A model generated the notes under the pieces. The model had not been told where the DNA came from. It saw nothing but the letters and a program-made list of their open reading frames with translations, and made no database searches. The translations under genes and the position numbers were made by a program. DNA of 63,585 bases, filler included, from Chrysochromulina tobinii (Eukaryota), in NCBI GenBank assembly GCA_001275005.1. It is 6 parts of 6 records of this genome, joined end to end, with 100 filler letters (N's around TTAATTAATTAA, not from the genome) between each part and the next. Parts side by side here need not be neighbours in the genome. Positions count along the whole stretch, not along the records: positions 50,961 to 54,947 come from JWZX01000279.1; 5 more parts are not named here. One strand, given 5' to 3'. Of this stretch, positions 1-63,585 are shown one piece after another; the stretch's first letter is position 1; every line of letters starts with the position of its first letter.

Positions 1-308
1 GGCCGCGGGGGCGGGGACGGCCTCGGGGGCGGGGATGGCCTCGGGGGCGGGGGCGGAGGCGGCGGAGAGTGGCTGTGAACGAATAGTAGACGCTTTTCGT
101 GATGCTCGTCTGAAGTTGGGGAGCGGGATGGGCTCCTAGGCGAATCACTTGGGACGTGCTTATGAGCAGCCTGCACTTTGGGCGCAGGGGCTGTATCCTG
201 GCTGACGGTTGGTCTGCTCTCCACCGAGGCGACCAACGCGAGGGCGATCGTGGCCAAGCCTCGCCGAGCCGAGAGTCGGCACGACAGAGAGGCGGCACGT
301 GCGCGCAT
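1..308 (-). CDS. 5' part of a putative secreted Pro-rich (SPPP) protein, running off the left edge
   Basis: ATG at 308 gives MRARAASLSCRLSARRGLATIALALVAS (hydrophobic, signal-like). A putative GC-AG intron at 159-73 (AA|GCACGT...TTCACAG) joins it to [23 protein letters not shown]. Confidence 0.4.
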   Translation of the reverse strand, partial: MRARAASLSCRLSARRGLATIALALVASVESRPTVSQDTAPAPKVQAAHKHVPSDSPRSPSRSPTSDEHHEKRLLFVHSHSPPPPPPPPRPSPPPRPSPPPR

Positions 309-784
309 CGAGCGAAAAGCGAGCGATCGTGCTTCGGTGTTTAGCTATCGACTTGCCGAAACAAGTAAAGACGCTCTCACCTTTTGCCGACGGAGATCTA
401 TAGGAGGTGCCGGCCGATGAAACACAAAAACCGACCCACACGCTTCCGACGTGTCTCCTGTAGTCACGCAGCACCCGCCTTTCCATATTCCAATTTCCAT
501 AAAATCTTCAGACCATTTGTCATCATTTCATGTCGCGGTGGTTATGATCCTGGGGCTTACCTGATAAATATAAGTGACAATGTTTACCGCAGGCGAACGG
601 GAGCTTCCGCAAACAGCGACCTCAATTTGAATCTGCGGGGGGCGGGACAGTCACGACGAAATCTGATACATTTTGCCGGGCCGCGCGGTCAGCCCAGCCC
701 CACGCAGTCTCTCGACGCAGACCTGAGGCAGACCTGAGGCAGCCCCGAGCAGAGCCTCACCGAGCGCGGCCTCCGTCGCTCGCG

Positions 785-3014
785 TCACATCTCTTCCGCG
801 TCGTGGAGCTGCTCTGAGCCGCTCGAGTCGGCGCCCGCCTCGCCCCGCGAGCTCATCGGGTCCGGATTCGTTCGCATGTCGAGGCTGTAGAGGCCCTCCA
901 TGGAGCCGCCCGAGGGGCCGAGGGCGAGGGAGCTCGGCAGCGTGCCGACGCAGCTGCCGCGTCCACTGCCGGAGCGGCTGCCATCGAGGAGCGTCTTCCC
1001 CGAGGGCGTCGCGCCCAGCATGGCGCTCGCCGAGGGCGTCGCGCCCAGCATGGCGCCCATCAGGCCAGTCGCGGGCGAGGTGAGGCCATTCGGCAACGCG
1101 CCCCCGAGCACCGTGAGCACCTCCTGGCGAGAGATGATCAGGATGCGCGCGGCGCACTCGACGCGCGCGGTGAAGTCGGGCGTGTAGTTGGGCGCCTCGA
1201 GCGCCGGCAGTGCGATGGTGGTCCACGGCCCAATCTCCGACGCGAACCCCTCGTTGCCCGCACGGATCTGGAGCTGCCCATGCAGCAGCAGGCAGCAGAA
1301 CGAGGCGGGCACGCCACGCACGTACACATAGCGGCCTCGCTCCACGTCCTCATCGGTGATGGTGCTAATGGAACTCCGGTTGAGCAGCCGGCGGAGCATC
1401 GGGATCGACCAGTGCGGCGGGCGGAAGAATGGCACGTTGTTCGACAGGTACGAGGCGAGTGCGCGCACCTCCTGTGGGGTGGGCCGCTCCCCGCCCATAA
1501 AGTTGGGACCCGCGCCCTGCGCGCTCGGGCCGTTGGCGAGCATCTCGTCGCGTCGCTGGATCATCTCGAAGAACTCGAGGCGGCGCTCCGCGTTCTGCTT
1601 GATCTTCCGCCACGAGATTTGCGAGTGCTGATGGGTCCCCCCTCCATCGAGATCCTCGAACAGGTCAGTCTCGTCAATGATCTCGATGCTGATGAGCGTC
1701 TCAATCAGATCCTCCATGGTCACGATCCCAAGCACGCGCTCCACACGCGCAAGCCGCCGGCCCACCTGAGCGCCCGGCGCCTCGGTCACAAAGTAGAGGT
1801 GCGATCTCGATGCCTGCATCTCGGCGAGCAGCTTCTCAAGGCTCGTGCCCTTGGGCGCCGCGTAGAGCGACCGGCTGCAAAACGGGAGGATCGAGGCGAC
1901 CGGGATCTCGTCGCTCGGGTCGACCAAGATGAGATCCTTGGTGAAGACGATGCCCACGATGCAGTCCTTGCGGTTGTGGTACACGGGGATGCGCGTGTAC
2001 CCCGACGTGTAGATGTCCTTGAGCTTGTCGAAGTCGAGGTTGTCGGTCACGCTGATCATGAAGACCTCCTTGAGGGGCGTCATGATCTCCGAGCTCACCT
2101 ACGACGAGAAAGCGGAGGCGCATCAGTGTTCATCAGTGGCCATCAGTGGCCATCAGTGGTCATCAGTGGCCATCAGTGGCCATCCGTGGTCATTAGTGGT
2201 CATAAGTGGCCATCAGCGGTCATAAGTGGTCATCAGGGCTCATCAGGGCTAATCAGGGCTAATCAGGTCTCATCAGTGCTCATCATGATCTCATCATGAT
2301 CTCCGAGCTCACCTTGGACGTGAAGCGGAGAGCCGACGAGAGGAGCATTTGGTCCTCTTGAGTCACGGCACCCTGCTTCACCTCCATGTCCAGGAGCGCA
2401 TGCAGGTGCTGGCGCGAGTACACGGTGCCTATCTCAGCGCCCAGAAAGTAGTCGAGGACGCGCGAGATCGGAAAGGTGATCGGGAAGAACAGGAACATCA
2501 GCGGGCGCACGATGAACACCGTGGACGCGCCGATGCGCAGCCCGTGCCGTGAGCAGATGGCCTGCGGAGAGATCTCGCCAAAGATGACGATGATGATCGT
2601 CGCGACGAGGCCGCCAACGACGCCCGAGGTGATCGACGCCGAGGTGATCGCGATCTGCGCGTTCACCAGCGTGTTGCCGAGCAGCAGCGTGCACAGCAAC
2701 AGGTTGCCGCGCTTGCGCAACGGCAGGATCTTCTGGGCGTATTTTTTCTCCTGCTCTTCCCCCGCGGCGATGATGAGTTCGAGGCCCTCGATGTCGAGCG
2801 AGAGCAGCCCGAGCGTCAGCCCGGAAAACATTGCTGAAAACATCACGAGCACGACCGTGAAGAGTACATCCGGCAGATAGTCGGTCCATTCAAGGGGACC
2901 CTCTGCGCACGCCTCCGTGCACGTCAGGAAGTCGCTGCTTCCGATGAACTGGTCGCAGACCGGGTAGCACACGGTCGCATTCGGGAAGACGTAGGCGGCC
3001 GCGGAGTCGGACAT
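785..3014 (-). CDS. CNNM: CNNM/DUF21-CBS metal (Mg2+) transporter with C-terminal cNMP-binding-like domain
   Basis: DUF21 motifs SAMFSGLTLGLLSLD, LLCTLLLGNTLVN and IFGEISPQAICSRHGL; CBS pair SGYTRIPVY...GIVTMEDLIETLISIEIIDETD. Exons 3014-2313 and 2098-785 with GT-AG intron 2312-2099. A signal-peptide exon starting at 3139 (MLAPQLLLIALSPH) may extend the 5' end. Confidence 0.93.
2099..2312 (-). other. spliceosomal intron made of ~10-bp CTGATG-type repeats, with a duplicated exon start
   Basis: GT at 2312 and AG at 2100-2099; removal restores the frame (FTSK|VSSEIMT). The intron begins with the same 19 nt (GTGAGCTCGGAGATCATGA) as the downstream exon. Confidence 0.88.
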
Positions 3015-3206
3015 GACGGCTAGCTCCTTAAGCGTGTCGGCCTCCTTCGTGTTGCCCACCAAGTCAAGTCAAGACAAGGAAAACATGATGGAGTTACATG
3101 AGGAGAAAGCGCAATCAGCAACAATTGGGGGGCAAGCATTCGACTATGAGTCGCGAATAAAGATCGACAATGTTCGAGGCACAATTCGTGTTTTCGTCGC
3201 GGATCA

Positions 3207-3947
3207 ATGCATGCGCTCTGGGACGCCTGCGACGTCATCTACTGCCTCACGCTGCGCACACGGCCGGAGCGTCGGCGAGCAGCGGCGGCGCAATTCTCGG
3301 CCGCCGGGCTCGCGGACCGCGTCACCTTCCTTTTGCAGGAGCCCGACGTCGCAGACGGTAAGCGCGGCTGCTTCCACGCGCATCAGCAAGCCGCAAGGCT
3401 CGCCCTCGAGGCGAGCGCGCAGCGCGCGCTCATCTTTGAGGATGACGTCGAATTCCTGCCGCACTTCACGCCGCACGCCGCCGCGCGAGCCGCCGCGTTC
3501 ATACGTGGCGACACCGGCGGCAGGCCGCCGTGGAGCATCTTCTTCCTCGGCCACTTTCCGCGGAAGATGGAGCTCACGTCGAGCCCGGACATTGTGCGCG
3601 TGCGCTCGATGGACGGCCACGCCTACGTGCTCTCACCCGCCGGCATGCAAGCGCTGTGCGCGCTCAGCTACGCGGGCGACCAGGTAGACGTCCATTTCCA
3701 CTACCGGAGCGAGACAGCGTACGCCCTGTACCCTATGGTCGCGGTGCAGACGCCCGGGCCGTCGGACACGGAGGGGCTCGAACGCGCCGAGGATTGGAAC
3801 GACGCGAAGCTCAAGCGCGAGCGCGACCTTTACGACGGGGCGGTGCGCCGCAAGGCGCTCGCGGCAGCGCTGGCACTCAATGCGGCCGTGCTGCCGGCGG
3901 CGCTCGGCGGCCTGCTGCCAGGGGTTTTCGCGCGCGAAGAAGCATGA
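3207..3947 (+). CDS. glycosyltransferase family 25-like protein
   Basis: IYCLTLRTRPERR, GCFHAH, ALIFEDDV and HAYVLS motifs typical of GT25; single 246-aa ORF. Confidence 0.8.
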   Translation: MHALWDACDVIYCLTLRTRPERRRAAAAQFSAAGLADRVTFLLQEPDVADGKRGCFHAHQQAARLALEASAQRALIFEDDVEFLPHFTPHAAARAAAFIRGDTGGRPPWSIFFLGHFPRKMELTSSPDIVRVRSMDGHAYVLSPAGMQALCALSYAGDQVDVHFHYRSETAYALYPMVAVQTPGPSDTEGLERAEDWNDAKLKRERDLYDGAVRRKALAAALALNAAVLPAALGGLLPGVFAREEA

Positions 3948-4300
3948 TTTCGCGATACTCAGTCGTTTCATGTCCCGGCTCTCTGTGTGATGAGCCAAAT
4001 CCTAACCGAAGCAAGCAATCATGCTTGCTTGCTTGCTTGTTGCTAACCGAATCCGCCACCACAGGTCCACAGCCGTCGCCATTTTCTCTCTTGAATTTGC
4101 AGACCTATTTTCCAGAGGAAGCCCAGCGAGACTCTGAAAGACTCTGCGAGTGTCTGAAAGTCTCTGCGAGACGCTGCGAAGGTCGCATGAGGTCGATTCG
4201 GCGACCCGTCGAAATCAAATTCACGAGCTATTTCGCCCATCCGAACTGCGACCCAACGAGCCTCGTCCCTCCGCTTGCGTTCCACTTTTTCCTTGACGTC

Positions 4301-4879
4301 ATGGCGTCCGCTGATGGCAAGGCCGCTCCGACCTCGAGCTCGGACTCGTCGGCACCCGCGCCGTGCGCCGCCGGCTGCGGCTTCTTCGGCAGCGCCCACA
4401 CTGGCGGCATGTGCTCCAAGTGCTACAAGGAGACGATCACCAAGAACGGACTTGCTGCCCCTGCTGCGAGGCCCAAGCCTGTCGAGGCCCCGGCGACTGC
4501 CACGCCCACGCCGCCCCCGCCCCCGCCCGCGCTCGTGGTGACTACCCCCGCGCCGGTGGAGCCGTCGGCGCCCCCCGCTGCTGCCAAGGAGGCCTCGCCG
4601 GTGTCGGCGGTGGCTGAGCCTGCCAAGGTGCGCCCGCCGTCGGACGAGGGGACCGAGGACGAGCCGCCGAAGAAGGTTCAGGTGAACACGAGCCGCTGCT
4701 GGACGTGCAACCGGAAGATCGGCCTCACCGGCTTCCAGTGCAAGTGCGAGTTCTTCTTCTGCGCTGAGCACCGCTACTCAGACCGCCACGAGTGCGTCTT
4801 TGACTTCAAGGCCGTGGGCAAGCAGCAGCTCACCAAGGCCAATCCGATGATCGCGCCCTCGAAGCTCGATACCATTTGA
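4301..4879 (+). CDS. A20/AN1 zinc-finger stress-associated protein (SAP/ZFAND5-like)
   Basis: A20 finger CAAGCGFFGSAHTGGMCSKC; AN1 finger CWTCNRKIGLTGFQCKCEFFFCAEHRYSDRHECVFDFK...ANP; ATG at 4301. Confidence 0.95.
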   Translation: MASADGKAAPTSSSDSSAPAPCAAGCGFFGSAHTGGMCSKCYKETITKNGLAAPAARPKPVEAPATATPTPPPPPPALVVTTPAPVEPSAPPAAAKEASPVSAVAEPAKVRPPSDEGTEDEPPKKVQVNTSRCWTCNRKIGLTGFQCKCEFFFCAEHRYSDRHECVFDFKAVGKQQLTKANPMIAPSKLDTI

Positions 4880-5460
4880 ACCGATCGCGGAGCCCAAGCG
4901 CGCCTGGTGGGCTTCGCGCCATCTTCCTCGCCGGCGCGACGGCGCCTCCCCCCCACCTCCGCTAGGGGCAGCGGCGACGCGGAGAGGAGGCATGGCCGCG
5001 TGGGCTGTCGGCCGTCGAGCTCCTCTCCTGCCCATCTTCTTGTCCCCCTCTCGCCGCAGATGTCGGCAGCGGGAAAGAGGGATAAGTGTAGAATCTTGTT
5101 TCTTCTCCCCTTTGGGATCTGGGGGAGCATTCTTGTCCGCAGGGCTGCAGCGTGCGACAGGCACAGCTCTGCTCTCAGTGGATGAGATGTGTGACTGGGC
5201 GGTGCGGTTTCAACCATAGCGTCGGCGTGAGATGTACGCGGCGCGCGCCTATATTGGATTTACATGGCGCATTAAGATCATTTGTAATTTATGTTGGCGC
5301 CGTCGCGTTATAGTTCACCGGGCGCGCGTGGTGGCGTTCCGATGCGGCACCGGCTGTAACGTCGAGACCGGCCTTTAAGACAGGCGCGGCGCCGCGGCCG
5401 CCCACCGCGCGGTACGCATGCGGCTCATCGGAGTACGGAGAGTCTCGAGAGACACCGCCT

Positions 5461-5570
5461 CACATAGCGATAAGCCCTCACACGTAAGCGATAAGCCCTG
5501 TGACACTAAGCGATAAGCGGCCTCACTTAGCGATAAGCCCTCACATAGTGCACATAGCGATAAGCCTCAC
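5461..5570. repeat. five irregularly spaced copies of (T/A)AGCGATAAGC
   Basis: The AGCGATAAGC core, mostly followed by CCTCAC, occurs five times about 20-27 bp apart in intergenic DNA. Confidence 0.8.
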
Positions 5571-5841
5571 ACCCGGAACGGCCGCGCAGCGGGAGCGCGG
5601 CCAGCGGCACGGTGCACCGCCGCGCGCGGACCGCGCACCGCGCGCGCCAGAGACCGAAAAGGAAAACCGATAACGGCGCTCACGGCTCCGACCTCAGTCC
5701 TCAGACGTCATAAGTCCCAGCTCCCACGCACACACGGCCCAGGGTCCTCCGCGGGCAGGGGCGCGGGGCGTACGCATGGGCGTAGTCCGCATCCCCCCCG
5801 GCGGCCAACCCCAGCGCTCCGAACTCATTGGGCCGCCGCGC

Positions 5842-7572
5842 CTACCGGCGGCGGGGGCACTTCCGGCCGCATTGCGGCTGTTTCCCGCACACGATGCAGA
5901 ATTCGGTGCGGCACCACTGGCAGGTCACTGTTCGCTCAGCGAGATTCGATCCGCCGCAGGGTGAGTGGAAGCGAAGGTGGTGTGAAGGTGAGTGGAAGCG
6001 AAGGTGGTGTGACGAGGGCGGTTTGAAGGTGAGTGGAAGCGAAGGTGGTCGGTGCACAGGATCTCAGGAGGTGCGGCAGCAGCTGCCATCGCCCAAGTCG
6101 CCGCGAAGGGGGTGGTGGGAAGGGATGGTGTGAAGGGGGGTTCGAAGCGCCGCGGCACACTGTGATGTGAAGGGGGTGTGTGAAGGGGGTGGTGTGAAAT
6201 GGGGTTCGAGGCGCCGCGGCACACTGTGGTCGCATGCCTCCTTACGATTGATCACGCGCTGGCAGCCGGGGCACGCACGTGTGTCCTGATCGTTGGCCAC
6301 ATACTCGGCGAAGAGCTCATCCGCCCGGCTGTTGTTCTGCTGCCACTCGTCGAAGCGGCGCCGTTCATCGGCGTCGCGCCGCAGCTCATCGGCGCGCTGC
6401 GCACACGTGCGACCGGGGTGTGCGGGGCTCACGCGCACCCCCTCGCCGCCGCTGCCGCCTCCCTCGGCAGCGGTACATGCGAGGCAAAAGGCGTGCTCGC
6501 ATTTCGGGCAGTCAAAGTGCTTTCGATCGCCCTCGCGCCATGCGAAGAGATAGTTGCAGCCCGGATGCGGGCAGCGCCGGAAGTTGGAGCGATCGGCCAT
6601 CAGCGCCTCCTCCGTCCGCGCGTCCGCGAATCTCGCCGCCAGATCGCGCTGACCATAGCGCACCAGCGCGTCGAAGATGGCGGCTGCCTCAAAAGGCTGG
6701 CCGCAACCCTCATGTGGGCACCGCACGTGCTCCTGGCTCAGGTCCGCGTTGACGAACCCGACGAAGCACTCTGAACAGATGCGGTGGTCACACGACTGCG
6801 CTGTGAACGAGCCTTCCACAGGGCAACGCTCCTGGCAGATGCAGCACTTGAACGTATACATCGACTCTCGGCGGCGCCGCTCGGTGCGCTCGTCCTCCTC
6901 GAGCTTGCGTGCGTAGAGCGCATCAGCTTCGGAGATGCGTGCTTCCTCTGAGCGAGAGCGGCCGGGCAGATACGGGTCCGCAAGAGACAGGGCGAGCCGA
7001 TGCTGCTCGACCTGCTTCTCGACGCCTTCGCACCGAATCGTGTAGTACGGGGGCATGTCGTCGTTGTGAACCACCAAGACCTCAGCGGGGATCGGCGCAC
7101 CCTGGGCTGAATGGTAGAGGACCACGTCGCCCTTGGCGAACAGCACGGCGATTGCGGCCGGTGGCCGCGGCGGCGGCGGCAGGTTTCTCGGGTGCCATTC
7201 GCCGTCCAACTCGTAGCCGGAGGGATGTGATGGCCCCGCGTGCGCCGCCTCTGGTATCACTGGCAGGCCCATTGGGACAGGAGGCGGCGTGGTGCTACGT
7301 ATTATTGAGGCGGCACGGGCATCAAAGGGTGGCGGTGGATCATCCTCGGGCAGCATAATTCCCAGCCGAGCGAGGATACGGCGTGCCTCGTCCACATCAG
7401 CCCTGGCGATGGCGGAACGCAGGTGGTGCAGCACGTCCTGTTGAGGCGGCGGCGGCGGCGGCAGCGTGACAGCAGGTTGCTCAACCACGCTGGGCCGCGT
7501 TTTGCCGCACACGTCGCACACGCGCGCGCCGTCGCTGTTCTCGTACGTACAGGCGGGGCACGTCCAAACCAT
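5842..7572 (-). CDS. RBR-type (RING1-IBR-RING2) E3 ubiquitin ligase with N-terminal RanBP2/NZF zinc finger
   Basis: WTCPACTYENSDGARVCDVC; RING1 CCICQE...CDHRICSEC...CPHEGC; IBR CPHPGC...CPKCEHAFCLAC...H...C. RING2 CPGC...EACDHMTCQWCRTEFCIVC is completed by removing GT-AG intron 6224-5928. Confidence 0.92.
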
Positions 7573-7930
7573 TCGAATGGCGCTCCTTCCTTCGTCCCTC
7601 TCTCTCTCCGCGACCCTGTCAAGGAGCTTCTGCCTCGCTCGGTTTTCGGCGTGCTACAATAGTATCGTGCCTGCTTCCTTTTAGTACCTTCACAGTACTC
7701 GGGTGTGAAACTGGTCCCAACCCCTCCCACTGTCGATACCCGGCGGGTCCGGCAGTCCGCCCGTAGTCCGCCCCGGGTGCCCCGACATGCAGGAGCGCGT
7801 CAGTCAGATCAAGACGCATCAATAACTTGATCAATCACAATGTGTTCCCGTGTCATTCATTCTTTCCAATAATGGTCTCTCGACTCTCGAGGTCGACTCG
7901 AGCGCATCAGAGTGAGGTACGCCGTACGCA

Positions 7931-8294
7931 GCGTATTGAGCAACTGTTGCGTATTGCGTATTGCGATTGCGTATTGCGACAGGTGCGATCTTGTCAATGG
8001 ATCTTGTGATTATTGACCAGCCCACTTTGACCCGTATTGCGTAATGCGGTATTGCGTATTCGGCGTATTGCGTTAGGGTGAGGTTAGGGGTTAGGGGTTC
8101 GGGGTTCGGGGTTAGGGTGTGGCTAGGGGTTGGGGGGGAATGGTTAGCAATGATGGTTCGGTTAGGTCGATGAACAACTAAATCCCGACCCCTAACACGA
8201 ACCCTAACCCAAAACCGACAGACATACGCAATACGCGTCCAAGCGCCAATACGCAAAACGCACACGCACACGCAATTCGCAATTCGCAATGCAC
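7931..8294. repeat. imperfect fold-back repeat with inward-facing degenerate telomeric repeats
   Basis: The left arm is (GTATTGC)n followed by TTAGGG/TTAGGGG/TTCGGGG (8072-8130). The right arm is CCCTAA copies (~8189-8210) followed by (GCAATAC/GCAATTC)n. Confidence 0.7.
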
Positions 8295-9346
8295 TTTCAC
8301 CTCGACTATACGATACTATCAGCATTAAATTGGCTATTTGGCTTGCCACACGGACCTGGCCATTGATTGACGAGTTCAACAAGTCCAATTCGCGCAACAC
8401 CTCAAAGTGCGGAATGGGCGCTGTGTATTTGTCGAACGCCTCACCATCTGCTACTTATGATTGGGGCGGCACGCAATAATGCCCGAGGATGACCCACCGG
8501 CACGCTAGCATCAAAGGGTGGCGGTGGATCATCCTCGGGCAGCACAGTTCCCAGCCGAGCGAGGATACGGCGTGCCTCGTTCATATCAGCCCTGGCGATG
8601 GCTGAAACCAGTATGTGCAGCACGTCCTGTTGTGGCGGCCGCGGCGGCGGCAGCGTGCGAACGCCTCCCCATCTGCTACGCATGATAGGGGCGGCACGCA
8701 ATAATGCCCGAGGATGGCCCACCGGCACGCTGGCATCAAAGGTTGGCGGTAGATCATCCTTGGACAGCACAATTCCCAGCCGAGCGAGGATACGGCGTGC
8801 CTCGTCCACATCAGCCCTGGCGATGGCGGAATGCAGTATGTGCAGCACGTCCTGTTGCGGCGGCCGCGGCGGCGGCAGCGTGACAGCAGGTTGCTCAACC
8901 ACGCTGGGCCGCGTTGGCGACCCGGCAGGTGCCCGTGATTTGCCGCACATGTCGCACACGAGCGCCGCGCCGTCGCTGTTCTCGTACGTGCAGGCGGGGC
9001 ACTTCCAAACCATGATGCGCTTCGATCACTTCCGTGCAGTACCTTCGCTCGGAAAGTTGCGGCCGGCGAAGGCGTGTGAAAAAACTAAAATTTGGCTGTG
9101 AAAACTGGTCCGTTTCCCCTCGCCGCTTGCCTCGTCGCTACTCTCCAGACTCCACACTGTACCAACCGGATTCACCCACGCCACCCACGAGGTGACGTTT
9201 CACCTCGACTAATCGGTAAATCAGCATTAAATTGGCTGGCCACACGGACCTGGCCATTGATTGACGATTTCAGCAAGTCCAATTCGCGCAACACCTCAAA
9301 GTGCGGAATGCGCGCCGTGTATTTGGCGAACGCCTCCCCATCTGCA
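8295..9346. repeat. ~150-bp direct repeat pair (8295-8450 and 9198-9346) flanking the truncated RBR copy
   Basis: Both copies read TTTCACCTCGACTA...TCAGCATTAAATTGGCT...GCCACACGGACCTGGCCATTGATTGACGA...CAAGTCCAATTCGCGCAACACCTCAAAGTGCGGAATG...GAACGCCTC.CCATCTGC. Confidence 0.85.
8441..9013 (-). pseudogene. truncated, internally duplicated paralog of the RBR ligase N-terminus
   Basis: Near-identical to 7572-7320 (MVWKCPACTYENSDG...QQDVLH.L.SAIARADVDEARRILARLG). The helical segment is present twice and there are no RING domains. Confidence 0.75.
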
Positions 9347-11409
9347 CACCCACAGAAAGGAAGGGAAGAGGGAAGTAAGTAAGCTGCCAGCGCATGAGGG
9401 GCGGGTTCGTCATGATTACGTCATGATACGCACAGAAGCGATTGGAGCATCGATTGAATGGCTCGATTTCGCTCTCTATGTACGGAACATGGGTCAAGGC
9501 GACGTTGGTCCGCGAACGCTCGCTTGACAGTCCGCCTTCGCTTGCTTGACGGTCCGCCATCGCCTTCGCTTCCTGTGTCGTCTCGGCATCTCTCTGGTTA
9601 GCTTTAAGGTCAGCTCCGCGTGATGCCATTTCAAATACATGCTCCAACGCAAAGTTGGCCGTGTCCATAAACAGCACATGGCTGAGCTGATCGAGGCGAT
9701 CAAACGCCTGCCGAATGACTCCATCGCAGCCCACCTCGAGCATCGTCTTCTCCACACGCCTCGCACGATCGACTAAGCATCCAGTGATCTGCAACACCCT
9801 GAGCCGCTGCGCAGGGCACATGCCGGCCAGGGCGGCTTCAAGCTCAGCGTATGGGGCGTCCGGAGCCACTGCAGCCACAGAGTGTGCCGTCCTCTCAAGG
9901 TCGGCAGCCCATGATTGGTTGGAACACGCGCTCACATCATGTGCCGCGAGCAGGTGGGCGTTCTTGGCCTTTTTCTTGGCCTGTTTCGAGAGCAAATCTC
10001 TATCCAATCGTACTGTCACGACGTGTTCGAACAGTCGATTCATTCGAAACCATCCTTGCTGTTGACGCATGTCCTCGGATGTCACCAGGGCCAGCATCAA
10101 CTGTTGACAGAGCAGTTGCCACGGCCCTGCGGAGCATACGCGGTTGTTCCCTCTCTTCAGCGGTAACCCGAGGAACACGCCACCAGCCATCGCCCCATCC
10201 TCCTCGACGACGCACACCTTCGACGATCCCCAACCGTCGATCAACTTCAGGGTGTCTTGGAACAAGAGCATCTCGGACGAGAGCCGATAGAAGAGCTGGC
10301 GAGGCACCGCGGAGGCTTGGTGCCAATAGTTGAATTGAGAATGCGCGAGAACGAGCGGTGACCGAAGGATTGTGAAGGATCGGAAGCGCACGCGGTGCCC
10401 TGAGGCAGCTTCGTACTCTCTGATGCGATTCTGCACTTCTCGGGGCGCGTCCCTGAGATCCGAGCAGAGACGGAGGCGAAAGGCAATCGTCAACACAGTG
10501 TTGTGAACGGTTGCAGTCCTACGCGAGCGGCGGGCGCGAGTGAGCTTACCAGTCGAGGCCGCAGTGATGTTCCACAAAGATGCGTTTGTAGTGAGCTCGG
10601 AGCAACTCGACCAGTTGGCCTTGCACTTCTGAGAATCTCGAACAGTAGTTTGTCTGTTGCCATCCGTGCTGCGCAAACCACAATCGCACGGTGGTGCCCG
10701 CCGTCTTCTCCATATGCATGCAAAGGATCACTTCCTGGGGCTCGGGGACGACGGCGGGGGATGCGGCAAGGGATGCGGGCCCGCGCGCTGTAACCACTGG
10801 GCCGGACAGGAACCCATGATACTCGGTCAGAAGATGGTCCATGTCACATGTGGCATACCAAGAGCAGTCACGTACTTCGGGATTGACGGTGATGTAGTTG
10901 CAGCGTTCACACTTGGCGCATGCATTCAGACACACGCGCACGGCGCTCCGGAGAGAGCGCGCGGCTTGCATGGAGAGGCCAATCGACCCACGGTCAGAGG
11001 TTCGACACTCATGAAGCGATCCAACCTTCGTGTGCCCACAGAAGCCCTTTTTGGCGCTTTTGAGCCATGAATCGATGACACTCGTCGTCCCCGGCGGCTC
11101 TACTTGCGAGGAAAGTGCCTGCAGTGCGTCGGCGGTAGTTGTTCCATCTTTCTGCTCTTTCAGCTGCTCGCGCAGTGACATATTATACTTATTTGCGCCA
11201 GTGGTTTCCTTCAGTTGCTCTTCCAAGCTAGTCAGTTGCTTCGTAGCCTTCAGTTGCTTTTCCACGCGTGCAGCATCGGCGGTGGTGACCTTATCGACCG
11301 GTAAGCTGGCTGACCTGATCGAGCTGGCTGTCACGGCCATGCAAGTTAGCAACACGAACGACCAGTGCGCCCGATCGACGCTCGATATGCAAGCACGCAT
11401 CACCGCCAT
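9270..11409 (-). CDS. secreted or Golgi sulfotransferase-like protein with PAN/apple-like Cys domain
   Basis: Hydrophobic N-terminus; CLNACAKCERCNYITV...DCSWYATC; 5'-PSB-like HMEKTAGTTV and 3'-PB-like ILRSPLVLAHSQFNYW. The two ORFs are joined by GT-AG intron 10549-10453. Confidence 0.65.
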
Positions 11410-11588
11410 TTCACGACGAGGTCCTGTCTGCGCGGCGAGGACAGTTATCTATAAACCGTTCAATCGAGTTTGTGCATGCATTTCAGTGCATGTACAATGT
11501 GAGGGGAGACAGTACTGTGGGTTAGAAATAGACATTCACACTCATCAAATTCACACCTCGAGGGCAGTGCGAGCGGAGACCAAACAAG

Positions 11589-12506
11589 ATGATGCAGCTG
11601 ATGATGGTCGGACACCTTCCGCCAGACGTGATGCCGTGGATGCCGCTCCACTCTTTGTGTCCGCAGTGCCGCGTGCCGCGCAAGCATGCGCACGAACCTC
11701 ATAACATATTGCTCGAGCTCCTTCACACACTCCGAATCCATCCCAGCGCTGGAGTCTTCGTAGATGTTGGCACATCAACAGATATGTTGGACGGTGAGAT
11801 TGCACTGAAGGAAGGGTTCAAAGTGCTTGCCGTGGAGGCGCGGCAACAAGCGGCTGCGCATGTGGCACACCGATTCAACGCCAGCGTGGCTGCGAGCTTC
11901 TTGGATATCCGGAATCTTGCCGTTGCTGACACGCCTGGAGTGATGTCGTTGCACGACGTTGCAGGCCGACTTGGTGACACTTCGAGCCTCGCGCCCAGCG
12001 CTGTTCTGCGAGTCGGACCTAGTAAGACGGTGAACGTGACAGTGACGACACTGGACGAACTTGTTGGCGACGCACCGTGTGCTGTCATCAAGATGGACAT
12101 TCAAGGCTACGAGATCGAAGCACTCAGAGGCGCAGCGTCGATCCTGGCGCGCGAGCGCGCCCCGTTACTCCTCATCGAGGTGTGCGAGCGGCTGCGACCG
12201 CAGGTTCCCTTCTACACCATGTTCCAGCAGCTGAGACGTGCTGGCTACACGTGCTACGATATCTTGAGCAACACACAATATCGCATGCCTGACGGAAGCC
12301 TCCGTCACCAGCACCGATGCTGTAGCAGCGAGAATAGTAGGCAGCCTGAAGCCGACACTGAGACAGCCCACCCGCGGAGCGCCACCGGCAATGCCTCCTC
12401 AACCGCTCGCCCCCCGATGGTGTGCCGCGACGATGCATCGACGAGGTGTGCAGGAACTCTGGTCTATACAGACCTTGCATGCAAGAAAGGCGGCAGGGCT
12501 GCATGA
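11589..12506 (+). CDS. FkbM-family SAM-dependent methyltransferase
   Basis: FVDVG, VLAVEA, NLAVAD, TTLDELV and IKMDIQGYEIEALRGA motifs. Confidence 0.85.
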   Translation: MMQLMMVGHLPPDVMPWMPLHSLCPQCRVPRKHAHEPHNILLELLHTLRIHPSAGVFVDVGTSTDMLDGEIALKEGFKVLAVEARQQAAAHVAHRFNASVAASFLDIRNLAVADTPGVMSLHDVAGRLGDTSSLAPSAVLRVGPSKTVNVTVTTLDELVGDAPCAVIKMDIQGYEIEALRGAASILARERAPLLLIEVCERLRPQVPFYTMFQQLRRAGYTCYDILSNTQYRMPDGSLRHQHRCCSSENSRQPEADTETAHPRSATGNASSTARPPMVCRDDASTRCAGTLVYTDLACKKGGRAA

Positions 12507-12753
12507 AATGGAGACATTGCGAGGGTGCTGGAACTGGAAGGGACTTAGAGCCCGGCTTCTTTCGTACCGTAACAAACAGAGCAGATTTGAAATAAGTGAA
12601 AACTTGAAACAAAGTAACAAGCTAGGTGCTGGAAGGGATCCCTACTGTAAGAAATAAAAATCGCAACTCCCGACCTCTAATGGCCCGGCCTAACGCCTAA
12701 GCGAAGTACGGCTACTAAATGCCCGATGCCCGATTCGTCTTCGCGTCCTAACC

Positions 12754-15700
12754 TCACCTTGCCTTCGTGTCCTGCACTGGCGGCACAGTCCACCAACCCT
12801 GGATGGCATCGCGCTCCTTGGGCGCCATGTTGGGCGCATCGCCCACCTCACCCGGGCTGAGCGCGATCGCCTTGACATGCAGCGCGTGCGCCTGCACCCG
12901 GAGCGCTTGGGGCACGTCAATGCGCTGTGCGAGGGACGCGGCGAGCTCGGCGGTCTCCCGAGGACCGAGACAGCGCAGAGCGCGCGCCGCGTCTGAGAGC
13001 GCCTTGCGCACGTGCGTGCCCAACGGCGGCAGGCAATTCGGTAGGCACGACGGAGGGGTGGAGGGCGGCAGGCGGCGTTGCTAGCGGCGCTGTCGTCGGC
13101 AGCGGCTGCTTCAAGCGACGGCGGCGGCAGTGAGGCATTGGGCTCCGACGGCGACGCGAGCGCCGGGACGGTAGGCGCCGGGACGGTAGGCGCCGGGACG
13201 GTAGGCGCCGGGACGGTAGGCGCCGGGATGGTAGGCGCCGGGATGGTAGGCACCGGGATGGTAGGCACCGGGACGGTAGGCGCCGGGACGGTAGGCGCGG
13301 CTGCCACTACCTCCTCGAGGCGTTGGGCAAAGGCGGCGGCGGTGGCGCTCAGCTCATGCGACATCGCATAGAAAGCTTTCACCTCCGGATGAGCTCGCAC
13401 CGCTTGGGGCGTCAGGCTGCATGCGCATGCGGTACAGCCGTCACAGTCGAGGGAGTTGGGGCAGTGCTTTTGGAAGCGGAGGCCACCCAGAGTGCGCACG
13501 CGAGAAAGTGAGACGTAGGCCATGCCAGCGTCGAAGCAGCCATTGACCTGTAACAGGAGCAGTGAGGGGGCGATCAGGAGGGCGATCCGAGAGCAGTCGA
13601 GATCAGTCGAGATCAGGGGAGATCAGTCGAGATCAGGGGAGATCAGGGGAGACAGGGCGCTCGCTTCGGTCTGCCATCTGTGGCAGCCCAGCGGCACTGC
13701 TAATGTGAATGTGTGCCATCTGTGGCAGCCCAGCGGCACTGTTAATGTGAATGTGTGCCATCTGTGGCAGCCCAGCGGCCGTCGCGAGCAATCCAGGGCA
13801 ATCACCTGCACGACAGCCGCGTCGAGGGTCATCCCCTGCGACTTATGAATCGTGATGGCCCAAGCAGCGCGTAGCGGCAATTGCAGCCGGTAACACACGC
13901 CTTGGCCAACCACCTCGCTCTGGAGCAGCTGTGGAAGGACGATGTGCTCTCGACCGTTGTCGAAGCGCACGCGAGGGAGAGTGTTTGGCCGGCGCCAGCA
14001 GCCCCCCGCGCGAAGCCCATGGTGGCTGCCACCCTCACCGCCGCCGCCGCCGAAGCCGACTCCACCGAAGCCAGCGCCACCGCCTGAGCCTGCGCCTTCC
14101 GCCGCGTCGACGGACGGGTCGTTACATGTAACGGACGGGTCGTTGGCCACCCAACGATGCAGCCGTTGCCGGTACGTGCTCATGTAATGGAGTCGCCCGA
14201 GGAGCTGCTCGCGCGAGCGGTCGGTGTCGGCACCGCGGGACTGCTCGTGGAGGACCTCGAGCTGCTGGTCAATCTCACCCAATCTCGCCTCGACGGCCAA
14301 TCTCACCTGTTTGGAGACAGGAGCGCGCCGTGGTGAGCGCACGCACATGCTGCGAATCTGCTCACTGAGCGCGTGCAATCTGCGTGCAATCTGCGTGCAA
14401 TCTGCGTGCAATCTGCGTGCAGTCCGCGTGCAATCCGCGTGCAATCAGCGTGCAATCAGCGTGCAATCCGCGGCACGCACCTCGTCGCACGAGGGCAGAG
14501 GGCCGACGAGCCCGAGGGAGCCGTTACATAACTTCTGGTCGCCCTCGGCCTCGAGATCGAGATTCGTCAACAGGATGACGCGAGCGCCTTCGCATAGGTC
14601 GATCCGGCGCTCCGCCAGGCAGTCGCCGAAGAATGTGCCGCCCTCACTCCGCATCAGCCGTCGGTGGGTTTCGTCATACGCTTTGGGGTCGCCTGCCTGC
14701 TCCTCGTCCACTTCGACCCAATCGCTAGCGACCCATTGGAAGGCGGCCCGCCCCAGCCGTCGACTTGCTTCCATGACCTGCTGCAGCTCGAGGGCATTCC
14801 GCTCGTTGACCACCGCATTCACTGGAGCAAGCATGATTGGGCGCGGCGCGCTCGGCCGCACCAAGGGTGCGGGTGTGGGTGCGGCGGCGGTGGTGGTGGC
14901 GGCGGTGCCGGTGACGGCGGTGGCGACGGCGACGGCGGCTGCGGTAGCGGCACTGGCGGGAGTGTGGGCGCGGGGCTTGGGGACTGTGGCGCAGTGCGCG
15001 TTGAGGAAGCGGCAGTCACTCTGCGTCATCGCGCCTGTTCGGATGCGATTGAGCGTCGCGACGAGCGCCTCGTCCTTCTGTCGATGAGCTCGATGCAGCT
15101 CGATCAGCACCAGGGATGCTCGGTACCATGCGGCGGATTGGAACGCAAACCCACGGTTGAGGAAGAGTTCCGTCTCCTGTCGACCATCCAGACCCCCCGC
15201 AAGCACCGCGCGCCGCTGCAGCAGCCGCGCGGGCACGAGGCGGCTCCACGTGTCCGAGGGAACCCTGCCTACGATCGGGGGCAGTTGGAAAAAGTCCCCA
15301 CAGCAGATGAGTTGAACCCCGCCGAAGGGAGGCACGTGGCTGACCTTCTCGCCGCGGTGAAGGTTGTCCGGTCCGCGCCCGTACTTGGCGACGAGGGCGC
15401 GCAGCTGCGTATCGAGGGGGACCCCCCGGGGAGTCAGGAAGGACTCAGGAGGCAATCAGTAGTCAATCAGTAGTCAATCATTAATCAATCAAGATGCAAT
15501 CAAGATGCAATCAGTAGTCAATCCGTAGGCCATCACCTGCTCATCAAGCAAGTCGAGGAACTCCGCGGAGAGCATCGAGACCTCGTCTATGAGGAGTACC
15601 TGCAGCTGCGTGGCGAGGCTCTTTCCTTTGCCGCCCGAGGCGCCACCACCCATCCGGCTCGCAAAGTCTTCGTGCACGAGAGGCACGCCCACGCCCATCG

Positions 15701-18132
15701 CCGAGTGCAGCGTCGTGCCGCCGATGTGGGTAGCCGCGATGCCTGTTGGTGCGGTGATCGCGACCGCCTTGGAGAAGGTGTCGGAGAAGACCGCGCGCAG
15801 GAAGGCAAGGATGACGGAGGTCACGAAGCTCTTTCCGACGCCCCCAGGCCCAGTGTAGAAGACGGAGCGCCCCTGCCGGCAAGTGAGCTCGAGCACGCGC
15901 CGCTGCTCCGAATCCAGCGTGACGTGGGCCTGCACGGGCGCCGTCGTGGGCACTCAGAGGGCATGGGAGAGGCAGTCGGCGCTCATCAGCAGCGCCCATC
16001 AGCAGCGCCCATCATGGCGCGCGCACCGGCTCGGGCGCCGTCATGGGCACTCAGAGCCAATCATGGCGCGCGCACCGGCACGAGCGCCGTCGTGGGCACT
16101 CAGAGCCAATCATTGGGTTGCGCACCTGCTCGGGCGCCGCTAGCCATGCGTCCAGATCGTCGCGCTTCCACACACGAGTAGCGGCAGGCGGCGGCAGAGG
16201 AGGAGCAACGGGAGCGGCGGCGGCGGCGGGAACGAGCAGTGGCGAGGGCGGTGAGGGCGGCGAGGGTGTGGGCGCCGTCTTGGGCGGCTGGCGGCTCATC
16301 TGATGCTCGAGTTGTCGCTCATAGCGCATCTGCGAGAGCAACTCCATCTCCTCGTACGGCAGCAACTCTCGCTCGGCAGCCGCGGCCGAGGGCGCACGCG
16401 CCGCGTCGTGAGGCTGGGCGGTGTGAAGCTGGGCGGTGTGAGGCTGGGCGGTGTGAAGCTGGGCGGTGTGAAGCTGGGCGGTGTGAAGCTGGGCGGTGTG
16501 AAGCTGGGCGGTGTGAAGCTGGGCGGCGGCGGCACGGGCCTCGCGCTTGGGCGAAAGAGCGGCGGCGGCGGAGGAGCCGGCACCGTCCGCGGCTGTACCA
16601 TCAGACCCGACTGGCCCGGCGCGCTTGAGGGTACGTTTGCCCTTGGCTCGTTGCAGCCCACACATGGCACACGCAAGGAAAGTCCTCTGCGGCCCGCCAT
16701 GCCAGAAGGTGCACTGTGTACATGACCATCCGACGGGGCCGTCCGACTGGGCGCCGCTGCTGAGCATCCGACTGGGCGCCGCTGCTGTAGCCGTCGGCTC
16801 GAGCGCCGTAACGGGCGCATCGGTAGCCGCTCTTGCAGTCCACGTCGCAGCTGGTGCCGTCCTCGATGTCGCTGGTGCCGTCGCGTCGGCTGGGATGGTA
16901 CCAGCCCCGCGGATCTCATTCACAGCTGGGATGGTGCCAGCCCCGTGGCGTCGGCGCTGTGGGCTCGGAGGCGCGTCGCGGCTGGGTGGTGCTGAGCGCT
17001 TGGGTAGCGAGGCGCGAGCGGCGGCGGCGGAGGTTGGCGATCGCTGCTGGTTCGAGTGGTGCTCCTGCAGCTGGCGCAAGGGCGGCGGCGGCGCGAGTGA
17101 GGGCGGGGCGTGCGACGGGGGCGGCGCTGGCTGAACACGCGGTGGCGGCGGCGGCATCAGCAGACGATCCGCTGCCTTCGCCTCCGCTGCCTTCGCCACG
17201 TCCTCCTCCAGACCAGCCTCGTCCTCCTCCGGACCAGCCGTGCGCGCGGCCGCCGTGCTCGCGGGCCGATCCACGCCCGGCGGCGGCGGCGGCACCAGGA
17301 GCGCGGGAGGCGGCACGAGGAGCGAGGGAGGCGGCACCAGGAGCGAGGGAGGCGGCACCAGGAGCGTGCGCGGCCGCGGCTGAGGCGGCAGCAGCTCGGA
17401 GTCGCACCGACGACCCACACGGGCCTTGAGCGCCTCTGCTTGGGCCTCGGCCAGGAGGGCGTACGTGGCCCCATCGGTGGGGTGCTCGCAGGGTGTGAGC
17501 CGCGCGGGAAGCGATGCCACCAGCGTCGCCACGCGCGCGACGAGTGCGCCGCCTCCGCTGCTGCCACTGCCGCCGCCGGGGGCCTCTGCGTCCGTCGCCT
17601 CGTCCTCCGTATCCGCCGCCTCAGCCGCCCGCTGCAGGCAGCTGACGAGCGCGGCGCTGCAACCGAGTAGCCGCATGCTCGTGCACCCGCCGCCAAGCGT
17701 CGAGGCAGCCTCGAGGGCGAGCGCAGCCGCTTCGAGCTCCGCCTGCGCTGCGCTGCCGGCGCGCAGCCAGCGATGGCCGCGCCAGCGGTGGTGGCCGCAC
17801 GTGACGACCGCGCCGACGCCGACCGTTTGCGGTGCTGCGGAAACTGCCAGGGCAGCGACGCACTCGTCTGGACCATGCGCGGGCCGTGGACCGACGATGA
17901 CAGCAGTGGGCGTCAGCTCCAGGTGTGGGCGTGGCCTCGCGCGGCGCAGCTCGTCCTCTGCCCACTCGCCCGCCGCGTCGGCTGAGGCAAAGGAGCGAAT
18001 GCGGGCACCGGGCCGCCCGATGGCCCACGCGCACGCCGGCCACGAGCGCTCGATCACCCAACGGCCACCCTCGACGATCGCGTAAACGACGGTAGAGGCA
18101 TCCATTTCGTCGTACACGGTAGAGGAAGCCAT
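12754..18132 (-). CDS. PIF1: Pif1-family DNA helicase with N-terminal RNase H1-like module and RanBP2 zinc finger
   Basis: Helicase motifs [73 protein letters not shown] and [10 protein letters not shown]. Phase-0 GT-AG introns at 16125-15930, 15536-15405, 14480-14307 and 13805-13548 join the ORFs. The C-terminus is uncertain (possible intron 13310-13003, or stop at 12690). Confidence 0.88.
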
Positions 18133-18259
18133 TGAACGCGGGATTTTGTCAATGAACGCCCCGCGAAGCCGTCCGTACCTCTTGAGAGTAGAGATCGCCC
18201 GAGGCTCTCCTCCTCGGCTTTTGATTGCATGTTCCTAATTTGTGAGTAGTGGCCACAAA

Positions 18260-19222
18260 ATGGCCGCGAACTCCCACGAGAATGCATGGCCACAGCAGCA
18301 GCTCTTGCCGCCCAAGTCCCCCGCCCCGCTCGGATCACTGCTGGTTCCGGCCGAGGCGTGGCACGCCATGGAGGCGCAGCTGGCTGAGCTTCGAGCGGAG
18401 ACCTCCGAGTGCCGGCGCTTCCTCCGCGCACACCTGCGGCTCGAGCACAACAAGCGGAACAGCGCGGCGACGCGTCTGCAGGCGGCGTGGCGCCGCCACT
18501 CTGCGATCGCGCACCATCCACGTGGACGGCGCCTCGCCCGCTGGCGGACCTGGCGGCGCTCCCGTCTGCTCCTGACACCGGCGCGCCTGCACGTGAGCCG
18601 GCCGCCGGTCGTGCTCTTCGAAGCGGTCGCTCGACGACTGGTGCCCGTGCAGGCGCTGGCTCGTGGCTTTCTCGTGCGCCGTCGCGCTGCGGCGTTTCTC
18701 ACCCAGCAGGCGGCGGCGCGGTCGCTGCAGGCGATGGCACGCGGCCGTCAGAGCCGTCAGCGCCACGCCCTCCTCGTACGATCTGCTCGCCGCGCCGCGC
18801 GGCTCGAGGCGCGCGTGGCCAGCCTCGCGGACGAGCTGGAGCGCGAGCGCCGCGCACGCCAGCTCCACGAGAAGGCGCTTCGACGCCTGTGGAATGCGGT
18901 CCTAGGCCCCGGTGCGGCATCCGCAGCGGCCGCCGCGGGGGACGCCGCCGCGGGTGACACCGCCGCCCTTGGCGCCGCCGCGTGCTCGTCTCTCGAGAGG
19001 GCGACGCAGCCGACGCCTCCCTCGCCGGCTGAACCAGCCGAGGAGGGCACGCAGGAGCCGAGGGAGACGCGCCTGCGCTCGTGCGAGCGTGTGTGCGTGG
19101 CGGCGGCGGCGGCTCGCCGGCGCGCGGCGGCAGAGTGCGTGCAGGCCGCGTGGCGCGCGAGGTCCGCCGGGGCGCCCGAAGTCCTCGTCAACCTCACCTC
19201 GCCAACTGTGCTGCGGTTCTGA
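18260..19222 (+). CDS. IQ calmodulin-binding motif / coiled-coil protein
   Basis: AATRLQAAWRR, VQALARGFLVRR, LQAMARGRQSR and VQAAWRAR. Confidence 0.8.
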   Translation: MAANSHENAWPQQQLLPPKSPAPLGSLLVPAEAWHAMEAQLAELRAETSECRRFLRAHLRLEHNKRNSAATRLQAAWRRHSAIAHHPRGRRLARWRTWRRSRLLLTPARLHVSRPPVVLFEAVARRLVPVQALARGFLVRRRAAAFLTQQAAARSLQAMARGRQSRQRHALLVRSARRAARLEARVASLADELERERRARQLHEKALRRLWNAVLGPGAASAAAAAGDAAAGDTAALGAAACSSLERATQPTPPSPAEPAEEGTQEPRETRLRSCERVCVAAAAARRRAAAECVQAAWRARSAGAPEVLVNLTSPTVLRF

Positions 19223-19562
19223 CGTGCCCTCGCACAAGCTGAACACGGCGGCAGTCTCTGTTTCCTTAAGGAGAGTCTAGCTGAACGGTCCATGGACACT
19301 CCGCGTGGGTGAGGCATCGAAGAAATTCATATCAGAAGCGTTTCGTATCCGGTATGATAGATGGTACAGTTATAGTACACACGCGCGGCACGCCCAGGCC
19401 AGAGAAGGTGAGAGGCCGGTCTCTCCCACAGCGTGCAGCCGCCGTTCCTGTGTCCGCCTTTCTGCCCTATATAATACGGAGATCTAGTACCGGTAGCCCT
19501 AGTGACGAAACCCACTGGTTGCCTAATAAAGAGATGACGAAACCCTGCGAGGTCAGTGACGA

Positions 19563-19662
19563 NNNNNNNNNNNNNNNNNNNNNNNNNNNNNNNNNNNNNN
19601 NNNNNNTTAATTAATTAANNNNNNNNNNNNNNNNNNNNNNNNNNNNNNNNNNNNNNNNNNNN
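19563..19662. other. assembly linker or gap
   Basis: N44-TTAATTAATTAA-N44, with stops in all frames. Confidence 0.99.
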
Positions 19663-19906
19663 CCCTCCCGGACATCAAGGAGGGTCTCGGAAATCCGGAC
19701 ATGTCAGGAATCTTGCTAGATTCCCCCACTTTACTGCTCAGTTGGCCTCCCGAATTGCCAAATCGAATTGCCCAAATGCCAAAGCCACGAATGACGAAAA
19801 GACGAAAGTCGAAACCACGAAACCGCAAACCCGGTCGCGAGCGCGCGTGTGAACGTTCACAGTCAGACACACGACACCGATAGAGTTGCTCCGTCAGACA
19901 CACGCG

Positions 19907-21334
19907 ATGCCGACAGAGTTGCTCCCGTCGGCACTCAACAGAACATTATGCCCTTTGCTTCGAGGTGAGGTGCACTTTGACCTTTCAAAGGCAAACGCTC
20001 AGGCGGTGCGTGGTCTCGTGGTGGACGAAGAGGTTTGCCATGCCCAAGTCAATGTGCTTGGACTGGTGGCCAGCACCTTCGATCAGAGGAAGCCGAGCTA
20101 TAAAGCACCTTGGGCCGAGAGTGCGCGCACACGCTTCCACAAGCTATGCTCAGTTCGCTTCGAGAGCAGCGCTCAGGGCTGCATGCACGCGCTTGCTGCA
20201 TCTGCAAGTTGTGGTCCGCACGCCGAGTGCACGGGCGCTCGTGCATTCATGATTGATCTTGTGGATGCAGACAACCATGCCGCATGGGGGCGCAGGTTTG
20301 ACGCCGCATCCGACACGTTGCCGACACTCGAGCTCTTGAAGCAGAGGCATGCCGGTATGACCGTGCCTTCGATGGCAGCCCAGCCAGTTCGGATACCGCA
20401 GCAGAAAGTGTCACCAGCTGAGGAACGGCGACCGAACCCAGATGAGGATGCAACACGCAGGGCTTTGTTGGGCGAGGACGCGAGCTATCGGTACCAGGTT
20501 GACGGAACCGCCGAGATGGTGCCACCGCCAGTACCCATCGTGCCGGCTGCCAGCGCGCCTCCCTCATTGCCACCAGTAGCCGACCGAGACGATGCGGTCG
20601 CGAACGATCAAAGGCATGGCTTTGAACGACCATTGGTCGCCTGCTCGGTACTGCTCGAAGATGCCATCAAGCAGTCCACAGGAACGATGGAAGATTTCAT
20701 TCTCATCCAGCGGCGCGGCAGCCCAACGGCCGCCACGGCGCTTCGCACGCTCTACTCGGCCATTGCAACGTGCACGAGCTCCTCCTCAGCGCCACCGAGC
20801 ACGCTCGCCAAGTCGTGGTATCGCCTCGGCTTCCTGCTGAATCGGCACGGTGGGCTGGTGAAGGCGGCCAGCCTCGCCCTCGAGCACGCCATCACGCTCA
20901 ATCCGGACACGGCCGGGCCGCCGAATGCCGAGTTGATGCTTCTGAAGCTCGCCGAGCTCGAATCCGAGCACGTCCGCAACGACGTGAAGGATTTGAAGCT
21001 GGAGATCAAGACGCACTACACCGAGGCGAGGCGGCTCAACCCGTCCCTTGCGAGTCACCTGTTCACGAAGCAGTATGGAGAGAGCAGCTTCATGGAGGTG
21101 TTGGAGCGCATCGACGAGCGGCGGGCTGCCAGGGATGGTGTCGACGCTCGGGACCTTGCCAGGCAGATGCCCTCCGACCTCGAGCGCTGCGTCGAGGCGC
21201 AGTCGATGAGGGACGTGCATCGCCTGCGTGGTCGGCAAGGTGACGTGGACCGAGCTGATGCACTCGATCGGATCTTGCATGAGCTCGTTGCCAAAGGCAC
21301 CAAAGTGCCGAAGGCGCCCTATGTACGCGATTGA
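19907..21334 (+). CDS. hypothetical protein, possibly one TPR-like helical repeat
   Basis: Long ORF (~475 aa from ATG 19907). AKSWYRLGFLL...ASLALEHAITLNPD is TPR-like. Confidence 0.65.
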   Translation: MPTELLPSALNRTLCPLLRGEVHFDLSKANAQAVRGLVVDEEVCHAQVNVLGLVASTFDQRKPSYKAPWAESARTRFHKLCSVRFESSAQGCMHALAASASCGPHAECTGARAFMIDLVDADNHAAWGRRFDAASDTLPTLELLKQRHAGMTVPSMAAQPVRIPQQKVSPAEERRPNPDEDATRRALLGEDASYRYQVDGTAEMVPPPVPIVPAASAPPSLPPVADRDDAVANDQRHGFERPLVACSVLLEDAIKQSTGTMEDFILIQRRGSPTAATALRTLYSAIATCTSSSSAPPSTLAKSWYRLGFLLNRHGGLVKAASLALEHAITLNPDTAGPPNAELMLLKLAELESEHVRNDVKDLKLEIKTHYTEARRLNPSLASHLFTKQYGESSFMEVLERIDERRAARDGVDARDLARQMPSDLERCVEAQSMRDVHRLRGRQGDVDRADALDRILHELVAKGTKVPKAPYVRD

Positions 21335-21658
21335 ACGGATTCCGCGCGACCGGGCTGACGCGTCGCGTGGCCTTTCTATACTTTCTTAGACACCTAGCAC
21401 CTTGACCTTCGCGCCGTACGGTTCCATGGTTGCGTATTTGAGAATCAGAATGACTTTAAGAGCCGGTTCGAAGTAAGTAACTCACGCCTATCGGCAGCTT
21501 AAGAGCCGGCGGTTCGACGGCGGGCGGCGGCAGCGGGCGGTATTGCTGGGCCTTTGAAAGTTTTCACACGTTGACAAACACTCCTCATTTGAACGACGTA
21601 CATCGAACGAAAAAACCCCTTAAACCCGCTCTGAAGTGATCCGATGGGAGCTCAGAGC

Positions 21659-23137
21659 TCACATGTTAAAGACCATGTTTTCCTCACGTGAAGTTGGGGC
21701 TCGTGGGCTGACAAAGGAGAGTGGACGCACATCGGGCGTCCTCGAAGCGCTGTGCGAGCGCCAATCGGGCGTCGCAGGCTGCAGCCGCGCGCCACCACCC
21801 GTGGTGGGTCGGGTGGGCGGCCCGCTGCTACGCTTCTGCAGCGCCGCCGAATTCGCGGACGCATGGGCGCAGCTGGCCGCAGCTGGCGGCCGCGGAGCTG
21901 AGCGCGGCGGCGGCGGCGGCGGCGGCCTCCGCGTCGACGAGCCGAGTCTGGTCTCGGGTGCTCCGATGGGCGCGGCCCCAAGGTCGGAGAGAGGCCGCAG
22001 GCCGACGTCGGCGACTGACACGCCGGTGCCTGCGCCATTGAGGTACCGCGTCATGAGCGCGGGTGAATCCGCTCTCGCGAGGGCCGACAGCGGTGTGAGC
22101 GACTGATCTGACGGCGCGAGTCTGGACAACGACTCGCCCGCCTGGCCGGGATCCACTGCCACGCGCGCATCCGCATCAGGCGGTGGCAGCACCGAGCTGG
22201 GCACAGGTGGCTCGGGCGGAGGCAGCGCCGTCGGACGTGTGGCGCGCGGCGGCTTGTCGCGCCCTGTCGGACGTGGCCGAGAGGGCGTCATCGCCGGCAA
22301 CGGAGTCGTAGCCGCGGCTGTGTACGCTCCAGAGACGGCGTACGCGTTCGCATCGGGGCGAGATTGCGCAGGCAGGAAGTGCGGTAGCAGCACTCTGCCG
22401 CCAGGGCTGCGCACAGCGTCGCCATAGTAGTCCAGGTACATACGCGCAACGGCCACCTCGCGTGCCCAGAAGTGCATCGCTTCCTCCGTCTCGGCACCGA
22501 AGACGAGCTTGTCCGACTGGAACTGCTGGCGGCCCTCCGCGCTTAGCAAGCATGCCCACTGCCAGCGCGCCTCCACCGAACACAGGCCGGTGTTGATGTG
22601 CACTTCGCCTTCAGCACGTGTCATGTCGATACACTTGAGGCCGATGGAGTGCTGCTGGACAATCTCGCGGAGCGTCCAGAACGAGCGCGAGACTCGCGTG
22701 TAGGTGAGGTGGCCGTCACCAACCATGAGTCGCACGGGCAGCCACCTCTTGCCGTGTCGCACCCAGCACTGCAGCTGCAGCGCCTGCTGCTTCTCGATGT
22801 GCACAAAAGGTGCCGTCTGCACGTGCACCGTGAGCGCAGTCGACGCGAGCTTGGCCGCGACGTCCTGGAAGAGTTTTGCCGCCTGCTGGCGGTGCTCATA
22901 GACCTCGGCGTCCAGCTCGTCCGCACGGGCTTGATGCTTCGCCGCCAACTGCTCCTTCTCTTCGCACGCCTTGGCCTCCTCCTGCCACTCCTCAAGCATT
23001 TCCATGACCTCGCTGTCAGCATCCTCTAGGTTGATGCGCAGCCGTTGCAGCGCGCGTCGCAGCCGGAGCGCGTCGCTCTCGTGCGTTGGACTGGTGATCT
23101 CATCGTGCGACGAGAACAAATTCAAGCCAGAATCCAT
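21659..23137 (-). CDS. coiled-coil plus PH-domain protein with Pro-rich tail
   Basis: Coiled-coil N-terminus; PH-like WVRHGKRWLPVRLMVGDGHLTY...LVFGAETEEAMHFWAREV; ATG at 23137. Confidence 0.7.
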   Translation of the reverse strand: MDSGLNLFSSHDEITSPTHESDALRLRRALQRLRINLEDADSEVMEMLEEWQEEAKACEEKEQLAAKHQARADELDAEVYEHRQQAAKLFQDVAAKLASTALTVHVQTAPFVHIEKQQALQLQCWVRHGKRWLPVRLMVGDGHLTYTRVSRSFWTLREIVQQHSIGLKCIDMTRAEGEVHINTGLCSVEARWQWACLLSAEGRQQFQSDKLVFGAETEEAMHFWAREVAVARMYLDYYGDAVRSPGGRVLLPHFLPAQSRPDANAYAVSGAYTAAATTPLPAMTPSRPRPTGRDKPPRATRPTALPPPEPPVPSSVLPPPDADARVAVDPGQAGESLSRLAPSDQSLTPLSALARADSPALMTRYLNGAGTGVSVADVGLRPLSDLGAAPIGAPETRLGSSTRRPPPPPPPRSAPRPPAAASCAHASANSAALQKRSSGPPTRPTTGGGARLQPATPDWRSHSASRTPDVRPLSFVSPRAPTSREENMVFNM

Positions 23138-23263
23138 GGCGACACCCCAAAATTTGCGTTTCGTCCCTCGGCCATTGATAGTTGGGTCCTGAAACTTGTG
23201 GACACTCGTATATCGTTTCAAGACCACGACGATGTACGGCTCCAGGTCACGGCCGTACTACGG

Positions 23264-24934
23264 TCACATCGTGTCGGCGAGCACGATACTCTGCTGGTGC
23301 AAACGGCCCGTACCAGCGGCTCCCTTTCCAACGAAGAAGCTCAGCACTTTGAACGAGGTGTTCTCGACCGCGCTCGTCAGAGATCGCGAGAGGGTGCGCA
23401 CAGTGACGATGCAGCAGCTCGTCGTGTCGCCTGCACTGGCTGGAGCAGCGACTCCTCTGGTGAACACTCTGGTGCTGCTGCTCAAGCTGCTGGGTTGATC
23501 GTCTGGTTTCATGGTCTGATTGCTGAGCCCGCGCCTCGTGGCTCCACCAGCCCTGCGGCCGCCTGTCAGGACTCGGCGCCGTACGCCCCGACCTTGCCTG
23601 AGCACAGAGCCGTTACCGCCGAGAGCTACTGTAGGATGCAGCACCACGTTCTCAACGTGATGGAGCGATGTGCGATCGCGGCCGTTGACGCGCTTTGGCT
23701 TGCCGCTAGCGCCGCCCGAGAGAGCAGTACTCGTGCAGTGGCAGATGCCTGAACAACTGAGCCGCGCCGGCCCGAATTCTCGTGAATACGTCTTGAGGTA
23801 CCCAAGCTTGAAGGCCACCGCCCGGTCGAAGTCGCGTGGCTCCGGCCGCCAGCACAGGTCGAGACGAGAGCCAGCCGCATCAGCTCGCAGCCCCGGTTTA
23901 GGATTGCCCGCGCTGCCCTCGATGACAAAGCGCCAGCCGTCCATGCGCAGAGCGTGCTTCAGCATGTCATGCCCGCGGACGCACACGACGGTGCTTGAGA
24001 AGGCGTCATCCGCGTTGTGCTTGAAGTACGGATCTCGCAACGAGATGGGCATGAAGCCCATACCGCCCTCGGCTGGGTAGGACACGGCTTGATCGGGCGC
24101 GCCACCATCTTTAATCTGCAGGATGGATTCCTCGAAATAGTTGCTAACTAAGCGTGCGGCCACGAGCTGACCTGTGTCGGACGGGTGGATGCGATCGAGC
24201 ATCAGATCGCGCATTCGAAGGCCTTCGGTCTCGTTGCGCTTTACGACCTCGAAGAGTGCACCTCGCATCGAGATGCTCGACACTCCCTCGTACCATCTGG
24301 CCATGGCCGTGGCGGCCTCTTCCACCGGCGCCGCGTACGGAAACTCCAAATCGGAGGCATCCACGTAGTTCTTGGTATAGTCGAAGCCACGCATCTTATC
24401 TTTGGGCCAGAACTTGAACATGTGCAGCAGCACAATCGGAGGGCGTTGCGGATAGCGCAGCAAACGGCGCAGCAGACGCTCGTACTCGCGCGGCTCGGGT
24501 GAGTTGACGCTGTACTCGACAAAGATGAGCTGCGCCGTTGACGGTACGTGGAAGCTGAGGCAGCCATCGACATATGCTGGCGTCGAAGCGGGTACCGCGC
24601 CATTAACCCGTCGATGGCCGGGATGTGGGAAGGTTGCATTGAGCCATTGCAGAAATCGGCCGTGCCAGAGAAACATGCCCAGCCGGCGGTGTAGACCGAG
24701 CGTGCTGCCTGCTGAGATGCTGCCACCGACAACTGCGTACTCAAGGGGTTCGCCGGCGATGAGCCGTTTTAGTACGGAGTGCAATCGACCGCGGTCGCGA
24801 TGAGTCACGGAGGCGGTCAACCGGTCGCGGCTTAGCGCGGCCAACGCGCGGGGCGCTTCGAGTGTCCAGGCGGGTGGTATGATACCACTCCCTGCGCTTT
24901 GCCTAAGGATTAAAAAGATCAGGAAGCGCAGCAT
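23264..24934 (-). CDS. secreted SGNH/GDSL hydrolase-like protein
   Basis: Block I VVGGSISAG, block II NGAVPAS, block III EYSVN and block V DRIHP; signal-like MLRFLIFLILRQSAG. An upstream start is possible. Confidence 0.8.
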   Translation of the reverse strand: MLRFLIFLILRQSAGSGIIPPAWTLEAPRALAALSRDRLTASVTHRDRGRLHSVLKRLIAGEPLEYAVVGGSISAGSTLGLHRRLGMFLWHGRFLQWLNATFPHPGHRRVNGAVPASTPAYVDGCLSFHVPSTAQLIFVEYSVNSPEPREYERLLRRLLRYPQRPPIVLLHMFKFWPKDKMRGFDYTKNYVDASDLEFPYAAPVEEAATAMARWYEGVSSISMRGALFEVVKRNETEGLRMRDLMLDRIHPSDTGQLVAARLVSNYFEESILQIKDGGAPDQAVSYPAEGGMGFMPISLRDPYFKHNADDAFSSTVVCVRGHDMLKHALRMDGWRFVIEGSAGNPKPGLRADAAGSRLDLCWRPEPRDFDRAVAFKLGYLKTYSREFGPARLSCSGICHCTSTALSGGASGKPKRVNGRDRTSLHHVENVVLHPTVALGGNGSVLRQGRGVRRRVLTGGRRAGGATRRGLSNQTMKPDDQPSSLSSSTRVFTRGVAAPASAGDTTSCCIVTVRTLSRSLTSAVENTSFKVLSFFVGKGAAGTGRLHQQSIVLADTM

Positions 24935-25413
24935 TGCAAATGGATTTCGAGGAGCTGGCAGCATCGTCCTCAGTAATACTATTACACTCTCACAATCGGT
25001 TTCGGGGGAAAACTCGTTGCGAACTCGTTGCATGTGTGCAACCGAAACAGCACGTGGAGTGGGTTGATAGGGTATATAGCTATCCCCGTTTCCCAGCTTA
25101 TTCCCGGCAGCGTTTGCCGTTTCATTCCGCGTTTCCGGTCACAGATACTACCTCAGAGCTCAGTTGACAGTTCGACGAAATCAATACATGTCTCATGTGT
25201 AACCGTGAATAGCTAAACAGCATCTATTCAGTATACACCCTCAGTCTACACCAGCCCGCTGCTCACAACTGGCTCGACGCTGACTACCCTCGGGCAGCCC
25301 GAGAGATGCGCTCGCAATCTTTCAACGCGTATATACGTGGAGTCCGCCACTCGGCCTCTAGCGGATGTGGTTGGCAAGGGCGGCGCGCCTGTCACAGAGT
25401 GACCACCAACATT

Positions 25414-26192
25414 TCACTTGGCCTCCTTCCCCCGGTACCACTCCACATAGTCATCGAGCAGAAGTGGCCAGGCGCCATCATCCTGCGACATGAAAGGGCG
25501 CGCGCGCGGCGTTCAGGTGTGAGTGGTGCGCTGGGCATGAGACAGTGCGCCGGCCGGCGAGGCGAAACACAGGAATGCTGGCGCACCTGGTAGTTGGAGC
25601 AGTCGGGCGCGATCTCGGTGCAAAAGTTGAGGATCATCGACCACTCGTCCGAGGAGACGCCGCGCTTCTTGGCCGTCTCGTGCTCCTGCAGGAACTCGCA
25701 CATGTTCGGTATGTGCTTTGGGTATGTACTGCCGTGAAGCAGTTGAAGCATGGCGACGGCGGAGTTGACGTCGATTACTTTCTTACGATCTTCGCGGCAG
25801 AATTTGTGCGTGTAGGCGTGCAGCGAGCGCAGCTGGTCCATGCTGCGCGAACTCCTCAGTGCCGAGTAGATTTCTGTAATCAGCTGTTTGAGGCTTTCGT
25901 ACGATGTAGCTGCGCTGAGGCCCTGGACGGCGCCGTGCTTCCACTCCTCACGCGAGAAGTAGCCCATCTGCTTGGCATCGAGCAGCCATGCCAGTACTAG
26001 CACAAGCACGTCGGATGGTTCAACACCAAGTGCTAAGCAAAGTTTCTCAACACCGTCCGGACCGATGGAGCCGTCAGACTTATCCTCGTACTTGTCAAAC
26101 TCGTCCTCAAACCAGGCAGATCGAGGCGCCTTCGTTGTCCCAGCGCTGGCCGAAGAGGAGGTAGGTTTTCTCCCGAACGCGCGCATAGACAT
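25414..26192 (-). CDS. DCN1: DCN1-like protein (cullin neddylation, PONY domain)
   Basis: IGPDGVEKLCLALGVEP, LAWLLDAKQMGYFSREEW and VSSDEWSMILNF. Intron 25586-25483 restores NYQDDGAWPLLLDDYVEW. Confidence 0.92.
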
Positions 26193-26324
26193 AAACTTCG
26201 AAGAATGCGGTCGGAAAAAGAGTTTCTCGTCGCGTTCACACTCATTGATTCACGCCGGCAACACACGCGGCTCCCGGGGGTGTTGAGGTTCTCCACAGTG
26301 TGGGATTTCCTCTGGTCCCACAAC

Positions 26325-29300
26325 TCACAAGCTGGCCGCACATCGCAAGAGCGGGTCAGCGGCCAGGAGGCCGTCGTCGCCACCGCCGGTAGCGCAAGCG
26401 TGGTCCACTTTGCCAAACGATGCAGGATCGATTGGATCGAGTGGATCGATTGGATCAGTCGCGCCGCCCCGAGCGCCGTCCGTTACAGCCGGCGCCTTAC
26501 CCGAGATGGTCGACGTGCCCACCGCATCGCGGAGCACCGATGGGTCTGCCTCATCCTCCCACTCGTCGTCGCGACCAGTCTGTGGACGTGAGGAGCGCGA
26601 TGCTGCTCCCGACGGTATTCTCGGCTGCCAAGAGCGCACAGAGCCGTCGGGTGCCAATGGTCGAGGGTCGGCCGGCACTTGGTCGTCTGTGCGGCGCCCG
26701 TGGTGAGCCTGAAAGTAGCTGCTTGACATCGTCTTCGGGTTGAAGTCAGTGCTCTCCTCTCCCAGCCGGACACGCGAGGAGGTGGGCGCCTCAGGCAGCC
26801 AGGAGCCCACGAGACTCGGGTCGAGCTTCGGGGGCGCGTCAACAGGTGCCACTTGCTTGTCTCTGGACACTGCCGCGTAGTAATAGCTGCTGTCGAGACC
26901 GCCACGCGCGCCCCCCAGGCTGGCGCAGGTGTAGCTAATTGGTGGCGTCCGCTTGCCGTCCGCCGGCCCACCCGGCATTGCGTGCCGCTCCTTGCCCAAG
27001 TCGCGGAGATCCTTGTGCGTGACGCAGTCGTGGCCGCAGCGTGCACACAGGAAAAAGGAGGGATCGTTGTCCTGACGCACCTTGCCACGGCCGTGAAGGA
27101 GCACAGTGGTGCGGCCATGCTTTTGGATGTACGCGTTGCAGCTGCAGCCTTTGGCCTTGCAAGCGCCGCGCGGGATGCCGGTGATGTCTTCGTCGCCCAC
27201 ACCGCTGAACGTGGGTAGCTGGCTCGCGCGGATCGCGCGCTCGGTGCGTCGCGTGCACTCGGCGAGCACGCGCGCCTCCTTGTACGCCTCGAGCAAGATT
27301 GGGTCCCGAGGCGCAAACTCGAGCGCCTTGCACAGGCGCGCCGCCGCATCGGAGCCGCGCTCGAGCGACATGAGCGCCCGGGCCGCGCGAAGATAAGCCT
27401 TCGGCCACTCGGGTGCGAGCTCGATGGCCTTCTCCGCGTCCCGAAGGGACTCCTCGTGCATGTGCAGCATCTCGTACGCGTACGAGCGGTTGGACCAGAG
27501 CTCCTTCATCTTAGGGCGCATCTCGATGGCGTCGTCGAGGTACTTGATGGCACGCCCCAGGTCCATGCCGCCCATGTGGTCGGTGGCCATTTGCTTCAGC
27601 AGTATCGCCTTGCGCTCGAGCTCGAGCTCCTGGGGACTCATCTTGGCCACGCGCTGCGCCTCCTCCACGGCCTCCCAATCGAAATCTTCGGTGATGCGTC
27701 TGGCTGCATTCGCCGTCGCCGACTGCCGCTTCTCCTCGGATGCGAAGGAGCCCGAGATACCGGCGCCCGTGCCGTTCACGCCCTTCTTGGCCCACGAAAC
27801 TCCCTTTGCGTTGCGTATCGCCGCCATGCGCGCACCAATGCTCGCCTTCTTTTGCCGCTCCCAGCCATCTTTGTCGGTCTCGGCAGCCAAGCCACTGATG
27901 CCGCCCATAGCAGCATCCTTTCCGTCAGATCCGCCCGTCGCATTCGTCGCGGCCGCTTCGGCGACCCCAGCCAGGTTGAGGGGTCGGAGCGCGATCACCT
28001 CGCCCTTCGGGAGCTGCACGTTGTACCGGCCTGTCTCACAATTGTACGAGGTGCAGACGCCGCGGCTGCCGTTTAGCGCCGGACGGGCGAGCAGGCCCTC
28101 AATGGTCACTGAACGGCCGACCAGCGACGGTGTGTCTGCCCGCGCGGATGCCTTCGTGGCCGGGAGCAGCGACGGCCGAGGCTTGGCGTCGCCGGAGTCG
28201 CACGGCGCGCACGAAAGCGGGCTACCCGCCGCGTCGGCAGGCAGACTGACTGCGCCGACTGCAGATTGGCGGCGGAGGGCTGTAGAGCGCAATGCCTTCT
28301 CCTCGCCGACTACGCGAGTCTTTGGAAACGTGTGTGGCGCCTCTCCGTGGCCCATGGCAAGATATTCTTGAAGAAGTTCGGGCCGGGAGGCCATTGATAT
28401 CACCTCGGCGACTCCCGCGTCTGCCTCCTCACCTTCGGCAACCTCGCCCTCGGCGGCGTCGCCCTCATCATGCACGGCACCCAGGGACGCACCCGTGGGG
28501 GCCGCCGACGGAGTAGCCGCGATGGCCGCGCGCTCGAGAAACTTGCTCCTCGCGGCTGCCCGCTCCGCTTGGCGCGCTAAAGCCTCGGCTTTCTCCTTCT
28601 CAAGTCGCTCGCCAGTCCCCTCGGGCCTGCTGAATTCCCGCCCGTTCTCGACGTACGTCTCCATCTCGACCGCGCCGTCGAAGCTCGAATCGTACCTGTC
28701 GCCGGTCTGGCGCTGTTTGAGCAGCGTCTCGAATTCTGCCGCCTCGTGAGGCGCCATCTCGACAGTCGCGCGCTCGAGATCGCGCCTCAGATGGGGATTG
28801 TGTGGCTGGAGCAGGAGGGCCTCGTGCCAGTGGAGCGCTGCCTCCTTCCAGTGCCCAAGCTGACCCTCGATCATGCCCAGGGAGATGAGGCCCTCGGTCC
28901 AGCCGGGGCGCTCGCGCACAACCTGCAACGCGTCGGGCAGTGCGAGATCGTACCGGCCCATCCCTATGTGCTCCTTCGCACGCTGGTGGACGAGGAACTG
29001 ATCGTTTGGCGTGTGTGCGATCGCCATTGATAGTAGTTCGACGGCCTCCTCATGCATACCCCATTTGGAGTGGATCGCCGCGAGGTTGCGCAGCGCAAGG
29101 GCTTTGTCAGCAGGCTCGGCAAATTTTTGGATGTCAGCGAGGACCGGCTGGCGCTCAGCAGAAAAGGCTGCCTTCTTGCGCTTCTGGGGCGCATGTCCTG
29201 CGCGGCGCCAGCCTCGGCAGAGCTCCTTTACAGCGAGCCACGCCTGCCGTAGGTCCTTGCTCGCCTCGGGCCCTAGGCGAGAGTCAGCCTTGCAGCCGAG

Positions 29301-31095
29301 CTGAAATGTGCGCATTGCGGCATCATAGTCGCACAGGCGCAGCTCAGACTGGCCGCGAAGCAGGTGGGCACGTCCCTCCTTACGCGCAAGCTCATTCTTC
29401 TGCTGGCGCGTCATCAGCTTGATGCCGAGCTCTTTAGGGTTTTCCCACGGCTTGATGTCGGGGTCGTGCTGAAGCCCGTACATGTAGCACGCCGTGGCAG
29501 CATCTTCAACGGCAAGTGCGAAGCGGTTCGATTGCGCGTGAGCAACTGAGCGCTCGCAGTAGAGCTCCGCATCGTCAACTGCAGCGAGTGGGGGCGGTGG
29601 GACAAGCGAGCAATCGTGTCCACAGTCAGCAAGGCAACGTCGCTAGCAGTGAGTTTGAGGCAGCGGTGGACGTGGCGGTAACGGTGGCGACAGCGAGCGC
29701 CAACGGCAAAGCGTAGCAGCAAAGCGTACCCTTGTTTGTGATGAGCTTGTTAAGCTCGCGTATGGCTTGCTCGGGTCGGCCTAGCCGATTGCATTCCTGC
29801 GCGAGCGCGAATCCAGACAGCGAGACAGCCCCAGTCTCTGGCACGGGCGGCGGTGTGTGTGCATGAGCTGTTAAGCGTGCTACCTCCGCCTGGAGATGCT
29901 TGGAGCTTGGATCGAGATCGAGGGCCCTCGAGTAAGCAGCGAGTGCGTCGTTTGCGCGCCCAAGCCCCTCGAGAGCGGCACCCAGGCGCCCATGCGCCTT
30001 GGAATAGCCGGGGTCGAGCTCGATGGCCTGGGTGGCATCCTCGAGACCCTGCTGAAACTCGCGCATGGCCAGCCACGCCGCCGCGCGGTTGGACAGCAAC
30101 TTGACGTCCGTGGGGCGCCGGCGCAGCGCTTGGGACCATAGTTGCTGCGCCTCGTTGTAGTCACCAGCTTCGTAGGCCATCTTGCCCTGCGCTTGCAGCA
30201 CGTCTGCGTCCGCCACCCGGCCCACACCATGCCAAGAAACCTCGCCCTGCAGTATCTTCGCTGCCAGCGGTGGCGTTGGTGGCGGCGGCGCGGCGGTGCC
30301 AGCTTCTGCTAAGAGCTGCAAAAGCCGCGAGAGCTCCATGCGCATCGCTATCGAGTCGGGTGTTGCCTTGAGGCCACGCTCATAGGCTGCAATGGCCTCC
30401 TTTGGGCAGTTGAGAGCCGCTAGCGCTGCGCCGTGGCGCCCGTGCGCCTTGCCCCAATTTGGTCGCAGCTGCACGGCCTTGAGCGCATCATCGAGGGCAT
30501 CGTCCGCTTGCCCAAGCAGTAGGTGCGCAGCCGAGCGATTCGAGAGCACCGTTGCGTCGTCAGCGCCGGGGGATCCGAGTGCCGCCGTGTACAGCGACAC
30601 CGCCTCGGCGTAGCGCCCTTCTTTGAAGGCAGCGCTGCCGTCCGCTTGAAGGCGCTCTGCAGTCGGCCTAAGAGCTTCCAGAGTGGCCTCGTTCGCAATT
30701 GATGCACTAGGCAGAAGATCTAATGGAGCGCCTTCTAATGAAGAACTAATAGGCAAAGGATCTAACCCAGCGCCCTTCTCTATCACCGGTGAGTTGGGGC
30801 GCACATCGCCAGGCGCGCATAGAAGATCTGACGGCGAAGCAGCGGAAGATTCAGTAACGCAAGTGGCAGCTCCCCTGCATGAAGCGGAAGCCATCTCCAC
30901 CATCGCCTGCTCGACCTTCTTACGCAAACCCATTTTAGAGAACCCAAGGCGCTTGAGCTCTTCTGTCAGCGCCGAACGATCGGTGCGAGCATATGCTGCC
31001 AACCTCTCGAGTGATCCACCGTGGCTGAGAAGGGCGGCGCTCAGTTCTTCCATGCCATGTGCTTCGGAGAGGCCCTGAACCCTGTCGCGAGACAT
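26325..31095 (-). CDS. large multi-TPR protein (~1539 aa) with C-terminal Cys/His cluster
   Basis: Multiple STI1-like TPR triplets (LSNRSAAHL...WGKAHGRHGAAL; WSNRSYAYE...WPKAYLRAARAL). The two ORFs join in frame via GT-AG intron 29729-29579. Confidence 0.85.
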
Positions 31096-31838
31096 CGGCC
31101 AAACATATACAAGTAGGGCGCGAAACTTATAAACTTATTTGTAGTTCCTGTTGTGGTTCACGTTCACGTAAGGTGCCATCTCGGCAAGACGCACGACCGC
31201 CCGTGGAGAGAGATTTGAAACTGACCAAGCTACCTACACATTGGCAGGACCCCCTGAATTGCGGGGGGGAATTTGAAGGGGATGTCGGCGTGTGAGAGTA
31301 TGGCTTTATGGCGGCATGCGACATGGGAAAATTGGACGGCATGCACGACACGGCGGGACACGGGCATGGGAACTTGCTTGTTTTCCTCGTTGCTTGTCGG
31401 TCCCGTGGAGACGTTCCTAAGACGTTCCGAGGTGTAGGCCAGCACGGATGTGTTACCTCCGAGTCCCAGTGAGCCAGACGCCCGCTCCCAGTCCCCGACA
31501 CGGGCCCGGTGGCTGCGTAACTTGTAATTGATTTCTTACGGTCACTTAACGGTTACTCACTTAGGGCCGGTGTTGGACCGGTGTAACTTGAAAATTTCGA
31601 GCACCGCCGAGCGTTGCTGAGGCACATGCTGTCGAGCGCCGCCGCTGGCCGCGCTGCGCACCGTGCAGAGGCCAGAGGCAGAGCGAGCAGCGTCCGAGCC
31701 ACGCGTACGCGACAGAACACGTGACACGCGCGTACGCGACCGTGACATAGTTCAATCCCCGTCAATCAGAGTCGGCGTCCTGAGGTGTCCTACGCTGGTT
31801 ATTTAGTTCTATAGTTGATGATAGAAGACGGCCCGAGA

Positions 31839-32744
31839 TCAGACATCGTCCCCGACCTCGTACTCCCGTTCCTCCTCGCCGTCGCCATATTGCTCGCCGT
31901 CGGTCGATAATCCCAGCTCGCGTAGCCGCTGCAGTGCCGTGGCGTCAGCCTCACGCATGGCGGAGCTTGCCGAAAGCCGCACGCCCATCCGGCGCAGCAC
32001 GTCCTCGACGTGCTCCTCAGTGAGCGCAGCGCCGCAAGACGTGCCAACGCTACTTTCAGACCCGAGGAATTCGCGGGCTCGATAGACGATCAGGATCGGA
32101 AGGTCCTCGTCCTCGAGCGTCTTCTTGGCATCGTGCGCGCACACGCTAAGGAACTTGACCTGGTCGTACTTGGCGGCGATGGCCTCGAGCTTGAAGTGCA
32201 GGCGGACGCTCGCGGGCAAATAGTGCTCCATCAGGTGCACAACCACGAAGGTCTGGTCGCTACCCACATTGTCCACGGCCGCCGGGTATTCGAGTGCATC
32301 GATAGCATCGACATGACCAAACGTCGGAAGGCACGCCGAAGCGGCCGCGGCTTTCTGCACCTGCTGGAGCCGCTGGATGCGATATCTCATGAACTCCACA
32401 TCCTCCTCCTCGTCGTCTTCTTCGTCGACCGCAGCGGCATGGCTCACGGCAGCCTTGGTGCCGCCTCCAGCAAGGCGTCGGTTGGTCTCTTTTTGGCGAA
32501 CCTTGTCGGCCTCTTGTTGCAGCGCGATCATCGCGTAGTGCTGCCGTGCGTCATTCATGACGCCCTTTGCACCCGTGGCCAAGCGGTGCGGCTTGATCAC
32601 GCTCATGTTCGGATCATCGGATCGGAACATGGTCGATATGTTCCCGGTCTCGTCCTCGATACCATCCACAAACTTGCTGATCTCGCGTTCGAGCCTGTTG
32701 CTCGGCAGAAAGCCGTGGTCGGAAGCGAGGCCGTGACTGTCCAT
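31839..32744 (-). CDS. phosducin-like protein
   Basis: TGAKGVMND motif, FMRYRIQRLQQ, and a thioredoxin-fold domain FGHV...FVVVHL...AAKYDQVKF...LPILIVYR. Confidence 0.9.
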   Translation of the reverse strand: MDSHGLASDHGFLPSNRLEREISKFVDGIEDETGNISTMFRSDDPNMSVIKPHRLATGAKGVMNDARQHYAMIALQQEADKVRQKETNRRLAGGGTKAAVSHAAAVDEEDDEEEDVEFMRYRIQRLQQVQKAAAASACLPTFGHVDAIDALEYPAAVDNVGSDQTFVVVHLMEHYLPASVRLHFKLEAIAAKYDQVKFLSVCAHDAKKTLEDEDLPILIVYRAREFLGSESSVGTSCGAALTEEHVEDVLRRMGVRLSASSAMREADATALQRLRELGLSTDGEQYGDGEEEREYEVGDDV

Positions 32745-32770
32745 CTTGTTGTTGGGTCAGGCGTGACAAA

Positions 32771-32819
32771 GATGCTGATTGGTGGACTTAGTTGCCTAAG
32801 TTGGCCGCCAATCAGCATC
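32771..32819. promoter_or_regulatory. palindrome with two opposed CCAAT boxes in a bidirectional promoter
   Basis: GATGCTGATTGG (32771-82) and CCAATCAGCATC (32808-19) form a perfect 12-bp inverted repeat, with inner ACTTAG/CTAAGT. It lies between divergent ATGs at 32744 and 32955. Confidence 0.55.
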
Positions 32820-32954
32820 ACGGCCGCATCTTATGCCGAACTTTCACGCACAGCTCCTGCAGCTAGCCACTATTCCTCTTGATTTTTCGGAGGAGTGTGT
32901 TTCGTCGCGAGACGCGTCCTTCTTGTCATCACAGTGCGCGGCTAGGATTGACAC

Positions 32955-33547
32955 ATGGCAGGCGACGCAGCGAAGAAGACGTTTGCGCAGAATCAGCGCT
33001 GGTTGAACAAGTATCTCCTGATTCTTCTTGGCATCAACGTGCGCCTCGTCTCTCCCCTATGAACGACTCATGCCATCTGCTGATCAGCACCACCATGTGT
33101 ACACTCCCTTCCACGCAGGCGGCATACCTCGTGTTTCGCGTGTACTTCTTATGGAGTAGCTTCTCCGGCTGGCACATTGCTGGTCTGGCCTATACGTGGA
33201 CCGTGTACGTCGTGTGCATGGGCCTCTTCTTCGCGTCGGCAAAGCCCAAGTATGATGAGAAGCAAACGGACAAGCTGGTCTATGGCGGCACAGCGCTTGA
33301 TGAAAGCGGCGGCGTCCTCGAGTACACTTGGGACATGCTCTACGTGACCATGTTCTTGCAGCTCGCGACCGGCTTCGTCTCAGACTGGTGGTGGCTGGTG
33401 CACCTCATCCCGCCTAACGTGGCCTTCTACTTCTTGTGGATAAAAGTAATCTACCCATGGATATCAAGACCCGACCCCGATCCCGTAAACCCCATGATGC
33501 AGCAAGGTGTCAAAGGCCAGAAAGTTAAGTACGGCAAGGCAACCTGA
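32955..33547 (+). CDS. TMEM208: SND2/TMEM208 (DUF788) ER-targeting membrane protein
   Basis: MAGDAAKKTFAQN...; AKPKYDE...LVYGGTAL...LEYTWDMLYVT...SDWWWLVHLIPP; intron 33039-33118. Confidence 0.88.
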
Positions 33548-34657
33548 ATCAGGCATACGATCCTTGCGGCTGAAGTCAAAGGCAGTCTATGCTTGTGCAA
33601 GAGACACGTACAGCAAGCCCTATGTCGCTCAAAATACGTCGACCGGACGCGCTCTACGCTTCTCTACGCACGTTCGCTTCACGCCCGGGACTCCGACACG
33701 AGTCTTCCAGTAATGTGGGAAGGAAGCGTACCGCACCGCGAAACAATGCTGTCAAAAAGAATCGGTCTGGATCGCGTCAACCAGCATTCTCGAGCGATGC
33801 GCGCTAGATTTATTACAGGCCGGCTCGCGTCACCGACACGTCGGAGCGTGAGCGTCGCCGTCGGGATATCCGGGATCGATCACAGACTGCCGGTAAGCCC
33901 GCGCGACCGGGAGTCCGCTGGACGAATCGCCCCATTGCAGCAATCATGCCAAACGTACAATAACTCATGGTACATTGATGCCGAGTCATTTTCGCACGTC
34001 GCTCTAACGTCGCACCGCCCCGCGCCCGGCCGCGCGAGCCCGCGCGGCCGCGCGCGCCCCCGCGGTGCGCGGACCGGCGACCGCGCGCCGGCACGTCCAG
34101 AAAAACCCACACCCACAGAACCGCCTAACGACCCGCGGGACGCGGGAGGCGAACCCGGCGCGCGCGGGACCGCGATTCCGGACTGCGCCCCCGGGTGGCC
34201 GCGCACGAGGGTGGAGGCACCGTCCCCGCCGACGACCGAGCGCGAGCAAAACCCCGGCCGCCGGCGGGACCAGCCCCGACGAGCCGAGCGCAAATTGAGA
34301 TTCGCGCACCGGCAAGCAGTAGTGGTCTACCCGCGGAGACGCGCCCGATGGCGCCCGATCGGCGATCGCGGTTTGAAAACCAAACGTTTCGTGTCTTCTC
34401 GACCGCACGAAACGAAGCGCTGAACCGCTTTCGTCGTCCGCCGTCGGAAAGAAAGTCCATTTGCCTCATTGCGGCATTTCATGCGCTCTGGGCCCAGACC
34501 AGGACCGAGGACCGGACAAAGCGCACTGAAGGCGCAGCGAGGCTGCGTGCCGCCCAACATAGAAACTACTTGGCTGACGGCCACTGCACATCAATCGAGC
34601 TGCTGAATGGCGATCCCGGCTTTCCGTTTGCGTCTTCGTCGGCGAGTTCGCGACGAC

Positions 34658-35743
34658 CTACGTTGCCGTCTGCCGTATGCCCGCGATCACGTTGGCGCTA
34701 ACAATAAGAGCGCCGCCAGCAATTTGCACGAAGCCGATGCTGTCCTTGAGTACGATTGCCGAGAAGATGCACGCAAAGAGCGGCTCCATGGCGTACGCAA
34801 GGGCGGCCGTCGATGCGCGAATGCTACGCTGCGCGTATGACATAGCCCACGTCGTCGCGCCTACGATCATCACGCCATTCCATGCAGCTGCGGTGAAAAG
34901 CCTGTTTATCGCGTTGGCGTTCGCATGACGAAGCCATCGCATCGAGTTGCCCCCCACCTCAAAGATGATGCAGGCTAGCAGCGCGACCAAGTCGAGAAAC
35001 GCATTGGTCGCCACCTGTCCAGTTGCCTGTACCGTGGCATTCACCTCGCCATAAGCGCTCAGCCTCACTGTGTGCATCGCGTAGCTCATCGCAGCGCCGA
35101 TCGAACAGGCAATGCCAAAGGCCGTGTCCTGATCATGGTCTGGCGGGGCATGGGCGCCGCGCGCCTCAAGCAAGTGTGGCACGATGGTGATCATTGCGAT
35201 CCCTCCGAGAGCGAGAAGGCTGGGCAGCACACGAAAGAAGTGGCGGCCGAGCGGAGCGTCACACGACTCCATGCCTTCGAGCAACGGCACGACGACGACG
35301 GACGACTGGACGAGAATGGCGTTGGTCGTCGCCGATGTGCCCGTGAGCCCGATGAGCTGTAGAAGCTGCCCGAAGAAGAGGTAGACGCCGAGTTCACAAC
35401 TGGCCATTGCGGCTCTGCGTGGCGCTTTGGCGCAATCCGCATCAGAATCAGGCACCGGGATGCACTGGCGGCGCTGAAGCGCTTCGAGCGCCCAAAGCAG
35501 TCCCAGCGCGGCCGTGCCAATAAAGTGGCTCACAAGGTTGGTGAGAATGACCGGTGGTGCATGCCGAGTATCGAGCAACATCTTCAGCGACGGCGTGAAC
35601 GTGCCCCATAGAATGGGGACGCTCACGAGTGCTGTGTACGGTAACATCAGCCTGCGGTACGGTAGAGAGCCGGCGGACGATGCCACTGGGCTGGACGAGT
35701 CGAGGACCAGGACGGTCTCCTCATCTGACATCGCGCCCGACAT
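34658..35743 (-). CDS. EamA/DMT-family transporter
   Basis: About ten TM segments; ILWGTF, ELGVYLFFGQLLQLIGL..TSATTNAIL and AQRSIRASTAALAYAMEPLFA. Confidence 0.88.
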   Translation of the reverse strand: MSGAMSDEETVLVLDSSSPVASSAGSLPYRRLMLPYTALVSVPILWGTFTPSLKMLLDTRHAPPVILTNLVSHFIGTAALGLLWALEALQRRQCIPVPDSDADCAKAPRRAAMASCELGVYLFFGQLLQLIGLTGTSATTNAILVQSSVVVVPLLEGMESCDAPLGRHFFRVLPSLLALGGIAMITIVPHLLEARGAHAPPDHDQDTAFGIACSIGAAMSYAMHTVRLSAYGEVNATVQATGQVATNAFLDLVALLACIIFEVGGNSMRWLRHANANAINRLFTAAAWNGVMIVGATTWAMSYAQRSIRASTAALAYAMEPLFACIFSAIVLKDSIGFVQIAGGALIVSANVIAGIRQTAT

Positions 35744-35895
35744 TTTTCATCGTGAACAGTTGTGAACACGCGGCACCAGGCACGAGTAAAACATTTGTGG
35801 CATTCCGCATTCCAATTGTTGTTACATGTATTGATGGCCGGATGTGGGGAAATCTTGTGTACGAGAAAGAGCGTCGTCAGGGCCGCCGCGGTCCC

Positions 35896-37333
35896 ATGGC
35901 AGGCACCTTCGGCGGCGGGGCAACTCCGAGCCTCTTCGGAGGCGCGGCGACACCTTCTGGGGCCAACGCGTTTGCCCCCGACGTGAAGGGTACGAGCCTC
36001 TTCGGAGGTACGCCGGCGCCTACCACCGGCCTCTTCGGAGGCGCGCCTGCTGCTGCTGGCGGCGGCCTCTTCGGAGGTGCGCCGGCTACTGCTGGTGGCG
36101 GCCTCTTCGGAGGCGCACCTGCGCCAGCCGCCGGCCTCTTCGGAGGCGCACCGGCTGCTGCTGGCGGCGGCCTCTTCGGAGGTGCGCCGGCTGCTGCTGG
36201 TGGCGGCCTCTTCGGAGGTGCGCCGGCTGCGGCTGGCGGCGGCCTCTTCGGAGGCGCACCGGCTGCTGCTGGCGGCGGCCTCTTCGGAGGCGCACCGGCT
36301 GCTGCTGGCGGCGGCCTCTTCGGAGGCGCACCGGCTGCTGCTGGCGGTGGCCTCTTCGGAGGTGCGCCGGCTGCGGCTGGCGGCGGCCTCTTCGGAGGCG
36401 CACAAGCTGGCGGCGGCCTCTTCGGAGGCGCGCCTGCTGCTGCTCCCGGCGCGTTCGGCGCTTCAACTGGGAACCTCTTCGGCGCGGCGCCTGCAACTGC
36501 GCCCATGCCGAGCGAGGGCTCGATGGATGGCCACATTTTTTGGCAGTGGCAGAAACAGATGGAAAACGCCTGGAATTCCAAGGACAAGCAGAACTGTTCT
36601 TTCAAGTATATCTTCTTCGACTCGTGCGAAGAAGCCGGCCCAGACAGCACGATGAAGGTGGATCCCCAAAAGCTGCACGAAAGGCGGAAAAAAACCCGAG
36701 AGATGTCCGACAACGCGATGTGGGAGCGGGCAGACGCCCAAAACCGCGACCCTTCGCGGCTCGTCCCCGTGCAGGTCACGGGCTTCGAAGAGCTGCACGA
36801 GCGGCGCAGAAATCAGCTAAAGATGGCGAATGACATTGCGGAGTTCAACAAAAAGGCGCTCGCAATCATTCATACCGTCAAGGATGAGCGCAGCTTGCAA
36901 ATCGATCTCCGTTTCCGACACTACGTGGAGCGCCAGCAGATGCTGGCCCACCGCGTCCTGAAGCTCCATGCGGCCATCGAGCGCCAGCATATCAATCGCA
37001 ACGAGCGCTACCGTCACGATGGTGGCTTAGAACCGCCGATCGAGATCAAGGAGGAAAACGACATACGCCGGCTGTATGCACTTGAGCACGAGCTAAGGAG
37101 GCCCATCTCGCGCCTGCACGAGCTGAGCTCGCGTCTGGAGCAGGAGGCCGGCCGCGACAGCCCAGCTCGATGGCCTTCCGCCGGTCTCCCGCTTACATCT
37201 TGACAGCCTGCAGGAATGGCTCACGCGCCAGCAGGAGGCCGTGCGAGTCCTCATCGAGGTGAGTCTGCAGGATCTCAAAGATCTTGACGTCGTGCGCGAA
37301 ATCGTGTGCGAGATGACTGGCCGTAACCCGTAA
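35896..37333 (+). CDS. NUP54: FG (GLFG) nucleoporin Nup54/Nup57, with a frameshift near 37150
   Basis: GGGLFGGAPAAA repeats; C.FKYIF, WERADAQNRDPSRLVPVQVTGFEELHER. The conserved C-terminal coil (LTRQQEAVRVLIEVSLQDLKDL) is in a second frame ending at TAA 37331-37333. Confidence 0.88.
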
Positions 37334-37702
37334 GCCCGAAACGGTGGAGTCTGTCGTAGGCTGGTTGTTGGTGTCCGGGGGCGCACGCGCGACACCAACA
37401 AGGGTGCACGTACGCAAGGGGGGAGCTCGGGGTCCGGTCTCATATGATGTCCTCGTTTTGCGACAATAGCGGGCAATTATTCAATAGAGGTAACGGAGGT
37501 ACACGCCTTGCGTTGGTACGCCGGATCTATTTCTAAAGACTAAACGCCACACCGCGCGCCGGCGGAGTAATGTGCGCCATGAGGGTTCTAACGCCCCAGA
37601 TTGTCGTGCAAGAGCGAAGAGTTCCTCAGAAGAACTTGAACTTGAACTTGCGCTCTCGAAAACCTGCTATCGAAACATAGGCGCTGTGTTGAACGTGCGT
37701 CC

Positions 37703-40147
37703 ATGGCGCCGAGCTTGGAGAGCTTGTGGCGCGACGCTCAGCATGCGCATTTGGCCGGCGACATGGCGCGCGTGCAGCGCAGTCTGCGCGCGGCGATCGA
37801 CATTGCGCCACAATTCGGCGACGCCTACTTTGAGCTTGCCAATACGCTGTCTGCTGGCGGTCGCACGCAGGAGGCGGTCCGTGGCTACCGCGCGGCATTG
37901 CGCACAGGCAACGTTGGAGACGTGCCGATGGCGCACAACAACCTTGGTAACACTCTTGCCGATCTCGGCGACTTGGAAGCGGCCACGCGCGAATACGAGC
38001 GCGGGCTGCGCTTGGCACCCACGTTCACTTACCTGCATAATGGGCTCGCAAATGTCTTCACCTCGCAGTCGCGCAACGCCGAGGCGGCCGCAACGCTGGC
38101 GCGGGCGATACGTGTGCGGCCCACTGCGCATTACGCTTACTACAATCTCGGCAACGCCCTGCGGCGGATGCAGCGATTCCCCGAGGCCGAGGCAGCCTTC
38201 GTGTCTGCAATCAGAGCAGTCCCAGACGATGGACGCTACTCGCAAGGCCTTGGCCAGCTCTGCCACGAGACCAAACGTTTGAGCGAGGCGGTGGCCTTTT
38301 ATGCAGCAGCAGAGGGCCAGCTTGCGAGCAAGGGCTGGGCGCGCTCCGCTCCGTTAGAGCGCGACCATGCCTCAGCTCTGCGCGAGGCGAAGCGGTTCGA
38401 CGAGGCCGTGCACCGAGCCTTCGAAGCGCAGCGCCTCGAGCCGGATGGCGTCGCCGGTCTCTCCACGTTGACAACCGTGCTCAGGGATGCGATGCGGCTC
38501 GAGGAGGCCGCCGTCTACCACCAGCGTGAGGCGCTCGCCGACGTGCGCACTGCAGCCGCGACCGCGAACGAAGCTGAAAAAGCGGCGGCCGTAACGGCCT
38601 TTGCCACCCAAGCGGCGCGTGCGCGCCATCGTATTATGAGACGCTTGGTGCTCTTCTGTCGGCCATCGTATTCGGGCGAGCGTTCAGATGTGCCGGGTAG
38701 TTGGGCGTGGGGTCCACGGGCCAAGGAGCGCGGCATTGGAGGCTCCGAAAGTGCCGTCATCTCAATCTCGCGCGAGCTCGCAGCCCTCGGCTGGGCTGTG
38801 GAGGTGTATGCCAACCCTCCGAGCGAGGACATTGGCGTCGACGACGCAGGTGTCCTCTGGCTTCCGTACTGGTCGTATGGCACCCTCGAGCCGCCAGGCC
38901 GTGGTATCAGTGCTCCCGTTCATGTGTTCATCGCCTGGCGCTTCGCGGAGGCCCTCGCACTTGGTGCGGAAGCGTGGCGTCGATACTTGTGGCTACACGA
39001 CGAAGTACGGCCGGAAACCGTGCCTCGTGCAGCGCTGCCACTCCTCGAGGGCGGCGGAATTTTCGTGCTCTCGTCCTTCCATCGCTCGCAGTTGCCCGAA
39101 TACGCGCAGCGGCTTGCCATGCTCACTGCAAACGGCCTCGACGCCTCGGCTCTGGCGGATGGGGCTAATGCAAATGACCGATTCATCTACGCATCGACCC
39201 CGAGTGCTGGCCTGCACCTTCTTCTCTCCATGTGGCCACGCGTGCGCAGCGCTATCAAAACGGCCAGGCTCGACGTATACTACGGCTTCTGGCCGTACGC
39301 CATGTGGAACGACCAGCCTCACCTCATCAAGCTACGCAAGCTCATCGAGCCGCTGCTTGAGCAGCCAGGTGTTCATTACCATGGCATGCGCTCTGAGGTG
39401 GAGCTGGCAGCAGCCTACGCAGCGGCAGGCTTCTACGCGTACCCGACCGACAAGGCCGAGACGTCTGGCATCGCCCTCATGAAAGCGCAGGCGTGCGGGT
39501 GCGTGCCCGTCACCTCGGGGCAGCCCATTTCGGCGTTGCCGGAAACGTGCGGCGAATTCGATCTTGGGGCGACCGGCCGCTCTGGCTATATTGGCCAGGA
39601 TCTGCAGTGGCAAGAGGACTTTTTGCGTGCGCTGCTCGCTGCTGCGCAGCGGCCTCCTTCTGAGCTGAATGCGTTTCGTGCGCGCATGAAGGTATCCGCC
39701 CGTCGTCGCTTCAGCTGGTCGTCGGTCGCAAAGCAGTGGACGTCGTTCTTCAATCAGACGGCTGATGTGCAGACGAGTACTAATGACCAGCCTGCCTCAG
39801 TGCCACGGCGAACGCCGCTGCCATCGTCGCTGATCCTGTCGCCTCGGTCCACGTCACAGCCGTCCTGGTCGGCGCCGTCTCCAGTACCTGCAGGCCCTCC
39901 ACCATCACCGCCACCACTGCCAACGAGCCGAACGCGCCGGAAGGGTTCAGGGCAAACGGTTTTCCTCGAGGTTGGCCTTGGCGGGCAGGCCGAGGAAGTC
40001 CTCGACGCACACCCTAGGGATGAGGCGGCGGCAACAGAAGCGGAGCGCACCGCGACGTTGCTGGAGCGGCTTCACGATCAGCGCGCCCGGCGCCTCCATC
40101 TCGAGCAGCGCGTCATTGACTTGTCTCAACACGCCGGCGATATTTAA
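37703..40147 (+). CDS. TPR-repeat plus GT-B (GT4-like) glycosyltransferase
   Basis: N-terminal TPRs (AHNNLGNTLADLG, AYYNLGNALRR); GT domain IGGSESAV...ELAALGWAVEVYAN, YLWLHD, FIYASTP..GL and YPTDKAETSGIALMKAQACGCVPVTS. Confidence 0.85.
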   Translation: MAPSLESLWRDAQHAHLAGDMARVQRSLRAAIDIAPQFGDAYFELANTLSAGGRTQEAVRGYRAALRTGNVGDVPMAHNNLGNTLADLGDLEAATREYERGLRLAPTFTYLHNGLANVFTSQSRNAEAAATLARAIRVRPTAHYAYYNLGNALRRMQRFPEAEAAFVSAIRAVPDDGRYSQGLGQLCHETKRLSEAVAFYAAAEGQLASKGWARSAPLERDHASALREAKRFDEAVHRAFEAQRLEPDGVAGLSTLTTVLRDAMRLEEAAVYHQREALADVRTAAATANEAEKAAAVTAFATQAARARHRIMRRLVLFCRPSYSGERSDVPGSWAWGPRAKERGIGGSESAVISISRELAALGWAVEVYANPPSEDIGVDDAGVLWLPYWSYGTLEPPGRGISAPVHVFIAWRFAEALALGAEAWRRYLWLHDEVRPETVPRAALPLLEGGGIFVLSSFHRSQLPEYAQRLAMLTANGLDASALADGANANDRFIYASTPSAGLHLLLSMWPRVRSAIKTARLDVYYGFWPYAMWNDQPHLIKLRKLIEPLLEQPGVHYHGMRSEVELAAAYAAAGFYAYPTDKAETSGIALMKAQACGCVPVTSGQPISALPETCGEFDLGATGRSGYIGQDLQWQEDFLRALLAAAQRPPSELNAFRARMKVSARRRFSWSSVAKQWTSFFNQTADVQTSTNDQPASVPRRTPLPSSLILSPRSTSQPSWSAPSPVPAGPPPSPPPLPTSRTRRKGSGQTVFLEVGLGGQAEEVLDAHPRDEAAATEAERTATLLERLHDQRARRLHLEQRVIDLSQHAGDI

Positions 40148-40610
40148 CCACGATTGTGGATTGAACCACACCCGAGAGCCGAGGGCCGATAGTCGCATTA
40201 AGTGTGCGGCCCCGGCGCTACCCCGGCGCCGCACGCGTGGCGGTTCGCTTACCGGCGCGCCGGCGGCCGGCCGGACCGAACCCGCGGATTTCGGCCGCGC
40301 GGGGCGCAGGACCCGCGGCGGCGTAGGCCCGGCGGCGGCGGACGGCGCTGAGACGGCGCGCGCCGGGCGGGGCGCGCCGTTGCGGACTCGTTAAAAACTC
40401 GTTAACGGACTCGGGGTCGTACACATGCGTAACTGTCACACTCTTCTATACAGTTTTTGTGTGGGGGCCGGCGAGTACGGAATTACGCCGCTCGCGCGAC
40501 CCGGCGACCGACGCGGGTCCGCGCTAAGGGGGAATATGGAGTTTTTGGTTTTTGACAACCAGCATGCAAACAACATACCCACTGATTCTCCAGAGCATGG
40601 GGATCACCAT

Positions 40611-40710
40611 NNNNNNNNNNNNNNNNNNNNNNNNNNNNNNNNNNNNNNNNNNNNTTAATTAATTAANNNNNNNNNNNNNNNNNNNNNNNNNNNNNNNNNN
40701 NNNNNNNNNN
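40611..40710. other. assembly linker or gap
   Basis: N44-TTAATTAATTAA-N44. Confidence 0.99.
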
Positions 40711-41674
40711 GCCATCGCATCCGCCGCCATCGGCGCCGCCGCCCTCGACCCCACCGCCCTCGCTCCCGCAACCCTTCGCCACCGCCGCCCTCGCCCTCGC
40801 CTCCACCGCCCTCGCTCCCGCCGTTGCCCTCGCTCCCGCCGCCCTCGGCGTCGCCCAGCCCGCCGCCGCCATCACCACCGCCTCCATGCAACCCGCCCGA
40901 GCCACACCCGCCCCCCCACCGCCGCCCTCGCCCTCACCCCCTGAACCCTCTCCCCCACCATCGCCGAAGCCACCATCGCCGGAGATGAGCGTCGTTGACT
41001 TCGCCCTCGAGCTCGCCGGCGACGTCTCCTCCTTCACCCCGAGCGTGCGTACCGAGATGAAGAGTGCGATTGCGGCTCGGGCGGGCGTCGACCCATCGGC
41101 GGTGGAGTTGACTGTCACGTCGGGCAGCGTCATCGTTGGCGTGCGCATCCTCACGCCAACGGTCATGGCGACCTCGGTGCAGTCGACAATGGCCAGCGCG
41201 ACGAGCAACTCGAGCAGCGCGACCGCTCTGCTCGCGAGCGTCACTGGCGTCCCGATCGCCGTGCTTGCGGTCGTGACGGCACCCACTGCTACGGCGGACG
41301 TCGCACCGCCGCCGCCGCCGCCGCCAAACGCCCCCTTTGTCATCAGCGCCGGAGGGGGCGAGATCAACATCTCGTCATCGTCCTCGTCCCTCGTCATCAG
41401 CGCCGGTGGGGGCGAGATCAACATCTCGTCATCGTCCCTCGTCATCGCCTCGCTGGCCGTGAGTGCGGCGCTTCTGTGCGGCCTGGTCATCTGCTGCACG
41501 GCGATGGTCTGCTGGTGGATGAGGCGCAGGGCAGTCGAGCTGCGGCGCCAAGACGTCAACGACAGGCCACGCAATACATCCGCGGGCACGACCTCCGCAG
41601 ACAAGCTTCCTAAGCAGCAGCCACACAATCGCAGCAGGGCGAGGGTTATAGCCTTGTCACCACCTCCACTGCTC

Positions 41675-41726
<52 letters not shown>

Positions 41727-42310
41727 GCATCGAGATGAGCGGTCGCTTCGACCGCCATTCCTCCGAAACGGAAGGCTCGTCCCATGCAGACGGTGCCGAG
41801 GGTGGCGCACAGCCGACGATGGCGGGCGTCATCGGCGCTTCGGGTAGTAACACGATCCGCACGCGCATAATGGCGGAGCGCTCGCGCATGCAGGACATGC
41901 CCGACATGGTGAGCCAGCAAAAGGAGGAGGTACAGAATGCGGCGGTGATGCCGGCGCGGGATACCAGGGTAACTACCAGTACCAAGGGACCCGGCGCTCC
42001 TTCTAAGGACGATGCCTCGCCGCCGCCATACGCGCCGCAGACCGCCTCGTCCGAGGGCGCATTGCATGCATTCCAGGTCTGGACCTCTCGGAGCATAGGG
42101 GGCGCCTTGCACGCATTCGAGGTCCAGGGAGCCTCTCGGAGCATAGGGGGCGCCTTGCATGCATTCGAGGTCCAGGGAGCCTCTCGGAGCATAGGGGGCG
42201 CCGCCCCAGTTGTGATGCCGCATTTGGGTGAGGACTCCATCGTGCTGCAGGAGGCAGATATCGCCAACTTCTGTGTGATGTGTGATATTGAGGCCGAGTT
42301 GGACGCTTGA
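40711..42310 (+). CDS. 3' part of a type-I membrane protein: SPPP stalk, SEA-like domain, TM helix, low-complexity cytoplasmic tail
   Basis: SPPP repeats (frameshifted near the contig end); VVDFALELAGDVSSFT...AVELTVTSGSVIV; TM LVIASLAVSAALLCGLVICCTAMVCWWM followed by RRR; poly-Gly; three 48-bp repeats near 42055-42200. Confidence 0.75.
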
Positions 42311-42805
42311 GCCTGTGAGCCGGTGTGATGTGTGAAGTGTGCGTAGCGTACATGTACACTGTCACTGATGTGTGAAGTCACTGATGTATGAAGTGTGCGT
42401 ACATGTACACTGTCACTGATGGTAGGAGCACCTCCACACTCCATTCGAGTCGACCGCAACGCGATGATCACGAGAGACACCGATCGGAGCTCTGGGAGCA
42501 TGGCTCTGAGGCGGCTCCAACGTCTAAGCGATGGAGCTCCTCGCGTCTGAAAGGATGCTAGAAAGGCGTGAGCGGGCGACGATAATTATCGTATTAGGTC
42601 GGTGTGTATGTTCCATCTTCCAACACACCAGAACAGTTGACACCATTCACATCGCCACATCACGGGTCACGGCCCATTCGACGGACATTCGGCTTCTCTC
42701 GCGCCTGGAGAGTACACAGTTGACACGTAACGTCGAACCAAGGATCACTTGCCCGCTTCTCTCGCGCCTGGAGAGTACAGTTGACACGTAACGTCGAACC
42801 AAGGA

Positions 42806-43152
42806 TCACTTGCCCGGGGTCGGCCGTTGGATGACGATCGCGCCGTTTTGGTAGCGGCGCACCGCGGGCCGATTCGCAGCGGCGCGCCACCCGAGCTGCC
42901 GCGCAGCCCAATAGCCTACGCACACCTGATGAGGGGAGCAATCAATGGCAATCAACGGCAATCAATAGCAATCAAGCTGCCGCGCAGCCCAATAGCCTAC
43001 GCACACCTGATGAGGGGAGCAATCGACGGCAATCGATGGCAATCAAGAGCAATCGACGGCAATCAACGGCAATCAATGGTGATCAATGGCAATCAAAGGC
43101 ACACCGCCTCTGCCGCGTCTGTTGGGAAGGTGCCGACGTGGCTCTCTCCGCT

Positions 43153-43199
<47 letters not shown>

Positions 43200-43260
43200 T
43201 GCCGCTGGCTGCACCACCGGCGCCATGGCCGCTGCCCACCACGCCGAGATCGGCGACCAC
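42806..43260 (-). pseudogene. orphan 3' gene fragment (two exons, back-to-back introns)
   Basis: Exons 43260-43105 and 42925-42806 splice to VVADLG...GTFPTDAAEA|VCVGYWAARQLGWRAAANRPAVRRYQNGAIVIQRPTPGK*. They are preceded by a truncated TGATTGC-type intron and no 5' exons are visible. Confidence 0.55.
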
Positions 43261-44383
43261 CTGCCATATAAGGGTGGTGCACCAAGGCGCGAATGAGTCG
43301 CAATCAGTCGCAATCAGTCGCAATTAGAGGCAATTAGGTGTCATCACGACCGACCGACCGACCCGCTACCACGCGACGCTACGTTTCTTATTCTTTAACC
43401 TGACCAGCAGGTTAGCTTCAGTCTAACTTCAGAGATCAGAGCGTTTGACCCTGCACCCGAACCTGCTCCCCGGCCCCGAGAGCGAGTTAAGAGTTGATGA
43501 GTTGTGTACATGTAGTCTATGTGCTGGGAGAGACCGACCTCACTAGCGAAATTGAGTAGCCCGAGAGAGCGAGTACTCAGTACTTGTGTTGACAGAGGGG
43601 AGCGGAGCCGTCCTTTGAGACGCTGGTGTGGTGAGCGCGGGGGGGCCGCGATGTAACTGACTGACTGACTGACTGTGAGTTGTGTACAGTGTTTCCCGAG
43701 CCGCGACGGCGTTTTTTGGGGCCCTATAATACCATAATATCATATCGATTACCTGCAGCACAGAAATCATCTCCATCAATAGAGTCTGCTGGGACTGAGC
43801 GAGTACCAAACCGTGTTCCACGAGCGGTTGTACCAGCAAGACCACGCTTGGACGCTACACTCGTACGAACATGGTTTTCGAACAATGGCACCCGTGTACG
43901 CGCCAGCCGTGGCTTCGAGCCCCAACAGGGTCGTCCCGGACGGCATGCAATTCTCAATAAGGCGACGGTTGGCCGTTTTGTAACGTAACTGTAACACTTG
44001 TTACTCAATGCGTCCACGATCAAAACCGGCACGCAGTCTATCGATTCTGCCTGCCCTGCTCGCGCGCGCAAAGGTATCCGTCTGCACTACCGTCGGCCTG
44101 GCCCCGAGCGCAGACGCGTACGATCATCGCGCGCTCCCATGCCCAGCGCCGTGCCGCGCGCGCGTGGCGCCAGCCCCGCAGCGCCCGCGCCGAGCAATTG
44201 CGCTGCTGGGCACGCCCGCGCCGAGCAACTTCGCTGGGCGCGCACGCGTGCGAGCCAACCCAGTGGCCGCACGCCGGCGATCGATATCGCGCGACTCATC
44301 GCGCGCTACCCGCCCGCCTGCTTTCCTACGCAGATTTCATCTTGAAGAACTTCAAGACACCGAACCCGAGAGCCTCAAGATTA

Positions 44384-46055
44384 ATGCTGCGCCTTCTGCT
44401 CGTCGCTTTACCACTTGTCGTCGCATCGCCGGCGGCGTTCGACGCACAGGATATCGACGCCCTTCAGTTCGAGGTGCAGTTTCCGCTGCAGATCGAGGTG
44501 CGATCTCCGCCCGAGTCCTACTAGAGTCCTACCCGAGTCCCGCCCTCTTCGCCCAGCCGCCACGCGAGAACAACACGACAGTCCCGACACACACTCCACT
44601 CCGCACGCACGACACCCGCCAACCGCACACGTCGCAATGGACGCGCCTCGGCGCTAGAATGCGGGCAAGACGATCCAACCTTCGATCTACTTCGTCACCA
44701 ACCTCATCACAGCCCAGGGATACCAACCCACCATCCACAGGTGTGCCCCCCAGCCCGGCCGGCTATCTCGCATGCGGCGCAGCTTCGGTCGGCCCTGCCG
44801 CTGCGCGCGATATGCGCGCGAGGCCGTTGCGCATGCTGCACGTGCACGTGCACGAGGCCGCGCGCGCGCGCGATGTCCGCTCCCGCGCCTGCACGACTCC
44901 GTAGACTCCGCGCCCACCGAGGCGCGATGCAACTTACGCTGGCCATCGGCACGTGCGAACGCGCCGCCTCGCTTGTTTTGCTGACGGCTTGCGCGTTGCT
45001 TCCCCGACGCAGGCAGCCGCGGCTGCGAGCGATCGGGCACGACGGCCACCTCGCCCTCGACATCTCCGCCACACGACCGGTAGGTGCAACGTCGACACCA
45101 CAGTCACAAGAGGATCCGGCCGCCGTCACGCCAACGCTCTCCCGCATGGCCCAGGCGGCGTGGACCTGTGCCTCTTAAGCCGGGCGCGGGCGTCCTCGAG
45201 GCTGCGGCCCCTATGCGGCCCCGTCGGCGCACTGCTCGACCCACTCACCATCAACAGCGGCCCCGTCGACTCCGTCCTGGTCATCGGCGCCATGCGAACC
45301 AAGGGCGTTGTCACGCCGGCGCCGCCTCTCGCCACGGGTCCACCACATCACCGCCTCTCGCACGACGCCAGCCCACACTCACCTGTGTAGCACTCGCCTG
45401 CATCTATACACACCACACACTCACGTCACCGCTTGCCACTCCCAGCCCGCTTCCACTCCACCGCCCGTGCCCAGCTGACACGTTTGTCGTGCCTGCGCGC
45501 AGCCCTCGCACGACAAGACCTTCTCGCCGCCCGCGGCGGTCGGCGAGACCCCTGGTTCGTCCTACCAGCTTCATGAGGACAACAACGCCTCGGTCGCTAC
45601 CGGCCAGGGCGCAACGCACGATGAGCCGCTTGCGGTGCGCGCAATCACTGCACTGCACGAGTGCGAGCGCAATCACTGCACGAGTGCGAGCCAGGCGCCA
45701 GCAGGCCGCGCCCATTACGGCGCCCTATTTCCCCAAGGGGACGCCTATGGCCACCGCGCCATGATCGCCCCTGCCTCTCCACGCCCAGTACGGCGCCTTC
45801 GTTGCCAGGGGATGCCTGTGGCCACCACGGCATGATCGCCCCTGCCTCCACCCGCCACGTGGCATGTCCACGCCACGCAGCCATGCTCTCCCAATGAGCT
45901 CACGACCGAGCGATGGTACGCTGCCATCTCTCGCCCGCAGGTGCATTCGGGCAAGACGACCGACACGGCGCTCTCGCCTTCGCAGCCACCGGTCTCCAGC
46001 CCACCGCGCCCCCCCGCGTCAACATCTCTGGCACCCGCGGCACCGCCTCCTCCGC

Positions 46056-46088
<33 letters not shown>

Positions 46089-49000
46089 CGCCGCCATTAA
46101 TCAAATTGTGCACCGATGAGTGGAGCAGTGGCGCCTTCTACTTAAATGGCGCACCCATGCTGTGCTCCTACTTCTCAGCACAGCCCTCTGCTTGCGCTTC
46201 CTATTCCATCGCGCGGACTACTTGCCCGGTCGCGTGCGGAACGTGTTCGACTCCCCAGCCTGGCCCCTCGGACCTCTTGGCATTGGCAGGCGCCGCAACG
46301 AGCCACCCTGTTGCTGGGGTGCACGCAGTACAGCCACATCCGCCGATGCCACTCGCCCGGCCATCGCCGCCACCGCAACTGCCATTGACGGAGCTTGGAC
46401 GAGCCATCCCGGGCAGCCAGCATGATGGGCGACAGCTCGAGCACTCCACAACGATCGTGGGCTCCGGGTCAATCGTGGGCAGTGTCGCCTCAGCGTCCCT
46501 CGTGCCCAGCCACCGCCGTGAGCTGCAGACCCAGGTAGGCACTGTCGCCGGCCTGAACAGTGCACTCGCCAACACGGCGGTTGGCCGCATCGTCCTTGCC
46601 TCCGGCACCTACTACCTCACCGCCACGCTCAGCATCACCAGGAGCGTCATCCTCGAGGCAGCACCGGGAGCCACGGTCGTGCTACACGCAAATGCGAACT
46701 CCTCCAGTCGGCGTCGTGTGCTGAATATCGACTTGGGCTCATCGGACGTCGTACAACTGATCGGGCTCAGCATCACGGGAGGCTACGCGGATGAGGATGG
46801 CGGCGGTGTCCGTGTCTCGGGAGGCACGGTGACCATGTCGTCGTGCACCATCAGTGGGAACACAGCTGGCGGGTCTGCGAAAGGATCGGATCGGCGGGGC
46901 GGTGGTGTTTGTGTCTGGTCCGGCGCGGTGACCTTCTCATCGTGTACCATCACTGGCAACACAGGTAGCGATGGCGGTGGTGTCTATGTCAGGGGTGGCA
47001 CACAAAGGCGGCGGTATCTATGTCTTTGGAGAGACAGGCACAGTGGTAATCTCATCGTGCACCATCAGCGGGAACACAGCTACAGGTGCATTTGGGGGTT
47101 CTGGGGGAGGCGGTGTCTTTGTCTATGGTGGCACAGTGGCCATCTCGTCTTGCACCATGTGCACCATGAGCGGGAACACAGGAAACCCTGGGAACAATGT
47201 CTATGTCTATGCCTGGGCCCGGTGGGGAGCCACCGTCTGCTCCTGGCCAACGACCCCCACAGGCGTCTCTGGCTCAGTCTCAACTTGCCCGGCGCCACCG
47301 CCGCCGCCATACCCTCCTAGGGGAGCGCCGTTGCCGCCGCCGCCCTCGCCACCGCCGCCCTCGCCGCCGTCGCCGCCGCCGCCACTGCTGCTACCCTCCC
47401 GCTCGCCGACACCAACTTCAGGCAAGCATCACGAAAGGCGAAAACTCCTTCATTTTCACGGACCGCACACGCATCACCCGCACCATCCGCACACTCCGCA
47501 CACGCATCACCCGCATCATCCGCATCATCCGCACACACCAGCTCCTTCGCCCCCGCCACTGCGCTTGCCGCCGCCGCCCTCGCCGCCGCGCTTGCCGCCA
47601 TCGCCATCACCATTGCCGCCGTTGCCGCCGCCGCCGTATCCGCTTGGAACCGAGGCGGTGAGCACTGTCTTCAGTCTGGTCAGTGCACTTGCCAACACGG
47701 CGGTTGGCCACATCTTCCTGGACCCCGGCACGTACATTCTCAACGCCGAGCTCAGCATCACCAGGAGCGTCGTCCTCGAGGCGGCCGTGGCAGGCTCGGT
47801 CGTGCTGGATGCACAAGCCAGCTCTTCGAGTCCGCGCCATGTGCTATACATCAACCCGGGCTCGTCGGGCGTCGTGCGACTGATCGGGCTCAACATCACC
47901 GGGGGGTACGGACAGTCTTATCCGTCGACAGGCGGCGGTGTTGCTGTCTTTGGAGGCACAGTGGCCATCTCATCGTGCACCATCAGTGGGAACACAGCTG
48001 GCTATATGTTCGGACCGGGATGGACCGATCCTGCAGGCGGTGGTGTCTTTGTCAGTGGTGGCACGGTGGCCATCTCATCGTCTACCATCAGTGGGAACAC
48101 AGCTCGCCGTTGTGCGAATTCTAACGATTGTACGTATTATAATGGCGGCGGTATCGCCGTCCAGGGTGGCTCAGTGACCATCGATTCGTGCACCATCAGC
48201 GGGAACTCGGCTGGTCGTGGCGGCGGTGTTTACATCTCTGGTGGCACGGTGACCTTGTCATCGTGCACCATCACTGGCAACACTGGCCATGGTGGATGGG
48301 GAGGTGGCGTCTTTGTCTCTTCCGGCACGGTCACGATAACGTATTCCTCGATCGACGGGAATACAGCAGGTAATGGGCCCAATGTCTATTTTACCGATGT
48401 TTACGGAGGCACCATCTGCTCCTGGGCAACGACCCTCACCGGCGTCTATGGCACAGTCTCGACTTGCGCTCGTCCCCCTCCGGCACTTCCGCCCTCGCCG
48501 CCCTCGCCGCCCTCGCTGCCCTCGCCGCCCTCGCTGCCGCCGCCGCCCTCACCGCCGCCGCCCTCACCCCCGCCGCCCTCGCCCTCACCGCCGCCGCCCT
48601 CGCCCTCACCTCCGCCGCCGCCATCGCCACCGCCGCCGCCCTCGCCACCTCCGCCCTCGCCGCCTCCGCCCTCGCCCTCACCGCCGCCCCATGAGCTGCA
48701 GACCCAGGTGAGCACTGTCTCCAGCCTGGCCAGTGCACTCGCCAACACGGCGGTTGGCCGCATTGTACTGGCCTCCGGCTCCTACTACCTCAGTGCCACG
48801 CTCAGCATCACCAGGAGCGTCGTCCTCGAGGCGGCGGCGGCAGGCTCGGTCGTGCTGCACGCACAAGCGAGCTCCTCAAGTCGGCGGCGTGTGCTGTACA
48901 TCAACCCTGGCTCTTTGGGCGTTGTGCAACTGATCGGGCTCAACATCACGGGAGGCTACATCAATTCATTTGATCAAAATGGGACGTTTTATGATTCGTA

Positions 49001-50860
49001 TTATTGGGGCGGCGGTGTCTACGTCTCTTCCGGCACGGTCACGATAACGTCTTCTTCGATCTATGGGAATGCAGCTGTAAATGCAATTGGCGGTGGTGTC
49101 GCTGTCAAGGGTTGGGGAACATCAGTGGCAATCGTGAACTCCCAGATCTTCTCCAACACAGCTACCTACTTTGGCGGCGGTGTCTTTGCCCAGGGCCACA
49201 CAGTCTCAATCGTCAACTCCCAATTGAATTCCAATCAAGCTGCAGATGGTGGCGGTGTCTATGTCGACGTTGGCACAGTGGCTATCACATCGTCCACCAT
49301 CAGTGGCAACACAGCTGCAACTGGAGGCGGTGTCTTTGTCAACAGTGGTGGTGGTCAAAGCATGACTACGGTGACTTTGTCATCATGCACCATCAGCGGG
49401 AACACTGCTTATTCTAATCCGGGATTTTCGTCGGGGAATGGTGGTGGTGTCTATGTCCTGGGCGGCACAGTGGCCATCTCATCGTGCACCATCAGTGGGA
49501 ACACAGCTTATTATGCACAAGGGTCCAGTGTCTATGTCAATGACTATGGCAACAGCTATGGCCCAGGCACGGTCTGCTCCTGGGCAACGACCCTCACCGG
49601 CGTCTATGGCTCAGTCTCAACTTGCCCAGCGCCGCCGCCCCCACCTTCGCCGCCGCCGCCCCCACCTTCGCCGCCGCCACCCTCGCCCTCGCCGCCGCCT
49701 CCTTCCCCCTCGCCCCAGCCGCCCTCGCTGCCGCCACCGCCTCCACTTCCGCCATCGCCGCCGCCATCGCCGCCGTATGCGTCGGGGACCGCGGCGGTGA
49801 GCACTGTCTTCAGTCTGGCCAGTGCACTTGCCAACACGGCAGTTGGCCGCATTGTCCTGGCCCCCGGCACGTACTTCCTCAGCGCCGAGCTTAGCATCAC
49901 CAGGAGCGTCGTCCTCGAGGCGGCGGTGGCAGGCTCGGTCGTGCTGGATGCACAAGCGAGCTCCTCGAATCAACGCCGCGCGCTGAGCATCAACCCGGGC
50001 TCATCGGGCGTCGTGCAACTGATCGGGCTCAACATCACCAGGGGGTACGCACAGAATGGCGGCGGTGTCTATGTCCAGGGTGGCACAGTGGTCATCTCAT
50101 CGTGCACCATCAGTGGGAACCAAGCTCCAAACTTTGGCGGCGGTGTCGTTGTCAATTCTGGCACGGTCACGATAACGTCTTCCTCGATCTACGGGAATAC
50201 TGCTGGCGGCTATTCGACTGGATATGGAGGCGGTGTCTACATCTCTTCCGGCACGGTCACGATAACGTCTTCCTCGATCGACGGGAATGCAGCTTCAATT
50301 GGCGGTGGTGTCTATGTCGGGTATTCTGGCGGAGTGACCATCTCGACGTGCACCATAAGTGGGAACACAGCTGATCAAGGAGGTGGTGTCTGCGCCTCTT
50401 ACACCCCGGTCACGATAACGTCTTCCTCGATCTACCGGAATACAGCTACACAATGGGGCGGCGGTGTCTATGTCTATTACGCCACCGTCACGATTACGTC
50501 TTCCTCGATCACCGGCAACACAGTTTCTGGATCGAATTCGCATTGGCAAGGGGGCGGCGGTGTCTATGTGGATGGCACAGTGGCCATCTCATCGTGCACC
50601 ATCAGTGGGAACACAGCTGCATACGGCGGCGGTGTCCATGTCCGCTCTGGCACAGTGACCATCTCATCGTGCACCATATTCAACAATGGGAACAACAATG
50701 TCTACGTTGCAGAAGGAGCCACCGCCTGCTCCTTTGAAACGATCCTCACCGGTGTCGTTGGCATAGTCTCATTTTGCCCGGCACCTCCGCTAACTCCGCC
50801 ACCTCCGCCATCTCCAAGCCCACCCGAGCCGTCCCCGCCGCCGCCACCTTCGCCGCCGCC
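44384..50860 (+). CDS. secreted Pmp-like parallel beta-helix repeat protein with SPPP linkers (four modules, intronless from 45941)
   Basis: Signal peptide MLRLLLVALPLVVAS at 44384; the 5' exon structure to the acceptor at 45940 is uncertain. ShK-like CSYF...CPVACGTC. Four modules (~46530, 47650, 48700, 49790), each ALANTAVGRIVLA.GTY.L...NITGG + (GGGVYV.GGTV.ISSCTISGNTA)n + CSW.TTLTGV. Frameshift at ~47003; the ORF runs into the gap. Confidence 0.8.
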
Positions 50861-50960
50861 NNNNNNNNNNNNNNNNNNNNNNNNNNNNNNNNNNNNNNNN
50901 NNNNTTAATTAATTAANNNNNNNNNNNNNNNNNNNNNNNNNNNNNNNNNNNNNNNNNNNN
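50861..50960. other. assembly linker or gap
   Basis: N44-TTAATTAATTAA-N44. Confidence 0.99.
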
Positions 50961-53900
50961 ACCAGGAGCGTCATCCTCGAGGCGGCCGTATCAGGCACGG
51001 TCGTGCTGAATGCACAGGCGAGCTCTTCGAGTCAGCGCCGTGTGCTGTCGATAAACCCGGGCTCATCAGGCGTCGTGCAACTGATCAGGCTCAACATCAC
51101 GGGAGGCTACATCGACTATGTATGCGCGCTCAGATCTTCAAAACTTCCCATCGCCCCGATGGGAAAATGCCTTGTTGACATGTCCATTTCGATTCTCATC
51201 TTTTATGATGGGTGCTGCCTTGAACTACCAGCCTGGAGTACGTGCTATCTGTGCCTGAAACTTCACAAGTTCCCATCGCCCCGATGGGAAGATTGCTGAC
51301 GTGCTTGCCCCGACTCTCGCTTGCACAACTGCGAACGCTTCGGTCAACTACAGAGGGTACACGCCACAGAGACCTTGCAAATTTCCCGTCGCTCCCATGG
51401 GAGACTCACGTGTTGCTTGTTGCTTGCAGGGCGTTGGTGTCTCCGTCGCTTCTGGCAGGGTCACGATAACGTCTTCCTCGATCTACGGGAATACAGCTTA
51501 CGATGTGCGTGCTCATGTTCAAAAGTTCCCATCGCTCCGATGGGAAGATTGCTGACGTGCTTGCCTCAACTCTCTCTTGCACAACTGCGGATGACGCTAT
51601 GGTCAACTACAGAGTGTACGTGCCGCAGAGACTTGAAATTTCCCCATTGCCCCGATGGGAGATTTGCTGACGCGCTTGCCTTCACTCTCGCTTGGCAACT
51701 GCGGCCGACGCTCCTGTCAACTACAGTATGTACGTGCCACAGAGACCTCGAAATTTCCCCATTGCCCCCATGGGAGACTCACGTTTTGCTCGTTGTTTGC
51801 AGGGCGGCGGTGTCTTTGTCGATGGTGGCTCAGTGGCCATCTCTTCGTGCACGATCAGTGGGAACACAGCAAGCGGGATGTTAGGCGGGGTGCACACTCG
51901 TGCTCAAAATTTCCCATAGCCCCGATGGGAGACTCACGTTTTGCTCGTTGTTTGCAGGGCGGTGGTGTCATAGTCTTGGGAGGCACAGTGTCAATTGTGA
52001 ACTCCCAGATCTACTCCAACACAGCTACTCTCGTGCGCACTCATCTTCAAAAGTTCCCATCGCCCCCACGGGAGACTCACGTTTTGCTCGTTGTTTGCAG
52101 GGAGCCGGTGTCTATGTCGCTTCCATTACCAGCGTGCCAGCGGTAACAATAACGTCTTCCTTGATCACCGGCAACACAGCTTCATCTGTGCGTGCTCATG
52201 TTCAAAATTTCCCATCACCCCGATGGGAAAATTGCTGACGTGCTTGCCCCGACTCACGCTTGCACAACTGCGAACGCTTTGGTCAACTAGGGGGTGCATG
52301 CCACAGAGACCTTGCAAAGTTCCAATCGCCCCAAGGGGGGACTCACGTTTGTTTTGCTCCTTTTTGCAGGGCGGTGGTGTCATAGTCTCGGGAGGCAGAG
52401 TTGCCATCTCGTCGTGCACGATCAGAGGGAACACAGCTTCAATTGTACGTGTTCAAAGTTCCCATCACCACCCCCATGGGAGACTCACGTTTTGCTTTTT
52501 GTTTGCAGGGCGGCGGTGTCTATGTCCAGGGTGGCACAGTGACCATCTCATCATGCACCTTCAGTGGGAACTCTGGTTTTGTGCGTGCTTATCTTCAAAC
52601 TTTCCCATTGCCCCCATGGGGTGCAGAGAATCACGTTTGCCAACCTTACGCTGTAGTGACCACTGTGACCTCGCGTTCCTTATTCCCTGCCCAGGGGGCC
52701 AATGTCTATGTCCAAGGAGGCACGGTCTGCTCCTGGGCAACGACCCTCACCGGCGTCTCTGGCACAGTCTCAGCTTGCCCGGCACCCCCCCCGCAGCTGC
52801 CATCGCCACCGCCATCGCCACCCCCTTTGCCACCGCCCCCCTCGCCGCCGCCCTCACCTCCACCACCCTCGCCATCGCCACCGCCTCCCTCACCGCCACC
52901 ACCTTCGCCACCACCCTCGCCACCACCCTCGCCACCACCTTTGCAGACGGCGGTGAGCACCAGCGCCGGCCTGATCGGTGCACTCGCCAACACAACTGTC
53001 AGCCACATTGTCCTGGCCCCCGGCACCTACTACCTCAGCGCCGAGCTCAGCATCACCAGGAGCGTCATCCTCGAGGCGGCCGTATCAGGCACGGTCGTGC
53101 TGAATGCACAGGCGAGCTCTTCGAGTCAGCGCCGTGTGCTGTTGATCAACCCGGGCTCATCGGGCGTCGTGCAACTGATCAGGCTCAACATCACGGGAGG
53201 CTACATCAACTCTGTATGCGCGCTCAGATCTTCAAAACTTCCCATCGCCCCGATGGGAAAGTTGCTGACGTGCTTGCCTCAACTCACGCTTGCACAACTG
53301 TGGACCCTTTGGTCAACTACAGGGGGTGAGTGCTGCAGAGACCTTGAAAAGTTCCCATCGCCCCCGTGGGAGACTCACGGTTTGCTCGTTGTTTGCAGGG
53401 CGGCGGCGGTGTCTTTGTCCAGGGTGGCACAGTGTCAATTGTGAACTCCCAGATCTACTCCAACACAGCTTACAATGTACGTGCCAGCCACACCTGCAAA
53501 CTTCCCATCGCCCCAATGGGATGCCTTGCTGACACATGCCCAAATCGACTCTCGTCTTGGATGATGGGTGCTGCCTCGATCTATACCAGTATGGGGTACG
53601 TAACATCTGCGCCTGAAACTTCAAAAGTTCCCATCGCCCCCATGGGAGGCCCACATGGGAGACTCACGTTTTGCTCGTTGTTTGCAGGGAGGTGGTGTCT
53701 ATGTCCAATCTGGCAGGGTCACGATAACATCTTCCTCGATCTACGGGAACACAGCGGACAGAGTACGTGCTCATATTCAAAATTTCCCATCGCCCCCATG
53801 GGAAACTCACAATTGCTTGTTGTTTGCAGGGAGGCGGTGTCTACGTCTATTCTGGCACGGTCACGATAACGTCTTCCTCGATCCACGGGAATTCAGCTGT

Positions 53901-54947
53901 CTATGTACGTGCTCATGCTCACAATTTCCCATCGCCCCGATGGGAAAATTGCTGACGCGCTTGCCTCGACTCACGCTTGAACAACTGCGGCCGACGCTTC
54001 GGTCAACTATAGCCGCCTTATGTACGTGCCGCAGAGACCTTCAATGTTTCCCATCGCCCCGATGGGAAAATTGCTGACGTGCTTGCCCGACTCACGCTTG
54101 CACAACTGCGAACGCTTTGGTCAACCTTACTACAGTGGGTACGTGCCACAGAAACCTTGCAATTTTCCCATCGCCCCGATGGGAGACTCACGTTTTGATC
54201 GTTGTTTGCAGGGCGGCGGTGTCTATGTCTCGTCTGGCACAGTGGCCATCTCATCGTCCACCATAAGTGGGAACTCTGCTAGCTCTGTGCGCGCTCACGC
54301 TCTCAAAAGTTCCCATTGCCCCGATGGGAGACTCACAATTAGCTCGTTGTTTGCAGGGCGGCGGGGTTGCTTTCTATGGAGGCACAGTGGCCATCTCATC
54401 ATGCACCATCAGTGGGAACACAGCTGTCAATGTGCGCGCGCATCTTCAAAAGTTTCCCATCGCCCCGATGGGAAAAAGGCTGACGTGCTTGCCTCGACTC
54501 ACGCTTGCACAACTGCGGCCAACACTTCGGTCAACTACAGTATGTACGTGCCGCAGAGACCTTGCAAATTTCCTATTGCCATGATGGGAAAATGCCTTGC
54601 TGACATGCGAGAATCACGTGTGCCAACCTTACGCTGTAGTGACCACTGTTACCACGCGTTCCTTATTCCCTGCCCAGGGTGCCAATGTTTATGTCCAAGG
54701 AGGCACGGTCTGCTCCTGGGCAACGACCCTCACCGGCGTCTCTGGCACAGTCTCAGCTTGCCCAGCACCCCCCCCTCCGCAGCTGCCATCGCCACCGCCA
54801 TCGCCACCCTCACCGCCCTCACCGCCCTCATCGCCCTCACCGCCCCCGCCATCGCCCTCACCGCCGCCCTCGCCCCCGCTGCCACCATCGCCCTCACCAC
54901 CGCCCTCACCGCCGCCGCCCTCACCGCCTCCGCCCTCGCTCCCGCCG
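50961..54947 (+). CDS. Pmp-like beta-helix repeat protein (two modules, partial) split by 23 phase-0 introns and ten microexons
   Basis: Main exons 50961-51119, 51430-51504, 51803-51889, 51958-52032, 52101-52187, 52370-52444, 52509-52580, 52695-53213, 53399-53476, 53688-53762, 53830-53904, 54212-54286, 54357-54431 and 54678-54947. All internal exons are multiples of 3 and GT-AG bounded. Microexons are listed in the findings. Confidence 0.85.
51120..54677 (+). repeat. family of 23 related introns (64-134 bp) with a CCCATCG-CCC-CGATGGG hairpin
   Basis: Consensus GTRCGTGC...AAARTTCCCATCGCCCCGATGGGA..., ending in GTTGTTTGCAG, GGTCAACTACAG, ACCAG or CCTGCCCAG. Confidence 0.9.
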
Positions 54948-55047
54948 NNNNNNNNNNNNNNNNNNNNNNNNNNNNNNNNNNNNNNNNNNNNTTAATTAAT
55001 TAANNNNNNNNNNNNNNNNNNNNNNNNNNNNNNNNNNNNNNNNNNNN
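54948..55047. other. assembly linker or gap
   Basis: N44-TTAATTAATTAA-N44. Confidence 0.99.
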
Positions 55048-57831
55048 CGCGTGTGTGCGAGCGAGCTGAAGCGCGTGGCGGACGCGTGGCGCGTCCGGCG
55101 CGCGCGCGTGTACTCGCCAAGGCGTGACGCCCTCGCCACGATGAACGTTGCACCGCAACACTCAGTGCAGCGCGCTCTTTAGACGGCCATCTTGCAGCCG
55201 CTCCGAGACTCCAAAAGTGGAAGACGCCAACACGAGACTCCAAGAGGCACTCCTCGGCTGGCGAGAACTGATGGAGACACAGAAAACGAGCGTCGCGAGC
55301 TTCGTTGGCACTCGAGCGTAGGTCTGCGCACCGCAACGCACGCTCCTTTCTGTGGCGACCAGTTCGTCCGTGTTTCTCACGGCGACCGAGCGTGGTCACA
55401 TCTTGGGCAGCACGAGCGTGCGCGGTATCATCTCCGAGTCGAGCAACGACACGTACCTCATCGTGTCCACGTCATCTCCGCATGGCCTGTACTACGTCCC
55501 TGTCACTCTCGACGCTCGACCTTTGGCATGCGGGCCTTCTCCTCCGTGGCGCGTGCGAGCCATACGACGGGCTTTGGGGAAGGGCTGAATTCCTCGTCGC
55601 GGTTTATGCGGACCGAGTTCCAGATCCTCTCGAAGTATGCCCACTCATTGGCTTCCTCTCCTGGGCTCAATTGAAGAATTGACACCGTTATGACACCGGC
55701 TGGCCATCGACCCCGGCTCCTCCGAGTACCCGACCATACCCGCTCGAGTCGGCGTCGGCGCTGTCGGCAAGCCATCGTGCAATCGCGCGGCACGGACGGT
55801 AGCTCGAGCCGCACCATGCGGGTCTGTCCTTTAGGACGGTGGCCGAGTGCGCGCGCCGACGGCGGGGATGAGTGTGGAGTGGGTGTCGAGGGCGGTGGCG
55901 AGGGGTAAGTCGGCAGTGAAGTGCTGGGCGGCGGCGGTGGCGATGAGCGCTCTGTGACCGCATGACCGGTGGGACTCGCCGCACCTTGTGTCTTACTGCC
56001 ACATCTACGACGCCCCGTGCGTGCCGCTTCGTGCTTGGCGGCGAGGCAAGCATCCCGCACTTAGCGCTGATGGCCTCTGATGATTGCATGCTACGGGTTG
56101 GTTGATTGCTCTCCCTCATCAGGTTAGCACTTCGGCGATCCTCGTCCGCGCCGGTATCGCACAAGCGTGCTGGGGTGATGCTGCCCGCGGACACGGGCGG
56201 TGCCGTGGGCGCCCTGTCCGCGTACCTCAACGCTCGGCACGCCGCCGCCGCCGCCGCCCAGCTATGAGTGCGGCTTTATGGGGGTCTGGCATTTCGAGCG
56301 CACGCCGCTGCTCGAGAGCATCTGCGTCTCGATGACCTGAGGGGCCTAGGTCCACTGCTGAGCTGCTACCGCATTACCGCATCGGTGGCGCTCATCATGG
56401 TGTCGCCGTGGCCGGAGTTGGCGCCGGCGCCGGTGGCCAGGTGGGGTTGTCCCTCGAGCATCTCCAGCCAGGCTGCCTGCCCCTCGACCTCGCCATCCCT
56501 CGTGCCTTGAGCTTCAGCGGCATGAACAAGTCACCGCGGAGAGCCGCGCGCGCCGCTACCTCGCAGACCGCGGACGGATTCGGTCAGTGCGGCCGTGCAG
56601 TCTTCGGCGGTAGCGCTGTCTTGGGTGACTGCGCCGTTTTGGGTGGTAGCGCGACGAGAGGGAGTCGGCGCGTGTCAGTTTCCCCACAAGATCGTACCAG
56701 CGCGCCGTTGCCGCGCGACCATTCCAAATGGAGAAGCCCGTACGCGATTTCCTCTGATTGCCTTTGATTGGATCCATGATTAAATCGGATGGGTTCTGAG
56801 TGGGTCTTGATGACCTCTGAGTTGCTGCTCTCAATCAAGCGCCTCTCCACCAGATGCTTATTTGTGTGCCCTTCTATCATGAACTCGGCTCAATCCACTG
56901 CTGCTCTGAGTGCCACTGCAGGTGAGGGCTGGTGGTGTGCGCTGGGGTCGTGCCGGTCAGATGAGGGAGCTACTGGGCAAGACACGTGCGCGCGCGAGGA
57001 TCTGTCAGCGGCCTTGGCGGTGGCCGCAACCACGGCAGCAGCGGCAGGGGGCCTTCGAATGCCTTCTCGAGAGAGGCCGGCCTGCTGCGGCCGAGGCAGT
57101 GGCGGAGGCTGTCCAGTGTGCATTGCAGTGCGCCCTCGAGCAGAGATGTGTCGCCATCGACGCTCTGCTCCTGTCTCTTCGAGCCTCTCTCAGCCAGGTC
57201 AGCTTACCGGGTCTGTTCACTTGTGCTAGTGTGAGCGACGCCACCTCGGCAGCGCTCACTACCTCGGCGTATCTTGGCGTCCCTCACGACGCTGCGCAGT
57301 TGCTTCGTGAACGCCCGCTCGAGCTCAGCAGAAGACCAATGCCTGATGTGCGAGGAGGGCGTGCTTCCTTTTCTTTTGTCGAATGCATGCACACGCTCAC
57401 CATGGCGCCCTCCTCCAGTGGCACGAGGGAGGACGTGCGGCCCTTTGTTGGGGTCGCTGGAGCCGTCGTATGAAGGTGCGTGGGTATCGCGGGCGGCAGG
57501 TGCGCTCCTTGGACGTCTTCGTATGGCGGCGTCGCGGTGGGCGCGTGGGATCTCACGTCTCTGTTTTCCAGCCGGCGCACAGCATCACTGGTGGGGTTGT
57601 ATGGACTCTGTTTGGACTCTGATCCGATTCTGATCCGCCTTTGATTTCACTCACACCGTCCCCAACCCTCTCGAATGTGCTTTGTGGATTGGGCTGACCA
57701 AGCATCGCCTCGTACACGTCATCACTACGGAGAAGCGCCCGAAGCCACTCCGTCATTGTTTGTACGCCTGTGGGCGGCTCTGGCAGCTCGTCGGCAAAGA
57801 TCGATCCTTCAATCATGCGAGCTATGCCCGG

Positions 57832-57929
57832 GTACTCCTTGATTACGCTTGATTACGCTTGATTGCGCTAGATTTTGCTTGATTGCACTTGATGGAGCTT
57901 GATTGCGCTTGGTTGCGAGCTATGCCCAG
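57832..57929 (+). other. putative intron of 10-bp GCTTGATTRC repeats with a duplicated exon end
   Basis: TGCGAGCTATGCCCGG|GT at the donor and TGCGAGCTATGCCCAG|GT at the acceptor. The host gene is unresolved. Confidence 0.65.
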
Positions 57930-59711
57930 GTGGCGAAGGCACACCAGCCCATAGAGGCGATGGAGGAGGAGGCGAGGGCGGCGGCAAGGGCGGCGGCAAG
58001 GGCGGCGACAAGGGCGGCGGCAGGGGTGGCGGCGGCGGCGGCGGCGGGGGCGGCGAGGAGTACTGGGTGTCGCTGCTGAGCATGCTTCAGCAGCGAGAAT
58101 CTCTTATCAGCGGTGGTCTTCTCCTTCTCAAAGGCACGTCGCGACGGTTGCCCACTGTGATTGCCACTGATTGCTTCTCGGGGCGCGAGAAGAGCCTTGA
58201 AGCCTGCTCCGATTGGCATCGTGACTGCCTCTCTCATCAGGTACTCGGAGACGCTCAGGACGTGCACCGACCTTCACTGCGCCGTGCGGCAGAGGAGGCG
58301 AAGCGGCGCCTTGCCCTAGCACAGCAGCAACCGCCCTTGCCGTTGGGACACGATGAGCTCGCGTTGGAATTTGTACGCTTGCCACGGGTGAAGCTGCTGC
58401 TGCGCAATGTGCTGCTCGTGGTGTACTCGTGCCTCTTTGTTCTTGTGCTGCTCGCGCGCGGATGCTCGAGCTTCTCTTTCTGTGGTGGATGTTCAATTTG
58501 GTCTAAGATTACGCGTCGCAGCACGCTCGACGCGCCTCGCCGGGCGCCTCTTCTCTCAACACTCCCGGCACGACTATCGGGGTCAACCTCTTCCCGATTG
58601 CCTTCGGCCTCGTGAGGTGCGCTGTTTAGCGGCGGCGGCTGGTGGCCGAAGCGGTGGTCCATGTTGACCGACCACCGCCGTCGCCGCCGTCGCCGTCGTC
58701 GCCTCTCTTCCCTCCCCCCAACCGCCCTCGCTTTCCGGGGGGGTGTGGGCCAGCGTGCACTGGGGTCGCCACCTGTCGAGCGTCGACGTGGCCGACGGCA
58801 CGCAGGATGAGACCCTGTGGGGTGCCGCGGATATTTTTCTGCTCATCCTTGGGATGTGCGCCAATCCGAGGCTATTCGTCTGCTCAACCTGCTCGCTCAG
58901 CGCTACATCCGGGGCGTTCTGATGATCATCTCGGGTCGGCCAGTCGCTGTTCTGGCTCTACGTGATGGCCTCTCAAGCGCTGCTCGTCAACTTGGTCGGT
59001 TGGGCAACACTTACCAAAGGTACAATGTCGATGCCGAGCAGGAGGTCGGCTTCGACCGCGGCGTATCTTTCGCGGGCGCGCCTGCTTTGCTGTGCCGCCG
59101 CTCTTGATCTGCCCTGCCCGAGGTCGCACTGCCGGTGCGGATGGGTACGAGCCAGGCGACTTTGCTGCGGACTTGGGTGCTCGGACGGCGATGGGTGATA
59201 TTAATCTGGAAGGGTGATGATCCTCGCGTGGACGGCCTGGAGGGGGAGAATGAGAAGCGCGAGGTGCTCCCCGGATTGCCTTGGATTGCCTCTGGTGAGC
59301 ACCGATTGCCTCACTTACGTCGTCACGTGCTCGACGTGAATTTTATTTGTAGCGGTCTAGCGACATGTTGACGTTCGCCGTACGGGATAGACTTGATCGC
59401 ATTTACCATGTATACAGAGCCTTTAACGCATTTTTGCTAAGTATGTCGTATACATTGTACATAATGCAGTGACCAATCCGTCCGTCGTACCCGCTGAACC
59501 GCTATGAGGAGCCTGTTAGCATGGGTGTCAGAGTCTTTCATTCATGATCAGTCCTCCACCGGTACATTGTCATCGAAATTCATCGCGACATCCATGCCCA
59601 CATCGCGCTGCCCCCCACAGACCACGGCCAGAGTCGAGGGCCTCTCGGCCGGCCGCGTTGCTGTTGCCGACTTGCCGTCTAGCACGTCCGGCCTCGCGAC
59701 GGTTGATAGAG

Positions 59712-60652
59712 TTACGACGCGAGCCCCAGCCGTGCGAGCTCCGCGGAATTTCGCGCCATTGCTGCATTCCGTTTTTGCTCGTAGGCCGAGGTCTCCACCT
59801 CTGTGTACGGGACCTCCTCCTCGAGTTTCAGCATCGCCGCAACTGTCATCTCCACTCGTCTAGCCGATGGCTGGTATGCCAATCCTTCTGTCACCGCTCG
59901 CAAAAACTTTTCCTTGGCGTCGGACGCCACTCTCTTGACCTTGCTACTCGCTCCCAGTCTCCAAACGTACTCGTAGCCCTCGTCGAATCCCATGATGTTG
60001 GCCTCCTTTACCTGCTCGAGCCCTTTTCTGGCGTAATCTTCGCCCAGCCAATGAACGTATGCGTGCCCCTCTGCTGCTACCTTGGACGGCTTCTTCGACT
60101 GATATGACTCGTCCGTCACGACCCAAGCTGGCCAGGGTTTTCCGTCCAGTCCCTTGGCCCAGACGACCGGGCACGAGTTCCTGTTTGAGCAAACGGGCAC
60201 GCGTGGGGGGCACCCACACCGTAAGCCAGCGCGGCAACGTGGCGGGCAATCTCAGTGATGGTTTGAACCGCAATCGGCGGCTCACTCGTGCTTGCGCTTG
60301 CGTCTCGGATCTGTCGGCGGCTCTTGAAGAATGTTCCCCAAGCCGTCGAGCCAAGCTAGGTTGCCATCATCGAATTGCGTCCCTAGATGGAGCCATTGTT
60401 GTTCGCCGTCGTCGAATCGGACGAGGTGGGGTCGCTCGTTAGTGGACGAGTATTGGACAACTTGGCCGCCGTAAGAGTGGACGTTGCCGTCCGTGCCGTC
60501 CATGGCGACGCGGACCCTGTGGTCCACAACTTGCGCGGCCCATGGGCGAGCAGGGGCGTATCTGACCACGCCGCCGCTGATTCCGCCGACACTGCCGTCA
60601 CCGCTTCCACCATCGCCGCCGCGGCCGCTGCCACTGATGCCTCCGCCCCCGC
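59712..60652 (-). CDS. 3' part of a Tudor-like plus PWWP chromatin-reader protein
   Basis: Tudor-like YGGQVVQY...HLVRFDDGEQQWLHL; intron 60285-60181; PWWP VVWAKGLDGKPWPAWV...YVHWLG...F; C-terminal SAYEQKRNAAMARN..L..LGL. The 5' part is lost in the gap. Confidence 0.8.
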
Positions 60653-60752
60653 NNNNNNNNNNNNNNNNNNNNNNNNNNNNNNNNNNNNNNNNNNNNTTAA
60701 TTAATTAANNNNNNNNNNNNNNNNNNNNNNNNNNNNNNNNNNNNNNNNNNNN
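60653..60752. other. assembly linker or gap
   Basis: N44-TTAATTAATTAA-N44. Confidence 0.99.
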
Positions 60753-60753
60753 C

Positions 60754-63585
60754 CGCAGCCCGACGCCCTCGACCAGACCCAAGGACCCGTATCTCGTCTA
60801 CAATCAACCCGGGCACCAGAAGAAGCCCACGAACGAGAGCCTTCCGACGCACCCTTCACCACCGCGCGCGACGAAAAACTCACCGCACACGACGATCCCG
60901 ACGACGCAAGCCGCGGCCGCAGCAACACCGCAGGCGGCAAAGCCGGCAAGCATTACCGCACGGCCGCACGGCGATCGCACGCGCACGCGCACCGCGCGCA
61001 ACGTCACCTCACCGAGCACCGTCATCAACACCACCAAGCCGCGCGCGCCCTCCCCATCGTCGACGGCCGTCAAGAAGTGTGCTGCGGCCAACCCCGCGGC
61101 GCAATTGCAGCCGAAGCAGGCCGCGATCGCCACGAAGCCACACGACGCGAAGTTGCGCAACGCAAAGCTGAGCAACGTCACCGAGCGCAACACGCCGGCC
61201 ACGATCGTCTCCATCGACGCTGCCAAGCCTTGGCACGCACTCTGGACGGCCGACAACACCACCGCGACGCGCATCGCAGACGTCTTCTCCGGCACTGTCG
61301 TGAAGATGCCACGCGATGGCACTTGCCTCCTCCACTCGCTCCTTAACTCGCTCAAGCTGGGCGACGCCAAGGAGATGCGTGAGCAGGTGACAACCTGGCT
61401 CAGGGCCAACCCGAACCACCCGTTCGCCGGAACCACCCTCGCCGACCTCGCATTCGGCGAGACGGGCGAGCAATGGCAAGAGTACTGTAACCGCATGCAG
61501 CATGAACATGTATGGGCCGGCATACCCGAGCTCGTCGCATCCGCGCATGTCTACCGTGCATGCATCAGGGTATTCGCGAACGCCGGCCCCGGCCGCTTCC
61601 ACCTCTGGGCCGTCCTCGGCGAGATGCCCACGGTACTCAACGCCAGTATCCCACCGATTGACGTCGTATACGGGTCGAACCACTACGACTCTCTGGTCGG
61701 CACGCGACTTTTGAAACCGTGGGAGCACGAGGCCAAGCAGACCGACAAGTTGGCGACGCCCGCGCCGCACAAGCCCGAGAAGACCGTCGTGCCGGCCGCG
61801 CCCAAGGAGCCGGCGACACCCGCGCAGCGCGAGCTCGAGAAGACCGCCGCGTCGGCCACGCCCAAGGAGCCGGAGACGACCGCGAACGAACTCGTGCACG
61901 CGGAACTGGACTCCGCGAAGGAGGCGACCGTGCTGGAGCGCCTCGAACAACAGCGCCGTTCGACGCCGCTCGACTTGCAAGCACTCCTTGCCCATCCGGA
62001 CCCCCTCCCGATGCTCGGGGAGCTCCTCTACCAACTCATCGAGTGCCACAACGTGGAGCTGCCTGGCAAGATCACGGGCATGCTGCTCGAAGGGCTGTCT
62101 TTGGACGAGCTGCACTCGCTGCTCGCGAGCTTGCCCCCTGGAGACGCGGCCGCCGCGCTCGCTTCATGGATCAGCGCCGCACGGCAGACCTTACTTGAGG
62201 CCGCCGAGGCCATCACCGACGAGCACCATACCGAGCTAGCAACTGCCGCACTCTGCAAGCCCGAGGCGCATGGCGTGTCGACCGCGCCCAAGGAGCCGGT
62301 GGTGCCGGCACCAGACAAGCCCGAAAGGTACGACGAGCTGACTGCACCCGAGAAGTTTGCACCCGACGCGCCCAAGAAAATCAGGAAGGCGCGGTCTGCC
62401 GGGCAGAGACGACGTCGTATGCACCGAAAACGAGATGCGCGCAGGGCACGCGATCGCTGCCAGAAGCTCAAGGCGCGCGAGGAACTTGCCGCGCGCGAGA
62501 GCAAGGCGCGCGAAGAGCTTGCCACGCGCGAAGAGCTCGCGAAGTCCGAAGCACGTCGAGCCCGCGAACAGCACGAGACTTGGAAGAAGCGCGACGAGTC
62601 ACGCGCATCGGACCAGGCGTGTCAGCTGGCCGAGACACTGCTCAAGGACTTGCCTCGACCGGAGACCGTCGACTGGAGCCCAACCTTCAAGGTGGGAGAT
62701 ACCAACAGGGCGCGAGTGACCGACGAGCGTGCAACCCACGTACTACTCCTGTTTGCTGCCGTTGACACTCCCATGCCACCCCCACTCGGCATCGCGCTGT
62801 GCGCATCCATTCTGCGCTCGACGCCGCACGCGCCCTACCTACGAGGGGCAGCCCCGAGGGTGTTCGGCAAGGCCACGCCGAAGGCGAAGACCAAGGAGGA
62901 GAAGGACTCGGAGCAGGTAAGGGAACCGAAGCCCTACTTCCCCCCCAACTCGGTGAGCGCACGCCACATCCGCCGCTCACCCTTGGGGCACCGGGGCACC
63001 GTTGGCGACAGCCCCAAGGAACGTCGTCATAAGATCGTAGCCGCCATCAAATCCCATCGGTGCAAGCATACGATGGTCGTCATCCCGCGATCCAGCCGAA
63101 GCCCCTGGCACTACGTGCCCCAGCGACGCCTGCTACGCCTACAACGCCGTAAGCCTGCTGGCCCAATCGAAGCCAAGTGCCACGAACAGCCGTTACAATC
63201 GCGACGCCGCCGCCTCCGCGAAGGCCGCAGGACTTCGAGAAGGCAGCGCGCTTGCGCCGAGGCCCCCTGCATCCGGCCCCGCACCGCAACGTGCAGCACT
63301 ACCTGCCCCCCGACCAGCCGCCGCACCACGACCCACGCGGCGCTCTGCGCGACGATCGTCCCAATGAACGGCGTGACGGTCCAGCTCTCCATCGCCCTCT
63401 GGGACACTCCGGCGCCGATCGCAGCCACGAGGGTTGCCCCCATGCACCACGACGTCATCCACGCCGCTAGCCCCACGACGCCCCAGGCGACTGTTGTCGT
63501 GCTCGAAGGTGTACCGCCCCCGATCGCAGTGCCCGCTGTCGTGCCCGGATTGCCCGTAGCGCCGCCCCCGGTCGGCATGAGCTTG
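60754..63585 (+). CDS. partial intronless ORF (>940 codons, open at both ends) with OTU deubiquitinase and MLLE/PABC domains
   Basis: Frame starting at 60754, absent from the ORF track because it has no stop. OTU motifs MPRDGTCLLHS (61306), WAGIPEL and SNHYDSL (~61690); MLLE motif LGELLYQLIECHNVELPGKITGMLLE (62014-62091). Confidence 0.8.

What the first reader, a model, noticed from the sequence alone, without database searches (positions are those of the whole stretch)
51120..54677. Microexon-encoded variable loops in a beta-helix surface protein: a candidate splicing-based diversification system
Seen in sequence: between the ~75-nt coil exons, the long introns resolve into GT-AG introns separated by ten microexons. 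These are 51232-37 (CCTGGA, PG), 51354-56 (AGG, R), 51613-15 (AGT, S), 51727-29 (TAT, Y), 52291-93 (GGG, G), 53323-25 (GGG, G), 53590-95 (TATGGG, YG), 54013-21 (CCGCCTTAT, PPY), 54136-38 (TGG, W) and 54541-43 (TAT, Y). Every one is a multiple of 3, stop-free, flanked by YAG and GTR, and placed in the loop between GNTA/GGY and GGGV/GANV (e.g. GNSAVY-PPY-W-GGGV, SNTAYN-YG-GGGV). The encoded residues (Y, W, G) match those just before GGG in the intronless modules (DSYYWGGG, TQWGGG, TAAYGGG). Established: beta-helix loops form binding surfaces, and symmetric microexons diversify schistosome MEG proteins. Inference: because all exons are phase 0, any microexon or coil exon can be skipped in frame, which would give combinatorial variation of a surface receptor or adhesin down to single residues. 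I know of no description of this in algae, but I could not search the literature.
Basis: partly seen in the sequence, partly recalled or inferred. Interest (0 to 1): 0.93.

Follow-up and report, generated by a model that had tools for sequence, protein, structure and literature searches.

The report
Shuffled single-codon exon cassettes in alga
In a freshwater alga, genes for rod-shaped surface proteins are built from small DNA cassettes, many carrying an exon of just one codon, joined at a palindrome in the middle of every intron; cassettes turn up between different neighbours in different genes, likely moved by an enzyme not yet found, which would let the alga vary its predicted binding surfaces one amino acid at a time.

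Summary
All ten microexons are real, but the evidence points to shuffling at the DNA level, not exon skipping. Each of the 23 introns holds one palindromic core (TTCCCATC-GCCCC-GATGGGAA). In 125 metagenome loci, related to Chrysochromulina genes, the unit that travels is a cassette: acceptor half-intron, exon, donor half-intron. Half types are coupled across the exon (V=0.94) and independent across the core (V=0.11). Identical single cassettes sit between different neighbours, and exchange points map to the core centre, even between same-type neighbours. Microexons are multiples of 3 (225 of 233), stop-free (0 of 171 single codons), hypervariable and rich in G/Y/N/W/S. Three contigs of paralogous genes lack seven introns exactly, four of them beside microexons; the microexons are kept and no skip form was found (small sample). 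The protein is a predicted Pmp-like beta-helix; several paralogs continue into a membrane span plus kinase or ADP-ribosyltransferase domains. No recombinase was found, and re-sequenced copies show no rearrangement. Closest known: Ectocarpus LRR/TPR exon shuffling and, by analogy, integrons. Ten literature searches and five look-ups of this scan's notes found no description.

The parts
50962..51119 (+). Partial head exon of module 1 (N-cap of beta-helix, ends LNITGGYIDY)
51145..54591 (+). 23 palindromic cores, one per intron, starting near 51145, 51270, 51383, 51526, 51640, 51755, 51911, 52054, 52209, 52320, 52459, 52602, 53239, 53352, 53502, 53628, 53784, 53926, 54048, 54165, 54310, 54454, 54570; the centre (GCCCC) is the inferred exchange point
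   Evidence: exchange point
51232..51237 (+). Microexon PG, in a type-B cassette (about 51164-51270)
51354..51356 (+). Microexon R, type-C cassette (about 51289-51383)
51430..51504 (+). Coil exon (type-K cassette)
51613..51615 (+). Microexon S, type C
51727..51729 (+). Microexon Y, type C
51803..51889 (+). Coil exon, 87 nt
51958..52032 (+). Coil exon
52101..52187 (+). Coil exon, 87 nt
52291..52293 (+). Microexon G, type C
52370..52444 (+). Coil exon
52509..52580 (+). Coil exon, 72 nt
52695..53213 (+). Fixed linker exon: C-cap of module 1, Pro/Ser-rich stalk, head of module 2
   Evidence: a joint 52580-52695 (GT..AG) is seen in contigs of RNA runs X1 and X3, possibly from paralogs
53323..53325 (+). 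Microexon G, type C
53399..53476 (+). Coil exon, 78 nt
53590..53595 (+). Microexon YG, type B
53688..53762 (+). Coil exon
53830..53904 (+). Coil exon
54013..54021 (+). Microexon PPY, type C
54136..54138 (+). Microexon W, type C
54212..54286 (+). Coil exon
54357..54431 (+). Coil exon
54541..54543 (+). Microexon Y, type C
54678..54947 (+). Terminal exon of module 2 (C-cap and Pro/Ser-rich stalk), cut by the assembly spacer
46520..50860 (+). Paralogous gene of the same family with intronless beta-helix modules (separate assembly piece); one module was used for the structure model

Best explanation
This gene belongs to a haptophyte family of Pmp-like beta-helix surface proteins whose coils and loop residues are encoded by exon cassettes (acceptor half-intron, exon, donor half-intron) that change places in the DNA at the centre of a palindrome present in every intron, likely through a site-specific recombinase or transposase acting in trans, and the resulting arrays are likely spliced with every exon included. 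How it would work. (1) Shown: each intron is a donor half from the upstream cassette, a shared core and an acceptor half from the downstream cassette. (2) Shown: cassettes are gained, lost, duplicated and moved within and between genes, with junctions in the GCCCC(G) centre of the core. (3) Follows from the anatomy: inserting a cassette into a core splits one intron into two complete introns, and all exons are phase 0, so splicing erases the junction and the frame always survives. (4) Shown for paralogs: microexon splice sites are used and the exons are kept. (5) Inferred: coil cassettes set the length of the rod, while 1-8-residue cassettes rebuild the loop between GNTA and GGGV, which stacks along one edge; fast change of the single codon adds point variation. 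(6) Inferred: the products are variable receptors or adhesins for viruses, bacteria or prey, since paralogs carry a membrane span with kinase, TIR-like plus kinase, or ADP-ribosyltransferase tails. (7) Inferred and untested: a dedicated enzyme. The time scale seen is between genes and strains, not within a culture.
For: Half types are coupled across the exon (364 of 374 cassettes, V=0.94) and not across the core (283 introns, V=0.11, p=0.31). Of 80 neighbour comparisons for cassettes shared at 96% or more, 42 have a different neighbour; some 99-100% identical single cassettes differ on both sides (L002/L029, L032/L045, L045/L114, L024/L058). 72 of 115 ends of exact shared tracts fall within 20 nt of a core centre, against 27% expected. 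Core positions up to 9 follow the upstream cassette (0 differences in 11 pairs); positions 13-20 follow the downstream one (0 in 14 pairs). Where the swapped neighbours are of the same type and homologous over about 100 nt, 12 of 15 still differ within 12 nt of the core, against about 17% for a crossover anywhere. Orientation is uniform: 910 forward against 6 reverse motif hits. Microexon lengths are multiples of 3 in 184 of 190, 24 of 24 and 17 of 19 cases, and 165 of 170 after de-replication. There are 0 stops in 171 single codons, with 14 expected, and codons differ at 0.2-0.7 per site where the flanks differ at 0.02-0.12. Seven introns are removed exactly in L039, L096 and L059, with microexons kept. 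Beta-helix model pLDDT 94.5, with the long GNTA loops as coil. Receptor tails.
Against: No recombinase or transposase among 94 flanking ORFs (of 142 listed from 25 loci) or the 23 ORFs; the whole genome was not available. Near-identical contig pairs show no cassette change: in 162 pairs, the 6 internal breaks are all partial splicing or the module order of the window. So there is no sign of fast somatic shuffling, though consensus assemblies hide minority forms. Core variants lean to G-U-compatible changes (right-arm A>G 30 against left-arm T>C 6), which fits an RNA hairpin role that could explain the conservation without an enzyme. 4 of 14 same-downstream pairs differ at position 12, and 43 of 115 tract ends lie away from cores, so exchange inside cassettes also happens. 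Cassette pairs are not independent, so p-values overstate certainty. Cores were found by similarity to the consensus, which inflates their conservation. No spliced microexon junction of the window's own gene was seen in the rows shown. No ligand or function was tested.
Confidence: 0.62

Rival explanations
1. The same DNA cassette shuffling, but passive. The palindrome is kept as an RNA hairpin that helps tiny exons splice. As DNA it is a fragile cruciform and the only sequence shared by all cassettes, so ordinary break repair joins cassettes there without a dedicated enzyme.
For: The core folds as a 9-10 bp hairpin in 5 of 6 window introns folded, and as a shorter stem in the sixth. G-U-compatible variants are favoured at some positions. 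No enzyme gene was found. Breaks at a hairpin tip would also map to the centre.
Against: Whole-intron folding z-scores are modest (+0.1 to -2.8), and no compensatory pair changes appear among the commonest variants. Single cassettes arrive cleanly in other genes with both ends at cores. Same-type neighbours offer about 100 nt of homology that is rarely used. The central GCCCC is conserved (93-98%), although as a hairpin loop it need not be.
Confidence: 0.25
2. One reading: each gene makes many isoforms by in-frame skipping of microexons and coil exons, and this is the main source of variety.
For: All exons are phase 0. Alternative splicing of LRR exons is reported for brown algal ROCO genes (PMC11378527, section read). 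RNA contigs show loops of many lengths between coils, though these cannot be tied to a genomic copy.
Against: 0 skip forms against 7 exact single-intron removals that keep the exons. Phase 0 is equally required by DNA shuffling. Skipping does not explain the core, the half-intron coupling or cassettes moving between genes.
Confidence: 0.1
3. The introns are an introner family: whole mobile introns that inserted repeatedly into a once intronless gene, sometimes a codon apart, leaving microexons as by-products.
For: Intronless paralogs exist (window 46520-50860). Introners are reported in Chrysochromulina (bioRxiv 2022.06.06.494994, passages read).
Against: An introner predicts that the two halves of one intron travel together; they do not (V=0.11), while halves across the exon do (V=0.94). 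The arrays occur in this gene family: loci with more than one core show its motifs, except five short loci (597-620 nt) in which my motif screen found none.
Confidence: 0.03

Closest known systems
Ectocarpus ROCO (LRR) and NB-ARC-TPR exon shuffling (PMC3341825: passages and section 27 read; PMC11378527: abstract and section 15 read)
   Same: Algal candidate receptors; one repeat per symmetric exon; exons rearranged within and between genes; variable binding surface joined to signalling domains.
   Different: There, no recombination signal or enzyme is defined in the text read ('palindrom' and 'recombinase' 0 hits in PMC3341825), inverted exons are common and no microexons are mentioned. Here a fixed palindromic junction lies in every intron, orientation is uniform, cassettes go down to one codon, and the scaffold is a beta-helix.
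Bacterial integrons (recalled, not looked up)
   Same: Arrays of same-orientation cassettes joined at palindromic sites; single cassettes move between arrays.
   Different: Eukaryotic; cassettes are parts of one protein joined by splicing; the site is an 18-22-nt near-perfect palindrome, not an attC; no attI or integrase was found nearby.
Schistosome micro-exon genes (PMC10526429: passages read)
   Same: Exons of 3-81 nt, mostly multiples of three, in secreted or surface proteins.
   Different: MEG introns are long (0.1-5 kb) and variety is ascribed to alternative splicing. Here introns are 64-134 nt, modular and homologous, and the variety shown is in the DNA.
Introner elements (bioRxiv 10.1101/2022.06.06.494994: passages read)
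   Same: Families of similar short introns; reported in Chrysochromulina.
   Different: The mobile unit here is centred on the exon and ends in mid-intron: the inverse of an introner.
Chlamydial Pmp / right-handed beta-helix family (PF02415, PF13229)
   Same: GGG(V)/xxGN repeats; predicted parallel beta-helix.
   Different: No autotransporter barrel was seen; eukaryotic stalk, membrane span and signalling tails instead.

Membership tests
Integron | Array of same-orientation cassettes bounded by palindromic sites, moving singly | tested here: met
Integron | Linked IntI tyrosine recombinase and attI site (recalled) | tested here: not met
   No integrase family among 94 of 142 flanking ORFs or 23 ORFs; only flanks of up to 8 kb were examined
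Integron | Cassettes are whole genes with attC structure (recalled) | tested here: not met
   Cassettes are exon units of about 95-140 nt; core is 18-22 nt
Ectocarpus-type exon-shuffled receptors | One repeat per symmetric exon | tested here: met
   145 of 147 coil exons are multiples of 3, 97 of them 75 nt
Ectocarpus-type exon-shuffled receptors | Intra- and intergenic exon rearrangement | tested here: met
Ectocarpus-type exon-shuffled receptors | LRR-ROCO or TPR-NB-ARC domains; inverted exons | tested here: not met
   Beta-helix scaffold; 910 forward against 6 reverse hits
Schistosome MEG | Symmetric microexons | tested here: met
Schistosome MEG | Variety from alternative splicing | tested here: inconclusive
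   0 skip forms, but only three partly spliced contigs; no raw reads
Introner | The whole intron is the unit that spreads | tested here: not met
   Donor and acceptor halves are independent across the core, p=0.31
Pmp-like right-handed beta-helix | Repeat motifs and parallel beta-helix fold | tested here: met
   PF13229 E 4.8e-18 and PF02415 above cut-off for a paralogous intronless module; model and PDB matches. The spliced window protein itself was not folded
Somatically rearranged receptors (V(D)J, VLR) | Rearrangement within an individual or clone | tested here: inconclusive
   No change among 162 near-identical contig pairs; consensus contigs cannot show rare forms

The most novel reading that the evidence does not exclude
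A eukaryotic counterpart of the integron: a host-encoded or domesticated recombinase cuts and joins at an intron-centred palindrome, excises single exon cassettes (probably as small circles) and inserts them into other receptor genes. Splicing hides the scars, so a unicellular alga builds an antibody-like repertoire of beta-helix receptors at single-codon resolution, possibly faster under virus or bacterial attack.
Probability: 0.35. Interest if true: 0.97.

Novelty: categorically new. Interest (0 to 1): 0.9.

Why it matters
Papers on brown algal receptors propose targeted exon recombination but name no site or enzyme (PMC3341825, PMC11378527). Here the junction is a defined sequence with the exchange point mapped to about six bases. 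That makes targeted receptor recombination in an alga directly testable: circle PCR, reporter recombination, pull-down of the core-binding protein. It also shows exon shuffling at its smallest possible grain, one codon, with signs of selection. Hundreds of 3-nt exons in 64-134-nt introns offer a natural test of how very small exons are spliced. Existing gene models appear to read through these introns (42 of 192 proteins fetched show read-through signatures), so the family is hidden in current annotations. If no dedicated enzyme exists, it falls back to a new variant of algal exon shuffling.

Tried and rejected
No whole genome is held, and the metagenome records could not be searched as genomes, so no genome-wide count or recombinase search was possible. 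Viral contigs: 0 matches to the core or to the microexon junction in three scans. Prokaryote genomes: 7 single matches and no arrays, about what chance gives by my estimate. RNA runs: none held half of the words. Laying four runs at 90% likeness was dominated by paralogs (88 of 609, 37 of 503, 24 of 287 and 11 of 74 contigs at 99% or more), and the tables were cut. The joint 53213-53402 there comes from a contig with 10 other letters in about 110 and was not counted as skipping. No stricter read-level view of the window's gene was obtained, so inclusion rates remain open. 192 database proteins gave no microexon junction, included or skipped, matching any of 67 predicted junctions. A PARP ORF downstream of the L061 array was dropped as a tail because the terminal exon stops before it. 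The cytoplasmic tail of L043 has no Pfam hit, and the Atlas did not answer. Three '1-nt exon' calls are probably 15-nt Cys-containing exons with an earlier acceptor, three 7-nt calls are donor mis-calls, and the one stop-containing 6-nt call has an alternative acceptor; I left them uncorrected in the counts. Eight of 133 loci had at most one core and were left out as probable chance matches. The introner model was rejected. The opposite module order in the window against L041/L046 was not counted as rearrangement, because a 640-nt 97% repeat can cause a mis-join. Literature searches found no description. No supplements were read; the supplements of PMC3341825 and the introner family tables of the bioRxiv paper could bear on the novelty claim.
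Full report
Observation. All ten microexons are present as described. The piece 50961-54947 holds 23 GT-AG introns of 64-134 nt. Its 22 internal exons are all multiples of three, and the joined frame is free of stops. The window is stitched from pieces with N/TTAATTAATTAA spacers. Metagenome contigs L041 and L046 carry the same two modules at 99.7-100% identity, in the opposite order and with other DNA upstream. The intronless modules at 46520-50860 are therefore a paralog, and the module order may be an assembly artefact of a 640-nt repeat.

Organism and protein. The named homologs are Chrysochromulina parva and C. tobinii proteins; the species of the window was not determined. An intronless module matches PF13229 and PF02415. 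It folds as a right-handed beta-helix with pLDDT 94.5 and resembles solved beta-helices. Each 25-residue coil has three strands, and the GNTA...GGGV loop is coil, with lower confidence where it is long (blocks 141-150 and 251-260). That these loops stack along one edge is inferred from the constant register. In paralogs the terminal exon runs on in one frame into a membrane span and a kinase (L001), a weak TIR_2 match below cut-off plus kinase (L034), an ADP-ribosyltransferase (L045), or a domain with no Pfam hit (L043) (21 loci inspected). For the window's own gene the contig ends in the stalk.

Every intron has one palindromic core, TTCCCATC-GCCCC-GATGGGAA. Of 392 distinct units between cores, nearly all fall into four types: K with a coil exon, C with mostly one codon, B and E with two codons. 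Boundaries were called by alignment to reference half-introns, without using the reading frame. The acceptor half and donor half around one exon match in type in 364 of 374 cassettes (V=0.94). The donor and acceptor halves of one intron are independent (283 introns, V=0.11, p=0.31). The unit of change is therefore the exon with its two half-introns, which rules out introners.

Cassettes move, and the junction is the core centre. For cassettes shared at 96% or more, 42 of 80 neighbour comparisons show a different neighbour, and several 99-100% identical cassettes differ on both sides. Among 57 non-redundant arrays, 72 of 115 ends of exact shared tracts lie within 20 nt of a core centre, where 27% of positions lie; many end inside the core. 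Bases up to core position 9 follow the upstream cassette (0 differences in 11 pairs), and bases 13-20 follow the downstream one (0 in 14 pairs; position 12 differs in 4 of 14). This puts the exchange at about positions 7-12. Where the exchanged neighbours are of the same type, 12 of 15 differ within 12 nt of the core. Unrelated cassettes do so in 95% of cases, against about 17% expected for a crossover anywhere in the neighbour. Orientation is uniform. These pairs share history, so I give the counts more weight than the p-values. The other 43 tract ends, and a few mixed-type cassettes, show that exchange inside cassettes also occurs.

The microexons are coding and variable. Lengths are multiples of three in 225 of 233 cases, and in 165 of 170 after de-replication at 90%. 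None of 171 single codons is a stop, where 14 are expected from the base frequencies (11 of them TAG; no zero-length calls that could hide one). G, Y, W, N, S, D and F make up 73% of 295 residues. Between cassettes whose flanks differ by 2-12%, the codon differs at 20-72% of sites. That fits diversifying selection, or some targeted change. Loops between coils carry 0 to 6 microexons (43, 17, 9, 4, 0, 1, 1 of 75 loops).

Splicing. Three contigs are copies of other loci (0, 0 and 1 mismatches) that lack 3, 3 and 1 introns exactly from GT to AG: L039 against L001, L096 against L094, L059 against L049. Four of the seven removed introns border a microexon, one of them joining two single-codon exons, and the microexons stay. 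A systematic search of 470 junctions found 6 of these removals and 0 skip forms. The library type of these contigs is not shown. Partly spliced RNA is the simplest reading, and precise intron loss in DNA is the alternative; either way the splice sites are used. RNA runs laid on the window showed the family in RNA libraries and a joint at intron 52581-52694, but were dominated by paralogs. Inclusion in the window's own gene is thus inferred from paralogs, and skipping at low rates is untested.

Mechanism. A cassette inserted at a core centre turns one intron into two complete ones, so any order or number of cassettes gives a readable mRNA. Two inverted arms around a short asymmetric conserved centre, uniform orientation and clean single-cassette moves are what a site-specific recombinase would leave; they also fit a transposase acting on short inverted ends with a 5-bp target (both comparisons recalled). 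Against this: no such gene lies in the flanks examined, the core folds as an RNA hairpin with some G-U tolerance, and 162 near-identical contig pairs show no rearrangement. I put DNA-level cassette shuffling at about 0.9, and the full statement, including a dedicated enzyme and constitutive splicing, at 0.62.

Comparison and novelty. It works like the exon-shuffled LRR and TPR receptors of brown algae. For those, Zambounis et al. did not resolve the mechanism, and Teng et al. state that no site-specific recombinase is known and favour alternative splicing. It is not a member of that family, of integrons, of MEGs or of introners. The passages of the C. tobin genome paper that I saw do not mention it. 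Ten searches of the open library and five look-ups of this scan's notes found no description. Subscription papers and supplements were not seen.

Verdict. Observation confirmed; interpretation partly supported. The real finding is a family-wide exon-cassette system with a defined intronic junction and single-codon cassettes. I class the architecture as categorically new, falling back to a new variant of algal exon shuffling if the passive rival holds. Interest 0.9.

Noticed in passing
window 46520-50860; protein P0001; L015 (225-nt unit): Intronless modules coexist with intron-bearing ones. P0001 is 94% identical to the window module at 49785-50780 but reads into a cassette intron at its last coil, and L015 has two coils fused by RGQH with no intron. 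This suggests precise intron loss through cDNA, or partly spliced RNA in the case of P0001.
   Followed up: partly
window about 46990-47030: The first intronless module changes frame near 47000 (ORFs 45836-47320 and 46932-50912 overlap): a frameshift, an assembly error or an unrecognised splice.
   Followed up: no
window 40711-42310: C-terminal part of another probable family member: Pro-rich stalk, a juxtamembrane domain like that of L045 and P0023, membrane span and low-complexity tail.
   Followed up: partly
L004/L044, L021, L038, L045, L058: Longer type-C microexons of 15-24 nt encode Cys pairs (CASNPC, CFGNC, CWNCG, CLGCSCAC, CYNCG), which may form disulphide-closed loops.
   Followed up: no
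L043:10513-11484: Cytoplasmic tail after the membrane span has no Pfam hit; its motifs recall HET/TIR-like domains (from memory, untested).
   Followed up: partly
L008, L015, L020, L021, L029, L035, L045, L058 upstream of the arrays; P0146, P0150, P0151, P0153: Dispersed family members share a long conserved 5' region, and lie beside unrelated genes (ubiquitin, insulinase, acetyl-CoA carboxylase). Whole genes may have spread as a mobile unit.
   Followed up: no
window 53628-53660; L016, L021: Partial duplications of the core's right arm or of acceptor halves, which look like imprecise joins.
   Followed up: no
window 26325-31134 and 37646-40147: Cluster of TPR-repeat genes, one fused to a glycosyltransferase (O-GlcNAc-transferase-like).
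   Followed up: no
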